Positions 1 through 64,000 of a DNA stretch of 64,000 bases are shown piece after piece. A model generated the notes under the pieces. The model saw nothing but the letters and a program-made list of their open reading frames with translations. It made no database searches and had not been told where the DNA came from. Source of the stretch: Halorutilales archaeon Cl-col2-1. GTDB taxonomy: Archaea; Halobacteriota; Halobacteria; Halobacteriales; Afararchaeaceae. Each line of letters starts with the position of its first letter. Position 1 is the stretch's first letter. Position numbers and translations under genes: made by a program. Location of the stretch: the NCBI GenBank assembly GCA_041891055.1, contig CP169074.1:352001-416000 (forward strand), written 5' to 3'.

Positions 1-191
1 GCGTCGTGGTAGACGAAAGCTGCCCTCACGGTCTCGTCTGTGTCGGTGTCTTCCCCCTCATCTGTTGTGTCGGATGACTGGGTTCTATCACCGTTCCCAG
101 ACGTAGGTTTGTGTGTTCGAAGACAGCCGCTTAGACCGGCTAATCCGGCTGTAGCCAGTTGTTTGAGAGTATCCCTTCGTGTAATCTTCAT
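1..191 (-). CDS. 5' part of a Tat-lipoprotein, probably a BMP-family ABC substrate-binding protein (runs off the window)
   Basis: Hand translation from ATG at 191: MKITRRDTLKQLATAGLAGLSGC (twin-Arg plus lipobox), acidic linker, then VRAAFVYHD. Not in the ORF track. Confidence 0.75.
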   Translation of the reverse strand, partial: MKITRRDTLKQLATAGLAGLSGCLRTHKPTSGNGDRTQSSDTTDEGEDTDTDETVRAAFVYHD

Positions 192-381
192 TTTGACTCA
201 GTCTATCCCCAGAGGCTAACATAGTTTCTCTGGAATCCTGTATCTATAATTGTTTAAATTATAAGTAAATTAGGGTGCCTGGACAGTCCTCAGACTACAT
301 CGTCTAACTAAGTAACTAAGGAGAAGCTCCAGGTTTGGTCGGAAGTAGTACTCGTCTCAGAGGATAAGAGTTCAGACGGAG

Positions 382-1611
382 TTAAGCGAACATCCTGCCC
401 GACTCGCCGTCGGAGCTCTTGTCGTCGCGCACCTTGTCGTAGGCGTCGAGGAAGTCACCCATCTCGACAGTCTCTCTCCGGTCACGTATAGCGAACATAC
501 CCGCCTCGGTACAGACCGCCTTTATATCGGCTCCACTCATTCCGTCGGTGAGACGCGCGAGCCTCTCGTAGTCGATGTCGTCTGTCTGCATGTTGCGCGT
601 GTGTACCTTGAATATCTCGGCACGTCCCTCCTCGTCGGGAGGCGGAACCTCTATCAGACGGTCGAACCTTCCGGGTCGGAGTATGGCTCGGTCGAGCATG
701 TCGAACCTGTTGGTCGCGGCTATGATCTTGACATCACCTCTCCTGTCGAAGCCGTCCATCTCGCTCAGGAGCTGCATCATCGTCCTCTGAACCTCGGCGT
801 CACCGCTCGTCTTCGAGTCAGTACGTTTCGAGGCGACTGCGTCGATCTCGTCTATGAAGATCACGCTCGGCGACTTCTGGCGCGCGACCTCGAAGAGATC
901 ACGGACGAGACGCGCTCCCTCTCCGATAAACTTGTGGACGAGTTCGCTTCCCGCCATCTTGATGAAGGTCGCGTCGGTTCTGTTGGCGACTGCCTTTGCG
1001 AGCATCGTCTTACCTGTGCCGGGCGGACCGTGTAGGAGTATGCCACCGGGGGGCTCGATACCCGCGTTCTCGAAGAGCTCGGGCTCATCTAGTGGCATCT
1101 CGACCGTCTCGGAGACCTCCTGTATCTTATCGTCGAGACCCCCTATGTCCTCGTATCCTACCTCGGGGTTCTCGGAGACCTCCATCACGCGTGCCCTCAT
1201 GTCGGTCGAGTCCTCGAGTGTCTCTACGACCGAGAGCGAGTTGTTGACCGCGACACGTGTGCCTATCTCGATCTCGTCACGCATCCTCTCGGGAACTTCA
1301 GTAAGTGCCTCTTGGTTGTTCCCGTGCTGTCGGATGATGACGCCCTCGTCGGTAATCTCCTCTACCGTAGCCACGAATAAGGGCGACTGCTTGAGCTTCT
1401 CGTTCTCGTGCTTGAGACGCTGTACCTTCTGCTCGTACTTGTTCTTCTCCGCGTTGGCGTCGAGAAGATCGTCACGTACCTTCTCGTTCTTACGCTGTAG
1501 GTTCTTGACCTCCTCTTGTAACTCCTCTATGCGTTCCTGTGGAGTCTTATCGCTGTCGACAGGTGAGTCAACATCGTCCGCGTCTGCAACGTCGTCCGAG
1601 AAATCACTCAT
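382..1611 (-). CDS. pan: Proteasome-activating nucleotidase (AAA+ ATPase)
   Basis: N-terminal coiled coil, GPPGTGKT Walker A, IFIDEID Walker B, AILRPGRFDR, C-terminal MFA. Start MSDFSDD preferred over 1728, which overlaps the upstream gene. Confidence 0.95.
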   Translation of the reverse strand: MSDFSDDVADADDVDSPVDSDKTPQERIEELQEEVKNLQRKNEKVRDDLLDANAEKNKYEQKVQRLKHENEKLKQSPLFVATVEEITDEGVIIRQHGNNQEALTEVPERMRDEIEIGTRVAVNNSLSVVETLEDSTDMRARVMEVSENPEVGYEDIGGLDDKIQEVSETVEMPLDEPELFENAGIEPPGGILLHGPPGTGKTMLAKAVANRTDATFIKMAGSELVHKFIGEGARLVRDLFEVARQKSPSVIFIDEIDAVASKRTDSKTSGDAEVQRTMMQLLSEMDGFDRRGDVKIIAATNRFDMLDRAILRPGRFDRLIEVPPPDEEGRAEIFKVHTRNMQTDDIDYERLARLTDGMSGADIKAVCTEAGMFAIRDRRETVEMGDFLDAYDKVRDDKSSDGESGRMFA

Positions 1612-1673
1612 ACAGCCACGAGTAGTATCTCCTAATAAAAAGGGGTTTGGGTTATTGTCACAAGGACTCGGCT

Positions 1674-2300
1674 TCAGGGCTTCTCGCTCGACCAGACCTT
1701 GAGATCCGACCTCGGCATCGCGACACACGTGAGAGCGTATCCCTCTTCCTCGTCCTCCTCGCTTATCGAGTTAGCGCGCGGCTCGTCTATCTCGCCCTCG
1801 ACACGCGCCGCACAAGCGACACATTCCCCCTCACGGCAGGCGAATGGAAGATCGAGGTCGGCTTCCTCTCCGGCGTCGAGTATGTACTGATCGCCCTTAA
1901 CCTCGACAGTCTTACCTTCCTTGACGAACTCGATCTCGTAGGTCGCCTCGCGCTCCTCCTCGGGGACGTCTTCCTCGACTCCTCCTTCTTCCTCGGCGGC
2001 TTCTTCCTCTTCTTCCTCTTCCTTTATCTCGAACGACTCGGGGTTTCTGAAGACAGTACGTGAGACATAGCCCGAATCGGGAGAGACGAGAGACATTCTG
2101 TACATCTCGTCGCCAGCGTGTATAGTCGCCTGATAGACCTCGTTCGATCCCTCACGTGCCCTCAGTCTGACGCGTTTTATGTTTCGCCCGCGCTCTTCGA
2201 GATACTCGATCTCCTCGTCGACCGCCTCTCTCAGCTCGTCGGGTATCTCGAAGTTGCCCGCCCTCTCAAGGCGATCCGGATCGACCGTCTTGCTCTCCAT
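1674..2300 (-). CDS. 2Fe-2S ferredoxin with an N-terminal extension of unknown function
   Basis: ACREGECVAC...ALTCVA (CX4CX2C...C) in the C-terminal domain, preceded by a poly-Glu linker. Confidence 0.85.
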   Translation of the reverse strand: MESKTVDPDRLERAGNFEIPDELREAVDEEIEYLEERGRNIKRVRLRAREGSNEVYQATIHAGDEMYRMSLVSPDSGYVSRTVFRNPESFEIKEEEEEEEAAEEEGGVEEDVPEEEREATYEIEFVKEGKTVEVKGDQYILDAGEEADLDLPFACREGECVACAARVEGEIDEPRANSISEEDEEEGYALTCVAMPRSDLKVWSSEKP

Positions 2301-2366
2301 GGGCTTTGTAGACGTCCCACATAGATAATAACTTTTCTTTATGTCTCGACACGAACGACACTATGA

Positions 2367-3254
2367 CTACGTTTCGACGCCGAGGTACTCGCCTAAGCTC
2401 GTGAGTTCGTCGTCGGTGTAGCCGAACTCCGGGGCGTCGTTCGACTCGGTAGTGTTGTCGAACTTGAGCGACCTGTACTGGTCGACTCCAACGGGGACGA
2501 AAGGAATCAACTCGGCGACCGAGAGACCCGCCTTCGCCGCAATCATTGGAACGGGTACGAAACGCGGCTTCTTGTCGTTGTACCGGAATGCTTGGCTCAC
2601 GACTTCTTTGAGAGTCAGAACCTCGGGTCCACCTATCTCATAGACTCCGTCGGCTTCTACCTCTCCGGTCGCGGCGTCTGCCATCATCTCGGCGAGATCT
2701 TCGACATAGACTGGCTGAAAACGTGTCCTACCGCCTCCGACGAGTGGGAAGAAGGGTGCCTTTGAGGTCACGTCCTTGAACTGGCTTATGAACTCGTCTC
2801 CGTCGCCGAAGATCACCGACGGCTTGAAGATGTGGTAGTCGAGGTTCGAGTTTTTGACGTAGTTCTCCGCAACCCCCTTAGTACGTATGTACTCGGTACT
2901 TCCACCGGGGTCAGCTCCGAGCGCGCTCATATGGACGTATCTCTCGACCCCGGCGTCCTCCGCCGCCTTCACGACGTTCTTCGTCCCCTCGACGTGTACC
3001 TGGTGGTAGGACACTCCGCCCGGGGTGAAGAGGGGTGACAGACCCACGAGGTTGACTACGGTCTCGTAGCCGTCGAACTCCAGGCTGTCGGGGTCTGAGA
3101 CGTCTGCGCGCACGCTTCCGACTGATTCGGGGACATCGGTGTTCGTGGTCTCGGGATGGCGCGACGCGGCGTCGACGTCGATGCCTCTCCCGGCAAGCGC
3201 GGATACGAGGTACGAGCCTACGAAGCCCGTGCCTCCGAGGACTATGACGGACAT
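2367..3254 (-). CDS. NAD-dependent epimerase / complex I NDUFA9-like SDR
   Basis: GGTGFVG Rossmann motif, MSALGA, YIRTK, FQPVYVED. Confidence 0.9.
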   Translation of the reverse strand: MSVIVLGGTGFVGSYLVSALAGRGIDVDAASRHPETTNTDVPESVGSVRADVSDPDSLEFDGYETVVNLVGLSPLFTPGGVSYHQVHVEGTKNVVKAAEDAGVERYVHMSALGADPGGSTEYIRTKGVAENYVKNSNLDYHIFKPSVIFGDGDEFISQFKDVTSKAPFFPLVGGGRTRFQPVYVEDLAEMMADAATGEVEADGVYEIGGPEVLTLKEVVSQAFRYNDKKPRFVPVPMIAAKAGLSVAELIPFVPVGVDQYRSLKFDNTTESNDAPEFGYTDDELTSLGEYLGVET

Positions 3255-3327
3255 AAGTTAAGAAACGTGATAGAGATGGATAAAACCCGAGGCTGATGCC
3301 GTCTTTCCAGCAAGTCGCGACCGTAAG

Positions 3328-4062
3328 TCAGACCGTCAGACTCTCACCGTCGTCGGGTATACTCACGTCGCCGTTGAACTCGTCGGCTACTTTACGTCTC
3401 ATCTTCCTCTCTTTCCCTCTCGTCTGGGGATAGAGATGTGTTAGATAGATCTCTCCGACGTCGAGGTCGGGGGCTATCTCGGCTATGTCCGACGGACGGC
3501 TGTGTCCCGTGACGTCAACCCCGTCAGGGAAAGCACATTCGTGTATGAGTAGGTCACAGCCCTCGGAGAACTCGACTGTCTCGTCTATGACCTCGGTGTC
3601 ACCCGTGTAGACGACGTCTCCTATCCGGAACCCCATTGACTCGTCGGTGTGTGATGTCTCGTAAGTCTCGATCTGTCTTCCGCCCGCCTTGAAGCTCTCA
3701 CCCGGCTGTATCTCCTCGATTTCGAGATCTATGCGTCCCTTCATGTAGTCGTAGGCATCCAAGAGGCTCTCGACCGTCTCACGTGTACCCGGTGGACCGT
3801 GGATGGTGAGAGATGTCTTCCCGACTATCCAGTCTGCCTTCATCAGAGCCGGAATGTCAGAGACATGGTCGATATGAGTGTGTGAGACTAAGATGTCCTC
3901 TATCTCGTCGAAAGAGGTCGCATCGTCTTCCCTCTCCGCCTGTCCGAGACGGTGGAGGACACCGCTTCCGCAGTCCACGAGTATGTCGTCGACTAAGACG
4001 CCGCTCTGTACCCTTTCCGACGGAACTGCCGCTCCCGTACCTAGAAATCTAATCTCCGCCAT
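3328..4062 (-). CDS. MBL-fold metallo-hydrolase (RNase Z-like)
   Basis: Starts MAEIRFLGTG; SHTHIDH motif, TGDT, HEC, LTHLY. Confidence 0.9.
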   Translation of the reverse strand: MAEIRFLGTGAAVPSERVQSGVLVDDILVDCGSGVLHRLGQAEREDDATSFDEIEDILVSHTHIDHVSDIPALMKADWIVGKTSLTIHGPPGTRETVESLLDAYDYMKGRIDLEIEEIQPGESFKAGGRQIETYETSHTDESMGFRIGDVVYTGDTEVIDETVEFSEGCDLLIHECAFPDGVDVTGHSRPSDIAEIAPDLDVGEIYLTHLYPQTRGKERKMRRKVADEFNGDVSIPDDGESLTV

Positions 4063-4189
4063 ACACGGAGTTCGAACGTCGGACTTGTGTCTCTTCTGTT
4101 CTCTTCTTTTCTTCTCCGGACAGATGAACCAAACCAAACCCTGACGAGGCTTAGAAAACGTTTTACGAACACGCGGGTTAGAACCCACT

Positions 4190-7075
4190 ATGACCGAAGG
4201 TCTCGAAGACGGGTTCGACCACGACACCGACGCCGACGGCGGGAGGGAGTCAACTCAGAACTCCGCCGGAGGCGGGGATAACGGTGATGGCGGTGACATA
4301 TCCGATCTTCTCCGTCTCGACTACTTCGAGGAGAACGGCTTCGAACGTAAGAAATGCCCCGACTGTGGACGTTTCTTCTGGACGCGCGACTCTTCGAGGG
4401 AGGTCTGTGGCGAACCTCCGTGTGATGACTACTCTTTTATCGACAACTCTCCATTCGACGACGAGTACAGCTTAGAGGAGATGCGTGAGGAGTTCCTGTC
4501 CTTCTTCGAGGAACACGACCACGAACGTATAGAGCCGTATCCAGTCGACGCTTCAAGGTGGCGTGACGACGTTCTTCTGACACAGGCGAGCATCTACGAC
4601 TTCCAGCCTCTCGTGACAAGCGGTAAGACGCCGCCTCCCGCGAACCCGCTGTGTATCTCCCAGCCGTGTATACGTATGCAGGACATCGACAACGTCGGCA
4701 AGACGGGACGCCACACACTCGCCTTCGAGATGATGGCACACCACGCCTTCAACTCGCGAACTGAGGGGGGTGCGTACGAGGGTGAGGTCTACTGGAAGGA
4801 AGAGACAGTCGAGTACTGTGACACCTTCCTCGAATCACTTGGTGCACCCTTGGACGAAATTACGTACGTCGAGTCGCCGTGGGTTGGTGGCGGAAACGCA
4901 GGACCGGCATTCGAAGTAATCCTGAGGGGGGCAGAGGTTGCCACTCTCGTCTTCATGAACCTCGAACGTGATGACGACGGCGAGTACGTCATGAAGGACG
5001 GCAACCGTTACTCCGAGATGGACAACTACATAGTCGATACGGGGTACGGTCTCGAACGTTTCACGTGGGTGAGTCAGGGAACTTCGACCGTCTACGAGGC
5101 TATCTATCCCGAGATGATAGAGTACCTCACCGACGAGGCTGGGATAAAACACGCCGACAACGAGGAGGAGATACTCTCTGACGTCGCGCGTCTCGCGGGA
5201 AGACTCGACGCCGACGAGGTCGACGACCTGAGCCATGTCAGGGAACAGGTTGCCGACGACGTCGGAATCACACTCGACGAACTCGACAGGATACTCACGC
5301 CTCTCGAAAACATCTTCGCTATCTCGGACCACTCGCGCGTACTCGCTTACATGCTCGGCGACGGCATAGTCCCGAGCAACGTCGGCACGGGATACCTCGC
5401 CCGCCTCGTTCTGAGACGCACCGTACGTCTCATCGATGATGTAGGACTCGACACCCAACTCTCCGAACTCGTCGACAGACAGGCGAAACGTCTCGGATAC
5501 GGAGACCGCGACACTATACGTGATATAGTCGACACCGAGGTCGAGAAGTACCGCGAGACACTCGAAAGGGGAGAACGTCTAGTGAGAAGGACGACGCGCG
5601 AGTACGCGGGTACGGGAGAGTCTGTTCCAGTCGACGACCTCATAGAGCTCTACGACTCCCACGGAATACAGCCAGAGACGGTCGAGGAGATAGCCGAGGA
5701 GCAAGACGTAGACGTAGATATACCTGACGACTTCTATTCGCGCGTCGCAGAGCGCCACGAGGAGAGGGGTGGTGAGGCTCCCGAGGCGGCACACGAGACA
5801 GACGACGATATTATCGAGGACAGGGTCGAGGGACTCCCCGAGACTGAGACACTCTACTACGATAACCCCGAGCGTACGGAGTTCGAGGCTGTGGTTCTAG
5901 ACGTCTTCGAGGATGAGTCCGGAGAGGGCTACGACGTCGTCCTCGATCAGACGCTCTTCTACCCCGAGGGAGGAGGACAGCCCGCCGATCACGGGATCAT
6001 AAGGAACGGCAAGACCGTACGTGTCGACGACGTTCAGAAGGTCGACGGTGTGATAATCCACCACACCGACGGGAACCCGGGGAAGGGCGACGTAGTCAAG
6101 GGACGTATAGACTCCGACAGGAGACGGTCGCTGATGCGTCACCACACCGCGACCCACATAGTCATAGACGCAGCGCGTGACGTTCTGGGCGACCACATAC
6201 GTCAGGCGGGCGCACAGAAGGGTGTCGAGAGCTCACGTATAGACGTAACACATTACAGACGTATCACCGACGAAGAGGTCAAGGAGATCGAGACCGAGGC
6301 TAACAGAAGGGTGATGGAAAATATCCGTGTCGACGACGAGTGGATCGACAGACACGAGGCGGAGGACGAGTACGGATTCGACCTCTACCAGGGAGGAGTT
6401 CCGCCCGGCGAGGAGATACGTATAGTCGAGGTCGGCGAGGACATACAGGCGTGTGGAGGAACCCACGTAGACAGGACAGGAGACGTAGGCGTAATAAAGA
6501 TACTCGGAACCGAACGCGTACAGGACGGCGTCGAGAGGATAGAGTTCTCTGCGGGAGAGGAGGGTGTCAAGTCGATCCAGAAAGAGAACGAGCTTCTCGA
6601 CGAGACCGCCGACGTCTTAGGCGTCTCGCCCGACGAAGTCCCCGAGACAGCCGAGAGGTTCTTCGACGAGTGGAAGGAGAGAGGGAAAGAGATAGACCGT
6701 CTCAAGAAGGAGATAGCGGAGCTACGTGCGTCGGGAAGCGGCGGGGACACAGACGAGACCGAAGTCGAGGGAGTCACAGTTGTGACACAGAAGATAGACG
6801 GTGACATAGACGCTCTCCGCGCCTCGGCTAACTCGTTCGTCGAGGACGGCAAGGTAGCAGTCGTTGCAAGTACAGACGGAGACGCCCAGGTCGTCGTGGG
6901 ATCGCCCGAGGACGTCGATGTAGATGCCGGAGAGATAGCCTCACGTCTCTCTGAGTCTCTCGGAGGCGGAGGAGGGGGATCCCCCGAGTTCGGACAGGGC
7001 GGAGGACCCAGAAAGGAGAAACTTGACGAGGCTCTCGACTCTGTTGTAGACATGGTCAAGGAGGATCTGTCATGA
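4190..7075 (+). CDS. alaS: Alanine--tRNA ligase (archaeal type)
   Basis: [19 protein letters not shown], editing-domain HHTATH and CGGTH, C-terminal GGGGG DHHA1-like domain. Confidence 0.97.
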
Positions 7076-8256
7076 GCTGGCTAGAGTGTATCGAGTGCGG
7101 CGAGACGTACAAGGGAGACAAGCCGCGTTACACGTGTGACTGTGGGGCTCTCTTAGACGTCAAGTACGATGTGACGCCTTCCAGAACCGACTTCTCGGGT
7201 TCCCTCGGTGTCTGGAGGTACTCGTCACTTCTCCCCGTCGACAGCCACTCAACGTTACAGGAAGGCGGTACTCCCCTCTACGACGCCGACAAGCTCTCCG
7301 GAGAGCTCGGTGTCGACCTACATATAAAACACGAGGGGATGAACCCCACCGGGAGCTTCAAGGACAGGGGGATGACCGTCGGAGTCTCGAAGGCGATAGA
7401 GCTCGGCATAGAGAGAGTCGCGTGTGCCTCAACGGGTAACACGAGCGCCGCGCTCGCCGCATACGGCGCGGGAGCCGACATACCCGCGGTGGTTCTCTTG
7501 CCCCAGGACAAGGTCGCTATGGGTAAGATAGCACAGGCACTGATGCACGGAGCCGAGGTTCTCGAACTTGACGGCAACTTCGACGACTGCCTCGACATCG
7601 TGAGGTCTCTCGGCGAGAAGGAGTACTTCTACGTCCTCAACAGCGTCAATCCCTACCGCTTAGAGGGACAGAAGACGATAGCCTTCGAGGTTCTCGAACA
7701 GCTCGACTGGGAGATTCCCGACAGGGTTGTTCTTCCCGTCGGAAACGCGGGCAACATAAGCGCGCTCCACAAGGGATTCCGTGAGCTCTACAACGCCGAG
7801 GTCATAGACGAGCTTCCGAAGATGACAGGAGTACAGGCGAAAGGAGCCTCGCCGTTCGCACACGCAGTCAAGAAAGGCGGTCCGCTCGAACCCTTCAACG
7901 AGCCCGAGACGAAGGCAACCGCGATACGTATAGGCGACCCGGTCAACGCGCCTAAGGCGAGGAGGGCGATAGAGGACACCGACGGAACCGCGACTTGGGT
8001 CGACGACGAGACTATCGCGGAGTTCCAGTCGAAGCTCGCCTCCGAAGAGGGAATAGGCGTAGAGCCCGCGAGCGCGACCTCGGTCGCTGGAGTCGCCGAC
8101 CTCATTGAGGCGGGCGAGATAGACGAGGGCGAGACTGTGGTCTCGGTCGCGACGGGACATCTCCTCAAAGACCCCGATGCCGCCCTCGAAGCCTCGGGAC
8201 GTCCGACTCAGGCAGACGCCACCGACGAGGCAGTCATCGAGGCTCTCGAAGAGTAG
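7072..8256 (+). CDS. thrC: Threonine synthase
   Basis: [13 protein letters not shown] lysine, [21 protein letters not shown]; ATGA overlap with alaS. Confidence 0.95.
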
Positions 8257-8305
8257 AAGAGCAGTAGACCGACGGAGTTTTTGTCTTTCTCAGCGTATAT
8301 ACGGC

Positions 8306-9289
8306 GTGGAATCGTTAGTCGAACTCGTACTCACGAGGGTTGTTCCACGTGTTCTCAAGATAGCCCTTCTGATAGGCGTAGGAGTGTCTCTCGCTAACAT
8401 AGCCGTTGAGTTCGGTGCTGTAAAACGCATAGCATCGGTGGCGCGTCCCATAACTAAGGCGGCGAACCTCCCCGAGGAAGTCGGGACTGCTATACTCGCC
8501 ACCGCCGCCTCTACGACTGCTGGCTACGGAATGCTCGCCGAGTACCGCGAGTCGGGGAAGATAGACGACACGGAGACGCTGATCGCTGTCACTATAAACA
8601 CCTTCTTCGGCTTCGCACAGCATATACTCACTTTCTACGCTCCCGTTCTGATACCTATACTCGGTCTCAAGGTGGGACTGATGTACGTCGGAGCGCGTGC
8701 GGCGATCAGCCTCTCGATTACATTTGTCGGAATCGCAGCGGGAGCACTACTCCTCTCCGATGTATCTCGGGAGAACGAGACAGAGGTCACTGGTTCGAAA
8801 GTAGATACCGACGCTGACACCGATGTCGACGATGACACGAGGACACCCAAAGAAAAAACACGCGAAGCCCTCGGATCGAGTACCTCGACACTCAGGAGTA
8901 TACTCCCTCGTCTCGCGGTGATCTATACCGTAGTCGTCGTCTTGACAGAGAACTACGACGTCAGGTCTCTCACCTCTTTCGGACAGCCTATCGCCGAGGT
9001 CACGGGTCTGCCGAGCGAGAGTATTCCTGTTATAGCCGTCTATGCTATCGATACCACGAGCGGGACTCTCACACTCGCGCCGATGCTCAATACCGCCTTC
9101 ACGTCTAGGCAGGCGGTCGCGACTATGCTGATAGGCGGTATCGTCTCTTTTGCAGTCACGACATTCAGACGGTCGATCCCTTTCCAGTACGGTATGTGGG
9201 GAGCGAAGTTCGGCTCGAAGGTCATCATACTCAACACGACTCTCAAGGTAATCTTTATATCGTTGACAGTCGCTCTGCTTCTCTACTGA
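8306..9289 (+). CDS. Nucleoside-recognition (Gate) domain membrane protein
   Basis: Multi-TM protein with two similar halves and an acidic central loop; GTG at 8306 chosen to avoid overlapping thrC. Confidence 0.7.
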   Translation: MESLVELVLTRVVPRVLKIALLIGVGVSLANIAVEFGAVKRIASVARPITKAANLPEEVGTAILATAASTTAGYGMLAEYRESGKIDDTETLIAVTINTFFGFAQHILTFYAPVLIPILGLKVGLMYVGARAAISLSITFVGIAAGALLLSDVSRENETEVTGSKVDTDADTDVDDDTRTPKEKTREALGSSTSTLRSILPRLAVIYTVVVVLTENYDVRSLTSFGQPIAEVTGLPSESIPVIAVYAIDTTSGTLTLAPMLNTAFTSRQAVATMLIGGIVSFAVTTFRRSIPFQYGMWGAKFGSKVIILNTTLKVIFISLTVALLLY

Positions 9290-9332
9290 GACACGTCGGT
9301 GGTTTTTATACGTGAGTCGCCGTATCTCAGAC

Positions 9333-10403
9333 ATGGACGACGACTCCTTAGACTTCCTCAGAAGACTCGTAGAGACTCCAAGCCCGTCAGGTTTCGAGAT
9401 TCCCAACCTCGAAAACTGGCGTGAGAGGGTCGGGGACTTCGCCGACGAGATCGAGACAGACGCCTACGGCAACACGACGGCGACCCTAAACCCCGGCTGT
9501 GACACCTCGGTCGTTGTGACTGGACACGCCGACGAGATCGGCTTCATGGTGCGTTATATCACCGACGACGGCTACATATACGTCGAACGTATCGGTGGGA
9601 TAGACCCCGGTGTCGCCGAGGGACAGCGCGTCACTGTACACACGCGCGACAACGGAGAAGACATCAAGGGCGTCGTCGGACGTAAGCCGATACATCTCCA
9701 GGAGGACGAAGACAGGGAGAAGGTTCCCGATCTCGAAGAGCTCTGGATTGACATAGGTGCCGACGACAGAGAGGATGTCGAGGACGCGGGTGTCTCAGTC
9801 GGTGACCCCGTGACCTACGATGTCGGTTTCGAAAGGCTCCAGGGCGACGTAGTCGCGGGACGCGGCATAGACAACCGTATAGGCATCTGGGTCGCCGCGG
9901 AGGTTCTGAGAGCCGTCGATCCCGAAAAACTCGATGTTACACTCCACGCCGTAGCGACCGTACAGGAGGAGGTCGGTCTCAAGGGCGCACAGATGGTGGG
10001 ATACGACCTCGACCCCGACGTCGCACTCGTCGTCGATGTCACATTCGCCACCGACATGCCCGGTCTGAGCGGCAAGAAACACGGCGAGATAAACCTGGGT
10101 GAGGGACCTGCACTCAAACACGGGAGAGAGAACCATCCCCGTGTCCTCGAACACCTCCAGACAGTCTCCGATAGCCGAGGTATAGAACTCCAGAACGAGC
10201 CTATGATGACACGTGGAGGAACCGATGCCGACGCCTTCTACGTCTCGCGTGGCGGAATAGCTTCTGCCTCCGTCGGAGTTCCGAACCGTTACATGCACAC
10301 CCCCTCCGAGGTCGTGAGCCTGACCGACCTCGAAGACGCGCGTGACCTCTTTGCGGGCTTCGTAGAGGAGCTAGATCCCGACGAGAGCCTGAGACGTATC
10401 TGA
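9333..10403 (+). CDS. M42-family aminopeptidase (TET-like)
   Basis: PSPSGFE, GHADEIG, DNRIG, VQEEVG, GGTDA, RYMHTP. Confidence 0.92.
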   Translation: MDDDSLDFLRRLVETPSPSGFEIPNLENWRERVGDFADEIETDAYGNTTATLNPGCDTSVVVTGHADEIGFMVRYITDDGYIYVERIGGIDPGVAEGQRVTVHTRDNGEDIKGVVGRKPIHLQEDEDREKVPDLEELWIDIGADDREDVEDAGVSVGDPVTYDVGFERLQGDVVAGRGIDNRIGIWVAAEVLRAVDPEKLDVTLHAVATVQEEVGLKGAQMVGYDLDPDVALVVDVTFATDMPGLSGKKHGEINLGEGPALKHGRENHPRVLEHLQTVSDSRGIELQNEPMMTRGGTDADAFYVSRGGIASASVGVPNRYMHTPSEVVSLTDLEDARDLFAGFVEELDPDESLRRI

Positions 10404-10532
10404 GGCGAGAACGACACGACGCAGTCTGACACCGAACGGAGGGACGGAAGACCGGATACAGATCTTAAACAGGTCTGCCCCCGGTATGAAACCAAAGTAT
10501 TCAAGGTCTGACACCCGTAAGTATGGGGTAGA

Positions 10533-10604
10533 GGGCTCGTAGATCAGGGGTAGATCACTCCCTTGGCATGGGAGAGGCCCCGGGTTCAAATCCCGGCGAG
10601 TCCA
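10533..10604 (+). tRNA. tRNA-Ala(GGC)
   Basis: Acceptor GGGCTCG/CGAGTCC, anticodon arm CTCCC-TTGGCAT-GGGAG, T-arm CCGGG-TTCAAAT-CCCGG; CCA not encoded. Confidence 0.97.
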
Positions 10605-10643
10605 TACTGTTTGTTCGGTCATAAGGAGTGAGGTAAAAACACC

Positions 10644-10725
10644 AGACAGCGTAGAGTTCGTCGCTAAAATCCGCATTTCTGAGAGGAGAGTTCAATTACA
10701 TCGTAATTGCGGGTCTACGCTGTCT
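10644..10725. other. Nested inverted-repeat element (candidate structured RNA or small element)
   Basis: 12-bp perfect IR AGACAGCGTAGA/TCTACGCTGTCT enclosing further possible pairings CCGCA/TGCGG and CAATTAC-ATC-GTAATTG. Confidence 0.45.
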
Positions 10726-10781
10726 TGCGATGACGAGGAGGGAATATTCTTACCAGTAGTATTTCAAGGAGGTGAGTCGTC

Positions 10782-10916
10782 TTGAGCGAGGACTCACAGA
10801 CCCAGAAAATCTACTGCGAAGACTGCAGCCTACATATCGACGCCGAGATCTGGGAGACCCACCTCAGAAACAGACACCCCAGAGAATACGATCCCGCCAC
10901 GTTCGGAAATCTCTAA
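10782..10916 (+). CDS. C2H2 zinc-finger microprotein (44 aa)
   Basis: GGAGGTGA Shine-Dalgarno, TTG start, MSEDSQTQKIYCEDCSLHIDAEIWETHLRNRHPREYDPATFGNL (C-X2-C-X11-H-X4-H). Confidence 0.65.
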   Translation: MSEDSQTQKIYCEDCSLHIDAEIWETHLRNRHPREYDPATFGNL

Positions 10917-10950
10917 TTTCCGAGCCATCAAAATCATAGATTTTGAGACG
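10900..10950. repeat. Triloop-hairpin repeat, two units
   Basis: TCGGAAATC-TCT-AATTTCCGA and TCAAAATC-ATA-GATTTTGA with CGTT, GCC and GACG linkers. Confidence 0.7.
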
Positions 10951-11165
10951 TTCGACCTCAACGACTACCTAGACGTCGACGATAGTAGCGGAGGCGGCAA
11001 AGAAAGTGTCGACAAGTCACGCGTCCTCGAACCTTTGAGACGGCGGTCGAGTACTACCACGACCAACTCGACACATAACTCCCCCGGGGGTGAGATGTCC
11101 CTACCGTAATTGATCTCGGTACGACGCATATCTGAGCTAACCAACATTTCTTACTCTGATTTCGC

Positions 11166-12260
11166 TCAAGGCTTCCGTAGATAGACAGACACTACTGTTC
11201 CTTCAGGTTCCTGAGTTCGGAACTCGACCTCTCCCTCGGACTTGGATACTATCCATTTCACGATCCAAAGACCTACTCCACTCATATGCCTGAGGGGTGT
11301 CTCTTCCTCCTGATTTAGAACCTCCGTAGTGGTCTCTGGAATACCGGATCCGTTATCCTTCACCTGTATCTCTACTTGGTCGTCAACAGTGTCGAGTTCC
11401 ACGTCAACACGAGGGGACGGTTTATCGTTGTGCTCGATAGCGTTTTCTATCAGGTTCTCAAACGCGAAGTCTATCAAGGGAACTGCAAGGACTTCCTCAG
11501 AATCGGGTAACGTAGTTTGGATCTCAGCTTCCGGATAGTCCTGACTCATCTCCTCAACACAGTCCTGAATTACATCAACTATCTCGATAACGTCTCTCTC
11601 AGATTCGTCTTCGCGGAATATCTCCTCTCCAACACGTATCTTTTCACTAATTCTTAGAAGACTCTCCATCTTCTCCTGTATATCTCCTATGTGTTCGGTG
11701 CCTGAGGGGCAGGTTTCCTCTAGAAGTGCGGCTCTTCCCTTAACCACAGTCGCAGTATTCCTGAGATTGTGGCGGAGAATACGGTTTAGAACTGAGAGCT
11801 GTTGGTTTAGATTTTTAACATGCGACTTTTCTTCCCTCAGATTGTCAGACGCCATCTTACTCCGACTCTCATAGATACCTGTTATCATACCCACAACTGC
11901 TCCCCCTGTCATTGGGTTTACAACCATAGGAACCTGGTGCGCCATTACTACACTATGTACCTCTTGATGTAAAATAGTCAGAACCGACTCGAACCCGAAT
12001 ATCATTGAGATTATTAGAGACCACTCCGCGACACGTAACGTGTAACCGGGCGTTAGGTCACTCAGCATGATCCAGACTCCGCTCATAAGGAGAATTACTG
12101 ACAGAACTGAGGGGGCTAGTATCCCCGAGAAGAAGCTCAACATCGGTTTCTCAGCCTGAGAGAAATGGTATACTTGAAAGGCCAAGTATAGGATTCCTTG
12201 ACCAAGGATGACTGATAAGCCGGCAATGGATTTCAGGTCATCTGAGAAACGAAGATTCAT
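11166..12260 (-). CDS. Membrane sensor histidine kinase
   Basis: About 4 TM segments, NRILRHNLRN H-box, ENAIEHN, DNGSGI, GVGLW; start uncertain. Confidence 0.88.
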   Translation of the reverse strand: MNLRFSDDLKSIAGLSVILGQGILYLAFQVYHFSQAEKPMLSFFSGILAPSVLSVILLMSGVWIMLSDLTPGYTLRVAEWSLIISMIFGFESVLTILHQEVHSVVMAHQVPMVVNPMTGGAVVGMITGIYESRSKMASDNLREEKSHVKNLNQQLSVLNRILRHNLRNTATVVKGRAALLEETCPSGTEHIGDIQEKMESLLRISEKIRVGEEIFREDESERDVIEIVDVIQDCVEEMSQDYPEAEIQTTLPDSEEVLAVPLIDFAFENLIENAIEHNDKPSPRVDVELDTVDDQVEIQVKDNGSGIPETTTEVLNQEEETPLRHMSGVGLWIVKWIVSKSEGEVEFRTQEPEGTVVSVYLRKP

Positions 12261-12402
12261 CCCCTGATGTGTCTTTTCCCCCTGGGCTAATAAATCAGGG
12301 GGAGATAGTATACTATACCTATATTGACAGCTCTCCTCACAACTCAAGGAATTTGTGAATCATAAACTACTTCGCTCGTCCTGAGGACTCGCTCCAAGGA
12401 GA

Positions 12403-12480
12403 GTTCAGAAATCTTTGATGGATGTGTCCTTGAAAATGCTCCGCGTCTCGTCATGCCCTGTAAACCGAAGATTTGCATAT
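12403..12480. repeat. Degenerate triloop-hairpin repeat cluster
   Basis: GTTCAGAAATC-TTT-GATGG and TGTAAACC-GAA-GATTTGCA; loop centres about 26 nt apart. Confidence 0.45.
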
Positions 12481-12719
12481 GAACCCGTCAGGTCGAGCGA
12501 GTAGGAGGAGTTCACCTATTCTCTGGTGAATCTGTCCATCGATTTTCGATAGGGGTTCCGAAATAAACATGAGCGTAGCTGGAATATGAGTATTCATTAC
12601 TTAGACGAGCGTTTTTCTCAAGTATGAAAACGCTGTGACCAGTACTATTTTGGTCACAGTATGTATATCAAATATATGATGATAGCAGTAACTTCTATAG
12701 ACGTCCGGGAGGAGACAAA

Positions 12720-13586
12720 ATGAGCTATGAGGAGTGGACGGAGAACCAGTCATCGACGACTCTAACTGTAGATGATCACGACCTCGAAGTCGCCTACTAT
12801 GAGAACGGCGAAAGTAATGGCGAGTCAACACCTGTCGTTTTCCTCCACGGTATTCCAACATGGTCATATCTATGGCGGGAAGTAGCTCCTGAACTTGCTA
12901 CCAAGCGCCATGTAGTGGCACCGGATCTTCTCGGCTATGGAAACTCCGCAAAGCATGATGGCTTCGACAGATCGATACGTGCCCAAGAAGAAATGGTCGA
13001 TAAGCTCCTCGATCACCTCGGTATCGACGAGGTTTCATTCGTTGCACATGATATCGGAGGTGGTACTGCTCTCCGGTATGCTGTCCACAACCCCGATATG
13101 GTCGAAAGCCTTGTGCTCTCGAATTCGGCGTGTTATGACTCGTGGCCTGTCGAGTTCATCCATAGTCTCGCACTGCCCAGTATGGTAGATGAACTCTCCG
13201 ACGACGAGGTTCTAGAAGATAAGATGTCCTTCGTGTTCGACGAGGGTCTTTACGACGACGATACTGAAAGCCACTCGGAGTTCTGTGAAGGAATGCGAGC
13301 ACCCTGGCAGTCAGAAGAAGGAAGGCTTTCTCTAGTCCGGAATGCTTCTTCGACAAATACCAACCATACCACTGAACTCGACTACAGTAAACTAAAGGCT
13401 AACATTCTCCTACTGTGGGGGGAAGACGATATCCTACAGTCAGTCAACTATGCCAAACGTCTCCAGTCCGACGTGAGTGGTGACGTGAAGCTCGTAACCT
13501 TGGAAGATTCCTATCACTGGGTTGTCGAGGATCGTCCCGATGCCTATCGAAACGAGGTCATGAAGTTCTTCGAAAATAGCTCGTAA
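12720..13586 (+). CDS. Alpha/beta hydrolase (epoxide hydrolase / dehalogenase-like)
   Basis: LHGIPT, PDLLGYGNS, AHDIGG (Asp nucleophile), WGEDD, C-terminal catalytic His. Confidence 0.88.
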   Translation: MSYEEWTENQSSTTLTVDDHDLEVAYYENGESNGESTPVVFLHGIPTWSYLWREVAPELATKRHVVAPDLLGYGNSAKHDGFDRSIRAQEEMVDKLLDHLGIDEVSFVAHDIGGGTALRYAVHNPDMVESLVLSNSACYDSWPVEFIHSLALPSMVDELSDDEVLEDKMSFVFDEGLYDDDTESHSEFCEGMRAPWQSEEGRLSLVRNASSTNTNHTTELDYSKLKANILLLWGEDDILQSVNYAKRLQSDVSGDVKLVTLEDSYHWVVEDRPDAYRNEVMKFFENSS

Positions 13587-13682
13587 TCTCGTTAAGCCAT
13601 CAGTAGTGAACACTCTCCCCATCTCAAATAGACGGCTTAGAAAACCCTGTATACATTCTCGTTGCCATTAGAATCTGTCTCT

Positions 13683-16622
13683 GTATGGCGATTCACCAAA
13701 ACTATTTAGGAGAGTGTATCAATAGATTAAATAGATATAAACCCATTATATACATAGAATAGAGTGTTCGACGTTATTATCCACTCGCTTGAGCATAGTT
13801 ATATTCTTATTTTTGGACTAGCCGCCGTTGTTTGTATTGGGGGAGTGATGGGTGTTCAAACATTTGACCACCCGGACATACGTCGCAGCCTTAGTGGGCT
13901 ACTCCTCCTCAACGGCGTCTGGTCACTCGCAACTGCGTTTCAGCTTTTCGTGACGACCTACGCGATGAAAAGTTTCCTTCATATTGTTGGACTCATTGCG
14001 GGAATCTCGACTGTCTTTGCTTGGCTCTCATTTGCCTCGGCTTACTCAGGTCGTCATTACCACCGAAAGCGTTCTCTTCAGGTAGTCAGTCTGGTATTTC
14101 TAGGCTTTATTTGTCTCCTGAAGCTGACAAATCCGCTCCACGGCTTGTACTTCAGTACGTCAGCTGCTACTGAACCATTCAGTTACCTGAAGATAAATTA
14201 TGGCCCAATACACTGGTTTGTAACCGGATTCGCCTACACAGCGTCAGCAGTTGGGTTTCTCTGGCTATTTGAGTCGTTCGAACGGAGTCTATCCAAGGAT
14301 AAATCGAGACCGACTACTCTCTACGCCCTCGTACTCGTGACTGGGCTTCCAGTAATCCCTTATGTTCTTTCGACATACTCAAATCTACTTCTCAGAATAA
14401 ATTATGAGCCACTCGGGGTCGCTATCTTCGCAGTCGGGGTTGTCTTCTACGCACGTTCGGAGTTTGTGAACCATAGTTCACCCGAGAAGGCCGCTCTCGC
14501 CAAGAACTTCTCGGAGGCGGGTCTAGTTCTCGACAAGTTCGGGGTAGTTATCAATTATAATGACCGAGCAGCCAGAGTTCTGAACACCCCGGGGATACCC
14601 CGTGAACCCTTAGAGGAGATCGACACAGAACTTGCTTCACTTGCGGCTGGGGAGACTAGACACATCAACTACGAGGTTGAAGGGAGAGAACGTGTCTACG
14701 AAGCCCGGCGTTCCCAAGTCACAGAGAGCCTCATCGCTGACGAAGTCATCATTCTGAAAGACATAACGAGGGCGACTCGTCTTGAACAGCTAGTCCGGTT
14801 CTACCAAGATATTAACGAAGCTCTCATCGAGGTGACTGATCCCTGGGATATAATACAGGATATCCCTGAGAGGTTTGCTCAGATTGATGTGTATGATCTT
14901 GTCTGGCTGTATCCGGTTCCTACTGAGGATCAGATCCAACCAGCTACAAGTAACATTGTAAGCAACCAAGAATTAATTAGCGGGGAGGGTACTGTACCTG
15001 GGCTCGTCGCGGGAAAGGCGGACGAGTACGCTACGTGGGCATCTTCGAATGCGGGATTAGAAGAGCCCGTAACTGCCGCAGCACGTCAGAAGCAGAAACA
15101 ACACGTTGCTGTCAGCTCCGATGAGTCTAACACCGAATCTGAATGGAGGCACAGAGCGGGCGAGTATGGTATAACTGACACTTTCGCGGTTCCGATGACC
15201 TTCAGTAATCAGCAGACGTATATCCTCGGGGTATTCAGTACCGCACCCGACGGATTTGACTCAGCTGAAAGAAGGGTGATTGAAGAGATAAGTAAGGGAA
15301 TACCTCAAGCTATCGAGTCGATAGAGACCCACAAGGAGGCGTTACAGTACAAGGAAGCAATCAGACAAGCGGGAGCAGCAATCAGTATAACGGACAATGA
15401 CGGAGTGATCCGGTATGTGAACCCCGCATTCGAGGATCTCACAGGTTATTCAGAGGAGGAAGCAGTTGGTTCCACTCACCAAATTCTAAAATCGGGCGAG
15501 ATGGATGAGGAGCATTACGAGAGCCTGTGGAACACGGTTCTGTCAGGAGATATATTTGAGGAACAGATCATCAATAAAACGAAAGACGGAGACAGGTACA
15601 TCGCCCGACAAACTATATCACCAGTTACTGACGAGGATGGCGATCCAGAGGCGTTCGTGGCTATTCAGCTTGATATCACCGACAAGATTTTGCGCGAACA
15701 ACGTCTCTCTGTACTCAACAGAGTACTGCGCCACAATCTTCGGACAGCCGTCAACGTTATCACCGGAAACACAACGCTACTCAAAGAACGGGTTCAAGAT
15801 GTCATCGGATCGGAAGAACTCCCTCCTGAGATCGAGAGTTCTGTCGAAACCATCCGGAGTAAGGCTGAAGAGATGTCTGATCATGCAGAGACAGCTCGCG
15901 AGATAGAGGAGAAGATCTCGAAGAGTCAGACGGATCAGGTTCGAGTACCTATTGAAAAAGTAGCTCAGAAAGCGGAGAAGGCTGCGGAGTCATTCGATGC
16001 GAATCACTCGGTTGAAGTTAGTGATAATATAGACGAGTATCAAGTCGATGTTGAGACAGTACAAATAATTGAGGAGCTGGTCGAAAACGCGGTGGTTCAC
16101 AATGATAGACCCCTATCCGAGATCAAAGTTGAGATCGAGCTTTCGAGAGCCGACAACGATCTAGTTCTCACTGTCAAGGACAACGGTCCGGGGCTTTCCG
16201 ACCAAGAGCTCGTAGTCGTGGAGGAAGGTACTGAAGAATCTCTTCAGCACAGCAGTGGCTTAGGTCTGTGGATGGTCAACTGGCTAGCGATATCTCTTGG
16301 CGGATCGATTAGTGCTACTACGAGCGGAGACGGAACTACAGTTAGGGTAGTAATTCCTCTTCGAGGGGAGTCAACTCCCTCGTAGAAATCGATTCATAGA
16401 AAAGCACGGGAAGTAGGGCAGGGTGCTAAAAATAGTCGAACTTGATAACGTTATCTTCCAAATGCTGATAGAGTTAAAGTTACTATACTCTCAATCCGGT
16501 CTCAACACCGAGTTGAGATATCTCCTTCCCATGGAATACCTCAGGTATACGCAAGTCTACACAAGCTAACTAACATTTCTGAGGGTTTCATAGAACTGTT
16601 CGGCGTTGGTGAATCGCCATAC
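13683..16622. mobile_element. Putative non-autonomous TIR-bounded element carrying a histidine kinase gene
   Basis: 17-bp perfect inverted repeats GTATGGCGATTCACCAA (13683-13699) and TTGGTGAATCGCCATAC (16606-16622); no transposase. Confidence 0.45.
13764..16385 (+). CDS. Sensor histidine kinase with 7TM, GAF and PAS domains
   Basis: HisKA-7TM-like N-terminus (LTNPLHGLYF), PAS (YVNPAFEDLTGYS), RHNLR, ENAVVHN, DNGPG, GLGLW. Confidence 0.9.
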   Translation: MFDVIIHSLEHSYILIFGLAAVVCIGGVMGVQTFDHPDIRRSLSGLLLLNGVWSLATAFQLFVTTYAMKSFLHIVGLIAGISTVFAWLSFASAYSGRHYHRKRSLQVVSLVFLGFICLLKLTNPLHGLYFSTSAATEPFSYLKINYGPIHWFVTGFAYTASAVGFLWLFESFERSLSKDKSRPTTLYALVLVTGLPVIPYVLSTYSNLLLRINYEPLGVAIFAVGVVFYARSEFVNHSSPEKAALAKNFSEAGLVLDKFGVVINYNDRAARVLNTPGIPREPLEEIDTELASLAAGETRHINYEVEGRERVYEARRSQVTESLIADEVIILKDITRATRLEQLVRFYQDINEALIEVTDPWDIIQDIPERFAQIDVYDLVWLYPVPTEDQIQPATSNIVSNQELISGEGTVPGLVAGKADEYATWASSNAGLEEPVTAAARQKQKQHVAVSSDESNTESEWRHRAGEYGITDTFAVPMTFSNQQTYILGVFSTAPDGFDSAERRVIEEISKGIPQAIESIETHKEALQYKEAIRQAGAAISITDNDGVIRYVNPAFEDLTGYSEEEAVGSTHQILKSGEMDEEHYESLWNTVLSGDIFEEQIINKTKDGDRYIARQTISPVTDEDGDPEAFVAIQLDITDKILREQRLSVLNRVLRHNLRTAVNVITGNTTLLKERVQDVIGSEELPPEIESSVETIRSKAEEMSDHAETAREIEEKISKSQTDQVRVPIEKVAQKAEKAAESFDANHSVEVSDNIDEYQVDVETVQIIEELVENAVVHNDRPLSEIKVEIELSRADNDLVLTVKDNGPGLSDQELVVVEEGTEESLQHSSGLGLWMVNWLAISLGGSISATTSGDGTTVRVVIPLRGESTPS

Positions 16623-16705
16623 GAAGCTTGATTTACTGTTTTACGGCATGTTTGATGTTGTAGACAGAGCAGATCAGGATGAGTTCACGAAACTCTCTGT
16701 ACCAG

Positions 16706-17170
16706 GCACGCTCACGCACGGCTTCACGAAGCACAGCTTCGTTAGCTGAAAATCTTCGATTTTAAGCTGTGCCGAGCGTGCGCTTGATGTTTGAGAAGAC
16801 GGTTTCAGACATGGATCTTTGACCATAGAGAGACCCATCGATTCTGGTGTCGCAAATCTGAGATTTGCGTACATCCAAAAATCAGAGATTTTTGAATACG
16901 TTATGCGCCTGATCGATGGGTCGGAACTCACGGTGTTTGGTGAGTGGTGCTTATCCGTAGACAGTGGAGAGAAACGATGGCGTAATCCGCGAAGCCGCCA
17001 CCCTGCTCTGGGGTGGCGGCTTCGCTCCGACCACCGACATCATGAACTCCGTTCATGAGCCTCAAAGCTCCGCTTTGAGACAGCGTTTTTAGCTAATGTC
17101 ACGACTCTATCAGTGATGTGTTGTGAATCTTTGATTCACATACGTTGGAACGCAAGCGTTCCAAAACGGG
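16706..17170. repeat. Palindrome cluster: branched element, three pairs of triloop hairpins and a 15-bp stem
   Basis: Stems at 16706-16781, 16851-16894, 16989-17025, 17040-17079 and 17122-17164. Confidence 0.75.
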
Positions 17171-17304
17171 AGATTTTGGATATGTCATCGAAAACTTCCC
17201 GCTTCATCTCCTTTGCATTAGTGGCTTAATCCAACGCAGTCTAGTGATTCACCAAAACCAATTGAGGAAAGTAAGATTGGTCTAGAAGATCAAAACTGGA
17301 AGGA

Positions 17305-18234
17305 TTAGGATGACGAAGAAGAGACGTTTTCGATCTCTAACTCACCTTCCATTCCGTTCTTCTCTATCTCGATCTCAAACTCCTCTTCAGGTACCTGAAC
17401 AGTGATTCTCCCGGTTTCGTTCGTTCTACCAACATCTTCGTCGTTCACACTCACGCTAGTGTTTGTAACAGCCGAGCCGTTTACTGTAGCTGTGACTGTC
17501 ACATTTTCGCCAGCCGTGACATTTCCTTCAACATTAATATTGACTCTCTGTTGACTGTCTCCATCCTCGTCGTCTTTGTCGTCTTTGTCGCCTTCATCCC
17601 TCACTCCGCGTTCGTCTTCTTCTTCATCTTCCTCATGTTCATCATCTTCTCTATCTACCTGATTCATGGGGACATCAGTACCTGACTCACTGACTACTGG
17701 TTTGAGTATGTACTTGCCGCTCTTTCCAGCTTTGTGTACTGAGATATCGAACACGAAGTCAATGGACTCGTTGTTGCCTACTGTGAAGTTCTTGTTGACG
17801 TGTAGCTTTTCGCTCGGGAGCTTGACGTTGACCTGTTCTCCATTGTCAAGTGTGGCGTTAATCTCATCAACGTACACGAATACCTTACTGTAGGTGCCGT
17901 TGGGGACGTCGTACTCGTCGATCATGGTTGCGTTCTCCCCCTTTAGCTTGGTCAGGTCGACAGTCACATTGTCGACCTCGTGAGTCTCCCAGTTAGACTG
18001 ATTCGACGACTCGTTTACGTTTACGCGATTAAATCCGACTTCAGTAACTGTGACATTTAGGTGCTCGAAGTCGTCAATTGCGTTCGGCTGATCACTTATG
18101 TATAAGTTGACTGTGCCAAGATTGGTGTCTTCTCCGTCATCTGTTCCAGCATCTCCTCCATTCATGCCGCCGGTACAGCCGGCGAGCGCTACTAAGCCTA
18201 CGACCGCTACTATACCGAGTGTTTTCGTTCTCAT
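17305..18234 (-). CDS. Lipoprotein, DUF4382-like
   Basis: Lipobox LAGC, ISDQPNAIDDFEHLNVT, VKLPSEKL, acidic linker. Confidence 0.8.
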   Translation of the reverse strand: MRTKTLGIVAVVGLVALAGCTGGMNGGDAGTDDGEDTNLGTVNLYISDQPNAIDDFEHLNVTVTEVGFNRVNVNESSNQSNWETHEVDNVTVDLTKLKGENATMIDEYDVPNGTYSKVFVYVDEINATLDNGEQVNVKLPSEKLHVNKNFTVGNNESIDFVFDISVHKAGKSGKYILKPVVSESGTDVPMNQVDREDDEHEEDEEEDERGVRDEGDKDDKDDEDGDSQQRVNINVEGNVTAGENVTVTATVNGSAVTNTSVSVNDEDVGRTNETGRITVQVPEEEFEIEIEKNGMEGELEIENVSSSSS

Positions 18235-18318
18235 TTTCTATTGCTCCGGTTCCTCCTTAGTACCCGTGTGTACTTTAGTACCCGTAGAAGTCCGACTAAA
18301 TCCAACTGTCTGTGATTA

Positions 18319-18417
18319 GTTTTCAGTAGTTTTCACTCGTTTTTATCGTCCGGGAAACGTACAAACGACTGAAAAAGACTGCAAGAGGGTCAAAAAGAAA
18401 CAGAAAGGCGTGAAAAC
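18319..18417. promoter_or_regulatory. Phased 10-bp repeats in a divergent promoter
   Basis: GTTTTCAGTA/GTTTTCACTC/GTTTTTATCG followed by inverted copies GACTGAAAAA/GACTGCAAGA/GGGTCAAAAA/GCGTGAAAAC. Confidence 0.5.
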
Positions 18418-18470
18418 CACTCGGAGTTTCTTCTGCTTTTATTGCCGGTGGGGGTGTACATAGGACTACG

Positions 18471-19223
18471 ATGAAACAGAAAATAATAGCGACCTCGGCT
18501 TTAGTCATACTCCTCATGTCCGTAATGACACTCCCGGCGGTGTCCGCGCAGGAAAACAGTACTGACTCAGAAGTAAGGGAAAACTCAGGACTTTCGTTAG
18601 GACATCAGATCCAGGTAGTCGTCGAGTCACAGAGAAGTAAGGTCGTCGGAGACATCGAAAGAGAGGTGTTCAAACACTCGGTTGAGAACGCGAGCAATAA
18701 GTCCAGAGTAGTCAACCAAAAGGTCGAAGAAATACATAAGAGAACCACGGAAGCAGAACACGAACGCCAGAGACTTCTGGAACAGCTCCACAACGGATCT
18801 ATACAGCCACAGGAGTTCGCCGTCAAGATGTCAGATATAAATAATCAGATATCAGTGGCAGCGAGGGATATGAGAAAAGTGAACGAGACTATACAGAAGA
18901 AGGATATCAACAACGTAAGCCGAGAAGAGATGAATAGTTTCGAGAACAAAACACCGGTGAGTCCCGGGGTTCTTAGAACTGCGAACCAGGCACTTGATCT
19001 TGCACTAAATGCCGTTAACATGAGTGGTCAAGAGATTGCCCAAAAGGCAAGAAATATAGGGGGACAGAACGCTCCGGAAGATCTCATAACTGACAACTCG
19101 GGTAAGCCTAATAATGTATCCAGAGGAGTTCCTTCTGATGAAAAGCAGCCTAGTAAAGTTCAGGATCAGACCCAGGGAATGAGTGAGGCGGGTGAACTAC
19201 CCAGAGGTCAAGTTAAGCGATAG
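18471..19223 (+). CDS. Secreted helical hypothetical protein
   Basis: Sec signal peptide, coiled-coil core, MSGQEIAQKARNIGG motif. Confidence 0.75.
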   Translation: MKQKIIATSALVILLMSVMTLPAVSAQENSTDSEVRENSGLSLGHQIQVVVESQRSKVVGDIEREVFKHSVENASNKSRVVNQKVEEIHKRTTEAEHERQRLLEQLHNGSIQPQEFAVKMSDINNQISVAARDMRKVNETIQKKDINNVSREEMNSFENKTPVSPGVLRTANQALDLALNAVNMSGQEIAQKARNIGGQNAPEDLITDNSGKPNNVSRGVPSDEKQPSKVQDQTQGMSEAGELPRGQVKR

Positions 19224-19369
19224 GTCTCTGGTGGCACTCTGCGACCATTTGCCGTTGTTTTTCCAGTTCGAAGAACGATGTTTTTTCTGGAAGAGTTTCC
19301 GTTGCTCCCGTTCAACTTGCAGTAGCGCGGAGTCCCCCTTGAGGGAGAAGGCTTAGCGCCTGCTATCAG

Positions 19370-20011
19370 CTAAACGAACTTTATTCCGAGATCCTTGAGA
19401 CCGTTCTTTATGCCTATATTTATAAGGAGGGGTGTTACGCTCTCTATCTGTGCGGCGTTTCCGAGGCTTCCGGCGTCGAGTGCGTTGACGCCTTCCACCG
19501 ACTCGACGACCTCGACTGCGGTCTGTTTCGCGTCTGCCTCCCCGAAGACGGCTATGTCGACTCCGAGTTCGGCGTCAGGGTCGGCGAGACGTCCCGCGGC
19601 TATGTTGTGGAAAGCACCCGCGACGCCGACCGAGTCAGGAAGACCGTCACGCACGATCTGTGCCGCGCTTCCCTCTTCGGGTCTGTCGTACTTGAAGCCG
19701 TCCTCGTCACGTTTCATGCTCGTGACGGGGGATATGACTGTCTTTTCTTCGTCTGCGACCTCGGCGACCTGATCCACGACGTCAGGGAGGGAGCCGAAAG
19801 GAACCGCGAGGACGACGACCTCGGCTTTAGCTGCGTCGGCGTTCGATCCGCTCTTGACTTCGACTCCCGTCCTCTCGGAGTACTCGTCGGCGGCTTCTGA
19901 TGCTCTGTCCTCATCCCTGCTTCCGACTACGACTTCGTGCCCAGCCTGAGCGAGACGCACTGAGAGACCGCCTCCGAAGTCACCCGTGCCTCCTATTATT
20001 CCTATTCTCAT
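19370..20011 (-). CDS. npdG: NADPH-dependent F420 reductase
   Basis: GGTGDFG, VGSR, LAVP, SAAQ, GAFHN, ESVTPLLI. Confidence 0.93.
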   Translation of the reverse strand: MRIGIIGGTGDFGGGLSVRLAQAGHEVVVGSRDEDRASEAADEYSERTGVEVKSGSNADAAKAEVVVLAVPFGSLPDVVDQVAEVADEEKTVISPVTSMKRDEDGFKYDRPEEGSAAQIVRDGLPDSVGVAGAFHNIAAGRLADPDAELGVDIAVFGEADAKQTAVEVVESVEGVNALDAGSLGNAAQIESVTPLLINIGIKNGLKDLGIKFV

Positions 20012-20120
20012 ACTTACTTAGTATGACGCCGTGGGAGTCGTTATAGATTGCGTTATACAGACGCAAGGCGGAGTCAAAGCACAATTCTTATACTTGTACC
20101 GCGATACTGTTAGAATGCGC

Positions 20121-20192
<72 letters not shown>

Positions 20193-20195
<3 letters not shown>

Positions 20196-20390
20196 AATTT
20201 CTCTGAAATTTGCACGGAACAGAATTGTAGATTCTGTGACGTTCGCTAATCTCTGATTAGCGTGCAAGCAAATCTTCGATTTGCGAACGTATGCAAATCA
20301 AAGATTTGCGAGCCTGCGAGATCAGAGATCTCGGAACGTTCGGAAATCTTCGATTTCCGAGCCAGCGAGAACGGAGTTCTCGGAACGGGA
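20193..20390. repeat. Tandem array of 8 triloop DNA hairpins (about 24-25 nt period)
   Basis: Loop centres at 20203, 20228, 20253, 20276, 20301, 20325, 20350 and 20374; variable stems, C-NNN-G loops, ACG-type and GCC/TGC-type linkers. Confidence 0.9.
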
Positions 20391-20484
20391 GAAAAACTCG
20401 TTCCCTCCTTGTGGGATTTTTCTATTTCTTCAGAGTCTTCCACTTTCGACGTATTTATCCAGGAACTGTGGTTACTTCCAATAG

Positions 20485-22425
20485 ATGTCTGACTCTGACG
20501 AGCATGGAGGATTCGAAAGTATACGTGAGGAGGTCAAGGGCAATCCTATCGTGAGATTGCTTGGCTACACCCGTCCCTACAAACTACGTCTGATCACTGG
20601 GGTATTGATGTCGTTCTGTACCCGTCTCGCACGCCTCGCACCCCCCGTAATCATAGCCACAGCGATAGATAGGATCATCTTCCAGCGTGGCGAACCGGGT
20701 TTACTTGCTCGGATAGGTTTAGTTCCCTCTGACACCGTCACTAATCTAAATGCCCGGGCTGAGCTGCTGGAAACCTTGGTAATCATAGCTGTTGTTGCCT
20801 ATCTCGTCCGGTCAGTGACACGGTTTCTTTCGCGGTATCTCATCCAGTCAGCCGCACAGAAGATACAACGCGACCTACGGAACGACACGTATGACCATCT
20901 CCAGCATCTTTCGATGAGCTTCTTCACTAACCATCAGACAGGCGGTATGATGTCGATTCTTAACAGTGACATCAACCGACTCGAACAGTTCCTCAACACC
21001 GAGTTCCGCCAGTTCCTCCGTGTGATAGCTATGGTCGGCGGGATTAGCCTAATCCTGTGGTACTATTCGCCTACTCTAGCCCTAATTGCTCTCGCACCTG
21101 TTCCTGTAGTAGGAGTTGCGAGCGGTGGATTCCTCCGTTGGATCGAGCCTCGGTACCAGTCCATCCGAGAGACTGTCGCACGTTTGAACACCCGTTTGGA
21201 GAATAACCTGGGCGGCGTTGCAGTCGTGAAAGCCTTCAACCGTTATGATTTCGAACGTGCCCGTGTAGAGAACCAGAGCCAGAGATACCACGACGAGAAG
21301 GTCGGTGCACTACGTATACGACGTGCTTTCTTCGCCGGTCTACGTTTATTAACGGGAGTGGTATTTGTCGTGGTGCTATACGTAGCTGGCAAGGACTTTA
21401 TAGCTACGCCTACGGGCAAAGAGCCGATAATCTCTGCAGGTGCCTTTGCGGCTTTCTTCATGCTGTTGAGACGTCTCTACTCGCCAATGCGACGAGTGGG
21501 GAAATCAGCTAATAAATATCAGCTTGCGAAATCGAGTGCAGAGCGAGTGTTCGGACTACTTGCAACTCAACCCAGTATGACTAGCCCGTCCGATCCGTAT
21601 CAACCACAGGAGATCGATGGCGACGTCGTGTTTGATTCTGTGTCTTTCGGGTATAACGACAGCAAAAACGAGAAAGTCATCGAGGATCTATCCTTAGAAG
21701 TGCCTGCAGGCACCACCATCGGTCTCGTAGGGGAAAGCGGAGCCGGAAAATCGACCCTGCTTAAACTCATACCGAGGCTCTATGACGTGGATTCCGGATC
21801 GGTCAAAGTTGATGGAACTGATGTACGTGAGTACGGTGTAGAGGCACTACGTGATAAGATAGCTGTAGTCGAACAGAATCCATATCTGTTCTCCGGAACG
21901 GTGGCAGAAAACATAGCCTATGGCAACAGAGAAATCCTCCGAGCCGAGAGTAGCCAGACTGCCACGGACAAAGAGGACGAAGATGAGGTTCGAAAACGGA
22001 TAACCGACGCAGCCCAGGCTGCTGAAGCCCACGGTTTCATACGCGATCTTCCGGACGGATATGACACACAGATAGGCGAACGAGGGGTTAAGCTCTCGGG
22101 AGGACAGCGTCAGCGGGTCGCAATCGCTAGAGCACTACTCAACGACCCCGATATAATAATATTCGACGAGGCGACGAGTGATGTCGATACTGAGACGGAG
22201 GATCTCATACAGCAGAGCCTCGAACGTCTCATTCACGACAGAACTGCTTTCATCATTGCTCACCGTCTTGCTACAACCAAGAATGCCGACCGGATAATTG
22301 TATTAGAGGACGGCGAAATAGTTGAATCGGGCACGCATAAAGAACTCGTACAGACCGAAGGAGTCTACGCATCGTTGTGGAACGCCCAAGCGAATATGAA
22401 TGAACCCATCGGATCGATAGGATAG
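20485..22425 (+). CDS. ABC exporter, fused permease/ATPase (MsbA-like)
   Basis: TM domain plus GESGAGKST, LSGGQRQR, DEATS, IAHRL. Confidence 0.93.
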   Translation: MSDSDEHGGFESIREEVKGNPIVRLLGYTRPYKLRLITGVLMSFCTRLARLAPPVIIATAIDRIIFQRGEPGLLARIGLVPSDTVTNLNARAELLETLVIIAVVAYLVRSVTRFLSRYLIQSAAQKIQRDLRNDTYDHLQHLSMSFFTNHQTGGMMSILNSDINRLEQFLNTEFRQFLRVIAMVGGISLILWYYSPTLALIALAPVPVVGVASGGFLRWIEPRYQSIRETVARLNTRLENNLGGVAVVKAFNRYDFERARVENQSQRYHDEKVGALRIRRAFFAGLRLLTGVVFVVVLYVAGKDFIATPTGKEPIISAGAFAAFFMLLRRLYSPMRRVGKSANKYQLAKSSAERVFGLLATQPSMTSPSDPYQPQEIDGDVVFDSVSFGYNDSKNEKVIEDLSLEVPAGTTIGLVGESGAGKSTLLKLIPRLYDVDSGSVKVDGTDVREYGVEALRDKIAVVEQNPYLFSGTVAENIAYGNREILRAESSQTATDKEDEDEVRKRITDAAQAAEAHGFIRDLPDGYDTQIGERGVKLSGGQRQRVAIARALLNDPDIIIFDEATSDVDTETEDLIQQSLERLIHDRTAFIIAHRLATTKNADRIIVLEDGEIVESGTHKELVQTEGVYASLWNAQANMNEPIGSIG

Positions 22426-22578
22426 CAGGATGTGAGAGGGAGCCGGAGTTTTGATGTGCGAGCTTACACACACGGGTCGAGTCACTGTTACTTGTCAGGA
22501 CATTTGTTTACTCTTCCACCATCTTCAGAAAACAGATGGGGAAGACTTACCCGTCTGCAGTTATTATGTTAATCTGTA

Positions 22579-22779
22579 ATGACGAACGGTAAGGTTGATT
22601 TCTTCAACGACACAGGCGGTTACGGTTTCATAGAGACTGACGCTACTGACGAAGGCGAGGACGTTTTCTTCCACATGGAGGACGTCGGCGGTGACGATCT
22701 CACAGAAGGCACAGAGATAGAGTTCGATATCGAAGAGGCTCCGAAAGGACCTCGTGCGACGAACGTCGTCCGCGTATAA
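22579..22779 (+). CDS. csp: Cold-shock protein
   Basis: GKVDFFNDTGGYGFI, DVFFH, KGPRA. Confidence 0.95.
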   Translation: MTNGKVDFFNDTGGYGFIETDATDEGEDVFFHMEDVGGDDLTEGTEIEFDIEEAPKGPRATNVVRV

Positions 22780-22896
22780 GCGAGAGATCGTTACACGCCG
22801 GTACGATAGATACTACTTTCCTTTATTTGGCTAAATAACTTAGAGAGAGTCTTAATTATCTTTCCGGAGGATCGGAGTCCTGTGTATCAGTTCTGA

Positions 22897-23187
22897 TTAC
22901 TCGATTTCCAACTCGCCGCTGCTGCCGTCTCCTCCCCCACTGGCGTTCTCTTCCCATTCGAGTTCGAACTCGATACTTAACTCACCGGGTTGATCCGTAG
23001 CACCCTCGCGTTCGGCTTTGACCTCGAACGTCGGGCGGGCTGGAGGCTCCATAGTCACAGACTCGGAGCCGGATTTTAGCGTGATCGCGCTCCCTTGTTC
23101 GAGCTTATCAGCCACACTGCGAAGGTAGGCTGCGATATCCTTTCGACTCTGGTCGCCCTCTGATTTGAACAGAACTTCTTCAGGCAT
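22897..23187 (-). CDS. Amphi-Trp domain protein
   Basis: MPEEVLFKSE...IAAYLRSVADKL...FEVKAERE...SIEFELEW. Confidence 0.85.
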   Translation of the reverse strand: MPEEVLFKSEGDQSRKDIAAYLRSVADKLEQGSAITLKSGSESVTMEPPARPTFEVKAEREGATDQPGELSIEFELEWEENASGGGDGSSGELEIE

Positions 23188-23245
23188 GTAGAAGCCTACG
23201 TTACCCACACCGATAAGTTCATCCCACCTATCTACAACTCCTCCA

Positions 23246-23413
23246 TCAACTATTGGCTTCGATAGCCCGTCCTTGTTTCTTAGCCTTCTCCTTAGCCCGT
23301 TCTCTTTCCTCGTCGTCGCCTGGGGGATAGATATACATCTTCCCCGAGTCACCCCATCGATAGTATCCTTTCTTTTCGCCATCCCGTGTTGTATAGCCTT
23401 GTTGCAACGGCAT
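23246..23413 (-). CDS. Small basic hypothetical protein (55 aa), possibly virus-derived
   Basis: MPLQQGYTTRDGEKKGYYRWGDSGKMYIYPPGDDEERERAKEKAKKQGRAIEANS; start is 1 nt after the upstream stop. Confidence 0.65.
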   Translation of the reverse strand: MPLQQGYTTRDGEKKGYYRWGDSGKMYIYPPGDDEERERAKEKAKKQGRAIEANS

Positions 23414-23414
23414 A

Positions 23415-23771
23415 TTAAGAGACTTCCAGGTCGTAGTACAGAATATTTTCCGTGCTTTCATCGCTCTTTTTTATTCTTACCTCGTCAGGGGATACCCCAT
23501 AGAACTCAGATACCGTCTCTTTGATCTGTCTCATGATACCGTGTCTTTTGTCGTCAGGTAAAACATCGTTTAACGAGCTAGCTAGATAGCCTTCAGGCTC
23601 TATACGGATGTAGATATCCGACTCTCTGTCCTTTACCAGGGCAACCTCTATCGACTTCCCGTTTCTGTCGAAGCTCGCTATCTGTCTTTCGGTATGTTCG
23701 GGCTCCACCTCTTCCTTGTACTGCTCCCTCTCGTAGGCTTCTATTATATCTGATATTTTCTGTGTGTCCAT
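23415..23771 (-). CDS. Hypothetical protein
   Basis: 118-aa acidic ORF with A/T-rich codons. Confidence 0.7.
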   Translation of the reverse strand: MDTQKISDIIEAYEREQYKEEVEPEHTERQIASFDRNGKSIEVALVKDRESDIYIRIEPEGYLASSLNDVLPDDKRHGIMRQIKETVSEFYGVSPDEVRIKKSDESTENILYYDLEVS

Positions 23772-23921
23772 GGTATGTATTAGTTTGTCTGCCGAACTTA
23801 AGTCAACTGGCTATATACTTGAGACTCTGTTACCGCCCCCGTCAGAAAACGTAGTCCCTCAAGGATCTTGTTCGCGCGTATATACGCCAGACGTATTAAA
23901 CTCGGGGGCTAAGAACTACTA

Positions 23922-24260
23922 ATGACAGACTCAGACTCGGACTCAAAGAAGAAAGCCGATCTGAAAACCGAACCGGGCTCCGACCCTAACTCGGGAGCCG
24001 ACCTTACCGAGAAGACGAACAGGTACAGACGTCTCCTGTCACGTGCTCTCGACTCGGTCGAGGTCGTAGAGGAGTCCGACGAAGCCGACGAGTTCCTGGA
24101 GATGGCGGAGTCTTACTACGACGACGGCGAACACTTCCTCGAAAACGACGACGAGGTCAACGCTCTCGCCGCATTCTCGTACGGACACGCGTGGCTCGAC
24201 GCGGGTATGAGGTCGGGGGTCTTCGACGCAGACGACAACAGGGAACTGTTCACAGTATGA
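23922..24260 (+). CDS. DUF357 domain protein
   Basis: MAESYYDDGEHF...VNALAAFSYGHAWLDAG. Confidence 0.88.
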   Translation: MTDSDSDSKKKADLKTEPGSDPNSGADLTEKTNRYRRLLSRALDSVEVVEESDEADEFLEMAESYYDDGEHFLENDDEVNALAAFSYGHAWLDAGMRSGVFDADDNRELFTV

Positions 24261-24910
24261 CGGGAGCGGTCAGCCTCTTCTCAGGAGGAAAGGACTCGAC
24301 CTACGCCCTCTACAAGGCACAGGAGGAGTACGACGTCGATACTCTCGTCTCGGTACACGCAGAGGAGGCGTCGAAGATGTACCACGTCCCTGCGATAGAA
24401 CTCACGTCTCTTGCCGCTGACGCAATGAAGGTCGACAGGGATCTCGTGACTGTCGAGACACGAGACGACGAGATACCCCCTCTGAGATGTGAGCTAGAAG
24501 ACCTCTCGCCCGATGCGGTCGTCGTGGGTGCGGTTGAGAGCGAGTACCAGAGGTCACGGATACAGAATGTCTGTGACGAGATAGGAGCCGAGCTCGTCGC
24601 CCCGCTCTGGCACTGTGACACCTCCGAGACTATGAGGGAGATAGTCGAGGAGTTCGAGGTCATGGTGATAGGAGTAGCCGCACATGGACTCGACGAGACT
24701 TGGCTCGGACGCGTCCTCGACTCAGAAGACATCGACGAGCTCGAACGTCTCAACGACGAGTACGGCGTCCATGTTATGGGCGAGGGCGGCGAGTTCGAGA
24801 CGATGGTTCTCGGAGGACCACACATGAGCTCGGAGATAGAAGTCAAGTACGGGAAGGAATGGGACGGAATGAGGGGGGAGCTACATATCGACGACGCGCG
24901 TCTGAGGTAG
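24257..24910 (+). CDS. dph6: Diphthine--ammonia ligase
   Basis: SGGKDS PP-loop, GAVESEYQ, PLW, GEGGEFET; ATGA overlap. Confidence 0.9.
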   Translation: MTGAVSLFSGGKDSTYALYKAQEEYDVDTLVSVHAEEASKMYHVPAIELTSLAADAMKVDRDLVTVETRDDEIPPLRCELEDLSPDAVVVGAVESEYQRSRIQNVCDEIGAELVAPLWHCDTSETMREIVEEFEVMVIGVAAHGLDETWLGRVLDSEDIDELERLNDEYGVHVMGEGGEFETMVLGGPHMSSEIEVKYGKEWDGMRGELHIDDARLR

Positions 24911-25002
24911 GATAGACTTCTTCCGTTTCCAACACATTGGAGTCTGTCTATCTGTGTTATCGACGACAGAGTTATAAGCCGTCCTTCTGATACTCAAGCG
25001 AG

Positions 25003-26712
25003 ATGGATCTTCTCGTCTGGTATGTTCTGGTTTTTGTCGTCTCTGGAGTTGTCTGTTTAGGCACCGTACCGCGTGCGAGAACCGTACAGCACCGTGGCAC
25101 GCGCGAGGGACTCGTAGTATTCCTCATCTCGGTCGCCGTCTGGTCGTGGGGATACGTCGGATACCTACTCGCGCCGACGGCACGTTTGAGGGTCACCTTC
25201 TACATACTCGGATTTGTCTTCGCCTTCGTCGCTGTCGGGTCTTGGGTCTACTTCTGTGCCGCCTACACGGGACGGTCACCGCGCCAGATGCCCTACAGGA
25301 ACGCCGTTCTCGGAGTCTTCGCCGTCTTCGTCGTTCTCAAGATCACGAATCCTCTCCACGGTCTCTACTTCACCACCGAGTGGACCACCGAGCCGTTTCC
25401 CCATCTCGCCGTCCACCACAACCTACTCTACTGGGTACTACTCGGTCTCTCGTATGCCGCCATCTCGGTGGGATTCTTCATGCTCTTCGAGCGGTTCTAC
25501 CATACGGGGACAGACAGCCGTCCACTCGTCTTACTCGCCGGGGTCACGGCTGTCCCCGCAGTGTTCACGATACTCAGCGGCGAGCTCGGAGGACTCCTGC
25601 CGTTGATGTACGAGCCCCCGGGTGTCGCAGTCTTTGCTGTTGGGACACTCTTCGTCTACTTCGAGAGGTTCGAAGCCGTCCGTCTCACAGCCGGAACTGA
25701 CGACCCCGCAGTATTCGTCGACCCAAGCGGCTGTCTGCGTGAGTATAACCGAGCCGCAGAAGAGATATTTCCGAGCCTCAGTGGCTCGATAGGCAAGCCG
25801 TTGGAGTCGTCGGTTCCGTCAGTCGCCGAGGCTCTCTCGGGGTCTGAGTCGGGAGTAGGCTCGGAAGTAGTCGAGGTCTCACGCGGGTTCAACGGCGACG
25901 GTGAGGAAGCCACCAAGAGGTTCTACGAGGTATCGGCTGCACCTTTCGTGTCGGGCGAGGTTGTGACGGGGAAGATTATCACCGCGAGAGATGTGACCGA
26001 CAGAGAGACATACCGTCGGAGGCTTGAGGAGAAGACCGAACAGCTTGAGGCACTCAACCGGGTGGTTCGCCACGACATACGTAACGACATGACCGTGGTT
26101 CTCGGATGGGCTGAGACACTCGAAGACCACGTTGACGACGAAGGGCGCGACGCTCTTGAACACGTCTTAGAGAAGTCGCGCCACGTCGTCGGTATCACGA
26201 GGGTAGCGCGCGACTTCATCGAATCCCTCGGCGAAGGAGAGAGTACGGATCTGAAACGTGTCGACTTACGCCACCACCTCAAAGCCGAGATGGACGCAGT
26301 CCGAGAGTCGTATCCCGACGCCGAGTTCGAAGTCTCGGGCGAGATACCCGATGTCTCTGTCGAAGCGAATGAGATGGTCTCTTCGGTCTTCAGGAATATA
26401 CTCGGTAATGCCATACAGCACAGCGACGAGGAGACTCCCGAGGTCATAGTATCGTGTGAAAACCGCCCCGAGACGGTCTTGATCCGGTTCGCGGACAACG
26501 GTCCTGGTATCCCCGACGAGAAGAAAGACGAGATTTTCGGTAAGGGTGAGAAGGGTCTCGAAAGCGGAGGATCGGGAATCGGTCTCTATCTCGTCAATCT
26601 CCTCGTTGAGTCGTACGGCGGAGAGGTCTGGATAGAAGAAAACGATCCGAAGGGCACCGTCTTTAACGTCGAACTCTCTAAGTCCGACAGTGATCCTCAG
26701 AAGACTTACTGA
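25003..26712 (+). CDS. 7TM sensor histidine kinase
   Basis: ITNPLHGLYF 7TM domain, RHDIRN, NAIQHS, DNGPGI, GIGLY. Confidence 0.9.
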   Translation: MDLLVWYVLVFVVSGVVCLGTVPRARTVQHRGTREGLVVFLISVAVWSWGYVGYLLAPTARLRVTFYILGFVFAFVAVGSWVYFCAAYTGRSPRQMPYRNAVLGVFAVFVVLKITNPLHGLYFTTEWTTEPFPHLAVHHNLLYWVLLGLSYAAISVGFFMLFERFYHTGTDSRPLVLLAGVTAVPAVFTILSGELGGLLPLMYEPPGVAVFAVGTLFVYFERFEAVRLTAGTDDPAVFVDPSGCLREYNRAAEEIFPSLSGSIGKPLESSVPSVAEALSGSESGVGSEVVEVSRGFNGDGEEATKRFYEVSAAPFVSGEVVTGKIITARDVTDRETYRRRLEEKTEQLEALNRVVRHDIRNDMTVVLGWAETLEDHVDDEGRDALEHVLEKSRHVVGITRVARDFIESLGEGESTDLKRVDLRHHLKAEMDAVRESYPDAEFEVSGEIPDVSVEANEMVSSVFRNILGNAIQHSDEETPEVIVSCENRPETVLIRFADNGPGIPDEKKDEIFGKGEKGLESGGSGIGLYLVNLLVESYGGEVWIEENDPKGTVFNVELSKSDSDPQKTY

Positions 26713-26748
26713 CATCCTCACGCGCCTAAAGGTATGTGACTTAGATCC

Positions 26749-26781
26749 AACTCCTCACTAATCAGAGATTAGCGAACTCCT
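26749..26781. repeat. Solo triloop hairpin flanked by an AACTCCT direct repeat
   Basis: CACTAATCAGAGATTAGCGAAC matches the reverse complement of array unit 3 at 21/22 positions. Confidence 0.7.
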
Positions 26782-26801
26782 AAAACGGTGTATGCGCTCG
26801 A

Positions 26802-27371
26802 CTATGTATCAGCCTCAATCCATTTTATAGAGCATCCACGTGACGGGATCTCCTCGACTTCAACTTCGTCGCCTCCGAGAACCGAGTCTATCGCGTCGCG
26901 CATCTCGTGTTGTGTCGGCTCGTCGTCGGGGTTCTGGGCGTCGTCGAGACGTCCGTGGTAGACGAGTCGGAAATCACCGTTTTCGTTCTCGAAGAGGAAG
27001 GGGTCGGGTGTACAGACGGCACCGTACTCGTCGGCGACCTCCTGTGTCTCGTCCCTGAGGTAGGCGTCGTACCTCACCTCGCCGTCTTCAACTAACTCCT
27101 GCATCCTCTCGTACGAGTCGTCGGGGTACTCATCGGCGTCGTTGGGGTTTATCCCGACGACTCCTACGTCGTCGTAGTCGTCGGCTATCGAGTTTAGGAC
27201 GGGTATCTTCGCCTTCGCGTACGGACAGTGGTTACACGTAAAGACTACGAGTAAGGCGTCGTACCCCGTGAAGTCTTCGAGTGACTTCTCGTCGCCGTTG
27301 GTGTCTCTCAGACTGAAGTCGGGGGCTGTGTCTCCTCTTTCGAGGTCGCTGTCTGACTCCTTGAGTACCAT
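26802..27371 (-). CDS. Thioredoxin/AhpC-TSA family protein
   Basis: APDFSL, CNHCPY, YGAVCTPD, YHGRLDD, GCSIKW. Confidence 0.9.
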   Translation of the reverse strand: MVLKESDSDLERGDTAPDFSLRDTNGDEKSLEDFTGYDALLVVFTCNHCPYAKAKIPVLNSIADDYDDVGVVGINPNDADEYPDDSYERMQELVEDGEVRYDAYLRDETQEVADEYGAVCTPDPFLFENENGDFRLVYHGRLDDAQNPDDEPTQHEMRDAIDSVLGGDEVEVEEIPSRGCSIKWIEADT

Positions 27372-27462
27372 ACCTGGGGATGTCGGGGGAGACACTAATC
27401 TTTTTTCTTGCTCAACCCACCCGAACTCTTTTGACCACACAAGACGACAAAGCCGTGAGAAG

Positions 27463-28464
27463 ATGGAGAACCATTTGAGTCCGAGTAGACGTAACGTTCT
27501 GATAGTCCTCGCAGGGCTGACGCTTCTCGGAGTCGTGGTTCTATTCGACGTTATCAACACAGTCTTCTTCGCCATCACCGTCGCGTACATACTCACTCCT
27601 CTCCACAAGAGGCTCATAAGACACGGGCTTCCGTCGTGGTCGGCGAGTCTCATCTCGACAGTCGTCGGATTCGTGAGTATACTCGTCGTATTCGGCTACG
27701 TCGGTGTTCTGATATACCTGAGACGCGGTGCGATAGTCGAAGTAGTCACCGGCTTCCCTTCGACTACGACGGTCGAGGCTCTCGGAATCACGTACACACT
27801 CGACGCCACGGATTTCAGGAACAGCTTCGTGGCGTATCTGACACAGATAGCCGTCGAGTTTGCACGCAGAACCCCTGTTCTCGCCCTAAAGCTCACACTC
27901 TTCACGCTTCTGATATTTTCGCTCACACACAATAGAGAGAGAGTAGGTGACGCGATGTGGCGCGCCGTACCCTCGAAGTACCACGACATAACACTTCTCG
28001 TCGAGGAGAAGGTTGAGTCGACTCTCTTCTCCCTCTACGTCCTACAGGCGTCTGTCTCGGCTGTGACCTTCGTACTCTCCTTCGTCGTCTTCTCCTTCTT
28101 CGGATACGACTACTCGGGTACTCTCGCAGCAATCTCGGGACTCCTTCAGTTCTTCCCCATCGTAGGACCCAGCGTCCTCGTCATGGGACTCGTAGTCTAC
28201 GAACTCTTCGTTGGGAGCCTCACCAAGGCTGTCGCACTCGGCGTAGTCGGCGGGATCGTACTAGCGTGGCTCCCCGACGCCGTCATAAGAGTCCATCTCG
28301 CCGACGAGAGACTACCGGGGAGTCTCTACTTCATAGGATTCACAGGAGGTCTCCTCAGCATAGGTCCGATAGGAGTCATAGCCGGACCCATAGTCGTGGT
28401 TCTGATAGCTGAGATGGTCAAACAGCTCGCAGATTCGAACGACAGAACGACTACGAATACTTAG
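27463..28464 (+). CDS. AI-2E family transporter
   Basis: FFAITVAYILTP, FPIVGP, GFTGGLLSIGPIGVIAGP. Confidence 0.85.
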   Translation: MENHLSPSRRNVLIVLAGLTLLGVVVLFDVINTVFFAITVAYILTPLHKRLIRHGLPSWSASLISTVVGFVSILVVFGYVGVLIYLRRGAIVEVVTGFPSTTTVEALGITYTLDATDFRNSFVAYLTQIAVEFARRTPVLALKLTLFTLLIFSLTHNRERVGDAMWRAVPSKYHDITLLVEEKVESTLFSLYVLQASVSAVTFVLSFVVFSFFGYDYSGTLAAISGLLQFFPIVGPSVLVMGLVVYELFVGSLTKAVALGVVGGIVLAWLPDAVIRVHLADERLPGSLYFIGFTGGLLSIGPIGVIAGPIVVVLIAEMVKQLADSNDRTTTNT

Positions 28465-29824
28465 GCTCAGCACCGGTTGTCTCGTAGACGTCATCGAGAA
28501 GACTGTCACGTTCCTCCTGCCAGTCCTCGAAGCCGTCGCGCGACTCGGGGTACTCCTCGTAATGGTCGAGCACCTTCTCGGCGCTCTTCTTCGCCTTGTA
28601 GAAGCTGTAGACGGTGTCCCAGTGTCCGAAGCTCGAGATCGCCATACGTAGCTTAAGTGTTAGGGGTATCGATGTCTTGCCCTCGTAGAGTGCCTCACTG
28701 ATCTTGTCACCCGGGAGTGACGACAGGAGGCTGATTATCTCGTCGGTGTCGTAGGCTGTCACGAAGATGTTGTAGACATCGAGTGTCGCATAACGCGCCC
28801 CGAACTCGTCCATGACGTCGACGTTGTATCCCCAGAGAGACTCCTCTGAGACATCTTCGTTTTCTATCGCCTCGACCGCCTTCTCGCCCGCGTACTGCCC
28901 CGCGAACGCCGCGGTCGATATTCCTCCTCCCGTAGTAGGATTTACGTGTCCTGCGGCGTCGCCTACGGCGATGAAGCCGTCTGCGACTGCTGAGTCGTAG
29001 GGACGTCTCGTCGGAAGAGCCGCGCCTAACTTGTCCTTGACCTCGGCGTTCTCGAACTCGTCCCTCTCCTCTAAGTCGTCTCTCAGAACCTCGACGAGTT
29101 CCATCGGCTCCTCGTTCATCTGGAAGCCGAGTCCGGCGTTGATCTCTGTCGGCGTCCTCGGGAAGTACCAGAGGTATCCAGCCGAGATCTCGACGGGCTT
29201 GAAGACGAGAGCGTCGTCCCAGTCGACGGGCTCGTCGACCTCGATGACTTCGCGGTAGGCGGAACAGAACTGACTGTACGAGACGTCGGTGTCGAATGTT
29301 GAGTTCGAGGCGTCGAGGTCGTCCTGTAAGACGGAGAGTGCACCAGCGGCGTCTATCGTGAGGTCGGCGTGGTACTCGACGACCTCGCCGTCGTGTTTGG
29401 CTCTCACGCCCTCGACCTTGCCGTCGTCGTCCTGTATCACTCCGTTGACAACTGTCTCGTAATGTATGTCGACTCCCGCCTTCTCTGCTTCTTCGAGAAG
29501 AATATTACCGTACTCCCATCTGTCTATGACGGCGAGCTCTCCGGGTATGGGAATGTCGAGGCTATCGCCGTCGGGGAACTCGAACCTGCCGTGGTCAACT
29601 CCCGTGTTAGTAAACGACTCCTCGACCCTCTCTATGGGTATGGCGTTGGGAAAGGCGTCGGAGCCCTTGAGGGCGTCGCCGCACGCTATGTGTCCCGCCT
29701 CGTCCTCCGTCTTTCTCTCGATTAGGACGACATCGAGACCCTCACGTGCGACCGCCGCGGCGGCGTAACATCCGCCCGTGCCGCCGCCCACGACTACTAC
29801 GTCGGCGTTTTCCTTCTTGCTCAT
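28451..29824 (-). CDS. Geranylgeranyl reductase family flavoprotein
   Basis: GGGTGG FAD motif, ACGDAL, GYLWYFP, GDAAGHVNPTTGGGI. Confidence 0.9.
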   Translation of the reverse strand: MSKKENADVVVVGGGTGGCYAAAAVAREGLDVVLIERKTEDEAGHIACGDALKGSDAFPNAIPIERVEESFTNTGVDHGRFEFPDGDSLDIPIPGELAVIDRWEYGNILLEEAEKAGVDIHYETVVNGVIQDDDGKVEGVRAKHDGEVVEYHADLTIDAAGALSVLQDDLDASNSTFDTDVSYSQFCSAYREVIEVDEPVDWDDALVFKPVEISAGYLWYFPRTPTEINAGLGFQMNEEPMELVEVLRDDLEERDEFENAEVKDKLGAALPTRRPYDSAVADGFIAVGDAAGHVNPTTGGGISTAAFAGQYAGEKAVEAIENEDVSEESLWGYNVDVMDEFGARYATLDVYNIFVTAYDTDEIISLLSSLPGDKISEALYEGKTSIPLTLKLRMAISSFGHWDTVYSFYKAKKSAEKVLDHYEEYPESRDGFEDWQEERDSLLDDVYETTGAEPKYS

Positions 29825-29883
29825 AAGTAGAGTTTTACGAGGGGTAAGAAAAGAGTTTTGAGCGTTCCCGACGAGGTTCCGAC

Positions 29884-30210
29884 ATGGACACGGAGACTCC
29901 CGAAGCCGAGTCTAAGTCTACGTATACTGTCAGATTCACCGACGGAGAGGAGGTCGAGGTCTCGGACGGACAGACTATACTCAACGCGTGTATAGAGGAC
30001 GGCGTCAACCACGAGTACTCGTGCCGAGTCGGTATGTGTCTCGCGTGTGTCGGAAAGATAGTCGAGGGCGATGTCAAACAGCCCGGCGCGAGAGGGTTGA
30101 GCGACGAGGAGCGTGAGGACTACGTACTGACGTGTATGGCACGTCCCGCCTCCGACATGGTAATAGACCGCGGCGAGTACCCGCCGTCGATAGAGGACGG
30201 GGACGAGTAG
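29884..30210 (+). CDS. 2Fe-2S ferredoxin
   Basis: SCRVGMCLAC...LTCMA. Confidence 0.9.
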   Translation: MDTETPEAESKSTYTVRFTDGEEVEVSDGQTILNACIEDGVNHEYSCRVGMCLACVGKIVEGDVKQPGARGLSDEEREDYVLTCMARPASDMVIDRGEYPPSIEDGDE

Positions 30211-30213
30211 ACG

Positions 30214-31302
30214 ATGGACGAATCACTCATAGAAGACGCGCCGATAGAGGAGAGGTCGCTCCTGCCGAAGCCGGGATTCTTCGTCCCCGACTCGGTACGT
30301 GAGAAGAGGAAGGAGGAGAAGATACGTGACGGACTTTCCGAACACTCTACTGTGATGATAGTCGACGGCGACCCCGACGGTCTCGCGGCGGTCGCTGTTG
30401 CCGAGACGGTCTTCGACGACCTCGGCTATGTCTATACCTCGCCCAACGACCTCGACGAGACACTCGAAAGAGCCGTCGACTACGTCGAGGAAGGCGCGAC
30501 GGTCTACGTAGTGGATCTCGCGCTCGACTCCCTCGAAGAAGTCGACGACGAGTACGAGACACTAGAGGTTCTGACGGAGGTCGCCGACATCTACTGGTAC
30601 GACCACCACGAGTGGGACGACGAGACCGTCTCGGCTCTCAGAGGCTTCGGAGTCGACGTAGTAATCGGGGACAGCGACGAGGTCTGTTCGGCGGACGTCG
30701 TCCTCAGCGAACTTGAGAACGAGGGGTATGTCTTCGGTGACTGGGTCTACGAACTCGTCGACGTCACCCGCGACCACGACCTCTGGATAAAGGAAGATCC
30801 CCGATCGGACGACTTAGCCGACTTAGGTGTCTATCTCTCGCCCGACGACTACCTCGAAGTCATACGTGACGGTCCCGAGATAGGCGACGAAGAGGAGGAT
30901 CTTCTGAAGGAGAAACGAGAGGAGAAGGAGAAACTCATACAACTCGCAGTCGAGAGGGCGGAGTTCGAAGACATCGGGGAGGTCTCGGTCGCACTGACTT
31001 ATGGGAGATGCTCACAGAATGAGGTCTCGGAGAGCCTAAGGCAGGAGGGAGCCGACGCTGCAGCCGTCATAAAGCCGTCCGGCGGCGTCTCTCTCAGAGG
31101 GAGCGACGGCTTCGAGAGATGCCACGAGGTCGCGAAGCTTCTCGGTGGCGGCGGTCATCCTCGCGCAGCAGGCTGTAAGCCCGACATCTTCGACACGATG
31201 TTCGACTACCTCAGACACTGGACACAGGAGGGCGACGAGTCCAAGTCGGAGATACTCGGGGCTTTCGAGGAGGTCGTCTCGGACTCCGTGACACACGACT
31301 GA
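30214..31302 (+). CDS. DHH-family phosphoesterase
   Basis: DPDG, YDHH, GGGGHPRAAG. Confidence 0.88.
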   Translation: MDESLIEDAPIEERSLLPKPGFFVPDSVREKRKEEKIRDGLSEHSTVMIVDGDPDGLAAVAVAETVFDDLGYVYTSPNDLDETLERAVDYVEEGATVYVVDLALDSLEEVDDEYETLEVLTEVADIYWYDHHEWDDETVSALRGFGVDVVIGDSDEVCSADVVLSELENEGYVFGDWVYELVDVTRDHDLWIKEDPRSDDLADLGVYLSPDDYLEVIRDGPEIGDEEEDLLKEKREEKEKLIQLAVERAEFEDIGEVSVALTYGRCSQNEVSESLRQEGADAAAVIKPSGGVSLRGSDGFERCHEVAKLLGGGGHPRAAGCKPDIFDTMFDYLRHWTQEGDESKSEILGAFEEVVSDSVTHD

Positions 31303-31386
31303 GGAATCCCACAGCCGTCCGAGAGTTTCACACGATGAAACTCTGGTTTCGTATTTAACTACTTTCGGCTGTATCTTCGAAACACG

Positions 31387-31650
31387 ATGTCACCCACTGC
31401 TAAGAGAAGACTCAACGACGACCAGAAGGCTATACTTGAGTACCTCAAGGAAGTCTCAGAGGACGGCGTCGTATTCCTGAAGAGCAAGGATATATCACGT
31501 GAGATTGGTATATCAACGAAGAAAGTCGGAACTAACCTCGGACGTATCTCCGACTCCGCGGACGTGACCATAGAGAAATGGAGTGACAGCAACGCGACGA
31601 CCTGGAAGGTCGAGAGCGAGTCTACGTCGGATTCGAGGCACACGGCATAG
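31387..31650 (+). CDS. Small winged-helix DNA-binding protein
   Basis: FLKSKDISREIGISTKKVG...IEKWS...TTWKV. Confidence 0.8.
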   Translation: MSPTAKRRLNDDQKAILEYLKEVSEDGVVFLKSKDISREIGISTKKVGTNLGRISDSADVTIEKWSDSNATTWKVESESTSDSRHTA

Positions 31651-31709
31651 CACAGGAGATACAAGGTAGTGCGGGATATTTTAGTTTAGTAGGTACAGTG
31701 ATCTGACCG

Positions 31710-32054
31710 ATGGACGCCGACAGACACGAAGAGGTGATAGATGCCGTCCACAACGACCACGCGCGTGAGATTCTCGTCCGCGCCTCCGAGGAGCCGGTGT
31801 CGGCGTCATGTCTCATTGAGGAGATGAACGCCTCGAAGCCGACCGTCTACCGACAGCTCGACGACCTAGAGAATCTGGGTCTGGTCAGGTCACACAAAAA
31901 GCCCGATCCCGACGGACACCACCGTGACGTCTATATCACAGCCGTCGAGGAAGTCCGTATACGTATAGAGTCGGGAGAGTACTCTGTCGACGTCGAAAAA
32001 CGTCCGACGGACGCCGTCGACAGGTTCACAGAGTTAGTGGAGGATCTGTCATGA
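31710..32054 (+). CDS. ArsR-like winged-helix regulator
   Basis: REIL...PVSA...ASKPTVYRQLDDL...DGHH. Confidence 0.85.
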   Translation: MDADRHEEVIDAVHNDHAREILVRASEEPVSASCLIEEMNASKPTVYRQLDDLENLGLVRSHKKPDPDGHHRDVYITAVEEVRIRIESGEYSVDVEKRPTDAVDRFTELVEDLS

Positions 32055-32380
32055 CAGGGGTTGTTCTCGCGTCTAACCCCAACTCGGTTCCGATCGGAGT
32101 CGTGGCACTCCTCGCACTAGGTGCCGCAGTCGTCTACTCGTTACGTGTCGCGTACACCGTCGTAGAGGGTTACAGAACTGCGGAGTCTTCGAGTGTGGTA
32201 TACATCGCCGCAGGACTCCTACTCCTCACGACAGTTCCGATACTCCTGCGTTTCGTCTTGGCGACCGTCATCTCCCTGCCTACGTATGCCATCTCGGGAC
32301 TCACCGGACTGAGTGAGCTTCTGGGTCTCGGAGCGATACTATACGTGATATACTTCCCACGGGGAGGTGACAGACAGTGA
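32051..32380 (+). CDS. Small 3-TM membrane protein
   Basis: Three hydrophobic segments, GYR motif, ATGA-coupled to the regulator. Confidence 0.75.
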   Translation: MTGVVLASNPNSVPIGVVALLALGAAVVYSLRVAYTVVEGYRTAESSSVVYIAAGLLLLTTVPILLRFVLATVISLPTYAISGLTGLSELLGLGAILYVIYFPRGGDRQ

Positions 32381-32649
32381 TAGAAGCGACCATCTTAGTC
32401 TTCGGTCTCAAGTCAGTAGTCGGCTTAGTAGGTCTCTTCGTGAGCTTACAGGCTTACAGGGGATACAGGAGACACGGTAGCCGGAGTATACTCTTTATCG
32501 GGGTCGGTATACTCTTCCTGACTACGGTTCCGGTGGCTCTCTCGTACGGAGTAGCCTGGCTGACTCAGCTACCAGCCGCATACTCAGTGGTGTCGATTGC
32601 CGTCTCATATCTCGTGGGTCTGGCTTCGGTCGACTACGCTCTCAACTAG
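32377..32649 (+). CDS. Small 3-TM membrane protein (paralogue of the previous gene)
   Basis: AYRGYRRHGS...LFLTTVP, similar to GYRT...LLLTTVP of the neighbour; GGAGGTGA SD and GTGA overlap. Confidence 0.75.
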   Translation: MIEATILVFGLKSVVGLVGLFVSLQAYRGYRRHGSRSILFIGVGILFLTTVPVALSYGVAWLTQLPAAYSVVSIAVSYLVGLASVDYALN

Positions 32650-32651
32650 AT

Positions 32652-33305
32652 TTACGAGAACAAGACGAAGGTCTTGAAAGCCTCGAAGGCGGCGACCGGA
32701 AGAACCGCGAATACCGACTGTAGGTCGGTGACCCCACGTACAGCCTTCAGGAGACGTGTCCAGAGGAAGAGCGACCATACAGTCATTACGTTGTCGAGGT
32801 AGTTCGAAGTCTCAACGAGTGACGTCTCCTGTACCTGTTCGACGAAGGCGTCGTTTCCGGCTGGCGTCTCGGGCGGCGGTGTCATATCCGCGCTCACTAC
32901 CATCGCTCCGAGCCAGACTATACCGCCGAGCACCCACGGCGAGAAGCCTATGCCTGTGAGCCAGAATAAGGGAGAGAACCCTGCGCTTTCGTCGTCAGCA
33001 AAGGGCTTCGTGAGAAGGTAGAAGACTCCTGCGTAGACGATCCAGTAGACGTAGACGTGCCCGAAGCTGATGAGAGCTCCCGTGACGGTTATCTGGGGTA
33101 GCTCAAGCCTCACGGGAGCCGTCACGTAGGTAATAGTAGGTCTGTCACCTATCACGCTCATAGAGACGAGAAGAAGCTGTGCGAGAAGTGTCGAGAGTCC
33201 CGTCGCGGCTAAGACGCCTACCGGAAGAGACCGTGGTGGGTCGTCACGTCTGGCTCGGAAGTAAGAAGTCGGAGACCGGACGAGGGTAACCAGACCAGAG
33301 ATCAT
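32652..33305 (-). CDS. Yip1-like membrane protein
   Basis: N-terminal SPTSYF and about 5 TM segments. Confidence 0.7.
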   Translation of the reverse strand: MISGLVTLVRSPTSYFRARRDDPPRSLPVGVLAATGLSTLLAQLLLVSMSVIGDRPTITYVTAPVRLELPQITVTGALISFGHVYVYWIVYAGVFYLLTKPFADDESAGFSPLFWLTGIGFSPWVLGGIVWLGAMVVSADMTPPPETPAGNDAFVEQVQETSLVETSNYLDNVMTVWSLFLWTRLLKAVRGVTDLQSVFAVLPVAAFEAFKTFVLFS

Positions 33306-33399
33306 TAAATGCCTTAGCGACCTTTCGAGAGTTAAATCTGACTCTTTGTGGAACGAGTACCACGTGAATTATTATAAGGGGAGAGACTGATATGGAGCC

Positions 33400-34332
33400 A
33401 TGTCACGTATCTACCGCCGGAGGTTTCTAGCGGCTCTCGTTACATCGGCTCTCGCAGGATGCACGAGCGTGCCCGGTTCGGGTTCGGGCGGTAACGGTCA
33501 GAACGCGTCATCACAGAGTTCGTCTTCGACTTCGGCATCGTCTGAGTCAGCACAAGACACCAACTCGTCGTCGACTGATCCCATGATGAGTGTCAAGGAT
33601 ATATCCGCTCCCGACGAGATACATGCGGGCGACGAATTCACGGTTCGACTCTCGGTTCAGAACTTCGGAGGAGACGGCGTCTTCGAGGCTACTCTCGTCT
33701 CGACTAAGGAAGAAGAAACAGTCGAGAAAAAGAGAGTGAGATTCGACGTCGGTTCGGGGGAGGAGGTCACGAGAAGTATAGACACGAGTCTCGAATACTC
33801 GGGAAACTGGAGCCTCGGTCTCTCGGGGAGCCAGAGCTACAGCTACGAGGAGGAGACTGTCGAAGTAAAGCCCGTAGTACTCGACGAGGGCGGAAGCTAC
33901 ACCGACTCGGTGACTCCTGGCTCCGTCAAGGACGAGGTACGTATACGTGTCGTCGACTCGGCGTCGCCGTCTAAGCTGATGCCCGAGTTCGAGACACCTG
34001 GCACGACCGGGAGCCTCGAGTCCGTCTATCCCGGGAGTCCTTACCGGTTCGTAACTGCGGAGATAGAGGTCACTAACATCACCGATGAGACTGTCGAGGC
34101 ACGGAACCTCGTCTACCTCATAAATCTGTACGCCGACGACAGGATCTACGACGCGAAGTACTACAACGACAGGAAGGGAAGCATACTGGGTGAGATACCG
34201 CCCGACGAGTCGGTGAGAGGTGTCGTGGCTTTCGAGGTTCTCGACGACCACGGCCTCGAAGACGTGAGACTCGGATGGGAGACTCTACACGACGACGAGA
34301 ACCCCGAGGCGTACTGGGATCTAACACCCTGA
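33400..34332 (+). CDS. Tat-lipoprotein with Ig-like / DUF4352-like domain
   Basis: RRRFL...LAGC, Ser-rich linker, GEIPPDESVRGVVAFEV. Confidence 0.75.
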   Translation: MSRIYRRRFLAALVTSALAGCTSVPGSGSGGNGQNASSQSSSSTSASSESAQDTNSSSTDPMMSVKDISAPDEIHAGDEFTVRLSVQNFGGDGVFEATLVSTKEEETVEKKRVRFDVGSGEEVTRSIDTSLEYSGNWSLGLSGSQSYSYEEETVEVKPVVLDEGGSYTDSVTPGSVKDEVRIRVVDSASPSKLMPEFETPGTTGSLESVYPGSPYRFVTAEIEVTNITDETVEARNLVYLINLYADDRIYDAKYYNDRKGSILGEIPPDESVRGVVAFEVLDDHGLEDVRLGWETLHDDENPEAYWDLTP

Positions 34333-34385
34333 AGCTTCCACCATCAGTATATTCAATACTGTCTGTGACGTACTCACAGACGAAG

Positions 34386-34715
34386 ATGTTTCTGGTTCGC
34401 GGAAAAGCCGGAGGGACAGAGCTGACCGGTACCATTTACAAGAGAAGCGAGAACCCTCCTTCTTTCAAGGGAGCACCCGAGACCAACTCGACCTACGTCT
34501 GGATCTGTGACGAGTTCTACGAGGTCGAGACGGGCGGCTCAGTACAGGTCGTAGACGGCGACGAGAAAAGGATCGCATTCGAGCCTCCAGTCCCTCGGGG
34601 ATTCGAGACCCTAGACGGTGCTATCCAAGGTGCGCGCGAGCACATACGTACACAGTTCGCGCGTATCGGAGTGCCTAAGGACGAAGTCGAGACCGAGGTC
34701 GTGCGTCACGACTGA
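34386..34715 (+). CDS. Conserved haloarchaeal hypothetical protein
   Basis: MFLVRGKAGGTELTGT...YVWICDEFYEV...HIRTQFARIG. Confidence 0.75.
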   Translation: MFLVRGKAGGTELTGTIYKRSENPPSFKGAPETNSTYVWICDEFYEVETGGSVQVVDGDEKRIAFEPPVPRGFETLDGAIQGAREHIRTQFARIGVPKDEVETEVVRHD

Positions 34716-34730
34716 TACCGCTAAACAGCC

Positions 34731-35393
34731 TCAGAGAGGGTCTACAATGGATACTGTCCAGCTACCCGACGCCGACATTCCGGTGTTACTCTCACCGCTC
34801 CAGTCGCCCTCTATCACCGACAGGTTCTCGGAGACATCGCCCGTCATATCCATGTTCATCGTCATATACTGCATCGCACGTCCCGAGGCGTCAGCATCGA
34901 CCTCCCCGTCCGACACGGAGCCTTCTATGGGTCCCGAGGCGTCACCCTCTATGCTTCCCGAGACCTCGTTGTTGGAGTAGTCGACCGTGAGCTGTATCGT
35001 CCCATCGACATTAACTCCTCCCGTCGCCTCGCCGCTCCAGCTTCCCTCGTACTCGTGTACTCTGTTCACCTCTCCGTCGCCGGTTCCCTCTGACCCCGTC
35101 TCCGGGTTCGATTCCGGCGACTCGGCTTCGTTTGCGTCAGAGCCGGAGTCGGTCTGGGTGTCAGTGTTCGAATTGGACGTCGTCGAGTTGTCGCTGCCGC
35201 TCTCCGACATACCGTCGTTCGCCGAGCCCGAACTCGGATTCGAGTCCTCGGGCTCTGACACTGATCCTGAATCGGTTTCCGTCTCGGTCTCGGTGTTCTC
35301 AGACCCTCCTGTGCTCGAACCGGCGCTACTACATCCCGCGAGTCCCCCTACGACTGACGTGGCTGTAGCTATCACGAATTTACGTCGTTTCAT
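34731..35393 (-). CDS. Tat-lipoprotein of unknown function
   Basis: MKRRKF...LAGC, long S/T/E/D linker, C-terminal beta-rich domain. Confidence 0.75.
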   Translation of the reverse strand: MKRRKFVIATATSVVGGLAGCSSAGSSTGGSENTETETETDSGSVSEPEDSNPSSGSANDGMSESGSDNSTTSNSNTDTQTDSGSDANEAESPESNPETGSEGTGDGEVNRVHEYEGSWSGEATGGVNVDGTIQLTVDYSNNEVSGSIEGDASGPIEGSVSDGEVDADASGRAMQYMTMNMDMTGDVSENLSVIEGDWSGESNTGMSASGSWTVSIVDPL

Positions 35394-35587
35394 GTTCCCC
35401 CCACCACAGTTTCCTTCCCCATCGGATTTCACGGTGTTCCGTATACTGTGATGTACTAACAACACCCATCCTCCGAATATTTAACCTTTTCCAAGACCTG
35501 ACAGATGCGACTCACGTGGTAGGAACTGCGTCCGTCCCGGGACGAGGGGAAAGACTTGATAACTTCGAGTCCGTCTCCGAAGACAGA

Positions 35588-35815
35588 ATGGTCAAGTCGT
35601 ACGTCTTAATAGAGTCGAAGACCGGATCGATACAGAGCCTCGTCGAGGACGTCAACGATATCGGAGAGGTCTCGGAAGCGAGTGCCGTAACGGGCAAGTA
35701 CGACGTAATTGCGGAGTTCGAGGTCGAGAAGACAGAACAGATACTCGATCTCGTGTCGGGACAGATACAGAAGCTTCCGGGGGTCGACGACACGGTGACG
35801 TGTATATCGACATGA
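35588..35815 (+). CDS. Stand-alone Lrp/AsnC ligand-binding (RAM) domain
   Basis: VTGKYDVIA...IQKLPGVDDTVT. Confidence 0.85.
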   Translation: MVKSYVLIESKTGSIQSLVEDVNDIGEVSEASAVTGKYDVIAEFEVEKTEQILDLVSGQIQKLPGVDDTVTCIST

Positions 35816-36825
35816 CGGAGGCTTCGAGAGCCGAGAAGGGAGGCGTCGGAGAAGGCATACGTCTCCTACTGTGTGAGAACCCACTTCCGCCGATAGACGA
35901 GGCGGTCTCGGCGGCGAGGAAGGAGCTTCCGAGGTCGAACCGGTATACAGAGCCCTACTCCGAGCCCCTGAGACGTCTCATAAGCCACGAGATAGGGGTT
36001 CCCGAGAAGAACATACATATAAACGCGGGGTCTGAGCTCATACTAAGACAGATATTCGACAGATACGTCGAGAAGTCACATCTCCTCACTCCGACGTACA
36101 ACCTCTTCAGGGAGATATCACCCGACTACACCGAGACACGTCTGTCACCCGAGGAGGAGTTCGAGTACGACCTCGGCGACTTAGACTTCGACAGTAACAC
36201 CGACCTCGTCGTAGTGGTGAGTCCCAACAACCCCAACGGCGGAAGCTTCAACGTCTCTGAGATACCCGACCTCCTAGAGGAGAACCCCGACACCTACTTC
36301 TTAGTCGACGAGGCTTTCTTCGAGTTCACGCGTGAGACTGTCGCCGACTTAGTCCCCGACTACAGTAGCCTGATAGTGACACGTACCTTCTCGAAGGCAC
36401 ACAGCTTAGCCGGATTCCGTGTCGGATACGTAGTCGCTCCCGAAGCGATTGCCGACGAACTCAACGCCAACAACGACGCGTATCCCCTCACACGTGCCGG
36501 AGAGGCGGCGGCAGTCGCGTCGCTGAGGAACAAACAGAAGATCTACGACAGGGCGGACAGGCTGAGGTCGTGGACACGTGATCTCTCGGAGAGCCTGTCC
36601 GAGATGGGTGTCGAGACCTATCCGACTGAGACCTACTTCTTCCTCGCCGACTTCTCTCCGAGATCCGTCTCCGCTCCCGAGGTCGCCGAGAAGCTCGCGG
36701 AGAAGAAGATACTCGTCAAGCCACTCGACGAAGACCGTCTCGGAGACGGCTACATGAGGGTCACGACATCGACACCCGAGAACAACCGGAAGTTCGTCGA
36801 AGCAGTCGGGGAGATACTAGGCTAG
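35812..36825 (+). CDS. Histidinol-phosphate aminotransferase-like PLP enzyme (class I/II)
   Basis: SPNNPNG, VDEAF, RTFSKAHSLAGFRVGY. Confidence 0.85.
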   Translation: MTEASRAEKGGVGEGIRLLLCENPLPPIDEAVSAARKELPRSNRYTEPYSEPLRRLISHEIGVPEKNIHINAGSELILRQIFDRYVEKSHLLTPTYNLFREISPDYTETRLSPEEEFEYDLGDLDFDSNTDLVVVVSPNNPNGGSFNVSEIPDLLEENPDTYFLVDEAFFEFTRETVADLVPDYSSLIVTRTFSKAHSLAGFRVGYVVAPEAIADELNANNDAYPLTRAGEAAAVASLRNKQKIYDRADRLRSWTRDLSESLSEMGVETYPTETYFFLADFSPRSVSAPEVAEKLAEKKILVKPLDEDRLGDGYMRVTTSTPENNRKFVEAVGEILG

Positions 36826-38669
36826 TTCCCGTGTTTGGTCACGCAGTATCTCAGACCCTCGACCTCGACAGCCTCGACGTCGGGAGCCTTTACGACCGCC
36901 TCGCCCTTTCCGAATGTCGGTATCTCCGACCTGAACTGTGAGGGTATAGACGGCACTCTCTCGACGACCTCGTCCCTGAGACCCATGAAGATATTCGTGT
37001 TTATCTGTTTGAGTATCTCGTCGTCTATGTCCTCGGGGTTCTGTGTGATCATACCGAGTCCGAGTAGATCCTTTCTTCCCTGCTTGACTGCGGCTCGTGC
37101 CTTCTCGACGACGTAACGTCCTCTCGTGGTGTCCGCCTCGGCGAAGTAGTTGTGTGCCTCGTCTGTGGCTACGAATATAGGAGTGTTCTTTATCTCGTCG
37201 TCGACGTCGTGTTCGGATATCTTGTTCTCTATCACGAGAGCGAGCAAAGACAGGACGACGAGATCCTCGACCGCTCCTCTTATGTGGCTCGTGGGTATCA
37301 CAGTAGTCTGTCCCTCGTCGAAGACGTCGTCGGTGATCTCCGTGAGGGGGTCGGTTCCGTTGTCGAAGACACGGTGGTAGACGCCGTTGTCTACGACGCG
37401 TCTCATGACGGCGTCCCACGTCGCGTCGGCTATGCTGTTTGCCTCCTTTACAGCGTTGACCTCCGACGAGTCGTTTGTCTCCATGTAGTCGGTGAATCCC
37501 TCGTATGTCGGATCGTCCGCGGTCGAGAAGTAGGCGTTGAGACAGTCGGAGATAGCACGGCGCGTCACGGGCGACGGGTCGAACGGCATCAGGAGTTCGG
37601 GCACGTCGTCGACTATTCCGAAAGGCACCGTGAACTCGCGGTACGAGGGAGCCGAGGGGGCGGGGGCTCCTGCAACGGTTGGGACGAAGACCTCAAGGTC
37701 GTCTATCCCACCAGTCTTGACGCCGCGTCTCCGGAGACGTCTCTCGTCGTCTTCGGGGAGTTCGGGGTTGTCCTCCGACATCTCGACGTACTCGCCCTCG
37801 GGATCTATAACTACCGTGTTCAGGCGCATACGGAGTGTCTCACCGCTACCGTACTCGTCTATGGGATACCTCTTCTCCGACGAAAGCTGACGCAGGATGT
37901 TCTTCGTGAAATGCGTCTTACCCTTTCCCGTCGAACCCGCGACGAGCATATGCCGGAAGACTGCGGGCTCGCCCTCTTCGACCTCGCCCGACGGGTCGAT
38001 ACCCGGGTTTTCGAGGTAGTAGGCAAGCGGCTCGCCGTCGACCTCTATCCTGCGTCCTCCGACAGCCATGTACCCCGCGAATATGCCGTCACCAGGGACG
38101 TTGAGGCCCGTTCGGAGGACGTCCTCGTCACGCGCGAGAGACGACGGAGTGTTGGGCTTCGGAATCTGATCGACGGGCTTACGTCCGTATCCGTCGCCGT
38201 CTCCCTCGGATTCGACTATCGAGAGAGGCTTCGTCTCTGCGACCAAGACGAACTCCCTCTCGTCGACCTCGTCACCGAGGCTGACCTCGGCGTACGACTG
38301 TGACTTGTCGTTGACCTGAGTGTAGGGTTCGTACCTCAGCGACGAGACGACCGCAAAGAGGTACTTCTCCGAGCCGTCACCGACACTGTAGGGTATCTGG
38401 ACGTAGTCGCCGAGACGTATCTCGTCACGTCTGTCTATGTCGACGTAGATGTTGATCTTGTTCTCGGTGTCGCCGACTATGATCCTCTCGCTCGCGAGTA
38501 TGTGTCCGACAGTCGCCTCCGAATCCGACGGCGACTCCGTCTTGGGAGAGGGGTAGTCGCCCTCGGGTATCGTCGAGGAGCCGGTCGGGACGTCGGTGTC
38601 CGAGTTGGGGTTGGGATTACTGTCAGAGTCAGATCCCCATGGCTCGTCTTCGAGTATGTCGTCTTCCAT
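36822..38669 (-). CDS. herA: HerA helicase/translocase
   Basis: HAS-barrel-like N-terminus, HMLVAGSTGKGKT, IDPEGEY, DEAHNY, QGRK, ITQNPEDI. Confidence 0.9.
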   Translation of the reverse strand: MEDDILEDEPWGSDSDSNPNPNSDTDVPTGSSTIPEGDYPSPKTESPSDSEATVGHILASERIIVGDTENKINIYVDIDRRDEIRLGDYVQIPYSVGDGSEKYLFAVVSSLRYEPYTQVNDKSQSYAEVSLGDEVDEREFVLVAETKPLSIVESEGDGDGYGRKPVDQIPKPNTPSSLARDEDVLRTGLNVPGDGIFAGYMAVGGRRIEVDGEPLAYYLENPGIDPSGEVEEGEPAVFRHMLVAGSTGKGKTHFTKNILRQLSSEKRYPIDEYGSGETLRMRLNTVVIDPEGEYVEMSEDNPELPEDDERRLRRRGVKTGGIDDLEVFVPTVAGAPAPSAPSYREFTVPFGIVDDVPELLMPFDPSPVTRRAISDCLNAYFSTADDPTYEGFTDYMETNDSSEVNAVKEANSIADATWDAVMRRVVDNGVYHRVFDNGTDPLTEITDDVFDEGQTTVIPTSHIRGAVEDLVVLSLLALVIENKISEHDVDDEIKNTPIFVATDEAHNYFAEADTTRGRYVVEKARAAVKQGRKDLLGLGMITQNPEDIDDEILKQINTNIFMGLRDEVVERVPSIPSQFRSEIPTFGKGEAVVKAPDVEAVEVEGLRYCVTKHGN

Positions 38670-38778
38670 TAGGGCTTAATCGCGGGGCAAGACAGATGAA
38701 GCTACCGCCCTCGTTTGTCGGCGTCTCGAAAGTCCATCTTGGGACAAGATCTTTATTTATGGCATGAATACTGTATCT

Positions 38779-39045
38779 ATGACAGTAGAAACGGATTCAC
38801 ACGGACGTCTCTATCTCTCGTCTGAGCTGAGAGACAGGTACGGCGAGAAGTTTCACGTAGTTGAGTATGAGGACAGGATCGAACTCATACCCATAGACGA
38901 CGACCCGCTTGAGGCGGCTCGAGACGCAGCCGGCGACGCCTTTGAGGGAGAGTCAGCCGAGGAGCTTAGGCAAGAGGCTCTCGAACAAGCCAAGTCTGAA
39001 TCCAGAGAAGACATTCAGCCCGCGAGAAGAGAAGACGACGGATGA
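38779..39045 (+). CDS. vapB: AbrB/MazE-type antitoxin
   Basis: MTVETDSHGRLYLSSELR...IELIPIDDDPL; ATGA overlap with the PIN gene. Confidence 0.85.
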   Translation: MTVETDSHGRLYLSSELRDRYGEKFHVVEYEDRIELIPIDDDPLEAARDAAGDAFEGESAEELRQEALEQAKSESREDIQPARREDDG

Positions 39046-39425
39046 CGGTATACGTCGAGACCGACTTCCTGATAGCTCTCGTAAAGGACGACGACTGGCT
39101 ACAGGAACGCGCAGAAGAAGCTCTAGAAGAGCGTGACGTCGTGACTTCTCCGTTTTCTTACCTCGAACTACTTATCATCCGAGAACGTCACGAGTACGAC
39201 TATGTCCGTCTATTCTCTAACCTGCTTGAAGTAGTCCCCGCCGGCTCAGACGATGAGAATCAAGCCGTTCTGAAAGCCATCGACTACTATGAGAAGGGAA
39301 TGACTCCGTTCGATGCCTTCCACGCCGCGATTGCGGAGAACCGTGGTCTGGGTCTTCTTTCCTCCGACAAGGCATACGAAGACGTCGATCCTGAGAGACT
39401 ACCCTTGGAGCCGGACGACGTGTAG
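39042..39425 (+). CDS. vapC: PIN-domain toxin
   Basis: YVETDFL, YLELL, TPFDAFHAA, SSDKAY. Confidence 0.9.
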   Translation: MTVYVETDFLIALVKDDDWLQERAEEALEERDVVTSPFSYLELLIIRERHEYDYVRLFSNLLEVVPAGSDDENQAVLKAIDYYEKGMTPFDAFHAAIAENRGLGLLSSDKAYEDVDPERLPLEPDDV

Positions 39426-39537
39426 ATTGATCTTGGTGGTCGTGTCTTTCCTCTGTCATGTCATATATCTCCGATAGGAAAGAACCATAAGATATCAAAG
39501 AGTTGAGTTATCCATACTCAGGAGGAGACCTTGATTA

Positions 39538-42500
39538 ATGTCAGATGTAGCTTCACTACGGGATTCTCTAAAGTCGATATATGAACGGATAGACGAGGAT
39601 ATGAGCGAGCGAGATGTAGAAACTCTGTTTATAGAACAGGGATTCTACGAAGCGCTCGATTACGAAGGTACGGGAACGGACATACGGAGTGAGTTTACAC
39701 TTCCTAACGATCAGCGTCCTGACTACATCACTCTCGACACTAACGAGTCGGTCACTACGGTCTACGAGTTCAAGACATCGGGTCGTGAACTGTCGCCCCA
39801 CAAGTCACAGCTTTTCGACTACATGGAGTATCTAAAGGCAGAACATGGAGTCCTGACAAACGGAGAGACTCTACGTCTCTACCGTCGAGGGCAGAGTTCT
39901 CCGGTTCTTGTTGTCTCCTTAGAGTCTATAACACAGAGTCAAGCCCGCGACCTCGCTGACGCTCTCTACAAACGTGAGTTCGACCTTACTAATCCCGAAG
40001 ACGTCAATCAGTTCTTGGAAGAGTTAGATCCTATCCCCTTAGACGAAGAGTCCGAGCTTGGGCAGGAGCATTTCTTCGACACCTTCCGTCTCGAAGAAGG
40101 TAGTCCATTTGCGGATCTCGTAGTTGGCATGATGGACATTCTACAGGAGCTTAGGGATGAGAAGGAAGCCAAGTTCGTGAAGGGGGCGTATGACTTCTGG
40201 GAGGCAACCTATGCGGACGAGCCAGACGATGTCCCCGACTCGTGGGAACCGTTCATCAACGGAAAACAGTCTCTACGTGACTTCATGTTCTGTCTAGAGA
40301 GTGGTCACGCTCTTCTCTCGCGTCTCCTTCTCGCAAAAGCGACTGAGGATCACGACTTCTTCGCAGGCACAGGATACAACGGCATGGGAGAGTACTTCCG
40401 TGGACTCCAAGGCTTCGGAGAAAGTATCAACCTCGACGCGTTCCCAGTCGCAGCCGATAACCTGATAGACGATATGCAGGATCAGTTAGTCGAGGGGCTT
40501 TTCCAGGACGACATCTTCGTGTGGTGGACGGACGGATACGCCGAACAGCTTTCACGGGGACACGAAACTGGAGCCAGCCAGTTTAGGGCTGTGGCACGGG
40601 GCACGGGAGAAGTCGACCGTATCAGTGAGACTACTCGTAACCGTTTCAGTCGGGCTGTCGCGGAGATATTCTTCAACGTCCTACGCTTCGACTTTGCCGA
40701 CGTTCAAGGAGACCTACTTGGCGACCTCTACCAGAAGTACTTCGACCCCGAGACGCGTAAGGCACTCGGTGAGTTCTACACTCCTCAGCCCGTCGTCGAC
40801 TACATTATGGACGGTGTGGGATACGAACGCGGTATCTCAAATCAGCGTCTAATCGACCCGTCTTGTGGTTCTGGTACCTTCCTCGTAGAAGCCGTAGAAA
40901 GATACTTGGAGGACATAGAACGGTACGAAGACAATCCCGATTGGGAGGAGCATCTACAGGATCTATGTACACGTCCCCGTGTCGTGGGTCTCGACATACA
41001 CCCGTTTGCGGTTCTAATGGCACAGATACGTTTCGTAGTCGCAATTCTCCCGGCTTACAGAAAGGCGAAGGATCAGAACCCCGAGTATACACTACGTCGG
41101 CTCCCGATCTATAGAACAGACACTCTCCGTAACGAACGTGAGCTGACGGGAGCTGATCTAGGCGACGACGGCACTCAGCAGATGACCTTCGACACGATAA
41201 CGGAGGACGAACAGGATGTCCGTATACCTGTCCCCCTCCCTGTCGAAGTAGACGAGGACGAAGTAGCTGAGACAGAGGATGGATTCCTCGTCCGACGTGT
41301 GCAGATGCCGCTGTTCGACACTATACAGCTTGAAACGGGAGTGAGTAACTTCGGAGAGTACTTTGCGGCTCTACAAGGAGTCCTCGACACGGTCAAAGAC
41401 CACATGGCTCTCGCAGAGGAGTTCGGCGGAGAGTTCGACTGGAAGTACCAGAGTGGACTAGAAGAGCGCATTAACAACTACACTTCGCAAGATTACTCTG
41501 GGGTAGAGGAGTTCTTCGCGCCCTACGTCGACGACATGCTGGAGAACGTGCGCTACCTGAAAGAGGAGCACAACGACGGGCGGCTGTTCAAGATGTTCGA
41601 GGACACCGTGCTCGCGCTCGTCGTCAAGAACTACATGGAGTACGACTACGTCGTGGGAATCCTCCTTACGTCCGCATCCAGAACCTCCCGGATAAGCAGA
41701 AGGAGATGATGGATACCCTGTACGACGCGACCACGGGCAACTACGACATTTACAGTCCGTTCTACGAGCGGGGCCTCGACTGGCTCCGCGAGGGCTCGGG
41801 GAAACTCGGATTCATCACGCCGAACCAGTTCATGGTCACGGACTACGGCGAGGGCCTGCGGGAGGTGCTGCTCGACGAGGCCCGCATCGAGGAGGTCTAC
41901 GACTTCCGGGACTCCGGGGTGTTCGAGGACGCGACGAACTATCCGGCCATCGTGATTCTGGCGGACGAACCCGAGGAGGCCAGCCGGGAGGACAACGAAA
42001 TTCGGTGCGTGCGGGTGAAAGCCGACACCGATGACGAAAGCGGACGTGAACTCGACGCGGCCATCATCGAGGCAGTGCGCGAACACCGCGTCGAGCCGGG
42101 ATACTCGGACGAATTCATCGACGTGTTCGACTTCCCGCAGTCGAAACTGACCGCCGGAGACTACTGGGCGATGATGCCGCCCGAGGAGTTGCGGGTCTTC
42201 GAGAAACTGGAGTCGAAAGCGGATGATACCCTCGAAGAGATTACCGATTCAGTCTCTCACGGGACACAGACCAGTGCGAACAAAGTTTACGTAGTTGACG
42301 TTCTGGACGCCGAGCGCGTTGAATCGGGAGATACTGGTGGAACAGTGACTATCGTTCCCTCCGGCGGTACAGAGGAGTATGAGATTGAAACAGACCTGCT
42401 AAGACCCTGGCTTCAGGGTCGTGACGTTCAACGTTGGCGGGCAGAGTGGTCCGGCCAACACGTCGTGCTACCTTACTCTGTTCAGCGAGTCGGGGAAGAC

Positions 42501-43448
42501 GAACTTTCAGCATCACTCATCGATGCCGAGACGTTGCAAAGCGACTACCCGCTAGCGTGGGACTTCTTCAAGGCTCACGAGGAGAAACTCCGTGGGCGAG
42601 AGGGAGGCCGCTGGGAGAACAGCGACAATTGGTGGGAGTTTGGGCGACCACAAAACTTGGAAAAGTTCGAGATACCGAAAATTGTCTTCGCCCACATCAG
42701 CGAGGACGCGACGTTCATGCTTGATGAGGTCGGTACGTGGTACTACAAAACCGCATACTCGGTCCTTCTCGAAGACGACTACCGCGACCTCACCGAGGAG
42801 ATGGCTTGTCAGTTGAACTCGAAGGCGCTGGACTTCTACTTCAAGCACATCACGACGGTCAAGATGGGCGGCTTCTACGAATACCGCTCGCAGTACGTCG
42901 AGAAACTGCCCTGTAAGACCGAAGACAGCGCCGGCGTCTTCGGGACGATGCGCGAGACAGCGGGGGAGATTGTGGACACCATCGACCTCGACAGTAAGAT
43001 CGACCGCTTCCCTGAGGCGTACCTCGGCGACTACGACGGAGAACTCGACTACATCACCTACGAGTGGCAGACCCGCCGGTATCCGGTGAACGCCGACGTG
43101 CAGGGAGACGTTGATGGGAACTTCACCGTGCAAGCCGGAAGATCCGACACTATCAAAGATCCGGCTATGTACTCCAGAGATAGAGACGCGCGAAAGAAAC
43201 GCGCCGAGTACGTCCACGCCGCAGTAGACGGACGTAACGTCAAGAGTGGAGAGGAGACCTCTATCCCGATACCGAGGACTGACGAAGGCGTAGAAGAGCT
43301 TCTCAGTAATCTCGAAGAAGATCGTAAAGAAGTACGGCAAACCGACATAGAGGAACTCGAAGCTGATATTGACGAGGCTGTGTACGATCTGTTTGACTTG
43401 ACTGAGGAAGAACGTCAGGTGATCGAGGAATATTTGGAAGTATTCTGA
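39538..43448 (+). pseudogene. Type IIG (Eco57I-like) restriction-modification enzyme with a 1-nt frameshift
   Basis: RPDY...YEFK nuclease, LGEFYTP, DPSCGSGTF; the NPPY motif appears only in the -1 frame at 41658; C-terminal target-recognition domain. Confidence 0.85.
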
Positions 43449-43458
43449 TCTACTCAGA

Positions 43459-44703
43459 TCACAGAAGCCCTCCCTCGTCCTCGTCGAGTGTCTCGTACCT
43501 CACGTCGTCGTTGTAGTCGGTGTAGTAGCCCGCTGAGATCGCTCTCTTTATCTTGTCCCTGTTCTCACGTGTGATCTTCGAGTTCTTGTCCGCCCTCATC
43601 ACCGCGCGTGGGACGTCCCTCTTCTTCGCCGCCTCCTTGAGAACCTTCGCGCGCACCTTACGTCTCTTCTCGTCTGTGTCGACTACCATGTAGGGTGCGT
43701 CGGCTCTCATGACCGTCCCGAGGCTCGGGAGACGGTAGTAGAAGAAACATCTCCTGTACCTCTCGATGTCGTAGTCGAGCGAGTCCTCGACAGGGCTGAG
43801 TACCTCCGCCTCGCCCGAGTCGAAGACGACCTTCTCCTCGACGAACCACGGTGTGTAGGGTATGTACTCTATCGACGACTCGTCTCTCAGAGCCTCTCCG
43901 ATAAGCTGGTTGTCCTTGTTCCAGAGTACCTCGTCGTCTGTCTTGTCTTCGAGAGACCGTATTAGGGTGCTTGAGTTCGACGTCTTGACTATTCCCACGA
44001 CGGGAAGACCTCTCTCGTACTGGTGTTCGACCACACGGACGTACCTCTCGGCTATCTTCCTCAGGACGTCTGCGACGGAGAAGGCACGGTTCTCGCTGAA
44101 GTCGAGCGACCTCAGAACCTCAGTCGGGTAGATGGGTCCGTCTATGAAGAGTATGCTGTCTATCGAGTCGATGTTTCTGAGGACATGGGTACTCTCGGAG
44201 TTCTTCTGTGCGACCGCCGAGACGGTCTTTTCGAGGCGTCGAGTCTCGTATATCTCCGACTCGGGGAGACGTGTGATGTTGACGTCTATCTCGGAGCTCT
44301 CGTCCAGAGTTGAGGGTATCTCGGCGTCTCCCTTGTAGTAGTAGGTAATCTCGACAGTCCCTTTTCTCTCCACCTCGGTATCGGCGTCGCCCGTCGCCGC
44401 GATCTTGGCGTAAGCCGCGTTCGCGATCAAGCCGTTGTTGTACTCCATCGGCTGTGTCGTCGACGAGTCGACACCGTAGGTCGCGTCGTCCCATGGGTCG
44501 TCGTCCCACGCACCCAGAGACGAGAAGCTGACCTTTCTGGGTGCGGGATCGGTGTCGTCGATAGGATAGACGTAGCCGCCCTCGTCGGCGAGTGACGAGA
44601 GTGCCTCCCTCGCCCTCTCGGGGTTCGAGTCGGCGTCTACGGGTAGTCCCGCGTCGACCTTCTCGAACGCCTCCTCTATCAGATGGAATGCTTCGATCTC
44701 CAT
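43459..44703 (-). CDS. nurA: NurA nuclease
   Basis: YGVDSST, FIDGPIYP, VGIVKT; directly downstream of rad50. Confidence 0.88.
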   Translation of the reverse strand: MEIEAFHLIEEAFEKVDAGLPVDADSNPERAREALSSLADEGGYVYPIDDTDPAPRKVSFSSLGAWDDDPWDDATYGVDSSTTQPMEYNNGLIANAAYAKIAATGDADTEVERKGTVEITYYYKGDAEIPSTLDESSEIDVNITRLPESEIYETRRLEKTVSAVAQKNSESTHVLRNIDSIDSILFIDGPIYPTEVLRSLDFSENRAFSVADVLRKIAERYVRVVEHQYERGLPVVGIVKTSNSSTLIRSLEDKTDDEVLWNKDNQLIGEALRDESSIEYIPYTPWFVEEKVVFDSGEAEVLSPVEDSLDYDIERYRRCFFYYRLPSLGTVMRADAPYMVVDTDEKRRKVRAKVLKEAAKKRDVPRAVMRADKNSKITRENRDKIKRAISAGYYTDYNDDVRYETLDEDEGGLL

Positions 44704-44704
44704 C

Positions 44705-47404
44705 TTAATCACCTGCCTTCGAAATCTCGGCGTGGCTCGACTCCGTCTCGGGGTCGTACCATACCTCACAGTCGTAGTCGGCTCCGTGTATAAGGCTCTC
44801 GTCGTGTGACACTACGATTACCTGTGGGACGTCCCAGGTCTTTATCTCGTCTATGAGTCTCTCAAGACGTCCGACGTGCTGTCTGTCGAGGAAGGTTGTC
44901 GGCTCGTCGAGTATGAAGGGCGGGAGTGAGCCTCCTGACTGTCTCTCCGAGATAAGCCTGTATATACCCGCTCTCAGCGATAGGCTCACGATAGCCTGCT
45001 CGCCCCCGCTCGCGTTCCCGGGACTCTCAGTACTCCCGTCCGAACGTCTCAGACGTATCTCGTAGTCGTAGTCGTACTTCCTGTGTTCGGGAAGCTCGAC
45101 CTCGTCGATGAGTATCGACTGGTAGCCCGAGTTCTGGTATATCTCGGAGAAGACGTCGTTCGTATATGTGTTGAGATGGGCTATGTACTCGTTCCTCATC
45201 TCCGACTTGACGTCGTCGTAGACAGAACGCAGCTTCCCGAGGTCTTCACGCACACCCGACGCCCACGACTCCTTCTCCTCCAGGATCTGTATCCTCTGTT
45301 TGAGACGTCTCAGATCCTCAAGCTCCTTTTCGAGCCTCGACCTCTCGTCACGCAGCTGGTTTAGCTTCTCCTCCCTCTTCTCGACGCCCTTCTGCCATCT
45401 TTCACGTTTCTCCTCGGCTTGGCGTCTCTTCTCCTTCAGACTCTCTATGTCGGTCTCGCCTATCTTCTCCCTCAGCTCCTCCTTCTCACCTTTTAGGTCG
45501 TCGATGGCATCGTTCGCGTCGTCTATACGTGACTCGGCGTGCTGGAGGTCTTTCTGTCTCTGATCGATGAAGCTCCTGTGGCGCTCTATCTCGTCGTATA
45601 CATCGATGGCGTCGTCGACCCTCTGTCTCACCGATCCGACCTCCTCGACGAGAGACTCGGCTTCTGAGAGTTCGTCCTCCGCCTCGCGTATCCTCTCAAC
45701 GATCTCGTCTCTCTCGTCCTCTAACTCAGCCTTCGCCTCCTCTGCGTCGTCTATCTCCTCCGAAGCCGCCTCGACTTCCTCGGTCTTGTCCTCGAGTCTC
45801 TCTTCGACATTACTTATCCTCTGTCTCCTGTAACGTAGAGCCTCGACCACGAGAGACTTCGTCTCGTCTATCTCGTCCCTCTCGTCGGCGAGTTCCTCCC
45901 TCTCCCCTATCTTCTCCTCCAGCTTACTCTCCGTCTTCTCTATCTCATGTCTCAGTTCCTCGACCTCCTCCTCGACGTGTGCCTCGTCGACCTCCTGTTT
46001 ACACCGGGGACATCTCCCCTCGTCGGCGAGAGACACCACCTCGTCTATCTCATCCTCGTACGTCTCTACCTGAGTTCTGAGCGACTCTATCTCTCCCGAG
46101 ATCTCGTTTATGCGTGAGGTTATCTCGTCCTTTCTCTCGTCTAATAGACTGTCACGTAGCTCTTCGAGGTCGTCGAACTCGACTCCGAGCGAGGCGGCTC
46201 TCTCCTCAACCTCGTATACCTTCTCGTCGAACTCGTGCCTCGCTGCTTCGAGGTCAGCTTCGAGGTCTTCTATCTTGTCCTCGGCGTTCTCTATCTCGTG
46301 ACGTCTCGACTCCACCTCGGACTTCAGCGTATCTATCTCGTCGTCTATCTCGCCGAGCCTCTCCTTCTCCGACTCCAAGCGGTGACGTGCCTCGGTCTCG
46401 TCCTCTCTGAGGCTGTCACGTATCCGGTTGACCTCGTCGAGAGACTCCTTGGCTTTTTGCTTCGAGCCGAGACGGAGTCTGTCGAGTCCAAGACCCTCCG
46501 TCTCAACATTCTCCTCCCCAAGGCTTTCTATCTCGTCCTTGAGCGACTTTATCTCGTCACGTCTCTCGATCATCTCCGACTTCGCCTCGTCGCGTTTCTG
46601 TTTGGCTTTTTGCTTCTTACGTCTCTCCTCCTCTATCTTCTCCGACCTGTCTTCTATCCTCTCCTTGACCTCCTCGTAAGACTCTATACTCGTCCGTATA
46701 CCGTGGAGACGCTCCTCGATCTTTCTGACGGCTTCCTCACCTTCGTCTATCTCTGACTCGACCTCGTCTATACGTGACGTGAGGTCGGCGATCTCGTCCT
46801 CGTACTCATCCTCCGACATCGTGTACTCGTCGAGATCCTGTCTGTAAGCCTCGTGTCTCGAACGGCTCTCCTTTTTCACCCTTCCCGCTCCGGTGATCGC
46901 GTCGCTGGCACGCTTTCTGTACTCGTCTATCTCGTCGAGTCCGAGGAGTCCGTCTATCACGACTGCGCGGTTGTCAGCGTCCACTAGCTTAGTCATCTCG
47001 GTCTGGCGGACATAGACCGAGTTGGTGAGGTCGTCGCTGTCCATACGTACGATACTACTCACCCGGTCTGTGACGTCTCTGACGCCGGTCACCTTGTCAC
47101 CCCCAGGGAGTTCGAGGCTCGCCTTCGAGCCGCCGTCGGTACTTATCCTCCAGTCGACCTCATACTCGTTGTCCTCTACCTCAAAGACGAGTTCGACACG
47201 TCCCTCGTCCTCGCCCCGCCTAACGAAGTCGTCGAGCTTCGACTCGATACCGCGTGAGAGGAAGAGACCTCCGAGTATGCCCATAAGGAGAGACGTCTTT
47301 CCGACGCCGTTGTCTCCATGTATCAGAACTGCCCCGTCGGGGAACTCGACCGTCTCGTCCCTGTAGCTCCGTATGTTCTGAAGACGTAGCCTCTTTAGCC
47401 TCAC
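44705..47404 (-). CDS. rad50: Rad50 ATPase
   Basis: GDNGVGKT, coiled coil with CPRC zinc hook, SGGE, LDEPT, SHD. Confidence 0.95.
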   Translation of the reverse strand: MRLKRLRLQNIRSYRDETVEFPDGAVLIHGDNGVGKTSLLMGILGGLFLSRGIESKLDDFVRRGEDEGRVELVFEVEDNEYEVDWRISTDGGSKASLELPGGDKVTGVRDVTDRVSSIVRMDSDDLTNSVYVRQTEMTKLVDADNRAVVIDGLLGLDEIDEYRKRASDAITGAGRVKKESRSRHEAYRQDLDEYTMSEDEYEDEIADLTSRIDEVESEIDEGEEAVRKIEERLHGIRTSIESYEEVKERIEDRSEKIEEERRKKQKAKQKRDEAKSEMIERRDEIKSLKDEIESLGEENVETEGLGLDRLRLGSKQKAKESLDEVNRIRDSLREDETEARHRLESEKERLGEIDDEIDTLKSEVESRRHEIENAEDKIEDLEADLEAARHEFDEKVYEVEERAASLGVEFDDLEELRDSLLDERKDEITSRINEISGEIESLRTQVETYEDEIDEVVSLADEGRCPRCKQEVDEAHVEEEVEELRHEIEKTESKLEEKIGEREELADERDEIDETKSLVVEALRYRRQRISNVEERLEDKTEEVEAASEEIDDAEEAKAELEDERDEIVERIREAEDELSEAESLVEEVGSVRQRVDDAIDVYDEIERHRSFIDQRQKDLQHAESRIDDANDAIDDLKGEKEELREKIGETDIESLKEKRRQAEEKRERWQKGVEKREEKLNQLRDERSRLEKELEDLRRLKQRIQILEEKESWASGVREDLGKLRSVYDDVKSEMRNEYIAHLNTYTNDVFSEIYQNSGYQSILIDEVELPEHRKYDYDYEIRLRRSDGSTESPGNASGGEQAIVSLSLRAGIYRLISERQSGGSLPPFILDEPTTFLDRQHVGRLERLIDEIKTWDVPQVIVVSHDESLIHGADYDCEVWYDPETESSHAEISKAGD

Positions 47405-48594
47405 GTCTCCACCTCCGTGCCGTCTCTGTCTTCTTTCTCCAGGTCATCCGTATCGTCATCGTCTTCCGAGAACACCTCGTCGCGTCTCTGTCTGACGCGT
47501 TCCTCGACGACATCGTCTGTTCTCGACTTCGGGAGGTCGCCGTTTCTGATCTCGTCGTCTATCTCGACGGCTATCTCCGACAGATCCGACTCGGAGACAC
47601 GACGGCTTATCATCTCGTCTATGTCTCTCACGTCCTCGAACTCCTCCCCGGATTCGACGTCGAAGTTACGTGACTCTCTCTCGTCCCTGACGTTACAGAC
47701 CGCGGCTCCCTCTTCGACAGCGACTTTGTGAACGTCGTTCGCTGTTATGTTTCCGCGTCTCCCGCGGAGAACCGGGACTACTGTCTTGTCCTCAACGTCA
47801 CGTCTCTCGAACTCGTCTCTGACGTCTGAGACTGTCGTGTCGGCTCCGACCTCGACGGGTAACTCAACGAGGTCGCGGGCGTCGATCTCTATCCGTTTTC
47901 TCGTCATCCCTCCGTCGTCGAAGCTGAGTAGATGGACGCGTCTCGGCTGTGTCTCACCCGCTGAGACCCTCTCAGTCGAACCCGCGTACCAGACCTCGAC
48001 ACCTTCTACGGTGGCATTCACGGCTTCGTGGTAGTCGCCGAGTGCGAGTGCATCGATCTCGATGCCAAGTCTCTCGATCACCTCATCTGTGTCGTGGTCG
48101 GATAGCTTCTCAGGGACGGGTGGATGTAGAAGCTGGTGCATACAGACGAGTCGGTAGAGGTCGTCATCCGTCTCTTGAATCTCCAAGTCAGCGGAGTCCC
48201 AAGACACTCGGCTCACCGAGTCTATGCCGTAGACTGCGACCTCATCTCCGATGACGATGGGCTCCTTTCCGAGACGTTCGGCGACTCCGGTGCGTTCGAG
48301 TAGGTCGAGCCACTGTCTGTCGATCTTTCTCTCGTGGTTCCCGACTATTCCGTAGAAAGGTATTCCCTCGTGTCTCAAAGTTCGGAGGACGTCTATGCAG
48401 TCGGTGAGGTCTGTGAGCGAGGGATCGCGAGAGTCGAAGAGGTCGCCCGTGTGTACGACTGCGTCGACGTCCCTCTCTACGGCGACCTCGACCGCCTCCT
48501 CGAAGGCGTCGGTGAAGTCCTGACGCCTCAGGTCGCTCCGGTACTGTCTGTATCCGAGATGGGTATCACTCAGATGGAGAACCTCGACTGTCAC
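47401..48594 (-). CDS. mre11: Mre11 nuclease
   Basis: SDTHLG, TGDLFD, GNHE, LGDYH, AGSTE; GTGA overlap with rad50. Confidence 0.95.
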   Translation of the reverse strand: MTVEVLHLSDTHLGYRQYRSDLRRQDFTDAFEEAVEVAVERDVDAVVHTGDLFDSRDPSLTDLTDCIDVLRTLRHEGIPFYGIVGNHERKIDRQWLDLLERTGVAERLGKEPIVIGDEVAVYGIDSVSRVSWDSADLEIQETDDDLYRLVCMHQLLHPPVPEKLSDHDTDEVIERLGIEIDALALGDYHEAVNATVEGVEVWYAGSTERVSAGETQPRRVHLLSFDDGGMTRKRIEIDARDLVELPVEVGADTTVSDVRDEFERRDVEDKTVVPVLRGRRGNITANDVHKVAVEEGAAVCNVRDERESRNFDVESGEEFEDVRDIDEMISRRVSESDLSEIAVEIDDEIRNGDLPKSRTDDVVEERVRQRRDEVFSEDDDDTDDLEKEDRDGTEVET

Positions 48595-48684
48595 TACCGA
48601 CGATATAACCGCGACAAAGATATTAGTTTCGAGACCCCTCAGACGTACCGGTGGACTTTCGTCACCTGAGACTCTATCCGAGGT

Positions 48685-49689
48685 ATGATCGAGGCTCTGG
48701 GATACCTGGCTCTCGCGGCAGTCTCGTCTCTAGTGATCTGGAAGTCATCTTCTTACTTCGAGGACTCTGCCGACAAGCTCGCCTCCTACTACGGTCTTCC
48801 CGCGGTCGTCCAGGGAGCAGTCGTAGCTGCGGTGGGTTCGAGTATGCCCGAGCTCTCGGCGGTCGTCGTCTCGGCTTTCAGGGGTGAGTTCGAGATAGGA
48901 GTGGGTGCGATAGTCGGATCCGCTGTCTTCAACATACTCGTGATACCCGCGGTAGCCACCTTCTACCGCGAAGGGTCGATGAGTCTGAGCCGTGACCTCG
49001 TCTACAAGGAGGCGCAGTTCTACATGCTCTCGATAGCCACACTCCTCGTGACCTTCTCGTTCGCGGTCATCTACTACCCCGTAGGTGGTCGGAGTCTTCT
49101 CGAAGGGAGCGTCACGAGGCCTCTCGCGCTCATACCGATCCTCCTCTACTTCCTCTACATATTCATACAGTATCTCGACACTGCGGATTACGACGCTCCC
49201 GACTCCGACGTCTCTCCCGTAAAGAACTGGCTTATTCTGACTGTGAGCCTGGGCGTTATAGTCGTCGGCGTCGAGGGTCTCGTGAGGTCGGTCGTGGGTC
49301 TCGGCGACGTCTTCGGCACTCCAGCGTTCTTCTGGAGCCTCGTCATCGTCGCCGCAGGCACGAGCCTCCCCGACGCCTTCGTAAGCATCGAGGCTATGAA
49401 GTCGGGGAAAGGCGACGTGAGTCTCGCAAACGTCCTCGGGAGTAACACATTCGACCTCTTAATTGCCGTCCCGACGGGAATCATGATCGTCGGCTCCGAC
49501 ACCGTAATCTTCTCACACGTCGTCCCCATGATGGCTTTCTTAGTCTTCGCGACCATAGCTCTCTTCGTCTTCCTCAGAACAGGCATGATGATCACTAACA
49601 GAGAGGCGTACCTTCTCTTAGGTATCTACGCAGTCTTCGTGGTCTGGGTCACAGCAGAGAGCCTCGGAGCCGTGGGTCTCGTGAGATAG
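48685..49689 (+). CDS. Na+/Ca2+ antiporter (CaCA family)
   Basis: GSSMPE / GSAVFN and GTSLPD / GSNTFD alpha repeats. Confidence 0.92.
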   Translation: MIEALGYLALAAVSSLVIWKSSSYFEDSADKLASYYGLPAVVQGAVVAAVGSSMPELSAVVVSAFRGEFEIGVGAIVGSAVFNILVIPAVATFYREGSMSLSRDLVYKEAQFYMLSIATLLVTFSFAVIYYPVGGRSLLEGSVTRPLALIPILLYFLYIFIQYLDTADYDAPDSDVSPVKNWLILTVSLGVIVVGVEGLVRSVVGLGDVFGTPAFFWSLVIVAAGTSLPDAFVSIEAMKSGKGDVSLANVLGSNTFDLLIAVPTGIMIVGSDTVIFSHVVPMMAFLVFATIALFVFLRTGMMITNREAYLLLGIYAVFVVWVTAESLGAVGLVR

Positions 49690-49701
49690 AGTGGTAGTGA
49701 G

Positions 49702-51492
49702 TCAGACTCCCCAGAAGAAAGCGATTCCAGCGGTCGTGGCGATGGCAAGGAGTATCTGGAGAGGTCCGCCGACCCGGAGGTAGTCGCTAAATCTGTATCC
49801 TCCAGGACCGTAGACAAAGAGGTTAGTCTGGTAGCCTATCGGGGAGATGAAAGCTGTCGAAGCCGCGAAGGTAACTGCGAGGACGAACGAGAACTCATTG
49901 GCTCCGAGACGTGACGCCGCCTCGACTGCGACGGGTATCATCAGGACGACACTCGCGTTGTTACTCACAACGTTAGTGAGAAGAGAAGTTATGACGTAGA
50001 AGAGAGCGAGTACCCCTACCGCGGGGAGGAAGTCGGCACTTCTGACGATGAGTTCGCCGAGAAGGTTAGCCGCTCCCGTCTTTTCGAGAGCCGTCCCAAG
50101 GGGTATGACGCCTGCGAGGAGGAAGACCACGTCCCATCTCACGGAGTCGTATAGTTCGCTGGGTCTTATACAGCCTGTGACCAACATCGCTAAGACCCCC
50201 GCGAGTGACGAGACGAGTATAGGGAGTACGTCGAATGCGGCGAGTCCGACGACGCCTACGACTATACCGACGGCGGCCTTAGTCTTCGAGGTTCTGAAGC
50301 TGTGGTTCTCGACCTCCCCTACGACGAGTATGTCGGGGTCGTCGTTGAGTGACTTAACCGCGTCGGGGGTAGTCTCTATCAGGAGGAGATCACCCGGTCG
50401 GAGTCGTATGTCCTTCAGACGTTTCTGTATCACCTCGGCTCCCTTCCTCACTGCGAGAACCGTGGAGTTGTATCTCTCCTCGAACTCTGCAGTCCGTACC
50501 GTCTCGCCCTCTAGGAACGCACCCGAAGTCACGACTATCTCGACGAGTGTCTTCCCCTCCTCGACTTCCTCTTCCTCAGGTTCGAGACTCACACCTTCTA
50601 TGTCAAGGAGCGACGCGAGTGTTTCCTGAGTCGCCCTCACGACGAAGACATCGTCGGGACGTATCGTCATCGCCTCGATAGAGTCAGCCTCAGTCGTTTT
50701 CCTTTCGTCGCGGTGTACACGTAATACTTCGAAGTCAAGGTTGACAGTGTCAAGAGCCTCCCTCACTGTCATCCCGACGAAAGGAGAACCCTCGATTACC
50801 GTGATCTCGGATACGAACTTGTCCCCCGAGTCGGGTTTCTCCTCGGGCTTTATCCTCTCGGGAGTGAGACGGTACCCCACAGTCATCATGTAGGTAACAC
50901 CTACGACGAGGACGACGACACCGAGCTTTGTGAACTCGAACATTCCGAAGGCTCCCACACCTATCCTCTCCGAGACGTCGCTCGCGAGTATATTAGTCGA
51001 CGTGCCTATCAGCGTCAGCATCCCCCCGAACATTGAGGCGTACGACAGCGGCAGGAGTAGCTTAGACGGAGAGGTGTTCTCCGACTGGGCAAGACTTGTC
51101 ACCATCGGGAGGAACATTGCAACCACCGCGGTATTGTTGATAAATCCCGAGATAGGTGTCGTAGTAGCTATCACGGCACCTAGCTGTCTCCTGTCGTCAC
51201 CGTGTGTGTACTCGGAGAGGTACGAGCCGAGCCTGTTGACCAAGCCGGTACGTCTGAGACCCTCGGCTAGGAGCATCATAGCGAGTACGGTTATAGTCGC
51301 TGGGTTGGCGAAGCCGGCTATCCCCTCACGCGGCGATATCCGAGTCCATGGCTCCAGAACCATCAGAGCCACCATTATGCCGATGGCGGTGACGTCGACG
51401 GGAAAAGGCTCGACTATGAAAAGGACGAAAGCGGAGAGGATTATCCCGAAGACCACGAGCATATCCGGGGTAAGCCCAAGAGCGAGAGGCAT
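49702..51492 (-). CDS. SLC13/DASS permease with TrkA-C domains
   Basis: FINNT, GTSTN, VSNNA, PIGYQTN; two TrkA-C-like cytoplasmic repeats. Confidence 0.92.
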   Translation of the reverse strand: MPLALGLTPDMLVVFGIILSAFVLFIVEPFPVDVTAIGIMVALMVLEPWTRISPREGIAGFANPATITVLAMMLLAEGLRRTGLVNRLGSYLSEYTHGDDRRQLGAVIATTTPISGFINNTAVVAMFLPMVTSLAQSENTSPSKLLLPLSYASMFGGMLTLIGTSTNILASDVSERIGVGAFGMFEFTKLGVVVLVVGVTYMMTVGYRLTPERIKPEEKPDSGDKFVSEITVIEGSPFVGMTVREALDTVNLDFEVLRVHRDERKTTEADSIEAMTIRPDDVFVVRATQETLASLLDIEGVSLEPEEEEVEEGKTLVEIVVTSGAFLEGETVRTAEFEERYNSTVLAVRKGAEVIQKRLKDIRLRPGDLLLIETTPDAVKSLNDDPDILVVGEVENHSFRTSKTKAAVGIVVGVVGLAAFDVLPILVSSLAGVLAMLVTGCIRPSELYDSVRWDVVFLLAGVIPLGTALEKTGAANLLGELIVRSADFLPAVGVLALFYVITSLLTNVVSNNASVVLMIPVAVEAASRLGANEFSFVLAVTFAASTAFISPIGYQTNLFVYGPGGYRFSDYLRVGGPLQILLAIATTAGIAFFWGV

Positions 51493-51575
51493 ACAGGGAC
51501 TCAGTAACCGCTGACGAGATAAAAGCCCGCCCCTTTAGACCGGGTAAGACGACAGAAGAGAACTGAGACTACTAA

Positions 51576-51929
51576 CTAAGCGTGTACCTCGTAGCCTGAC
51601 TCGGTGACTCCCATGACGACCCAGTCGCTTCCCGACGGCACAAGGTCTGAGACTGCCTTCTTGACATGTTCGAGGTCTCCTGACTCCGAGTCGGCGACGA
51701 AGCAGTACTTGTTGTCCTGCCACTGGAAGGGACACGCAGTCTCCTTGTCAGAGTCTTCTATCTCCGTCTCGGGCAGGGGTGCGATACGTACGTGCTTGTT
51801 GTCTCTCTCGGCACTCAGGGTCTCCTCGTCGGAGTCTACGTCGACTGAGTAGCCGAGTCGCTCGAATATACGTCTCGCTCGGTCGGTCAGAAACCTCTTC
51901 TTCGACACTGTGCGTCGTGTGTCAGACAT
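51576..51929 (-). CDS. Conserved hypothetical protein
   Basis: ARRIFERLGYSV...AER; acidic, host-like codons. Confidence 0.7.
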   Translation of the reverse strand: MSDTRRTVSKKRFLTDRARRIFERLGYSVDVDSDEETLSAERDNKHVRIAPLPETEIEDSDKETACPFQWQDNKYCFVADSESGDLEHVKKAVSDLVPSGSDWVVMGVTESGYEVHA

Positions 51930-52027
51930 TCACGTGAAGATTGGTACCGTGTAACATAAGTCTTTCCCCGGTATGTCCTCAGACAGCTGACATACGGGGC
52001 TGAGAGTGATCCCAGTCCAGATGAACC

Positions 52028-52786
52028 TCACGAGAAGGGAACTCGGTAACTGACGTCGGTGTAGTCGGTCTCACACGGTGCTCCGTCGGCGAAAAGATAG
52101 ACGGAGTCCGAGGCATCGGGATTCTTCACTCCGATTATGCTCGAAGACGTTGTACCCTTGTCTTCACCGTCTCCATTATGGAGACAGACATCGATGTCGT
52201 CCCTCGAAAGCAGATCCTTGGCTTCCTTAATCCAGTCGTCGAAGCCGAGTGACGGGTCAGGTAGGCTGTCGCGGACTTCCAACGCCTTGTCGTCGGGGTC
52301 GTCGAAACGCGAGTTGGTTATAACGTAGACTCCATCTTCGAGATGCATTATGTCTAGGTCGTCGTCGTAGACAGCCACGAAGGCGCGGGTCGGTGTCGCA
52401 ACAACGAGGTTGAAGCCCTCGTACTCGTTCGCGTCGACCGAGTGCCTGACGATGTCTTCGAGGTCTTCTATGTCGCCTGACTCCGAGAGGACGTCGTCAC
52501 ACAGGAGACCGCGTGACCTGACGTCAGTCCCGTCTTCTCCTCGGTCTTCGTCGTCCGTCTCTATGTTGGTGACAGCCACCGATGTCCCTTCCGAGTTGAA
52601 GCCTATCCACGTCCCTCCTTCGCGCGCGTCACGCGGCGCGAAGACCCAGTCGACACTGTCTCCCTCATCCTCAGTCTCGCGCGTCTCAGGTGACGAGAAC
52701 TCCCTGTCGTACTCCTCGTCACGGTTGGCGGCGATCACAGTAGGATACGAACCGAAGACGTTCTTCGCGAATAGAACCGTACACAT
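52028..52786 (-). CDS. NRDE/TANGO2 family protein
   Basis: MCT start, AANRDE, GGTWIG, SRGLL, GFNL. Confidence 0.92.
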   Translation of the reverse strand: MCTVLFAKNVFGSYPTVIAANRDEEYDREFSSPETRETEDEGDSVDWVFAPRDAREGGTWIGFNSEGTSVAVTNIETDDEDRGEDGTDVRSRGLLCDDVLSESGDIEDLEDIVRHSVDANEYEGFNLVVATPTRAFVAVYDDDLDIMHLEDGVYVITNSRFDDPDDKALEVRDSLPDPSLGFDDWIKEAKDLLSRDDIDVCLHNGDGEDKGTTSSSIIGVKNPDASDSVYLFADGAPCETDYTDVSYRVPFS

Positions 52787-52794
52787 GTCTTGTT

Positions 52795-53922
52795 TTATAT
52801 CCTGTCGAGCACGGCATCGATGTCGTCGGCGTTGTTGAAGGCGTGTACCGAGACTCTGACGCAGTGGGGATCTGGTATGCTCCTAATCTCGACCGAGTCG
52901 TCTGAGAGACTCTCGACGAGTCCCTCCGGGTCGTCCGCCTCGAAGGAGACGAGACCCGACTCATACTCTCTCGGGCTTATGAGACGTTCTTCGTCTATGC
53001 CGTTCTTGAGGCGGTCGGTGAGACGCCGAATCTCTTCCTCGACCTCGCTGAGACCGATCTCCTCGAATGTCTTTACCGCCTCGGCGAAGCCGGCGTAGGT
53101 AGCCGCGGGAAGCGTAGCGATCTCGAACCGTCTCGCGCCGTCCTCGTACTCGAAATCGTCGTCGTTGGGATTCTTGACGCCTCTGTACCCGACACGGCTC
53201 GATCTCGTTCCTTCCACGACTTCCGAGTCGGCGTAGAGGAATCCCGCACCCCAGGGTCCGAGGAGCCATTTGTGTCCGGTTCCCGCGACGAAGTCGGCTC
53301 CCCAGTCCTTGACGTCAACATCGACCTGTCCCGGCGACTGGGCGGCGTCGACGAGAACCTTCGCTCCGGCGTCGTGAGCGATACCGACTGCGTCCTCAAC
53401 ATCGAGACGTGTCCCGTAGTTCCATGAGATAGAGCTGAGACAGACGAGCTTAGCATCCTCGACGGCGTCCTTGAAGGCGTCCCTGTCGTCCTCGTCGCGC
53501 ACGAGGTAGCCGTCGGTCGTCGCGGCGACCTTGACATCTATTCCGTATAAGTCGCGGAGACGTTTCCACGGGAGTATGCCCGACGAGTGTTCGAGGTCAG
53601 TAGTGACAGCCTTGTCGCCCTCTTCCCAGTCGAGTGCCTCGGCGACTATGTTTATCCCCTCAGTCGTCGACTGTGTGAGACAGATCTCGCTCTCATCGGC
53701 GTCTGCGTTTACAAGGCTCGCTACGGAGTTGCGCGTCTCGGCGAGGACGTCGGCTGCGGAGGTATACATCCCCTCACGTGCCGGAGAGTCGTACTCGTGG
53801 TACTCGAGGAACTCCTCTCCGGCTTCGACGACGCGCCGTGGCGAGGGTCCACTCGCCCCTGTGTTGAGGTAGACGCAGTCGTCGAGAGCAGGCATGTCGC
53901 GTCTGAGGTCTTCGGTGTCCAT
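52795..53922 (-). CDS. Class V PLP aminotransferase (cysteine desulfurase-like)
   Basis: YLNTGA, STTEG, LEH, VDAAQ, GHKWLLGP. Confidence 0.9.
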   Translation of the reverse strand: MDTEDLRRDMPALDDCVYLNTGASGPSPRRVVEAGEEFLEYHEYDSPAREGMYTSAADVLAETRNSVASLVNADADESEICLTQSTTEGINIVAEALDWEEGDKAVTTDLEHSSGILPWKRLRDLYGIDVKVAATTDGYLVRDEDDRDAFKDAVEDAKLVCLSSISWNYGTRLDVEDAVGIAHDAGAKVLVDAAQSPGQVDVDVKDWGADFVAGTGHKWLLGPWGAGFLYADSEVVEGTRSSRVGYRGVKNPNDDDFEYEDGARRFEIATLPAATYAGFAEAVKTFEEIGLSEVEEEIRRLTDRLKNGIDEERLISPREYESGLVSFEADDPEGLVESLSDDSVEIRSIPDPHCVRVSVHAFNNADDIDAVLDRI

Positions 53923-53949
53923 CTTACTCGATAGAGGTTCTGTGAGATG

Positions 53950-54918
53950 TTAAAACAGATGGTCGTCGACCGTCCTAGCGCTCCCACCGACCTTCCAGAT
54001 CCGTGACTCGACCCCGAGGGCTTCGACTTCCTCAGCGACCCTGTCGGCGTGTTCCTTAGTCGTGTTGAGGTAGGCGGTTGCTCCGGTGTCGGTCGAGAAG
54101 TAGACGGGCACGCCGTCGTCTCTCAGGTCGCGCGCGAGTTCGAGGAGTTCGAGTGTCTCGGGCTGCCAGTAGATCCAGTTCTCGGGTCCCGTCATAGTGA
54201 CCGCGAGTAGCGAGAGTGAGTCGCTCTCGGCTGAGGAGAAGGTCTCGTCGAAGTCGCCGTCACGTAAGGACTTCCGCATCTCGGCGACCGCACCGTGTAT
54301 GTACGCGAGACGGCTCTCGAAGAGATGCGACTCCGCCGCCTCGTCGTGTGCGCGCGCTGTGTGTTTGAACTCGGGGACGAGTCCGACGACTATCCTGAGG
54401 TCATCCTCGTCGAACCCCGTCTGAATACGTTCGGACGCACACTCTTCGTCGACCATGCTCGTCCGGAGATGTGAGAAGCCTCCCGTTACGCTCCTCGTCG
54501 CAGAAGTCGCCCCACGTCGTGCTATAGCGGATATCTCCTCTAAGCTTAGGTCGAGACCCGCCGCCCTCACCGCGGCGACCGAGAGCGCGCCGAAGCCCGA
54601 CGACGACGCGCCTAAGCCGACGTTTGACGGGAATGTGTTCTCCGACTCAACCCTCGCCCCCGAACTGACGTCGGATATCTCGCGCACCTTGTCGAGTATC
54701 TTAGATGCTCTCTCATACCCCGAGTCGTCTATCTCTTCTCCGTCGACTATCACGGTGTCGTCGTCGTGTCCGAACTCGACTGTCGTCTTGGTCGAGGACG
54801 GCGCTGTGCATACCGAGATCGAGTCGTGGTACGGGATACGGAGTTCGTCGTCGCGCAGACCGTGGTACTTGATAAGACCCTGTATCGGATGGGCTATCGC
54901 GGTCGCCTTTCTCGTCAT
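53950..54918 (-). CDS. mvaD: Phosphomevalonate decarboxylase
   Basis: AHPIQGLIKYHG, PYHDSIS, GLGASSSG GHMP motif, STDTG. Confidence 0.92.
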   Translation of the reverse strand: MTRKATAIAHPIQGLIKYHGLRDDELRIPYHDSISVCTAPSSTKTTVEFGHDDDTVIVDGEEIDDSGYERASKILDKVREISDVSSGARVESENTFPSNVGLGASSSGFGALSVAAVRAAGLDLSLEEISAIARRGATSATRSVTGGFSHLRTSMVDEECASERIQTGFDEDDLRIVVGLVPEFKHTARAHDEAAESHLFESRLAYIHGAVAEMRKSLRDGDFDETFSSAESDSLSLLAVTMTGPENWIYWQPETLELLELARDLRDDGVPVYFSTDTGATAYLNTTKEHADRVAEEVEALGVESRIWKVGGSARTVDDHLF

Positions 54919-55016
54919 GTCTCAAATCCCTCCCTGACGTTCGCAAATCGAAGATTTGCGTGCACACGAGAATGAACTCTCGTGACCATCTCGAAAGTAT
55001 TCTGATTTTCGCTCAT
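54915..55016 (-). CDS. Putative 33-aa uORF coupled to mvaD
   Basis: ATG about 25-30 nt after CTATATTTG; MSENQNTFEMVTRVHSRVHANLRFANVREGFET; its TGA overlaps the mvaD ATG. Confidence 0.4.
   Translation of the reverse strand: MSENQNTFEMVTRVHSRVHANLRFANVREGFET
54937..55011. repeat. Triloop-hairpin repeat cluster
   Basis: CGCAAATC-GAA-GATTTGCG and CACGAGA..TCTCGTG; reverse complement of 54937-54963 matches 20264-20290 at 26/27 positions. Confidence 0.8.
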
Positions 55017-55325
55017 ACTATACTCTGTTCGGGGTGGACTCAAATATAGTTCGGTCAGTCCGGAGCATAACTCAGAAGTCAGAGCACACAGACTAACATA
55101 TGGAGCCTCTCGAGAGCTGTGCCCGACGAGACGAAGTCGAAGAAGCCGGAGTGCGTAAGTACGATGGATTCGGCGTCTCCGAACAAAGAGAATTGGAGGC
55201 TCTCGACACCGCGCTGATAAGCATCAGTATTACACCCAATGATGTGGCTGAGAGGGTCAACGTCTTACGTACACGGGATATTTAGACGAAGCTTCAAGTC
55301 GTTAGACCGAGACGTCTGACCCACT

Positions 55326-56546
55326 ATGCGTGGCGAAGACGAGCCTGGGCTCAGACGTGAGATAGGACTCTTCGAGGCGACAGTCTACGGAGTGGGTCTG
55401 ATACTCGGAGCGGGTATATACGCTGTTCTCGGAGAGGCTACGGGGGTCACGGGCGAGTCGGTCGTCGTGTCTTTCTTGATCGCCGCCGTGATAGCCTCAC
55501 TCACCGGACTCAGCTACGCCGAACTCTGTTCCCTTTACCCTAAGGAGGAGGCAGACTACATCTACGTCCGAGAGGCTTTCGGAAGCAAGAAGCTCTCCGA
55601 AGCCACGGCTGTTCTGCGTCTCCTCGTGGGTGTCATATCCGCGGCTGCTGTCGCACTCGCCTTCGCGGGCTACTTCTCGTCTTTCGTCGACATACCCCGG
55701 ATTCCGGTGGCTGTCTCGGTCGTCGCGGCGACTGCTTACGTCAACTACCGAGGCATACAGCTTTCGTCTAAGCTCAACCTGATCTTCACCTCGGTCGAGG
55801 TCGCAGGGCTCATCTTCGTAGTCTGGATAGGTAGGTCGACGTGGGGAGACGTCGATCCCCTACAGATGACCAACGGGAGCGTAGGTGTTCTCAAGTCGGC
55901 TTTTCTGATATTCTTCGCTTACATCGGCTTCGGTTCGATAGTCAGCATCTCTGAGGAGTCGAAGGACGCTACTGACACGATACCCAAAGCCATACTCGCC
56001 TCTATAGGTATCACGACAGTCCTCTATGTCCTCGTAGGCTTGTCGGCGGTGGGAGTCGTCGACTCACAGCTTCTCGGAGCCTCTGACTCGCCATTAGCAG
56101 TCGTCGCAAACCAGGGATGGGGGCCTGCCGCCTTCACGGTCATCTCCGTAATCGCCCTCTTCTCGACTATGAACACCGTCATGATACTCCAGATATCGAC
56201 GTCACGTCTCCTCTATGGGGTCTCCAAGAAGGAGTACGACTCTTTCCCCGAGGTCTTCTCGAAGGTACACGAAGACACCAGGACGCCGTATGTCTCCGTC
56301 TGGTCCGTCGGTGTTATGACTGCCGCTTTCACGGTCTTGGGAGACATAGGCATCGTAGCAGGTCTCGCCAACCTCTTCCTCCTCATCGTATTCATCCTCA
56401 TCAACCTCTCACTCCTGAGTCTGAGGTACAGACGTCCAGACATCGATCGGGGTTTCAGAGCGCCTCTTAACATAGGAAGACTGTCAGTCACAGCTCTCGG
56501 AGGCGTCGTCTCATGTATACTACTCATACTCTTTTACCTCGTCTGA
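55326..56546 (+). CDS. APC-family amino acid permease
   Basis: ILGAGIY, SYAEL, FFAYIG, SEE, TRTP. Confidence 0.92.
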   Translation: MRGEDEPGLRREIGLFEATVYGVGLILGAGIYAVLGEATGVTGESVVVSFLIAAVIASLTGLSYAELCSLYPKEEADYIYVREAFGSKKLSEATAVLRLLVGVISAAAVALAFAGYFSSFVDIPRIPVAVSVVAATAYVNYRGIQLSSKLNLIFTSVEVAGLIFVVWIGRSTWGDVDPLQMTNGSVGVLKSAFLIFFAYIGFGSIVSISEESKDATDTIPKAILASIGITTVLYVLVGLSAVGVVDSQLLGASDSPLAVVANQGWGPAAFTVISVIALFSTMNTVMILQISTSRLLYGVSKKEYDSFPEVFSKVHEDTRTPYVSVWSVGVMTAAFTVLGDIGIVAGLANLFLLIVFILINLSLLSLRYRRPDIDRGFRAPLNIGRLSVTALGGVVSCILLILFYLV

Positions 56547-56609
56547 GTGGGATTAGAGGCTCATACCAGAGAGTACAAGGCTGTTGTGTTGCTATAAATA
56601 CTAAACCAA

Positions 56610-58532
56610 ATGACGAGGACGAAGGTCTGGATAGCTCTGAGTCTACTTCTTCTGAGTCTGTCCCTCGGTGTCTTTGCCGTCGACAGTTCGGGAGGCAGTC
56701 CCGACCCCGTGAGGTTCGGGGAGACTGTTAAGTCGGGTATAAGCCACGCTCAGACTATCACTGCGAACTCACAGGGCCTCACGGCACCCAAGGCAGAGGT
56801 TTTCTACTCACAGTACGAGTACGTCGTCGGGTATAGAGGTCTTTCGTCGCTCGTCGAGACGCTCAACAGCGACGGACACACGATGCGTTTCGGAAAGCCC
56901 CTTGCAGTCTACGTCACCGCCTTCGACGGCACCGACGTCGAGCCTTCGAACACATCAGGATTCGTCAGAAAGGACAGTTCGTCGTACACCGACTGGGTCA
57001 GAGCGTCTGAGGCTTGGTTCGTACTGACTCAGCCCACGACAGTCGTACCGTTCTCGTCGGAGTCGGCGGCACGTTCGTACGCCGACGAGCACAACGGTGA
57101 GGTCACCGACTGGGACGGTCTCGTCTCGGAGCGAATGTACGCCCGGGGTCACGACGAACAGACCTCTACCACCGAGGCTATGAGGCAGAAGGAAGAGACA
57201 ATGGAGGAAGAAGCCGACTCTCTTGAGTCACGCGCTCTGTCCCTCCTCGACAGGGAGGTATCAGTGACAGTCGAAAACGCCACCTCGGAAGCGTTACGCA
57301 GAGCCGTGGAACGCGCGCCTCCGAGGACGTCTGTAAGGCTCACTGAGGGTACTTACGTCATCAACGAGACCCTAAACGTCACTAAGCCAGTAAGCCTCGT
57401 CGGAGAGGGCGACTCGACGCATCTCAAAGGTGATGGAGACGGAACCGTCGTCCGTCTCTCGTCTCCTGAGTCAGCCGTGTCGTCAGTCAGGATCACGGGC
57501 GTCGGAAACGCGACGAGACAGACTGACAAGTACGGAGGCGTCGGTGAAGGGGACAACTGGGACTCCGAGATAGAGAGGACGTACGGAAGCGGTGACGCCG
57601 GAGTCGCAGTCATAAGAGCCAACTCGTCTCTCGTCCACGACGTCAACATAACCTCACCCGCAAACGGGGTTCTCGTCCGTGACTCACCTGACTCCGTGGT
57701 CACCCACTCAGTAGTACGGGGCGCGGAGAGATCCTCCGACGGCTTCATGGGCGTGATGGTGATGAGGTCGCCGATGCTGATACAGAACTCGACACTCCTC
57801 GACGGACGTGACGCAGTCTACTCCCACCGTTCCGACGGCCTCGCTATACGGAACAGCTTCATAGACCCGGGACGTTTCGGTGTTCATCTGATGTTCACCT
57901 CTGACACCTACATAGCCAACAACACCGTAAGGGACGCTTACTCCGGGATAGTTGTAATGACACGTCCCGTCGGCAACGTCGTAGTCGGAAACGACGTCCG
58001 TGAGTCGAGAAGCGGTATCGTGACTGCGGGAGGTGACACCTACGTCGCGCGCAACGTCCTCGTCGACAACTCTTACGGTCTCAAGATAGGCACACGCACT
58101 TCAGTCTACGAGAAAAACGTCATGGTCGAGAACGGTGTCGGGGCGAGGGCGTCAGGGATAATAGCCTCCAACCGCGTCGTCTCGAACGACTTCGTGGACA
58201 ATGACAGGTCTGCGACGTCACTCTACGGATCCCTCAGGATCTGGTCGTCGGACGGGATCGGCAACTACTGGAGCCGGAACGTAGACCTCGGGTCGGAGTC
58301 TGGGTCGGAGTCCGAAAGCTACCGTCCGACGGGCGTCGTCGAGTCCGATCTGCGTAAGCCGGGATACGTAACCCTGTCGGAGTCACCCGCTCTCAAGGGT
58401 CTGAGATCGCTCGAAGGAACCGTACCCGGAATGAGAGCCGAGGGGATAGTCGACCAGAGTCCGTCGGAGAGCCGTATAAACAGACGTCTCGTAAAACAAG
58501 CCAAGAACGATCAGACGAAATATGCCAAGTAA
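56610..58532 (+). CDS. NosL-like plus NosD (beta-helix) fusion protein
   Basis: N-terminal WVRASEAWFV...PFSSESAARSYADEHNG; GRFGVHLM, beta-helix repeats, GNYWS. Confidence 0.8.
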   Translation: MTRTKVWIALSLLLLSLSLGVFAVDSSGGSPDPVRFGETVKSGISHAQTITANSQGLTAPKAEVFYSQYEYVVGYRGLSSLVETLNSDGHTMRFGKPLAVYVTAFDGTDVEPSNTSGFVRKDSSSYTDWVRASEAWFVLTQPTTVVPFSSESAARSYADEHNGEVTDWDGLVSERMYARGHDEQTSTTEAMRQKEETMEEEADSLESRALSLLDREVSVTVENATSEALRRAVERAPPRTSVRLTEGTYVINETLNVTKPVSLVGEGDSTHLKGDGDGTVVRLSSPESAVSSVRITGVGNATRQTDKYGGVGEGDNWDSEIERTYGSGDAGVAVIRANSSLVHDVNITSPANGVLVRDSPDSVVTHSVVRGAERSSDGFMGVMVMRSPMLIQNSTLLDGRDAVYSHRSDGLAIRNSFIDPGRFGVHLMFTSDTYIANNTVRDAYSGIVVMTRPVGNVVVGNDVRESRSGIVTAGGDTYVARNVLVDNSYGLKIGTRTSVYEKNVMVENGVGARASGIIASNRVVSNDFVDNDRSATSLYGSLRIWSSDGIGNYWSRNVDLGSESGSESESYRPTGVVESDLRKPGYVTLSESPALKGLRSLEGTVPGMRAEGIVDQSPSESRINRRLVKQAKNDQTKYAK

Positions 58533-59328
58533 CTCAGATTCACAGACACGAAGTACATACGGCTCCGAGGTCGCGAAGCGTGGGGCTGTAGTAGAGGCTG
58601 AGGATATCAGTCACTCTTACGGAGACACACGTGTCCTTGACTCAGTCTCGTTCAGTCTCGTGGAGGGAAGTCTCAACGGTGTCGTGGGACCCAACGGAAG
58701 CGGGAAGTCGACTCTCGTACGTATACTCACGGGTCTGCTTGAAGCCACGGACGGAGAAGTGACGGTTCACGGAGAAAGAGACGACGGCAGACAGGTCGGA
58801 TACCTGCCTCAGAAAGCCGAGTACAGGTCTGCTTTCACCGTGAAAGAGACACTCGAATTCTACTCCCGACTCGTCGGAGACTCGTCTCAGTCGACCGAGG
58901 AGGCACTCGAACTCGTGGGTCTTAGCGGCGCAGCCGACACGGACGTCGACGGTCTCTCTGGTGGGATGTTACGTCTCCTTGGAATCGCACAGGCGACTAT
59001 AGGCGACCCTTCCGTGATCTTCCTCGACGAGCCTACGAGCGGTCTCGATCCCACGATGTCATACCGTATATTCGAGGTTCTGCGTGACCTCGCCGACAGA
59101 GGGACTACCGTCGTCGTCACTTCACACGACCTCACTCTCATAGAGACAAACGTCGACAGGCTTCTCTTACTCGACGAGGGTAGGCTACAGTTAGACGGCT
59201 CCCCCGAAGAAGTTGTGGAGAGCGAGGGTTACGGTAGCCTCGCGGAGCTCTTCGCTGACATGGTCGAGGAGAAGGAAGGAACCACCGTGAGACACGGACA
59301 CCGAAACGGAGACGGGGGTGAGGCGTGA
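58522..59328 (+). CDS. ABC transporter ATPase (NosF-like)
   Basis: GPNGSGKST, LSGGM, LDEPTSGLDP, SHD. Confidence 0.9.
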   Translation: MPSNSDSQTRSTYGSEVAKRGAVVEAEDISHSYGDTRVLDSVSFSLVEGSLNGVVGPNGSGKSTLVRILTGLLEATDGEVTVHGERDDGRQVGYLPQKAEYRSAFTVKETLEFYSRLVGDSSQSTEEALELVGLSGAADTDVDGLSGGMLRLLGIAQATIGDPSVIFLDEPTSGLDPTMSYRIFEVLRDLADRGTTVVVTSHDLTLIETNVDRLLLLDEGRLQLDGSPEEVVESEGYGSLAELFADMVEEKEGTTVRHGHRNGDGGEA

Positions 59329-60158
59329 TGTCTCTCTCCGAGACGGTCTCAAGGACACGTACAGTCGCAGAACGGGAGATAGACACTGTCGTTAGGACAC
59401 GTGTCTACCTCGGTCTGATACTCGGCTTCGCGGGAGTCGTCACGGCGATAAGCTGGATCGGAGGCGGTGCGAAGAGCGGTTTCGTCCCAACAGTCGTCGA
59501 CCTCCTCACCCCTGTCGAGGTCATAGTCCCGGTTCTCGGCTTCGCCTTCGGTTACAGAACCGTGCTAGGCGACAGACGCAGAGGAGAGCTCGATCTCCTG
59601 TCGACCTATCCCATCGACCGACTTCCGTACATCGTCGGTGTCTTCGTGGGACGTGGAGTCGTACTCGCCGTCGGCACCGTCCTATCACTACTTCCCGCGG
59701 CGGTTCTCGCTTATCTCGTCTCGTCACCCGAGTCGGCTATATTCGCGTCCCACTCGGGAGCCGACTCGGTCGTACTCTACCTCAGATTCGTCGCGGTAAC
59801 CACGGCTTTCTCTCTCGTCGTCCTATCAGCCGCGATAGCCGTCTCGGCGGTCGCTAACACAGTGCGCGGGGCTGTCGTCCTCGTCGTTATACTCTTAGTC
59901 GTTCTCGTAGCCGGACTCGACCTCGGGGTTCTCGGTCTCCTAGGTCAGGGAGTCGTCTCTGAGGACGCACTCACACAGGTCTTAGCCGTGAGTCCCAACA
60001 GCGCTTACAGGGGACTTGTCCTCGAAACAGTCGTAAGCGCGGCGATGGGTGCGGAGTCGTGGAACGCCGCGTCGCCTGTTGCGAGTCTCGTGGGTTTAGT
60101 CGCCTGGCTAGTCGTGAGCCTAGGGATCGCGGTTCTTAACACTCCGAAGAGTCGGTGA
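59325..60158 (+). CDS. ABC-2 permease (NosY-like)
   Basis: About 6 TM segments, RRGELDLLSTYP, SPNSAYR. Confidence 0.85.
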   Translation: MMSLSETVSRTRTVAEREIDTVVRTRVYLGLILGFAGVVTAISWIGGGAKSGFVPTVVDLLTPVEVIVPVLGFAFGYRTVLGDRRRGELDLLSTYPIDRLPYIVGVFVGRGVVLAVGTVLSLLPAAVLAYLVSSPESAIFASHSGADSVVLYLRFVAVTTAFSLVVLSAAIAVSAVANTVRGAVVLVVILLVVLVAGLDLGVLGLLGQGVVSEDALTQVLAVSPNSAYRGLVLETVVSAAMGAESWNAASPVASLVGLVAWLVVSLGIAVLNTPKSR

Positions 60159-60227
60159 GTTGCTTCGTTTCGGATCTTAGACCATCGTATGGAACCCCAT
60201 ATATATGACGAGCGACTAAGCCGAGGC

Positions 60228-61172
60228 ATGGAAACGACACAGGTACTCGGGCTTCTCTCAGAGGACGATCCGGTCTCGGGGAAGGAGATTGCGGATGAGT
60301 TCGGGGTCTCACGTAACGCAGTCTGGAAACACATAGAACGTCTCAGGGACGCGGGCTTCGAGATAGACAGCGACCCAAAGGGGTATGTCCTGACGTCACC
60401 GGCGGAGTACGGCGACTTCGGTCTCTCGTACCACCTCAACTCCGAGACTATCGGCACCGAGATAGAGTACCGTGATGAGGTACCTTCTACGAACTCCGTC
60501 GCGTCCCAACTCGCACGTGACGGGGCTCCCGAGGGTACCGTGGTGCTCGCCGACGTACAGAGACAGGGCAAGGGAAGACGCGGCCGTGAGTGGACGAGCC
60601 CCTCCGGCGGCGTCTGGATGAGTACGGTTCTGCGTCCCGAGATACCCCCGAGGTCGGCGTCTGTGATAACTGTCGCGGCGTCGGTCGCAGTCGCGCGTGG
60701 GCTCGAAGAAGCCGGAGTTGGGCCGCGTATAAAATGGCCCAACGACGTCCTTGTCGACGGGAAGAAAATCTGTGGTATACTCGTCGAGATACAGGCTGAC
60801 GCCGAGTCGCTCGAACACGCAGTCGTCGGCATAGGCATAAACGCAAACGTCGATATCGAAGATGACGACTGGAACGCGACCTCTGTAAAGGACGAGGTCG
60901 GACACGAGGTCAACAGGGCTGAGCTCGCGGCGTCGGTTCTCGAAGAGCTTGAAGACCTCTACTCTCTCGCGTCCGACGACGGTGACAGGAAGATGGTCTT
61001 CGAGGAGTGGAAGGAGTACTCCGACACTATCGGAAGAGAGGTTCGTGTAGAGACACCAACCGAGACGATCGAGGGTGAGGCAGTCGGTGTCGACGACACA
61101 GGGGCTCTGCGCGTAGAAACGTCCGACGGCGAGAGAGTCGTTACTGCGGGCGACTGCGAACATCTCCGTTAA
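60228..61172 (+). CDS. birA: Bifunctional biotin-protein ligase / HTH repressor
   Basis: N-terminal HTH (SRNAVWKHI), STN, QRQGKGRRGREW, KWPND, KICGIL. Confidence 0.93.
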   Translation: METTQVLGLLSEDDPVSGKEIADEFGVSRNAVWKHIERLRDAGFEIDSDPKGYVLTSPAEYGDFGLSYHLNSETIGTEIEYRDEVPSTNSVASQLARDGAPEGTVVLADVQRQGKGRRGREWTSPSGGVWMSTVLRPEIPPRSASVITVAASVAVARGLEEAGVGPRIKWPNDVLVDGKKICGILVEIQADAESLEHAVVGIGINANVDIEDDDWNATSVKDEVGHEVNRAELAASVLEELEDLYSLASDDGDRKMVFEEWKEYSDTIGREVRVETPTETIEGEAVGVDDTGALRVETSDGERVVTAGDCEHLR

Positions 61173-61202
61173 TATGATGCTACTGTGACCCCAAGACAGG
61201 TC

Positions 61203-62084
61203 ATGGGAGACAGTGACAGTACGAAAACGAAAGCCGAAACTCTGCGAGAGAGTATAGAGTCGGATGGGATAGCCGTGATGCCGGGGGCGTTCGACGCCCT
61301 GTCGGCGAAGCTAGTCGAGAGAGCGGGCTTCGAGACTGTCTTCACGACGGGATTTGGAATCTCGGCGTCGGCGCTTGGCTTTCCCGATCTCGGTCTGATG
61401 ACGGCGTCGGAGAACATAGAGAGAGCTCAAAGGATAAACGACTCTGTCGGTATACCCCTCGTCGCAGACATGGACACGGGATACGGTAACGTACTCAACG
61501 TCAGGAGAACCGTCGGAGACTGCATAGACGCCGGGATCGCGGGAGTCATACTTGAGGATCAGGAGTGGCCTAAGAGATGTGGACATATGGAGGAGAAGTC
61601 TGTTGTGACGAGATCGGAACACGCCCGCAGGATAGAGGCGGCGGCGGACATACGTGACGAGAAGGAGGAGGACATCGTGATTATAGCACGTACTGACGCG
61701 AGGGAGACACACGGTCTCGACGAGGCTATACAGAGGGGAGAGGAGTACTACGAGGCAGGTGCGGATGTCGTCTTCGTCGAAGCTCCCGAGTCGGAGTACG
61801 AACTCGAACGCGTAGCCGAGATCGAAGCGCCGACACTCGCAAACATGATAGAAGGAGGCAAGACGCCCTTCCTGAGCTACGATGAACTTGAGGAGATCGG
61901 CTTCGAGATGGTCGTCTATCCTCTGTCGTCGCTCTTCACGATGACACGTGCGGTCGAAGACGCATTAGAGACACTCAAGGAAGACGGAGAGACGACTGAC
62001 GTCGACACCGTCTCTTTCGACGAGTTCAAGGACGTCGTAGGCACTGAGGAGCACCACGAGACACGCAGACAGTACGGGGAGTGA
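61203..62084 (+). CDS. Isocitrate lyase / PEP mutase family (2-methylisocitrate lyase-like)
   Basis: ADMDTGYG, EDQ, KRCGH, ARTDA; start could be 61185. Confidence 0.88.
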   Translation: MGDSDSTKTKAETLRESIESDGIAVMPGAFDALSAKLVERAGFETVFTTGFGISASALGFPDLGLMTASENIERAQRINDSVGIPLVADMDTGYGNVLNVRRTVGDCIDAGIAGVILEDQEWPKRCGHMEEKSVVTRSEHARRIEAAADIRDEKEEDIVIIARTDARETHGLDEAIQRGEEYYEAGADVVFVEAPESEYELERVAEIEAPTLANMIEGGKTPFLSYDELEEIGFEMVVYPLSSLFTMTRAVEDALETLKEDGETTDVDTVSFDEFKDVVGTEEHHETRRQYGE

Positions 62085-62138
62085 ACCCGAAGCTAAGGAC
62101 AACCTATAAATCCGTCGAGTCCTCAGCTTAGTTTGGTA

Positions 62139-63119
62139 ATGAGAGACAGACTTGTCGAGGAAACGGTTAAGCTCCTTCGACAGACGGGGTTCGACGTCAG
62201 CGACACATGTAACATACGTCCGAAGAGCTTCGACGTCGTCGCCCGCCGTTCCTCGATAGCCGTACTCGTGAAGGTACTCTCGAACATCGACGGATTCGAC
62301 TCACACACGGCGTACGAGATGAAACGTCTCTCCGACCATCTAGACGCGTCGTCGCTCATAATAGGTGAGAGGACGCGTGACGACGAGATGGAGGAAAGCG
62401 TCGTCTACCTGAGACACGGTATACCCGCGGTCAGCCTCAAGACTGCGGACGACTTCTTCCGCCACGACCTTCCACCTCTCGTCTACATGGGTCCCGGCGG
62501 TCTGTATGTCAGTCTCAACGGAGATGTTCTCTCGGAGGTTAGGAAGTCGGAGGAGATGAGCCTCGGACAGGTCGCAAGAGAGGTGGGTGTGTCACGTCGG
62601 TCGGTCTCGAAGTATGAGGACGGCATGGACGCCACTATCGACGTAGCCCTCAAGCTTGAGGAGATCTTCGATGAGGAGCTAACATCTCCGATAGACATAC
62701 TCTCGATGGAGGAAGAGAGTGAAGACGAGACAGATGGTGCCGAGGACACCGACATAGATGAGGACGAGGTGGGAGAGAAGGAGAGGGTAGTCTTTGAGAG
62801 ACTCGACTCCGCGGGCTTCCGTGTCCTACCGACATCGAAAGCACCCTTCCGAGCGGTTTCAAGCACTCGAGAGAAAGACGACGACGAGACGACTATACTC
62901 ACGGGTATCAGCCGCTACTCGAAGACTATGGTCAAACGCGCGAAGCTGATGAGTAGCATCTCGGACGTCGCAGGGTCGTCTACTGAGAGTCTTTACGTCG
63001 TCGAGACATCCGAACGTGAGTCGATAGACGACACCGCCGTACTCGAACGTGAGGAGCTAGAGGAGATCAGGGGTTCGGACGAGCTCCTGGAGGACGTCTA
63101 CGAGAGAAAGACGGCGTGA
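62139..63119 (+). CDS. Conserved archaeal Cro/C1-HTH transcriptional regulator
   Basis: RPKSFD, VVYLRHG, GPGGLYV, GVSRRSVSKYE. Confidence 0.88.
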   Translation: MRDRLVEETVKLLRQTGFDVSDTCNIRPKSFDVVARRSSIAVLVKVLSNIDGFDSHTAYEMKRLSDHLDASSLIIGERTRDDEMEESVVYLRHGIPAVSLKTADDFFRHDLPPLVYMGPGGLYVSLNGDVLSEVRKSEEMSLGQVAREVGVSRRSVSKYEDGMDATIDVALKLEEIFDEELTSPIDILSMEEESEDETDGAEDTDIDEDEVGEKERVVFERLDSAGFRVLPTSKAPFRAVSSTREKDDDETTILTGISRYSKTMVKRAKLMSSISDVAGSSTESLYVVETSERESIDDTAVLEREELEEIRGSDELLEDVYERKTA

Positions 63120-63142
63120 GCTGAAGCCGATCCGTAATTACC

Positions 63143-63388
63143 TCACGCGTAACCGTAAGTCTCTTCGAGGTACTCGATTATCTCAGAGCTCTCGTTCATG
63201 CCGTCGACGCCGTGTTCTTCGTCGACTATCACCGGAACCTGTCTCTGACCCGAGATCTCCTCGACCTCGTCGCGTTCGGAGGTCTTCCACGAGACTTCGA
63301 CTGTCTCGTACTCCAAGCCGAGTTCGTCTAGCTTCTCGCGTACCTTGATACAGAACGGGCACGTCTCAAGCTGGTAGAGCTTTATCAT
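63143..63388 (-). CDS. Glutaredoxin / GST N-terminal domain protein
   Basis: CPFC, QVPV, ESSEIIEYL. Confidence 0.9.
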   Translation of the reverse strand: MIKLYQLETCPFCIKVREKLDELGLEYETVEVSWKTSERDEVEEISGQRQVPVIVDEEHGVDGMNESSEIIEYLEETYGYA

Positions 63389-64000
63389 CTAATCCTCCAT
63401 CTTGTACTCTTCGACCTCGTGGGGATCGTATCCAAGCTCTTCGAGGTACTTCTTGTAGTCCCTCTCACACGCTTCTGCCATTCTCTGTCTCTCACTCGCC
63501 TTGTCCGCCATCTGGGCGACGTCCTCGGGTATCTCCCCCTCGTGGACTATGAGATGGTTCATCAGGTCGGCTATCCGGCGTATAGGAGACGTGAAATGTC
63601 CGTATATGTCGAAGTTGAGAGCGTAATGTCCTCCGAATGGGTCGCTCATGTACTTCGCTCGGGGCATGACCTTGAGGACTGCTCTCTGTATCTTCCTGAG
63701 TGCGTCCTCGTCGGCGTCCTCTATCGCTGCGTTGACGGCGATACGTGGCTCGTCCCAGTGCTCCGCGGGTATGCTGACGCCGTCGAGATCCTGTATCTCC
63801 TGTAGAGCCTCAGCCCATTTGTCCTCGCTCGGCTGGGGATGGACACGGTAGACAGCCTCGACTCCCCTGTCCCACATAAGCTCGTATGTCACCGCACGGT
63901 TCGCCTTGAGCATACACTCCTCGACTATCGTGTGTGCGCGGTCTCTCTTGGGGTTGAGGACGAGCGATCCCTGTTCCTTCCTCGACTCGTGGAGCCTGTC
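63389..64000 (-). CDS. RNase II/R (RNB domain) family, 3' part
   Basis: EECMLKAN, YRVHP, GHYAL, HFTSPIRR; ORF is open to the window edge. Confidence 0.9.
   Translation of the reverse strand, partial: DRLHESRKEQGSLVLNPKRDRAHTIVEECMLKANRAVTYELMWDRGVEAVYRVHPQPSEDKWAEALQEIQDLDGVSIPAEHWDEPRIAVNAAIEDADEDALRKIQRAVLKVMPRAKYMSDPFGGHYALNFDIYGHFTSPIRRIADLMNHLIVHEGEIPEDVAQMADKASERQRMAEACERDYKKYLEELGYDPHEVEEYKMED

Follow-up and report, generated by a model that had tools for sequence, protein, structure and literature searches.

The 64-kb window (the whole stretch of 64,000 nucleotides that was analysed) carries, directly 3′ of a tRNA-Glu(UUC) gene and on the same strand, eight triloop hairpins at 20193-20382, with loop centres 25, 25, 23, 25, 24, 25 and 24 nt apart. 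The foot of the first unit is formed by the last 3 nt (GCA) of the tRNA, whose 3′ end, GACGGAGCA, provides a CG target. The hairpins fall into pairs, which we call dimers, and the features of the locus are as follows.

20121..20195, plus strand: tRNA-Glu(UUC), found by ARAGORN and by the Rfam tRNA model (53.7 bits)
20193-20213, 20219-20237, 20244-20262, 20268-20284, 20293-20309, 20317-20333, 20340-20360 and 20366-20382: hairpin units H1 to H8
20191..20241, plus strand: dimer D1, 51 nt, atypical and tRNA-linked, GA-[H1]-ACGGA-[H2, T.G closing pair]-GACG, from the sequence
20242..20289, plus strand: dimer D2, 48 nt, TGC type, TT-[H3]-TGCAA-[H4]-GAACG, from the sequence
20290..20338, plus strand: dimer D3, 49 nt, GCC type, TAT-[H5]-GAGCCTG-[H6]-GAACG, from the sequence
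20339..20387, plus strand: dimer D4, 49 nt, canonical GCC type, T-[H7]-GCCAG-[H8]-GAACG, an exact match to the family pattern
20382..20404, plus strand: imperfect hairpin GGAACG-(11 nt)-CGTTCC, from fold and sequence, its GAACG common with the end of D4

The imperfect hairpin is probably part of the original flank beside which the dimers inserted, and a T-rich run lies downstream of the array at about 20417-20431. Seven of the eight units are perfect 7-9-bp stems with 3-nt loops; unit 2, with T.G as its closing pair, is predicted to fold as DNA into a 7-bp stem and a 5-nt loop. Folded as RNA, 20190-20410 reaches a minimum free energy of -100 kcal/mol, whereas 200 shuffles average -60.1 +/- 4.7 (z -8.5, none of the 200 as good), and the minus strand of the array folds likewise (z -8.1). 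Perfect triloop hairpins of at least 7 bp number 18 in the window, 7 of them in the array stretch; 50 mononucleotide shuffles of the window averaged 3.9 and never exceeded 7, with at most two within 200 nt. The eight hairpins, spaced 23-25 nt between loop centres, had been listed in a first-pass annotation made from the letters alone, and we recover them at the same coordinates; the alternation that it saw between linkers of an ACG type and of a GCC/TGC type, and the resulting dimer of about 49 nt, are also correct. Of the eight loops just four are GNA when read on one strand or the other (GTA, GAA, GAA and GGA), the remaining four being AGA or AAA, and the Y-shaped junction that the annotation drew is predicted for two of the four dimers, only when neighbouring bases are taken in, and not for the other two. 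With its flanks included, D3 is predicted to fold as single-stranded DNA into such a three-way junction.

The general form of the dimers is 48-51 nt long, 5′-T-[hairpin 1]-GCC or TGC linker-[hairpin 2]-G(A)ACG-3′, that is, a pair of perfect 7-9-bp hairpins with CG|T on one side and ACG| on the other. D4 scores 73.4 bits (E 1.5e-21) against our covariance model R1, which also matches D3 (G000:C1:372287-372335, E 1.4e-11; G000 being this genome). A twin of D2, 46 nt of it identical, sits in a different context at G000:C1:914987-915038, and the H1-H2 pair of D1 recurs after a tRNA-Glu-like 3′ fragment at G000:C1:1277700-1278060 as well as being present at the orthologous locus of the sister species G001. 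Genome-wide the family comprises 286 hairpins in 104 clusters, 129 of 182 pairs of neighbouring loops are spaced 23-25 nt from centre to centre, and of 614 ATCNNNGAT cores 182 continue into four further perfect pairs, where about two would be expected by chance. There are 82 different 7-nt arms, combined almost freely (118 distinct neighbour pairs among 174); identical dimers are found in unrelated contexts, and the same units occur within genes and in either orientation, with 19 of the 104 clusters placed 90 nt or more within stop-free frames of at least 200 codons. The 38 pattern copies on contig C1 form 12 runs of orientation against about 20 expected, copies within one array or IS not being independent. 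When the array was BLASTed against 72,556 plasmid records there was no match at E<=1e-3, and the exact family pattern was found in no stretch of the viral contigs.

The comparison of filled and empty sites identifies the two-hairpin dimer, and neither the single hairpin nor the array, as the unit that comes and goes. Among 55 filled/empty pairs of paralogous HSPs the size difference is 43-51 nt in 47 and 101-103 nt in 4. The right ends of 12 TnpB elements are uninterrupted in five cases, hold one 49-nt dimer in five and two dimers in two, all at the same point, and an IS end hairpin contains 2, 4 or 6 hairpins depending on the copy. At orthologous sites G000 differs from G001 by a TGC-type dimer of the D2 kind (+48 nt, C1:1843458-1843505), by a four-hairpin block (+97 nt, C1:1509356-1509452) and, at one site, by 4 hairpins against 15 in G001. 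Array content also differs between the sister species at the tRNA-Glu locus itself, where G001 has an extra 48-nt dimer. An aminotransferase gene carries a 48-nt in-frame insert (16 residues) that is absent from G001, 93% identical, and from four other orthologues. Losses and rearrangements are seen too, in the copy at C1:1277700-1278060, where an H4/H7 chimera has deleted D3, and in a 36-nt deletion located between ACGA repeats. The eight-hairpin array is four tandem dimers, placed by four independent insertions, and not one structure. At the tRNA-Glu locus the contigs from four metagenome runs end around the array, as fragments stopping at the tRNA or inside the array; none of them bridges it and none holds a dimer-sized joint.

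The junctions are most regular in the canonical GCC/TGC events, in which CG stands directly 5′ of the element in the filled copy in all nine cases and the element ends in ACG (5), ACA (2) or ATG (2). Since the element sits 3′ of CG and itself ends in CG, each insertion remakes an ACG|T junction, which lets arrays extend in tandem. Having CG on either side could reflect a 2-bp target duplication or the end of the element itself; the inverted ends comprise only CGT/ACG, often CGTTC/GAACG, and the length leaves no room for a transposase gene. Junctions of another kind (such as AAG, ACA and GATG) occur in other dimer subfamilies, and at tRNA ends flanking repeats of 7-12 nt are found, namely the shared bases TGGCCCA (7 nt) at tRNA-Ile and GACGGAGCAAAT (12 nt) at tRNA-Glu in G001. 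The landing sites lie beside or inside hairpin-forming DNA, for example other dimers, tRNA 3′ ends (three), IS end hairpins and, in IS200/IS605-TnpB elements, the 3′ guide-RNA (omega-RNA) region. In conserved enzymes in-frame inserts were found in the aminotransferase, an M24 peptidase, ThiN, a Hel308-type helicase and an intein in DNA polymerase B, which makes the dimers a source of protein length variation. The Rickettsia palindromic elements (RPE), which are bacterial, are longer than these inserts, of 16 residues (48 nt) in the aminotransferase. As characterised in PMC3733652, RPE resemble the dimers in being in-frame palindromic repeats within genes that are probably still functional. Fragments of tRNA 3′ ends do occur elsewhere in the genome.

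Over 30 aligned dimers, 94% of cells pair and both sides change in 13 of the 17 pairs; the covariation score is 0.516 against 0.153 +/- 0.015, reached by none of 500 shuffles, and only about 6 of 504 cells are G-U. Strong stem covariation with almost no G-U favours pairing at the DNA level over an RNA gene, and the stems remain perfect DNA palindromes despite their varying sequence. The compensatory change formerly claimed for the array is not seen in its eight stems alone and does appear in the family, and the further genomic copies and the covariation then foreseen were both found, in the 286 hairpins and 104 clusters and in the comparison with the shuffles. The loops are mostly RRA or its complement, sometimes flipped, and their orientation is balanced (117 pyrimidine-type and 115 purine-type among 286 loops). 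In 30 GCC-type dimers, hairpin 1 mostly has TYY loops and hairpin 2 mostly RRA loops, while isolated pairs show a mild preference for opposite loop classes (29, as against 14 of the same class). When copies whose 17-nt flanks are identical left and right were compared, their loops were reverse complements in 2 of 35 comparisons of G000 with G001 and in 2 of 71 among G000 paralogues. The two hairpins of a dimer fold separately and do not pair with each other.

The proposed covariance-model scan finds dimers in 92 of 150 genomes of the order and, outside the order, in only one other family. In regard to an enzyme, the genome has one Y1 gene, an intact IS200-type tnpA (PF01797; G000:C1:979012-979419) with the HUH motif and the catalytic Tyr region, and no RAYT-like gene. 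This tnpA is divergent from a tnpB, and the two form an IS605-type unit that has dimers inside the IS end hairpin and along just one of its sides; the 29 long tnpB frames of the genome likewise depend on a Y1-type enzyme. In the account given in PMC6006769, only the IS200 subclass (1.1) of such transposases occurs in Archaea. The link to an HUH (Y1) nuclease suggested earlier is putative, with this single IS200-type tnpA, no RAYT and a tnpA that does not track the dimers: taking as dimer-positive a genome whose best model hit has E<=1e-6, tnpA occurs in 26 of 52 positive genomes and in 45 of 98 others, which is no association over the 150 genomes tallied. Among high-quality genomes with at least 10 model hits, tnpA is present in 5 of 5, against a base rate of 58 of 99. 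Dimers go without a tnpA match in six genomes that are 97-99% complete (G017, G024, G039, G062, G076 and G138) and in three that are only 63-88% complete (G050, G035 and G056). In this genome the IS200/IS605 elements have GC-rich end hairpins that terminate in T(G/C/T)AC, unlike the AT-topped triloop hairpins or the ACG ends of the dimers; the right ends of 12 aligned elements finish in ...GTAGGGTGGGGTAGTT(G/C/T)AC, and other tnpB elements end otherwise, all with GC-rich hairpins. The dimers are inserted into IS ends and not derived from them, and an HUH/Y1 transposase can be put forward as a candidate mobiliser only.

The explanation that we favour, and to which we give about half our confidence, is that four copies of a miniature, non-coding mobile element have accumulated in the 198-nt stretch, the element being moved as single-stranded DNA by an HUH/Y1 enzyme. 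The element would move as a single strand with both hairpins folded, and an HUH/Y1 transposase acting in trans, for which the IS200-type TnpA is the sole candidate seen, would cut and rejoin at CG|T and ACG|. Each subunit of a transposase dimer may bind one hairpin, which would account for the joint movement of exactly two, and the perfect arms and flipped loops could be kept through template switching within a strand or conversion among copies. The array would then be selfish DNA tolerated by the tRNA flank, with no sign of any service to the tRNA-Glu gene. A miniature derived from IS200/IS605 would carry a left-end and a right-end hairpin on one strand, insert 3′ of a short target without duplicating it and have its cleavage motif in the right end. 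Two hairpins with CG|...ACG| junctions fit this, but the dimer is too small to contain a left guide sequence; moreover it is nearly two-fold symmetric, whereas IS200/IS605 transposition is strand-specific. It also counts against an HUH enzyme that a 2-bp target duplication would account as well for the CG on either flank, that other subfamilies have other junctions, that the 7-12-nt flanking repeats at tRNA ends suit a microhomology or recombination route better, and that the near-free combination of stems is not predicted by simple copy-and-paste.

A second explanation we consider possible though rather unlikely: the same elements would spread without a transposase, by template switching or microhomology-mediated copying between hairpin-forming sites, recombination between similar hairpins would reshape the arrays, and the same process would perfect the arms and flip the loops. 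Such copying is consistent with the short bases shared at junctions (CG, ACA, GATG, the 7 nt at tRNA-Ile and the 12 nt at tRNA-Glu in G001), with the H4/H7 chimera and the deletion between ACGA repeats, with the occasional reverse-complement loops, with perfect palindromic stems almost free of G-T, with hairpin types freely combined and with the lack of a tnpA association. However, unguided switching is not expected to yield so sharp a unit as the two hairpins of 43-51 nt in 47 of 55 pairs, and the CG|T...ACG| ends that are the same in 9 of 9 canonical events, together with identical dimers in unrelated contexts, also stand against it.

It is improbable, in our judgement, that the dimers are ordinary double-strand MITEs, with a DDE-type transposase duplicating a CG target and CGT...ACG as minimal terminal inverted repeats. 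The CG on both flanks of canonical copies and the short inverted ends would suit them, but no transposon whose ends match was found next to or surrounding the arrays, and single-stranded DNA is indicated both by the preference for hairpin-forming targets and by the perfection of the internal palindromes. A duplex of 43-51 bp is, by general reasoning, too stiff to join its own ends and shorter than any that could synapse them, whereas a single strand of equal length with two hairpins is not. Least credible of all, and given only the slightest weight, is that the array is a functional structured RNA (a tRNA-Glu 3′ trailer, the processed multi-hairpin RNA of the first-pass annotation, a terminator or a stabiliser): although it follows immediately on a tRNA gene of the same orientation, with a T-rich run after it, has a very stable fold, and in TnpB right ends would be transcribed within the guide-RNA region, an Rfam scan of the array passes only the tRNA (seven other matches fall below their gathering scores, the best at 23 bits against 48), both strands fold equally well, loop orientations are equal, G-U is almost absent, array content is unlike between sister species, and units lie in every context, coding sequence included, in both orientations. 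A CRISPR-like array was rejected on account of the variable palindrome and the want of a constant repeat, and operator sites for one palindrome-binding protein on account of the 82 different arms. The border of an integrated element was rejected as well: the 3 kb beside the array in G000 that is absent from G001 has no hairpins or repeats at its far end.

The closest published relatives of the dimers are the bacterial REP/REPIN sequences, the CGTC-tagged REPs, and the PATE and SMR elements of Haloquadratum, the last two compared by description. As presented in PMC3116915, PMC3337134 and PMC3733652, the REP/BIME and REPIN-RAYT systems of Bacteria are like the dimers in being short, high-copy, non-coding palindromes whose replicating unit is a pair of hairpins, lying in mosaic clusters mostly outside genes and thought to move through single-stranded hairpins and an HUH Y1 enzyme. 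The dimers differ in having no GTAG tag, the foot being CGT(T/C), in their shorter, perfect triloop hairpins, in hairpins that fold separately rather than pairing together, and in the absence of a RAYT flanked by repeats. The CGTC-tagged REPs (Di Nocera, De Gregorio and Rocco 2013, PMC3733652) have, according to that description, a terminal CGTC tag, to which the CGT(C/T) found here 5′ of the stem on each strand may correspond (CGTT next to hairpin 1, CGTC next to hairpin 2 on the complementary side), and stems close in length to the 7-9 bp of the dimers; the GCC(A) tail after hairpin 1 resembles their CCA tail. They too are mainly dimeric, have no known dedicated transposase, and occur inside palindromes and in frame in genes, including those of replication and repair. 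In the same source, however, their loop is 4-5 nt and their stem 8-9 bp starting with two A-T pairs, whereas the dimers have 3-nt loops and stems starting T-A then C-G, or C-G; head-to-head dimers predominate among them, whereas our tags face outward (CGT-H1-GCC-H2-ACG), tail-to-tail; and they are described there in Bacteria only. The annotation of the array as REP/BIME-like, with a variable palindrome selected on structure, keeps its core, a dispersed, mobile and covarying family, but the dimers do not show all the defining features of either REP-RAYT or the CGTC-REPs.

The PATEs of Haloquadratum walsbyi, as described with their 52-bp terminal-only forms by Dyall-Smith et al. 2011 (PMC3119063), are haloarchaeal, transposase-free and palindromic like the dimers, have no long target duplication, include a suspected mobile unit of about 50 bp and are linked to IS200/IS605-TnpB elements; terminal inverted repeats are absent from PATEs. 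Going by that description, their palindromes resemble IS605-type ends, whereas the dimers are unlike the local IS ends and inserted into them, and the 52-bp PATE keeps one 22-bp palindrome, not two different hairpins. SMR-A, from the same Haloquadratum study, has no target duplication and, like the dimers, no known transposase, and it strongly prefers the near-terminal palindromes of PATEs and IS605-type elements, sites of the kind in which many dimers lie here; by description it is about 110 bp long with prominent inverted terminal repeats, as opposed to 43-51 bp and only CGT/ACG ends in the dimers.

More broadly, and with rather less than even confidence, we propose that salt-loving archaea harbour undescribed minimal single-strand transposons of about 49 nt, made of two perfect triloop hairpins bounded by CG, an archaeal REPIN counterpart without a RAYT. 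These would be moved by IS200-type TnpA acting on foreign hairpins or by enzyme-free template switching, would parasitise TnpB guide-RNA scaffolds, IS ends and tRNA 3′ ends, and would add 16-residue segments to essential proteins, their arms being kept perfect by templated correction and not by selection on the product. If an HUH transposase does move the dimers, two hairpins and CG would be about the smallest substrate for such an enzyme, and Archaea would gain a REP-like system of a kind that published surveys place only in Bacteria. It would also be advisable to read "structure-conserved, sequence-variable" hairpin arrays in haloarchaea as stacks of elements, and not as new RNA genes or CRISPR-like arrays. 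Dimers mark sites at which the two sister genomes differ. At one fixed point of the guide RNA they are present in 7 of 12 TnpB elements with open genes, a natural experiment on the amount of extra structure that the guide RNA tolerates, which bears on the engineering of these nucleases.

The array behind tRNA-Glu(UUC) consists of four miniature mobile elements in a row, each made of two hairpins, rather than of one RNA or DNA device. Between window positions 20193 and 20382 lie eight inverted repeats (H1-H8), each with a 3-nt centre, whose loop centres are spaced 25, 25, 23, 25, 24, 25 and 24 nt apart; seven stems are perfect (7-9 bp) and unit 2 has a T.G closing pair. The RNA fold of 20190-20410 reaches -100 kcal/mol, compared with -60.1 +/- 4.7 in 200 dinucleotide shuffles (z -8.5), and the opposite strand folds nearly as well (z -8.1). 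The window holds 18 perfect triloop hairpins of at least 7 bp against a mean of 3.9 in 50 shuffles, none of which placed more than two within 200 nt. Sequence inspection, the fold and these counts thus bear out the eight hairpins of the first-pass annotation. An Rfam search of the array region found the tRNA as its sole family. The alternation of linkers noted in the same annotation was also recovered and, when read in register, gives a unit of two hairpins and about 49 nt, here called the dimer:

20121-20195, tRNA-Glu(UUC)
20191-20241, D1, dimer of 51 nt, atypical
20242-20289, D2, dimer of 48 nt, TGC type
20290-20338, D3, dimer of 49 nt, GCC type
20339-20387, D4, dimer of 49 nt, GCC type

The likeness to REP/BIME repeats suggested earlier was the right one, but not the idea of a single device. 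With their flanks included, D2 and D3 are predicted to form three-way junctions as single-stranded DNA, since GAACGTTC, the junction sequence, is a palindrome; D4 is predicted to form none. The Y-shaped junction proposed for the array is predicted for two of the four dimers. Other members of the hairpin family occur in the window at 10899-10951, 16726-17167 and 54937-54965; paralogues of the 16.7-17.2-kb group with and without individual dimers are found at G000:C1:304650-305372 (C1 being the contig of the Cl-col2-1 genome, G000).

Searched by BLAST against the 2.06-Mb genome it comes from, the array gave 77 matches, and a census of C-G-closed triloop hairpins (at least 6 pairs, at most one internal mismatch) counted 286 hairpins, grouped into 104 clusters with 2 to 9 members each; in 129 of 182 cases the spacing between neighbouring loop centres was 23-25 nt. 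The 7-nt arms come in 82 different sequences, a given arm can be found with up to 10 different loops, and 118 of 174 neighbouring hairpin pairs are distinct. Loops read RRA or GTA in 115 units and the complements in 117, together 232 of the 286. The canonical dimer is ACG^T-[H1]-GCC(N)-[H2]-G(A/G)ACG^T (the caret marks the junction), where the first hairpin is often TCGNNAATC-NNN-GATTNNCGA, and it is found in both orientations; a second type reads TT-[H]-TGC-[H]-ACG.

Comparison of repeated copies shows that the dimer is a discrete inserting unit with defined ends, a preference for hairpin DNA and a capacity to stack. Matches to the TnpB zinc-ribbon family number 34 in the genome, of which 29 stand in frames of at least 372 codons, and hairpin pairs lie directly 3' of many tnpB genes. 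Among 12 aligned TnpB right ends, all finishing ...AGTAGGGTGGGGTAGTT(G/C/T)AC, five are uninterrupted at ...CTCAACGAG^CGAACCC..., and in the other seven the same point is filled by one 49-nt dimer (five copies) or by two dimers (two copies). The IS end hairpin beside tnpA (CCCCGCCC...GGGCGGGG) likewise carries 2, 4 or 6 triloop hairpins depending on the copy. A genome-wide scan turned up 55 paralogous HSP pairs in which one copy has extra sequence at a hairpin cluster; the difference was 43-51 nt in 47 pairs and 101-103 nt in 4, and the remaining four differed by 36, 57, 57 and 73 nt, the 36-nt case being a deletion between ACGA repeats. The insertion point in the TnpB right end falls in the region of the omega-RNA (the TnpB guide RNA), about 40 nt from the element end, and the tnpB frames are still open; dimer-bearing examples are C1:1018838-1018938, 1161005-1161057 and 840209-840261. 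In G011, a genome from another family of the order, the loop of the IS end hairpin immediately upstream of tnpA holds two dimers, and a tnpB reading frame contains a dimer of 51 nt (L043, G011:C10:41803-45150; L045, G011:C17:65133-68498).

The same unit is gained and lost between Cl-col2-1 and its sister species (G001). One TnpB right end of Cl-col2-1 is longer than its orthologue by a 48-nt dimer (C1:1843458-1843505), and a 97-nt four-hairpin block at C1:1509356-1509452 faces an empty site in the sister species. One site common to both has 15 hairpins in the sister species and 4 in Cl-col2-1. In the sister species, an additional GCC-type dimer of 48 nt comes first at the tRNA-Glu locus, ahead of H1-H2 and a set of different hairpins. 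About 3 kb beside the array are present in Cl-col2-1 and missing from the orthologous locus:

20400-23410, segment of about 3 kb found in Cl-col2-1 only
20485-22425, ABC transporter gene, inside this segment
22897-23382, Amphi-Trp-domain gene, inside this segment

Homology restarts past the segment at TTAAGAGACTTCCAGG, and no repeats were found at its far border. Dimers have also entered genes. A class I/II aminotransferase gene (C1:1774563-1774610; L087, L092) has a 16-residue in-frame insert, VRKSLISEPGDQGSAD, which is missing from the 93%-identical sister orthologue and from four others; the inserted DNA is a 48-nt dimer (...CTCTCG^T...GAACG^TCGGTG, compared with ...CTCTCA^TCGGTG in the sister species). 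Of the 104 clusters, 19 are located 90 nt or more inside frames of at least 200 codons. Dimers, or a triple, stand in open frames at C1:645162-645208, 1621357-1621400, 1726797-1726871 and 1919104-1919148 (L088-L091), in genes for a family B DNA polymerase (intein region), an M24 metallopeptidase, a Hel308-type helicase and a ThiN thiamine-phosphate synthase.

The usual targets are beside or within existing hairpins, such as the loop of a 12-bp palindrome, a guide-RNA hairpin arm, IS end hairpins or another dimer's linker. In nine canonical GCC/TGC events, CG directly precedes the element in all nine filled copies and in seven of the empty ones, and the 3' end of the element is ACG in five, ACA in two and ATG in two. 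These junctions would fit either a 2-bp CG duplication or insertion 3' of a CG by an element with its own CG, two models that sequence alone cannot separate. Under either, ACG^T is restored with every copy, and this accounts for the growth of tandem arrays. Other dimer subfamilies have the junctions AAG, ACA and GATG.

The pairing of the stems was evaluated without selection on pairing by taking all 614 ATCNNNGAT cores: the next four positions were all paired in 182, against about 2 expected, and three of four were paired in a further 53. Stem positions 6-8 show each of the four Watson-Crick pair types. When 30 dimers of the GCC type from Cl-col2-1, its sister species and G011 were aligned, 94% of cells were paired, against 74.4 +/- 1.2% in shuffles, a figure that is partly circular given that rows were picked for at least 6 perfect pairs, the unbiased test being the core count. 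In this alignment 13 of 17 pairs changed on both sides (101 cells), and shifting the partner by 1-3 columns lowered pairing to 15-45%. The covariation sought by the first-pass annotation is strong in these aligned dimers (score 0.516 against 0.153 +/- 0.015, reached by none of 500 shuffles). Only about 6 of 504 cells were G-U which, together with the equal folding of both strands, the equal loop orientations and the copies in coding sequence, points to pairing that acts at the DNA level and speaks against the processed multi-hairpin RNA also considered at first. Loops that were reverse complements between identical 17-nt flanks were seen in 2 of 35 comparisons between the two species and 2 of 71 between paralogues; one orthologous hairpin differs as GTA/TAC.

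Further copies were found in relatives as well. The pattern CGTTCGNNAATCNNNGATTNNCGAGCC, with at most one mismatch, occurs 37 times in Cl-col2-1 and 29 times in the sister species, and in 9 of 251 genomes of the order overall, the other seven (two further families) having lower counts; its reversed control gave 0 in all genomes. Over 185,579 species, one genome each, 18 stretches contained the exact pattern, titled as Halobacteriales MAGs, Halorutilus salinus and one "Euryarchaeota archaeon" MAG; no viral contig carried it. Among 150 genomes of the order, R1, a covariance model of the dimer, matched 92 at E<=1e-3 and 52 at E<=1e-6, with at least 38 candidates in each of the two sister species. 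In a phylum sample outside the order, one family alone had matches at E<=1e-6 (4 of 5 genomes), and none of the other 127 genomes did, which doubles as a negative control. Another genome of the order, G101, has eight R1 matches with an identical score of 37.4 bits, suggesting that a single type of dimer spread there in a recent burst; it has 8 tnpA matches, with in-frame stops in all 7 among the matches listed.

REP/BIME and REPIN-RAYT systems, as far as the accounts available go, work alike, but they are bacterial, GTAG-tagged and served by a dedicated RAYT; the Cl-col2-1 dimers have neither the GTAG tag nor the RAYT gene. CGTC-tagged REPs, in the portion of the paper available, likewise occur as dimers, insert into palindromes and genes and lack a dedicated transposase, and their tag may be comparable, the Cl-col2-1 dimers having CGTT on the hairpin-1 side and CGTC on the complementary hairpin-2 side; the length of the loop, the start of the stem and the polarity of the dimers set them apart (PMC3733652). 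The nearest archaeal relatives, going by the available part of their description, are the Haloquadratum PATEs, which include 52-bp forms suspected to be mobile, and the SMR-A repeats, which target IS605-type palindromes; both are set apart by their described sizes and stated relation to IS ends (PMC3119063). Full-text searches of open-access papers and preprints gave no description of a two-hairpin element of about 49 nt in haloarchaea, an absence that, with this coverage, is weak evidence; the dimers would represent a variant of the REP-like kind that we did not find described there.

As to how dimers move, a route through an HUH Y1 transposase has about an even chance of being correct. The dimer would move as single-stranded DNA, given that a duplex of 43-51 bp cannot bend to join its own ends, and binding of one hairpin by each subunit of a transposase dimer would account for the joint movement of exactly two hairpins. 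The junction logic resembles that of IS200/IS605, and Cl-col2-1 has an intact IS200-type TnpA (HUH motif DDHVH, C-terminal YIEE) that the 29 TnpB elements of the genome rely on as well. Among high-quality genomes with at least 10 R1 matches, tnpA is present in 5 of 5, compared with a base rate of 58/99. However, the IS ends of Cl-col2-1 are wholly unlike dimers, the dimer is nearly symmetric, and several complete genomes have dimers without tnpA. As for the link to an HUH gene anticipated by the first-pass annotation, Cl-col2-1 has one Y1 transposase gene, but across genomes tnpA shows no association with dimers (26 of 52 dimer-positive against 45 of 98 dimer-negative genomes). Copying without a transposase, by recombination or template switching, is a distinctly less probable alternative, and the part of the picture that fits it best is the repeats at tRNA ends. 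In 3 of 43 tRNA genes (Glu-UUC, Pro-CGG and Ile-GAU) a family hairpin has its left arm starting in the last 2-3 tRNA nucleotides, and in all three the terminal 7-12 nt are repeated beyond a dimer. The greater length of the shared sequences there would follow if, as we infer, survival is limited to insertions that restore the tRNA end. Movement as a double-stranded MITE, which would require so short a duplex to join its ends, is improbable.

At tRNA-Pro(CGG) and tRNA-Ile(GAU) (C1:182169-182258 and 1656373-1656463) the tRNA 3' heptamer recurs after the dimer. About 900 kb away from the array, C1:1277700-1278060 carries a 3' fragment resembling that of tRNA-Glu, its T-arm showing compensated changes, then the array's H1-H2-H3 and an H4/H7 fusion, D3 being missing; the locus has the look of a segmental copy or of an old att-type duplicate. 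The tRNA-Ile gene is followed by an IS remnant that lacks TnpB and is packed with dimers, and by a second tRNA 3' fragment.
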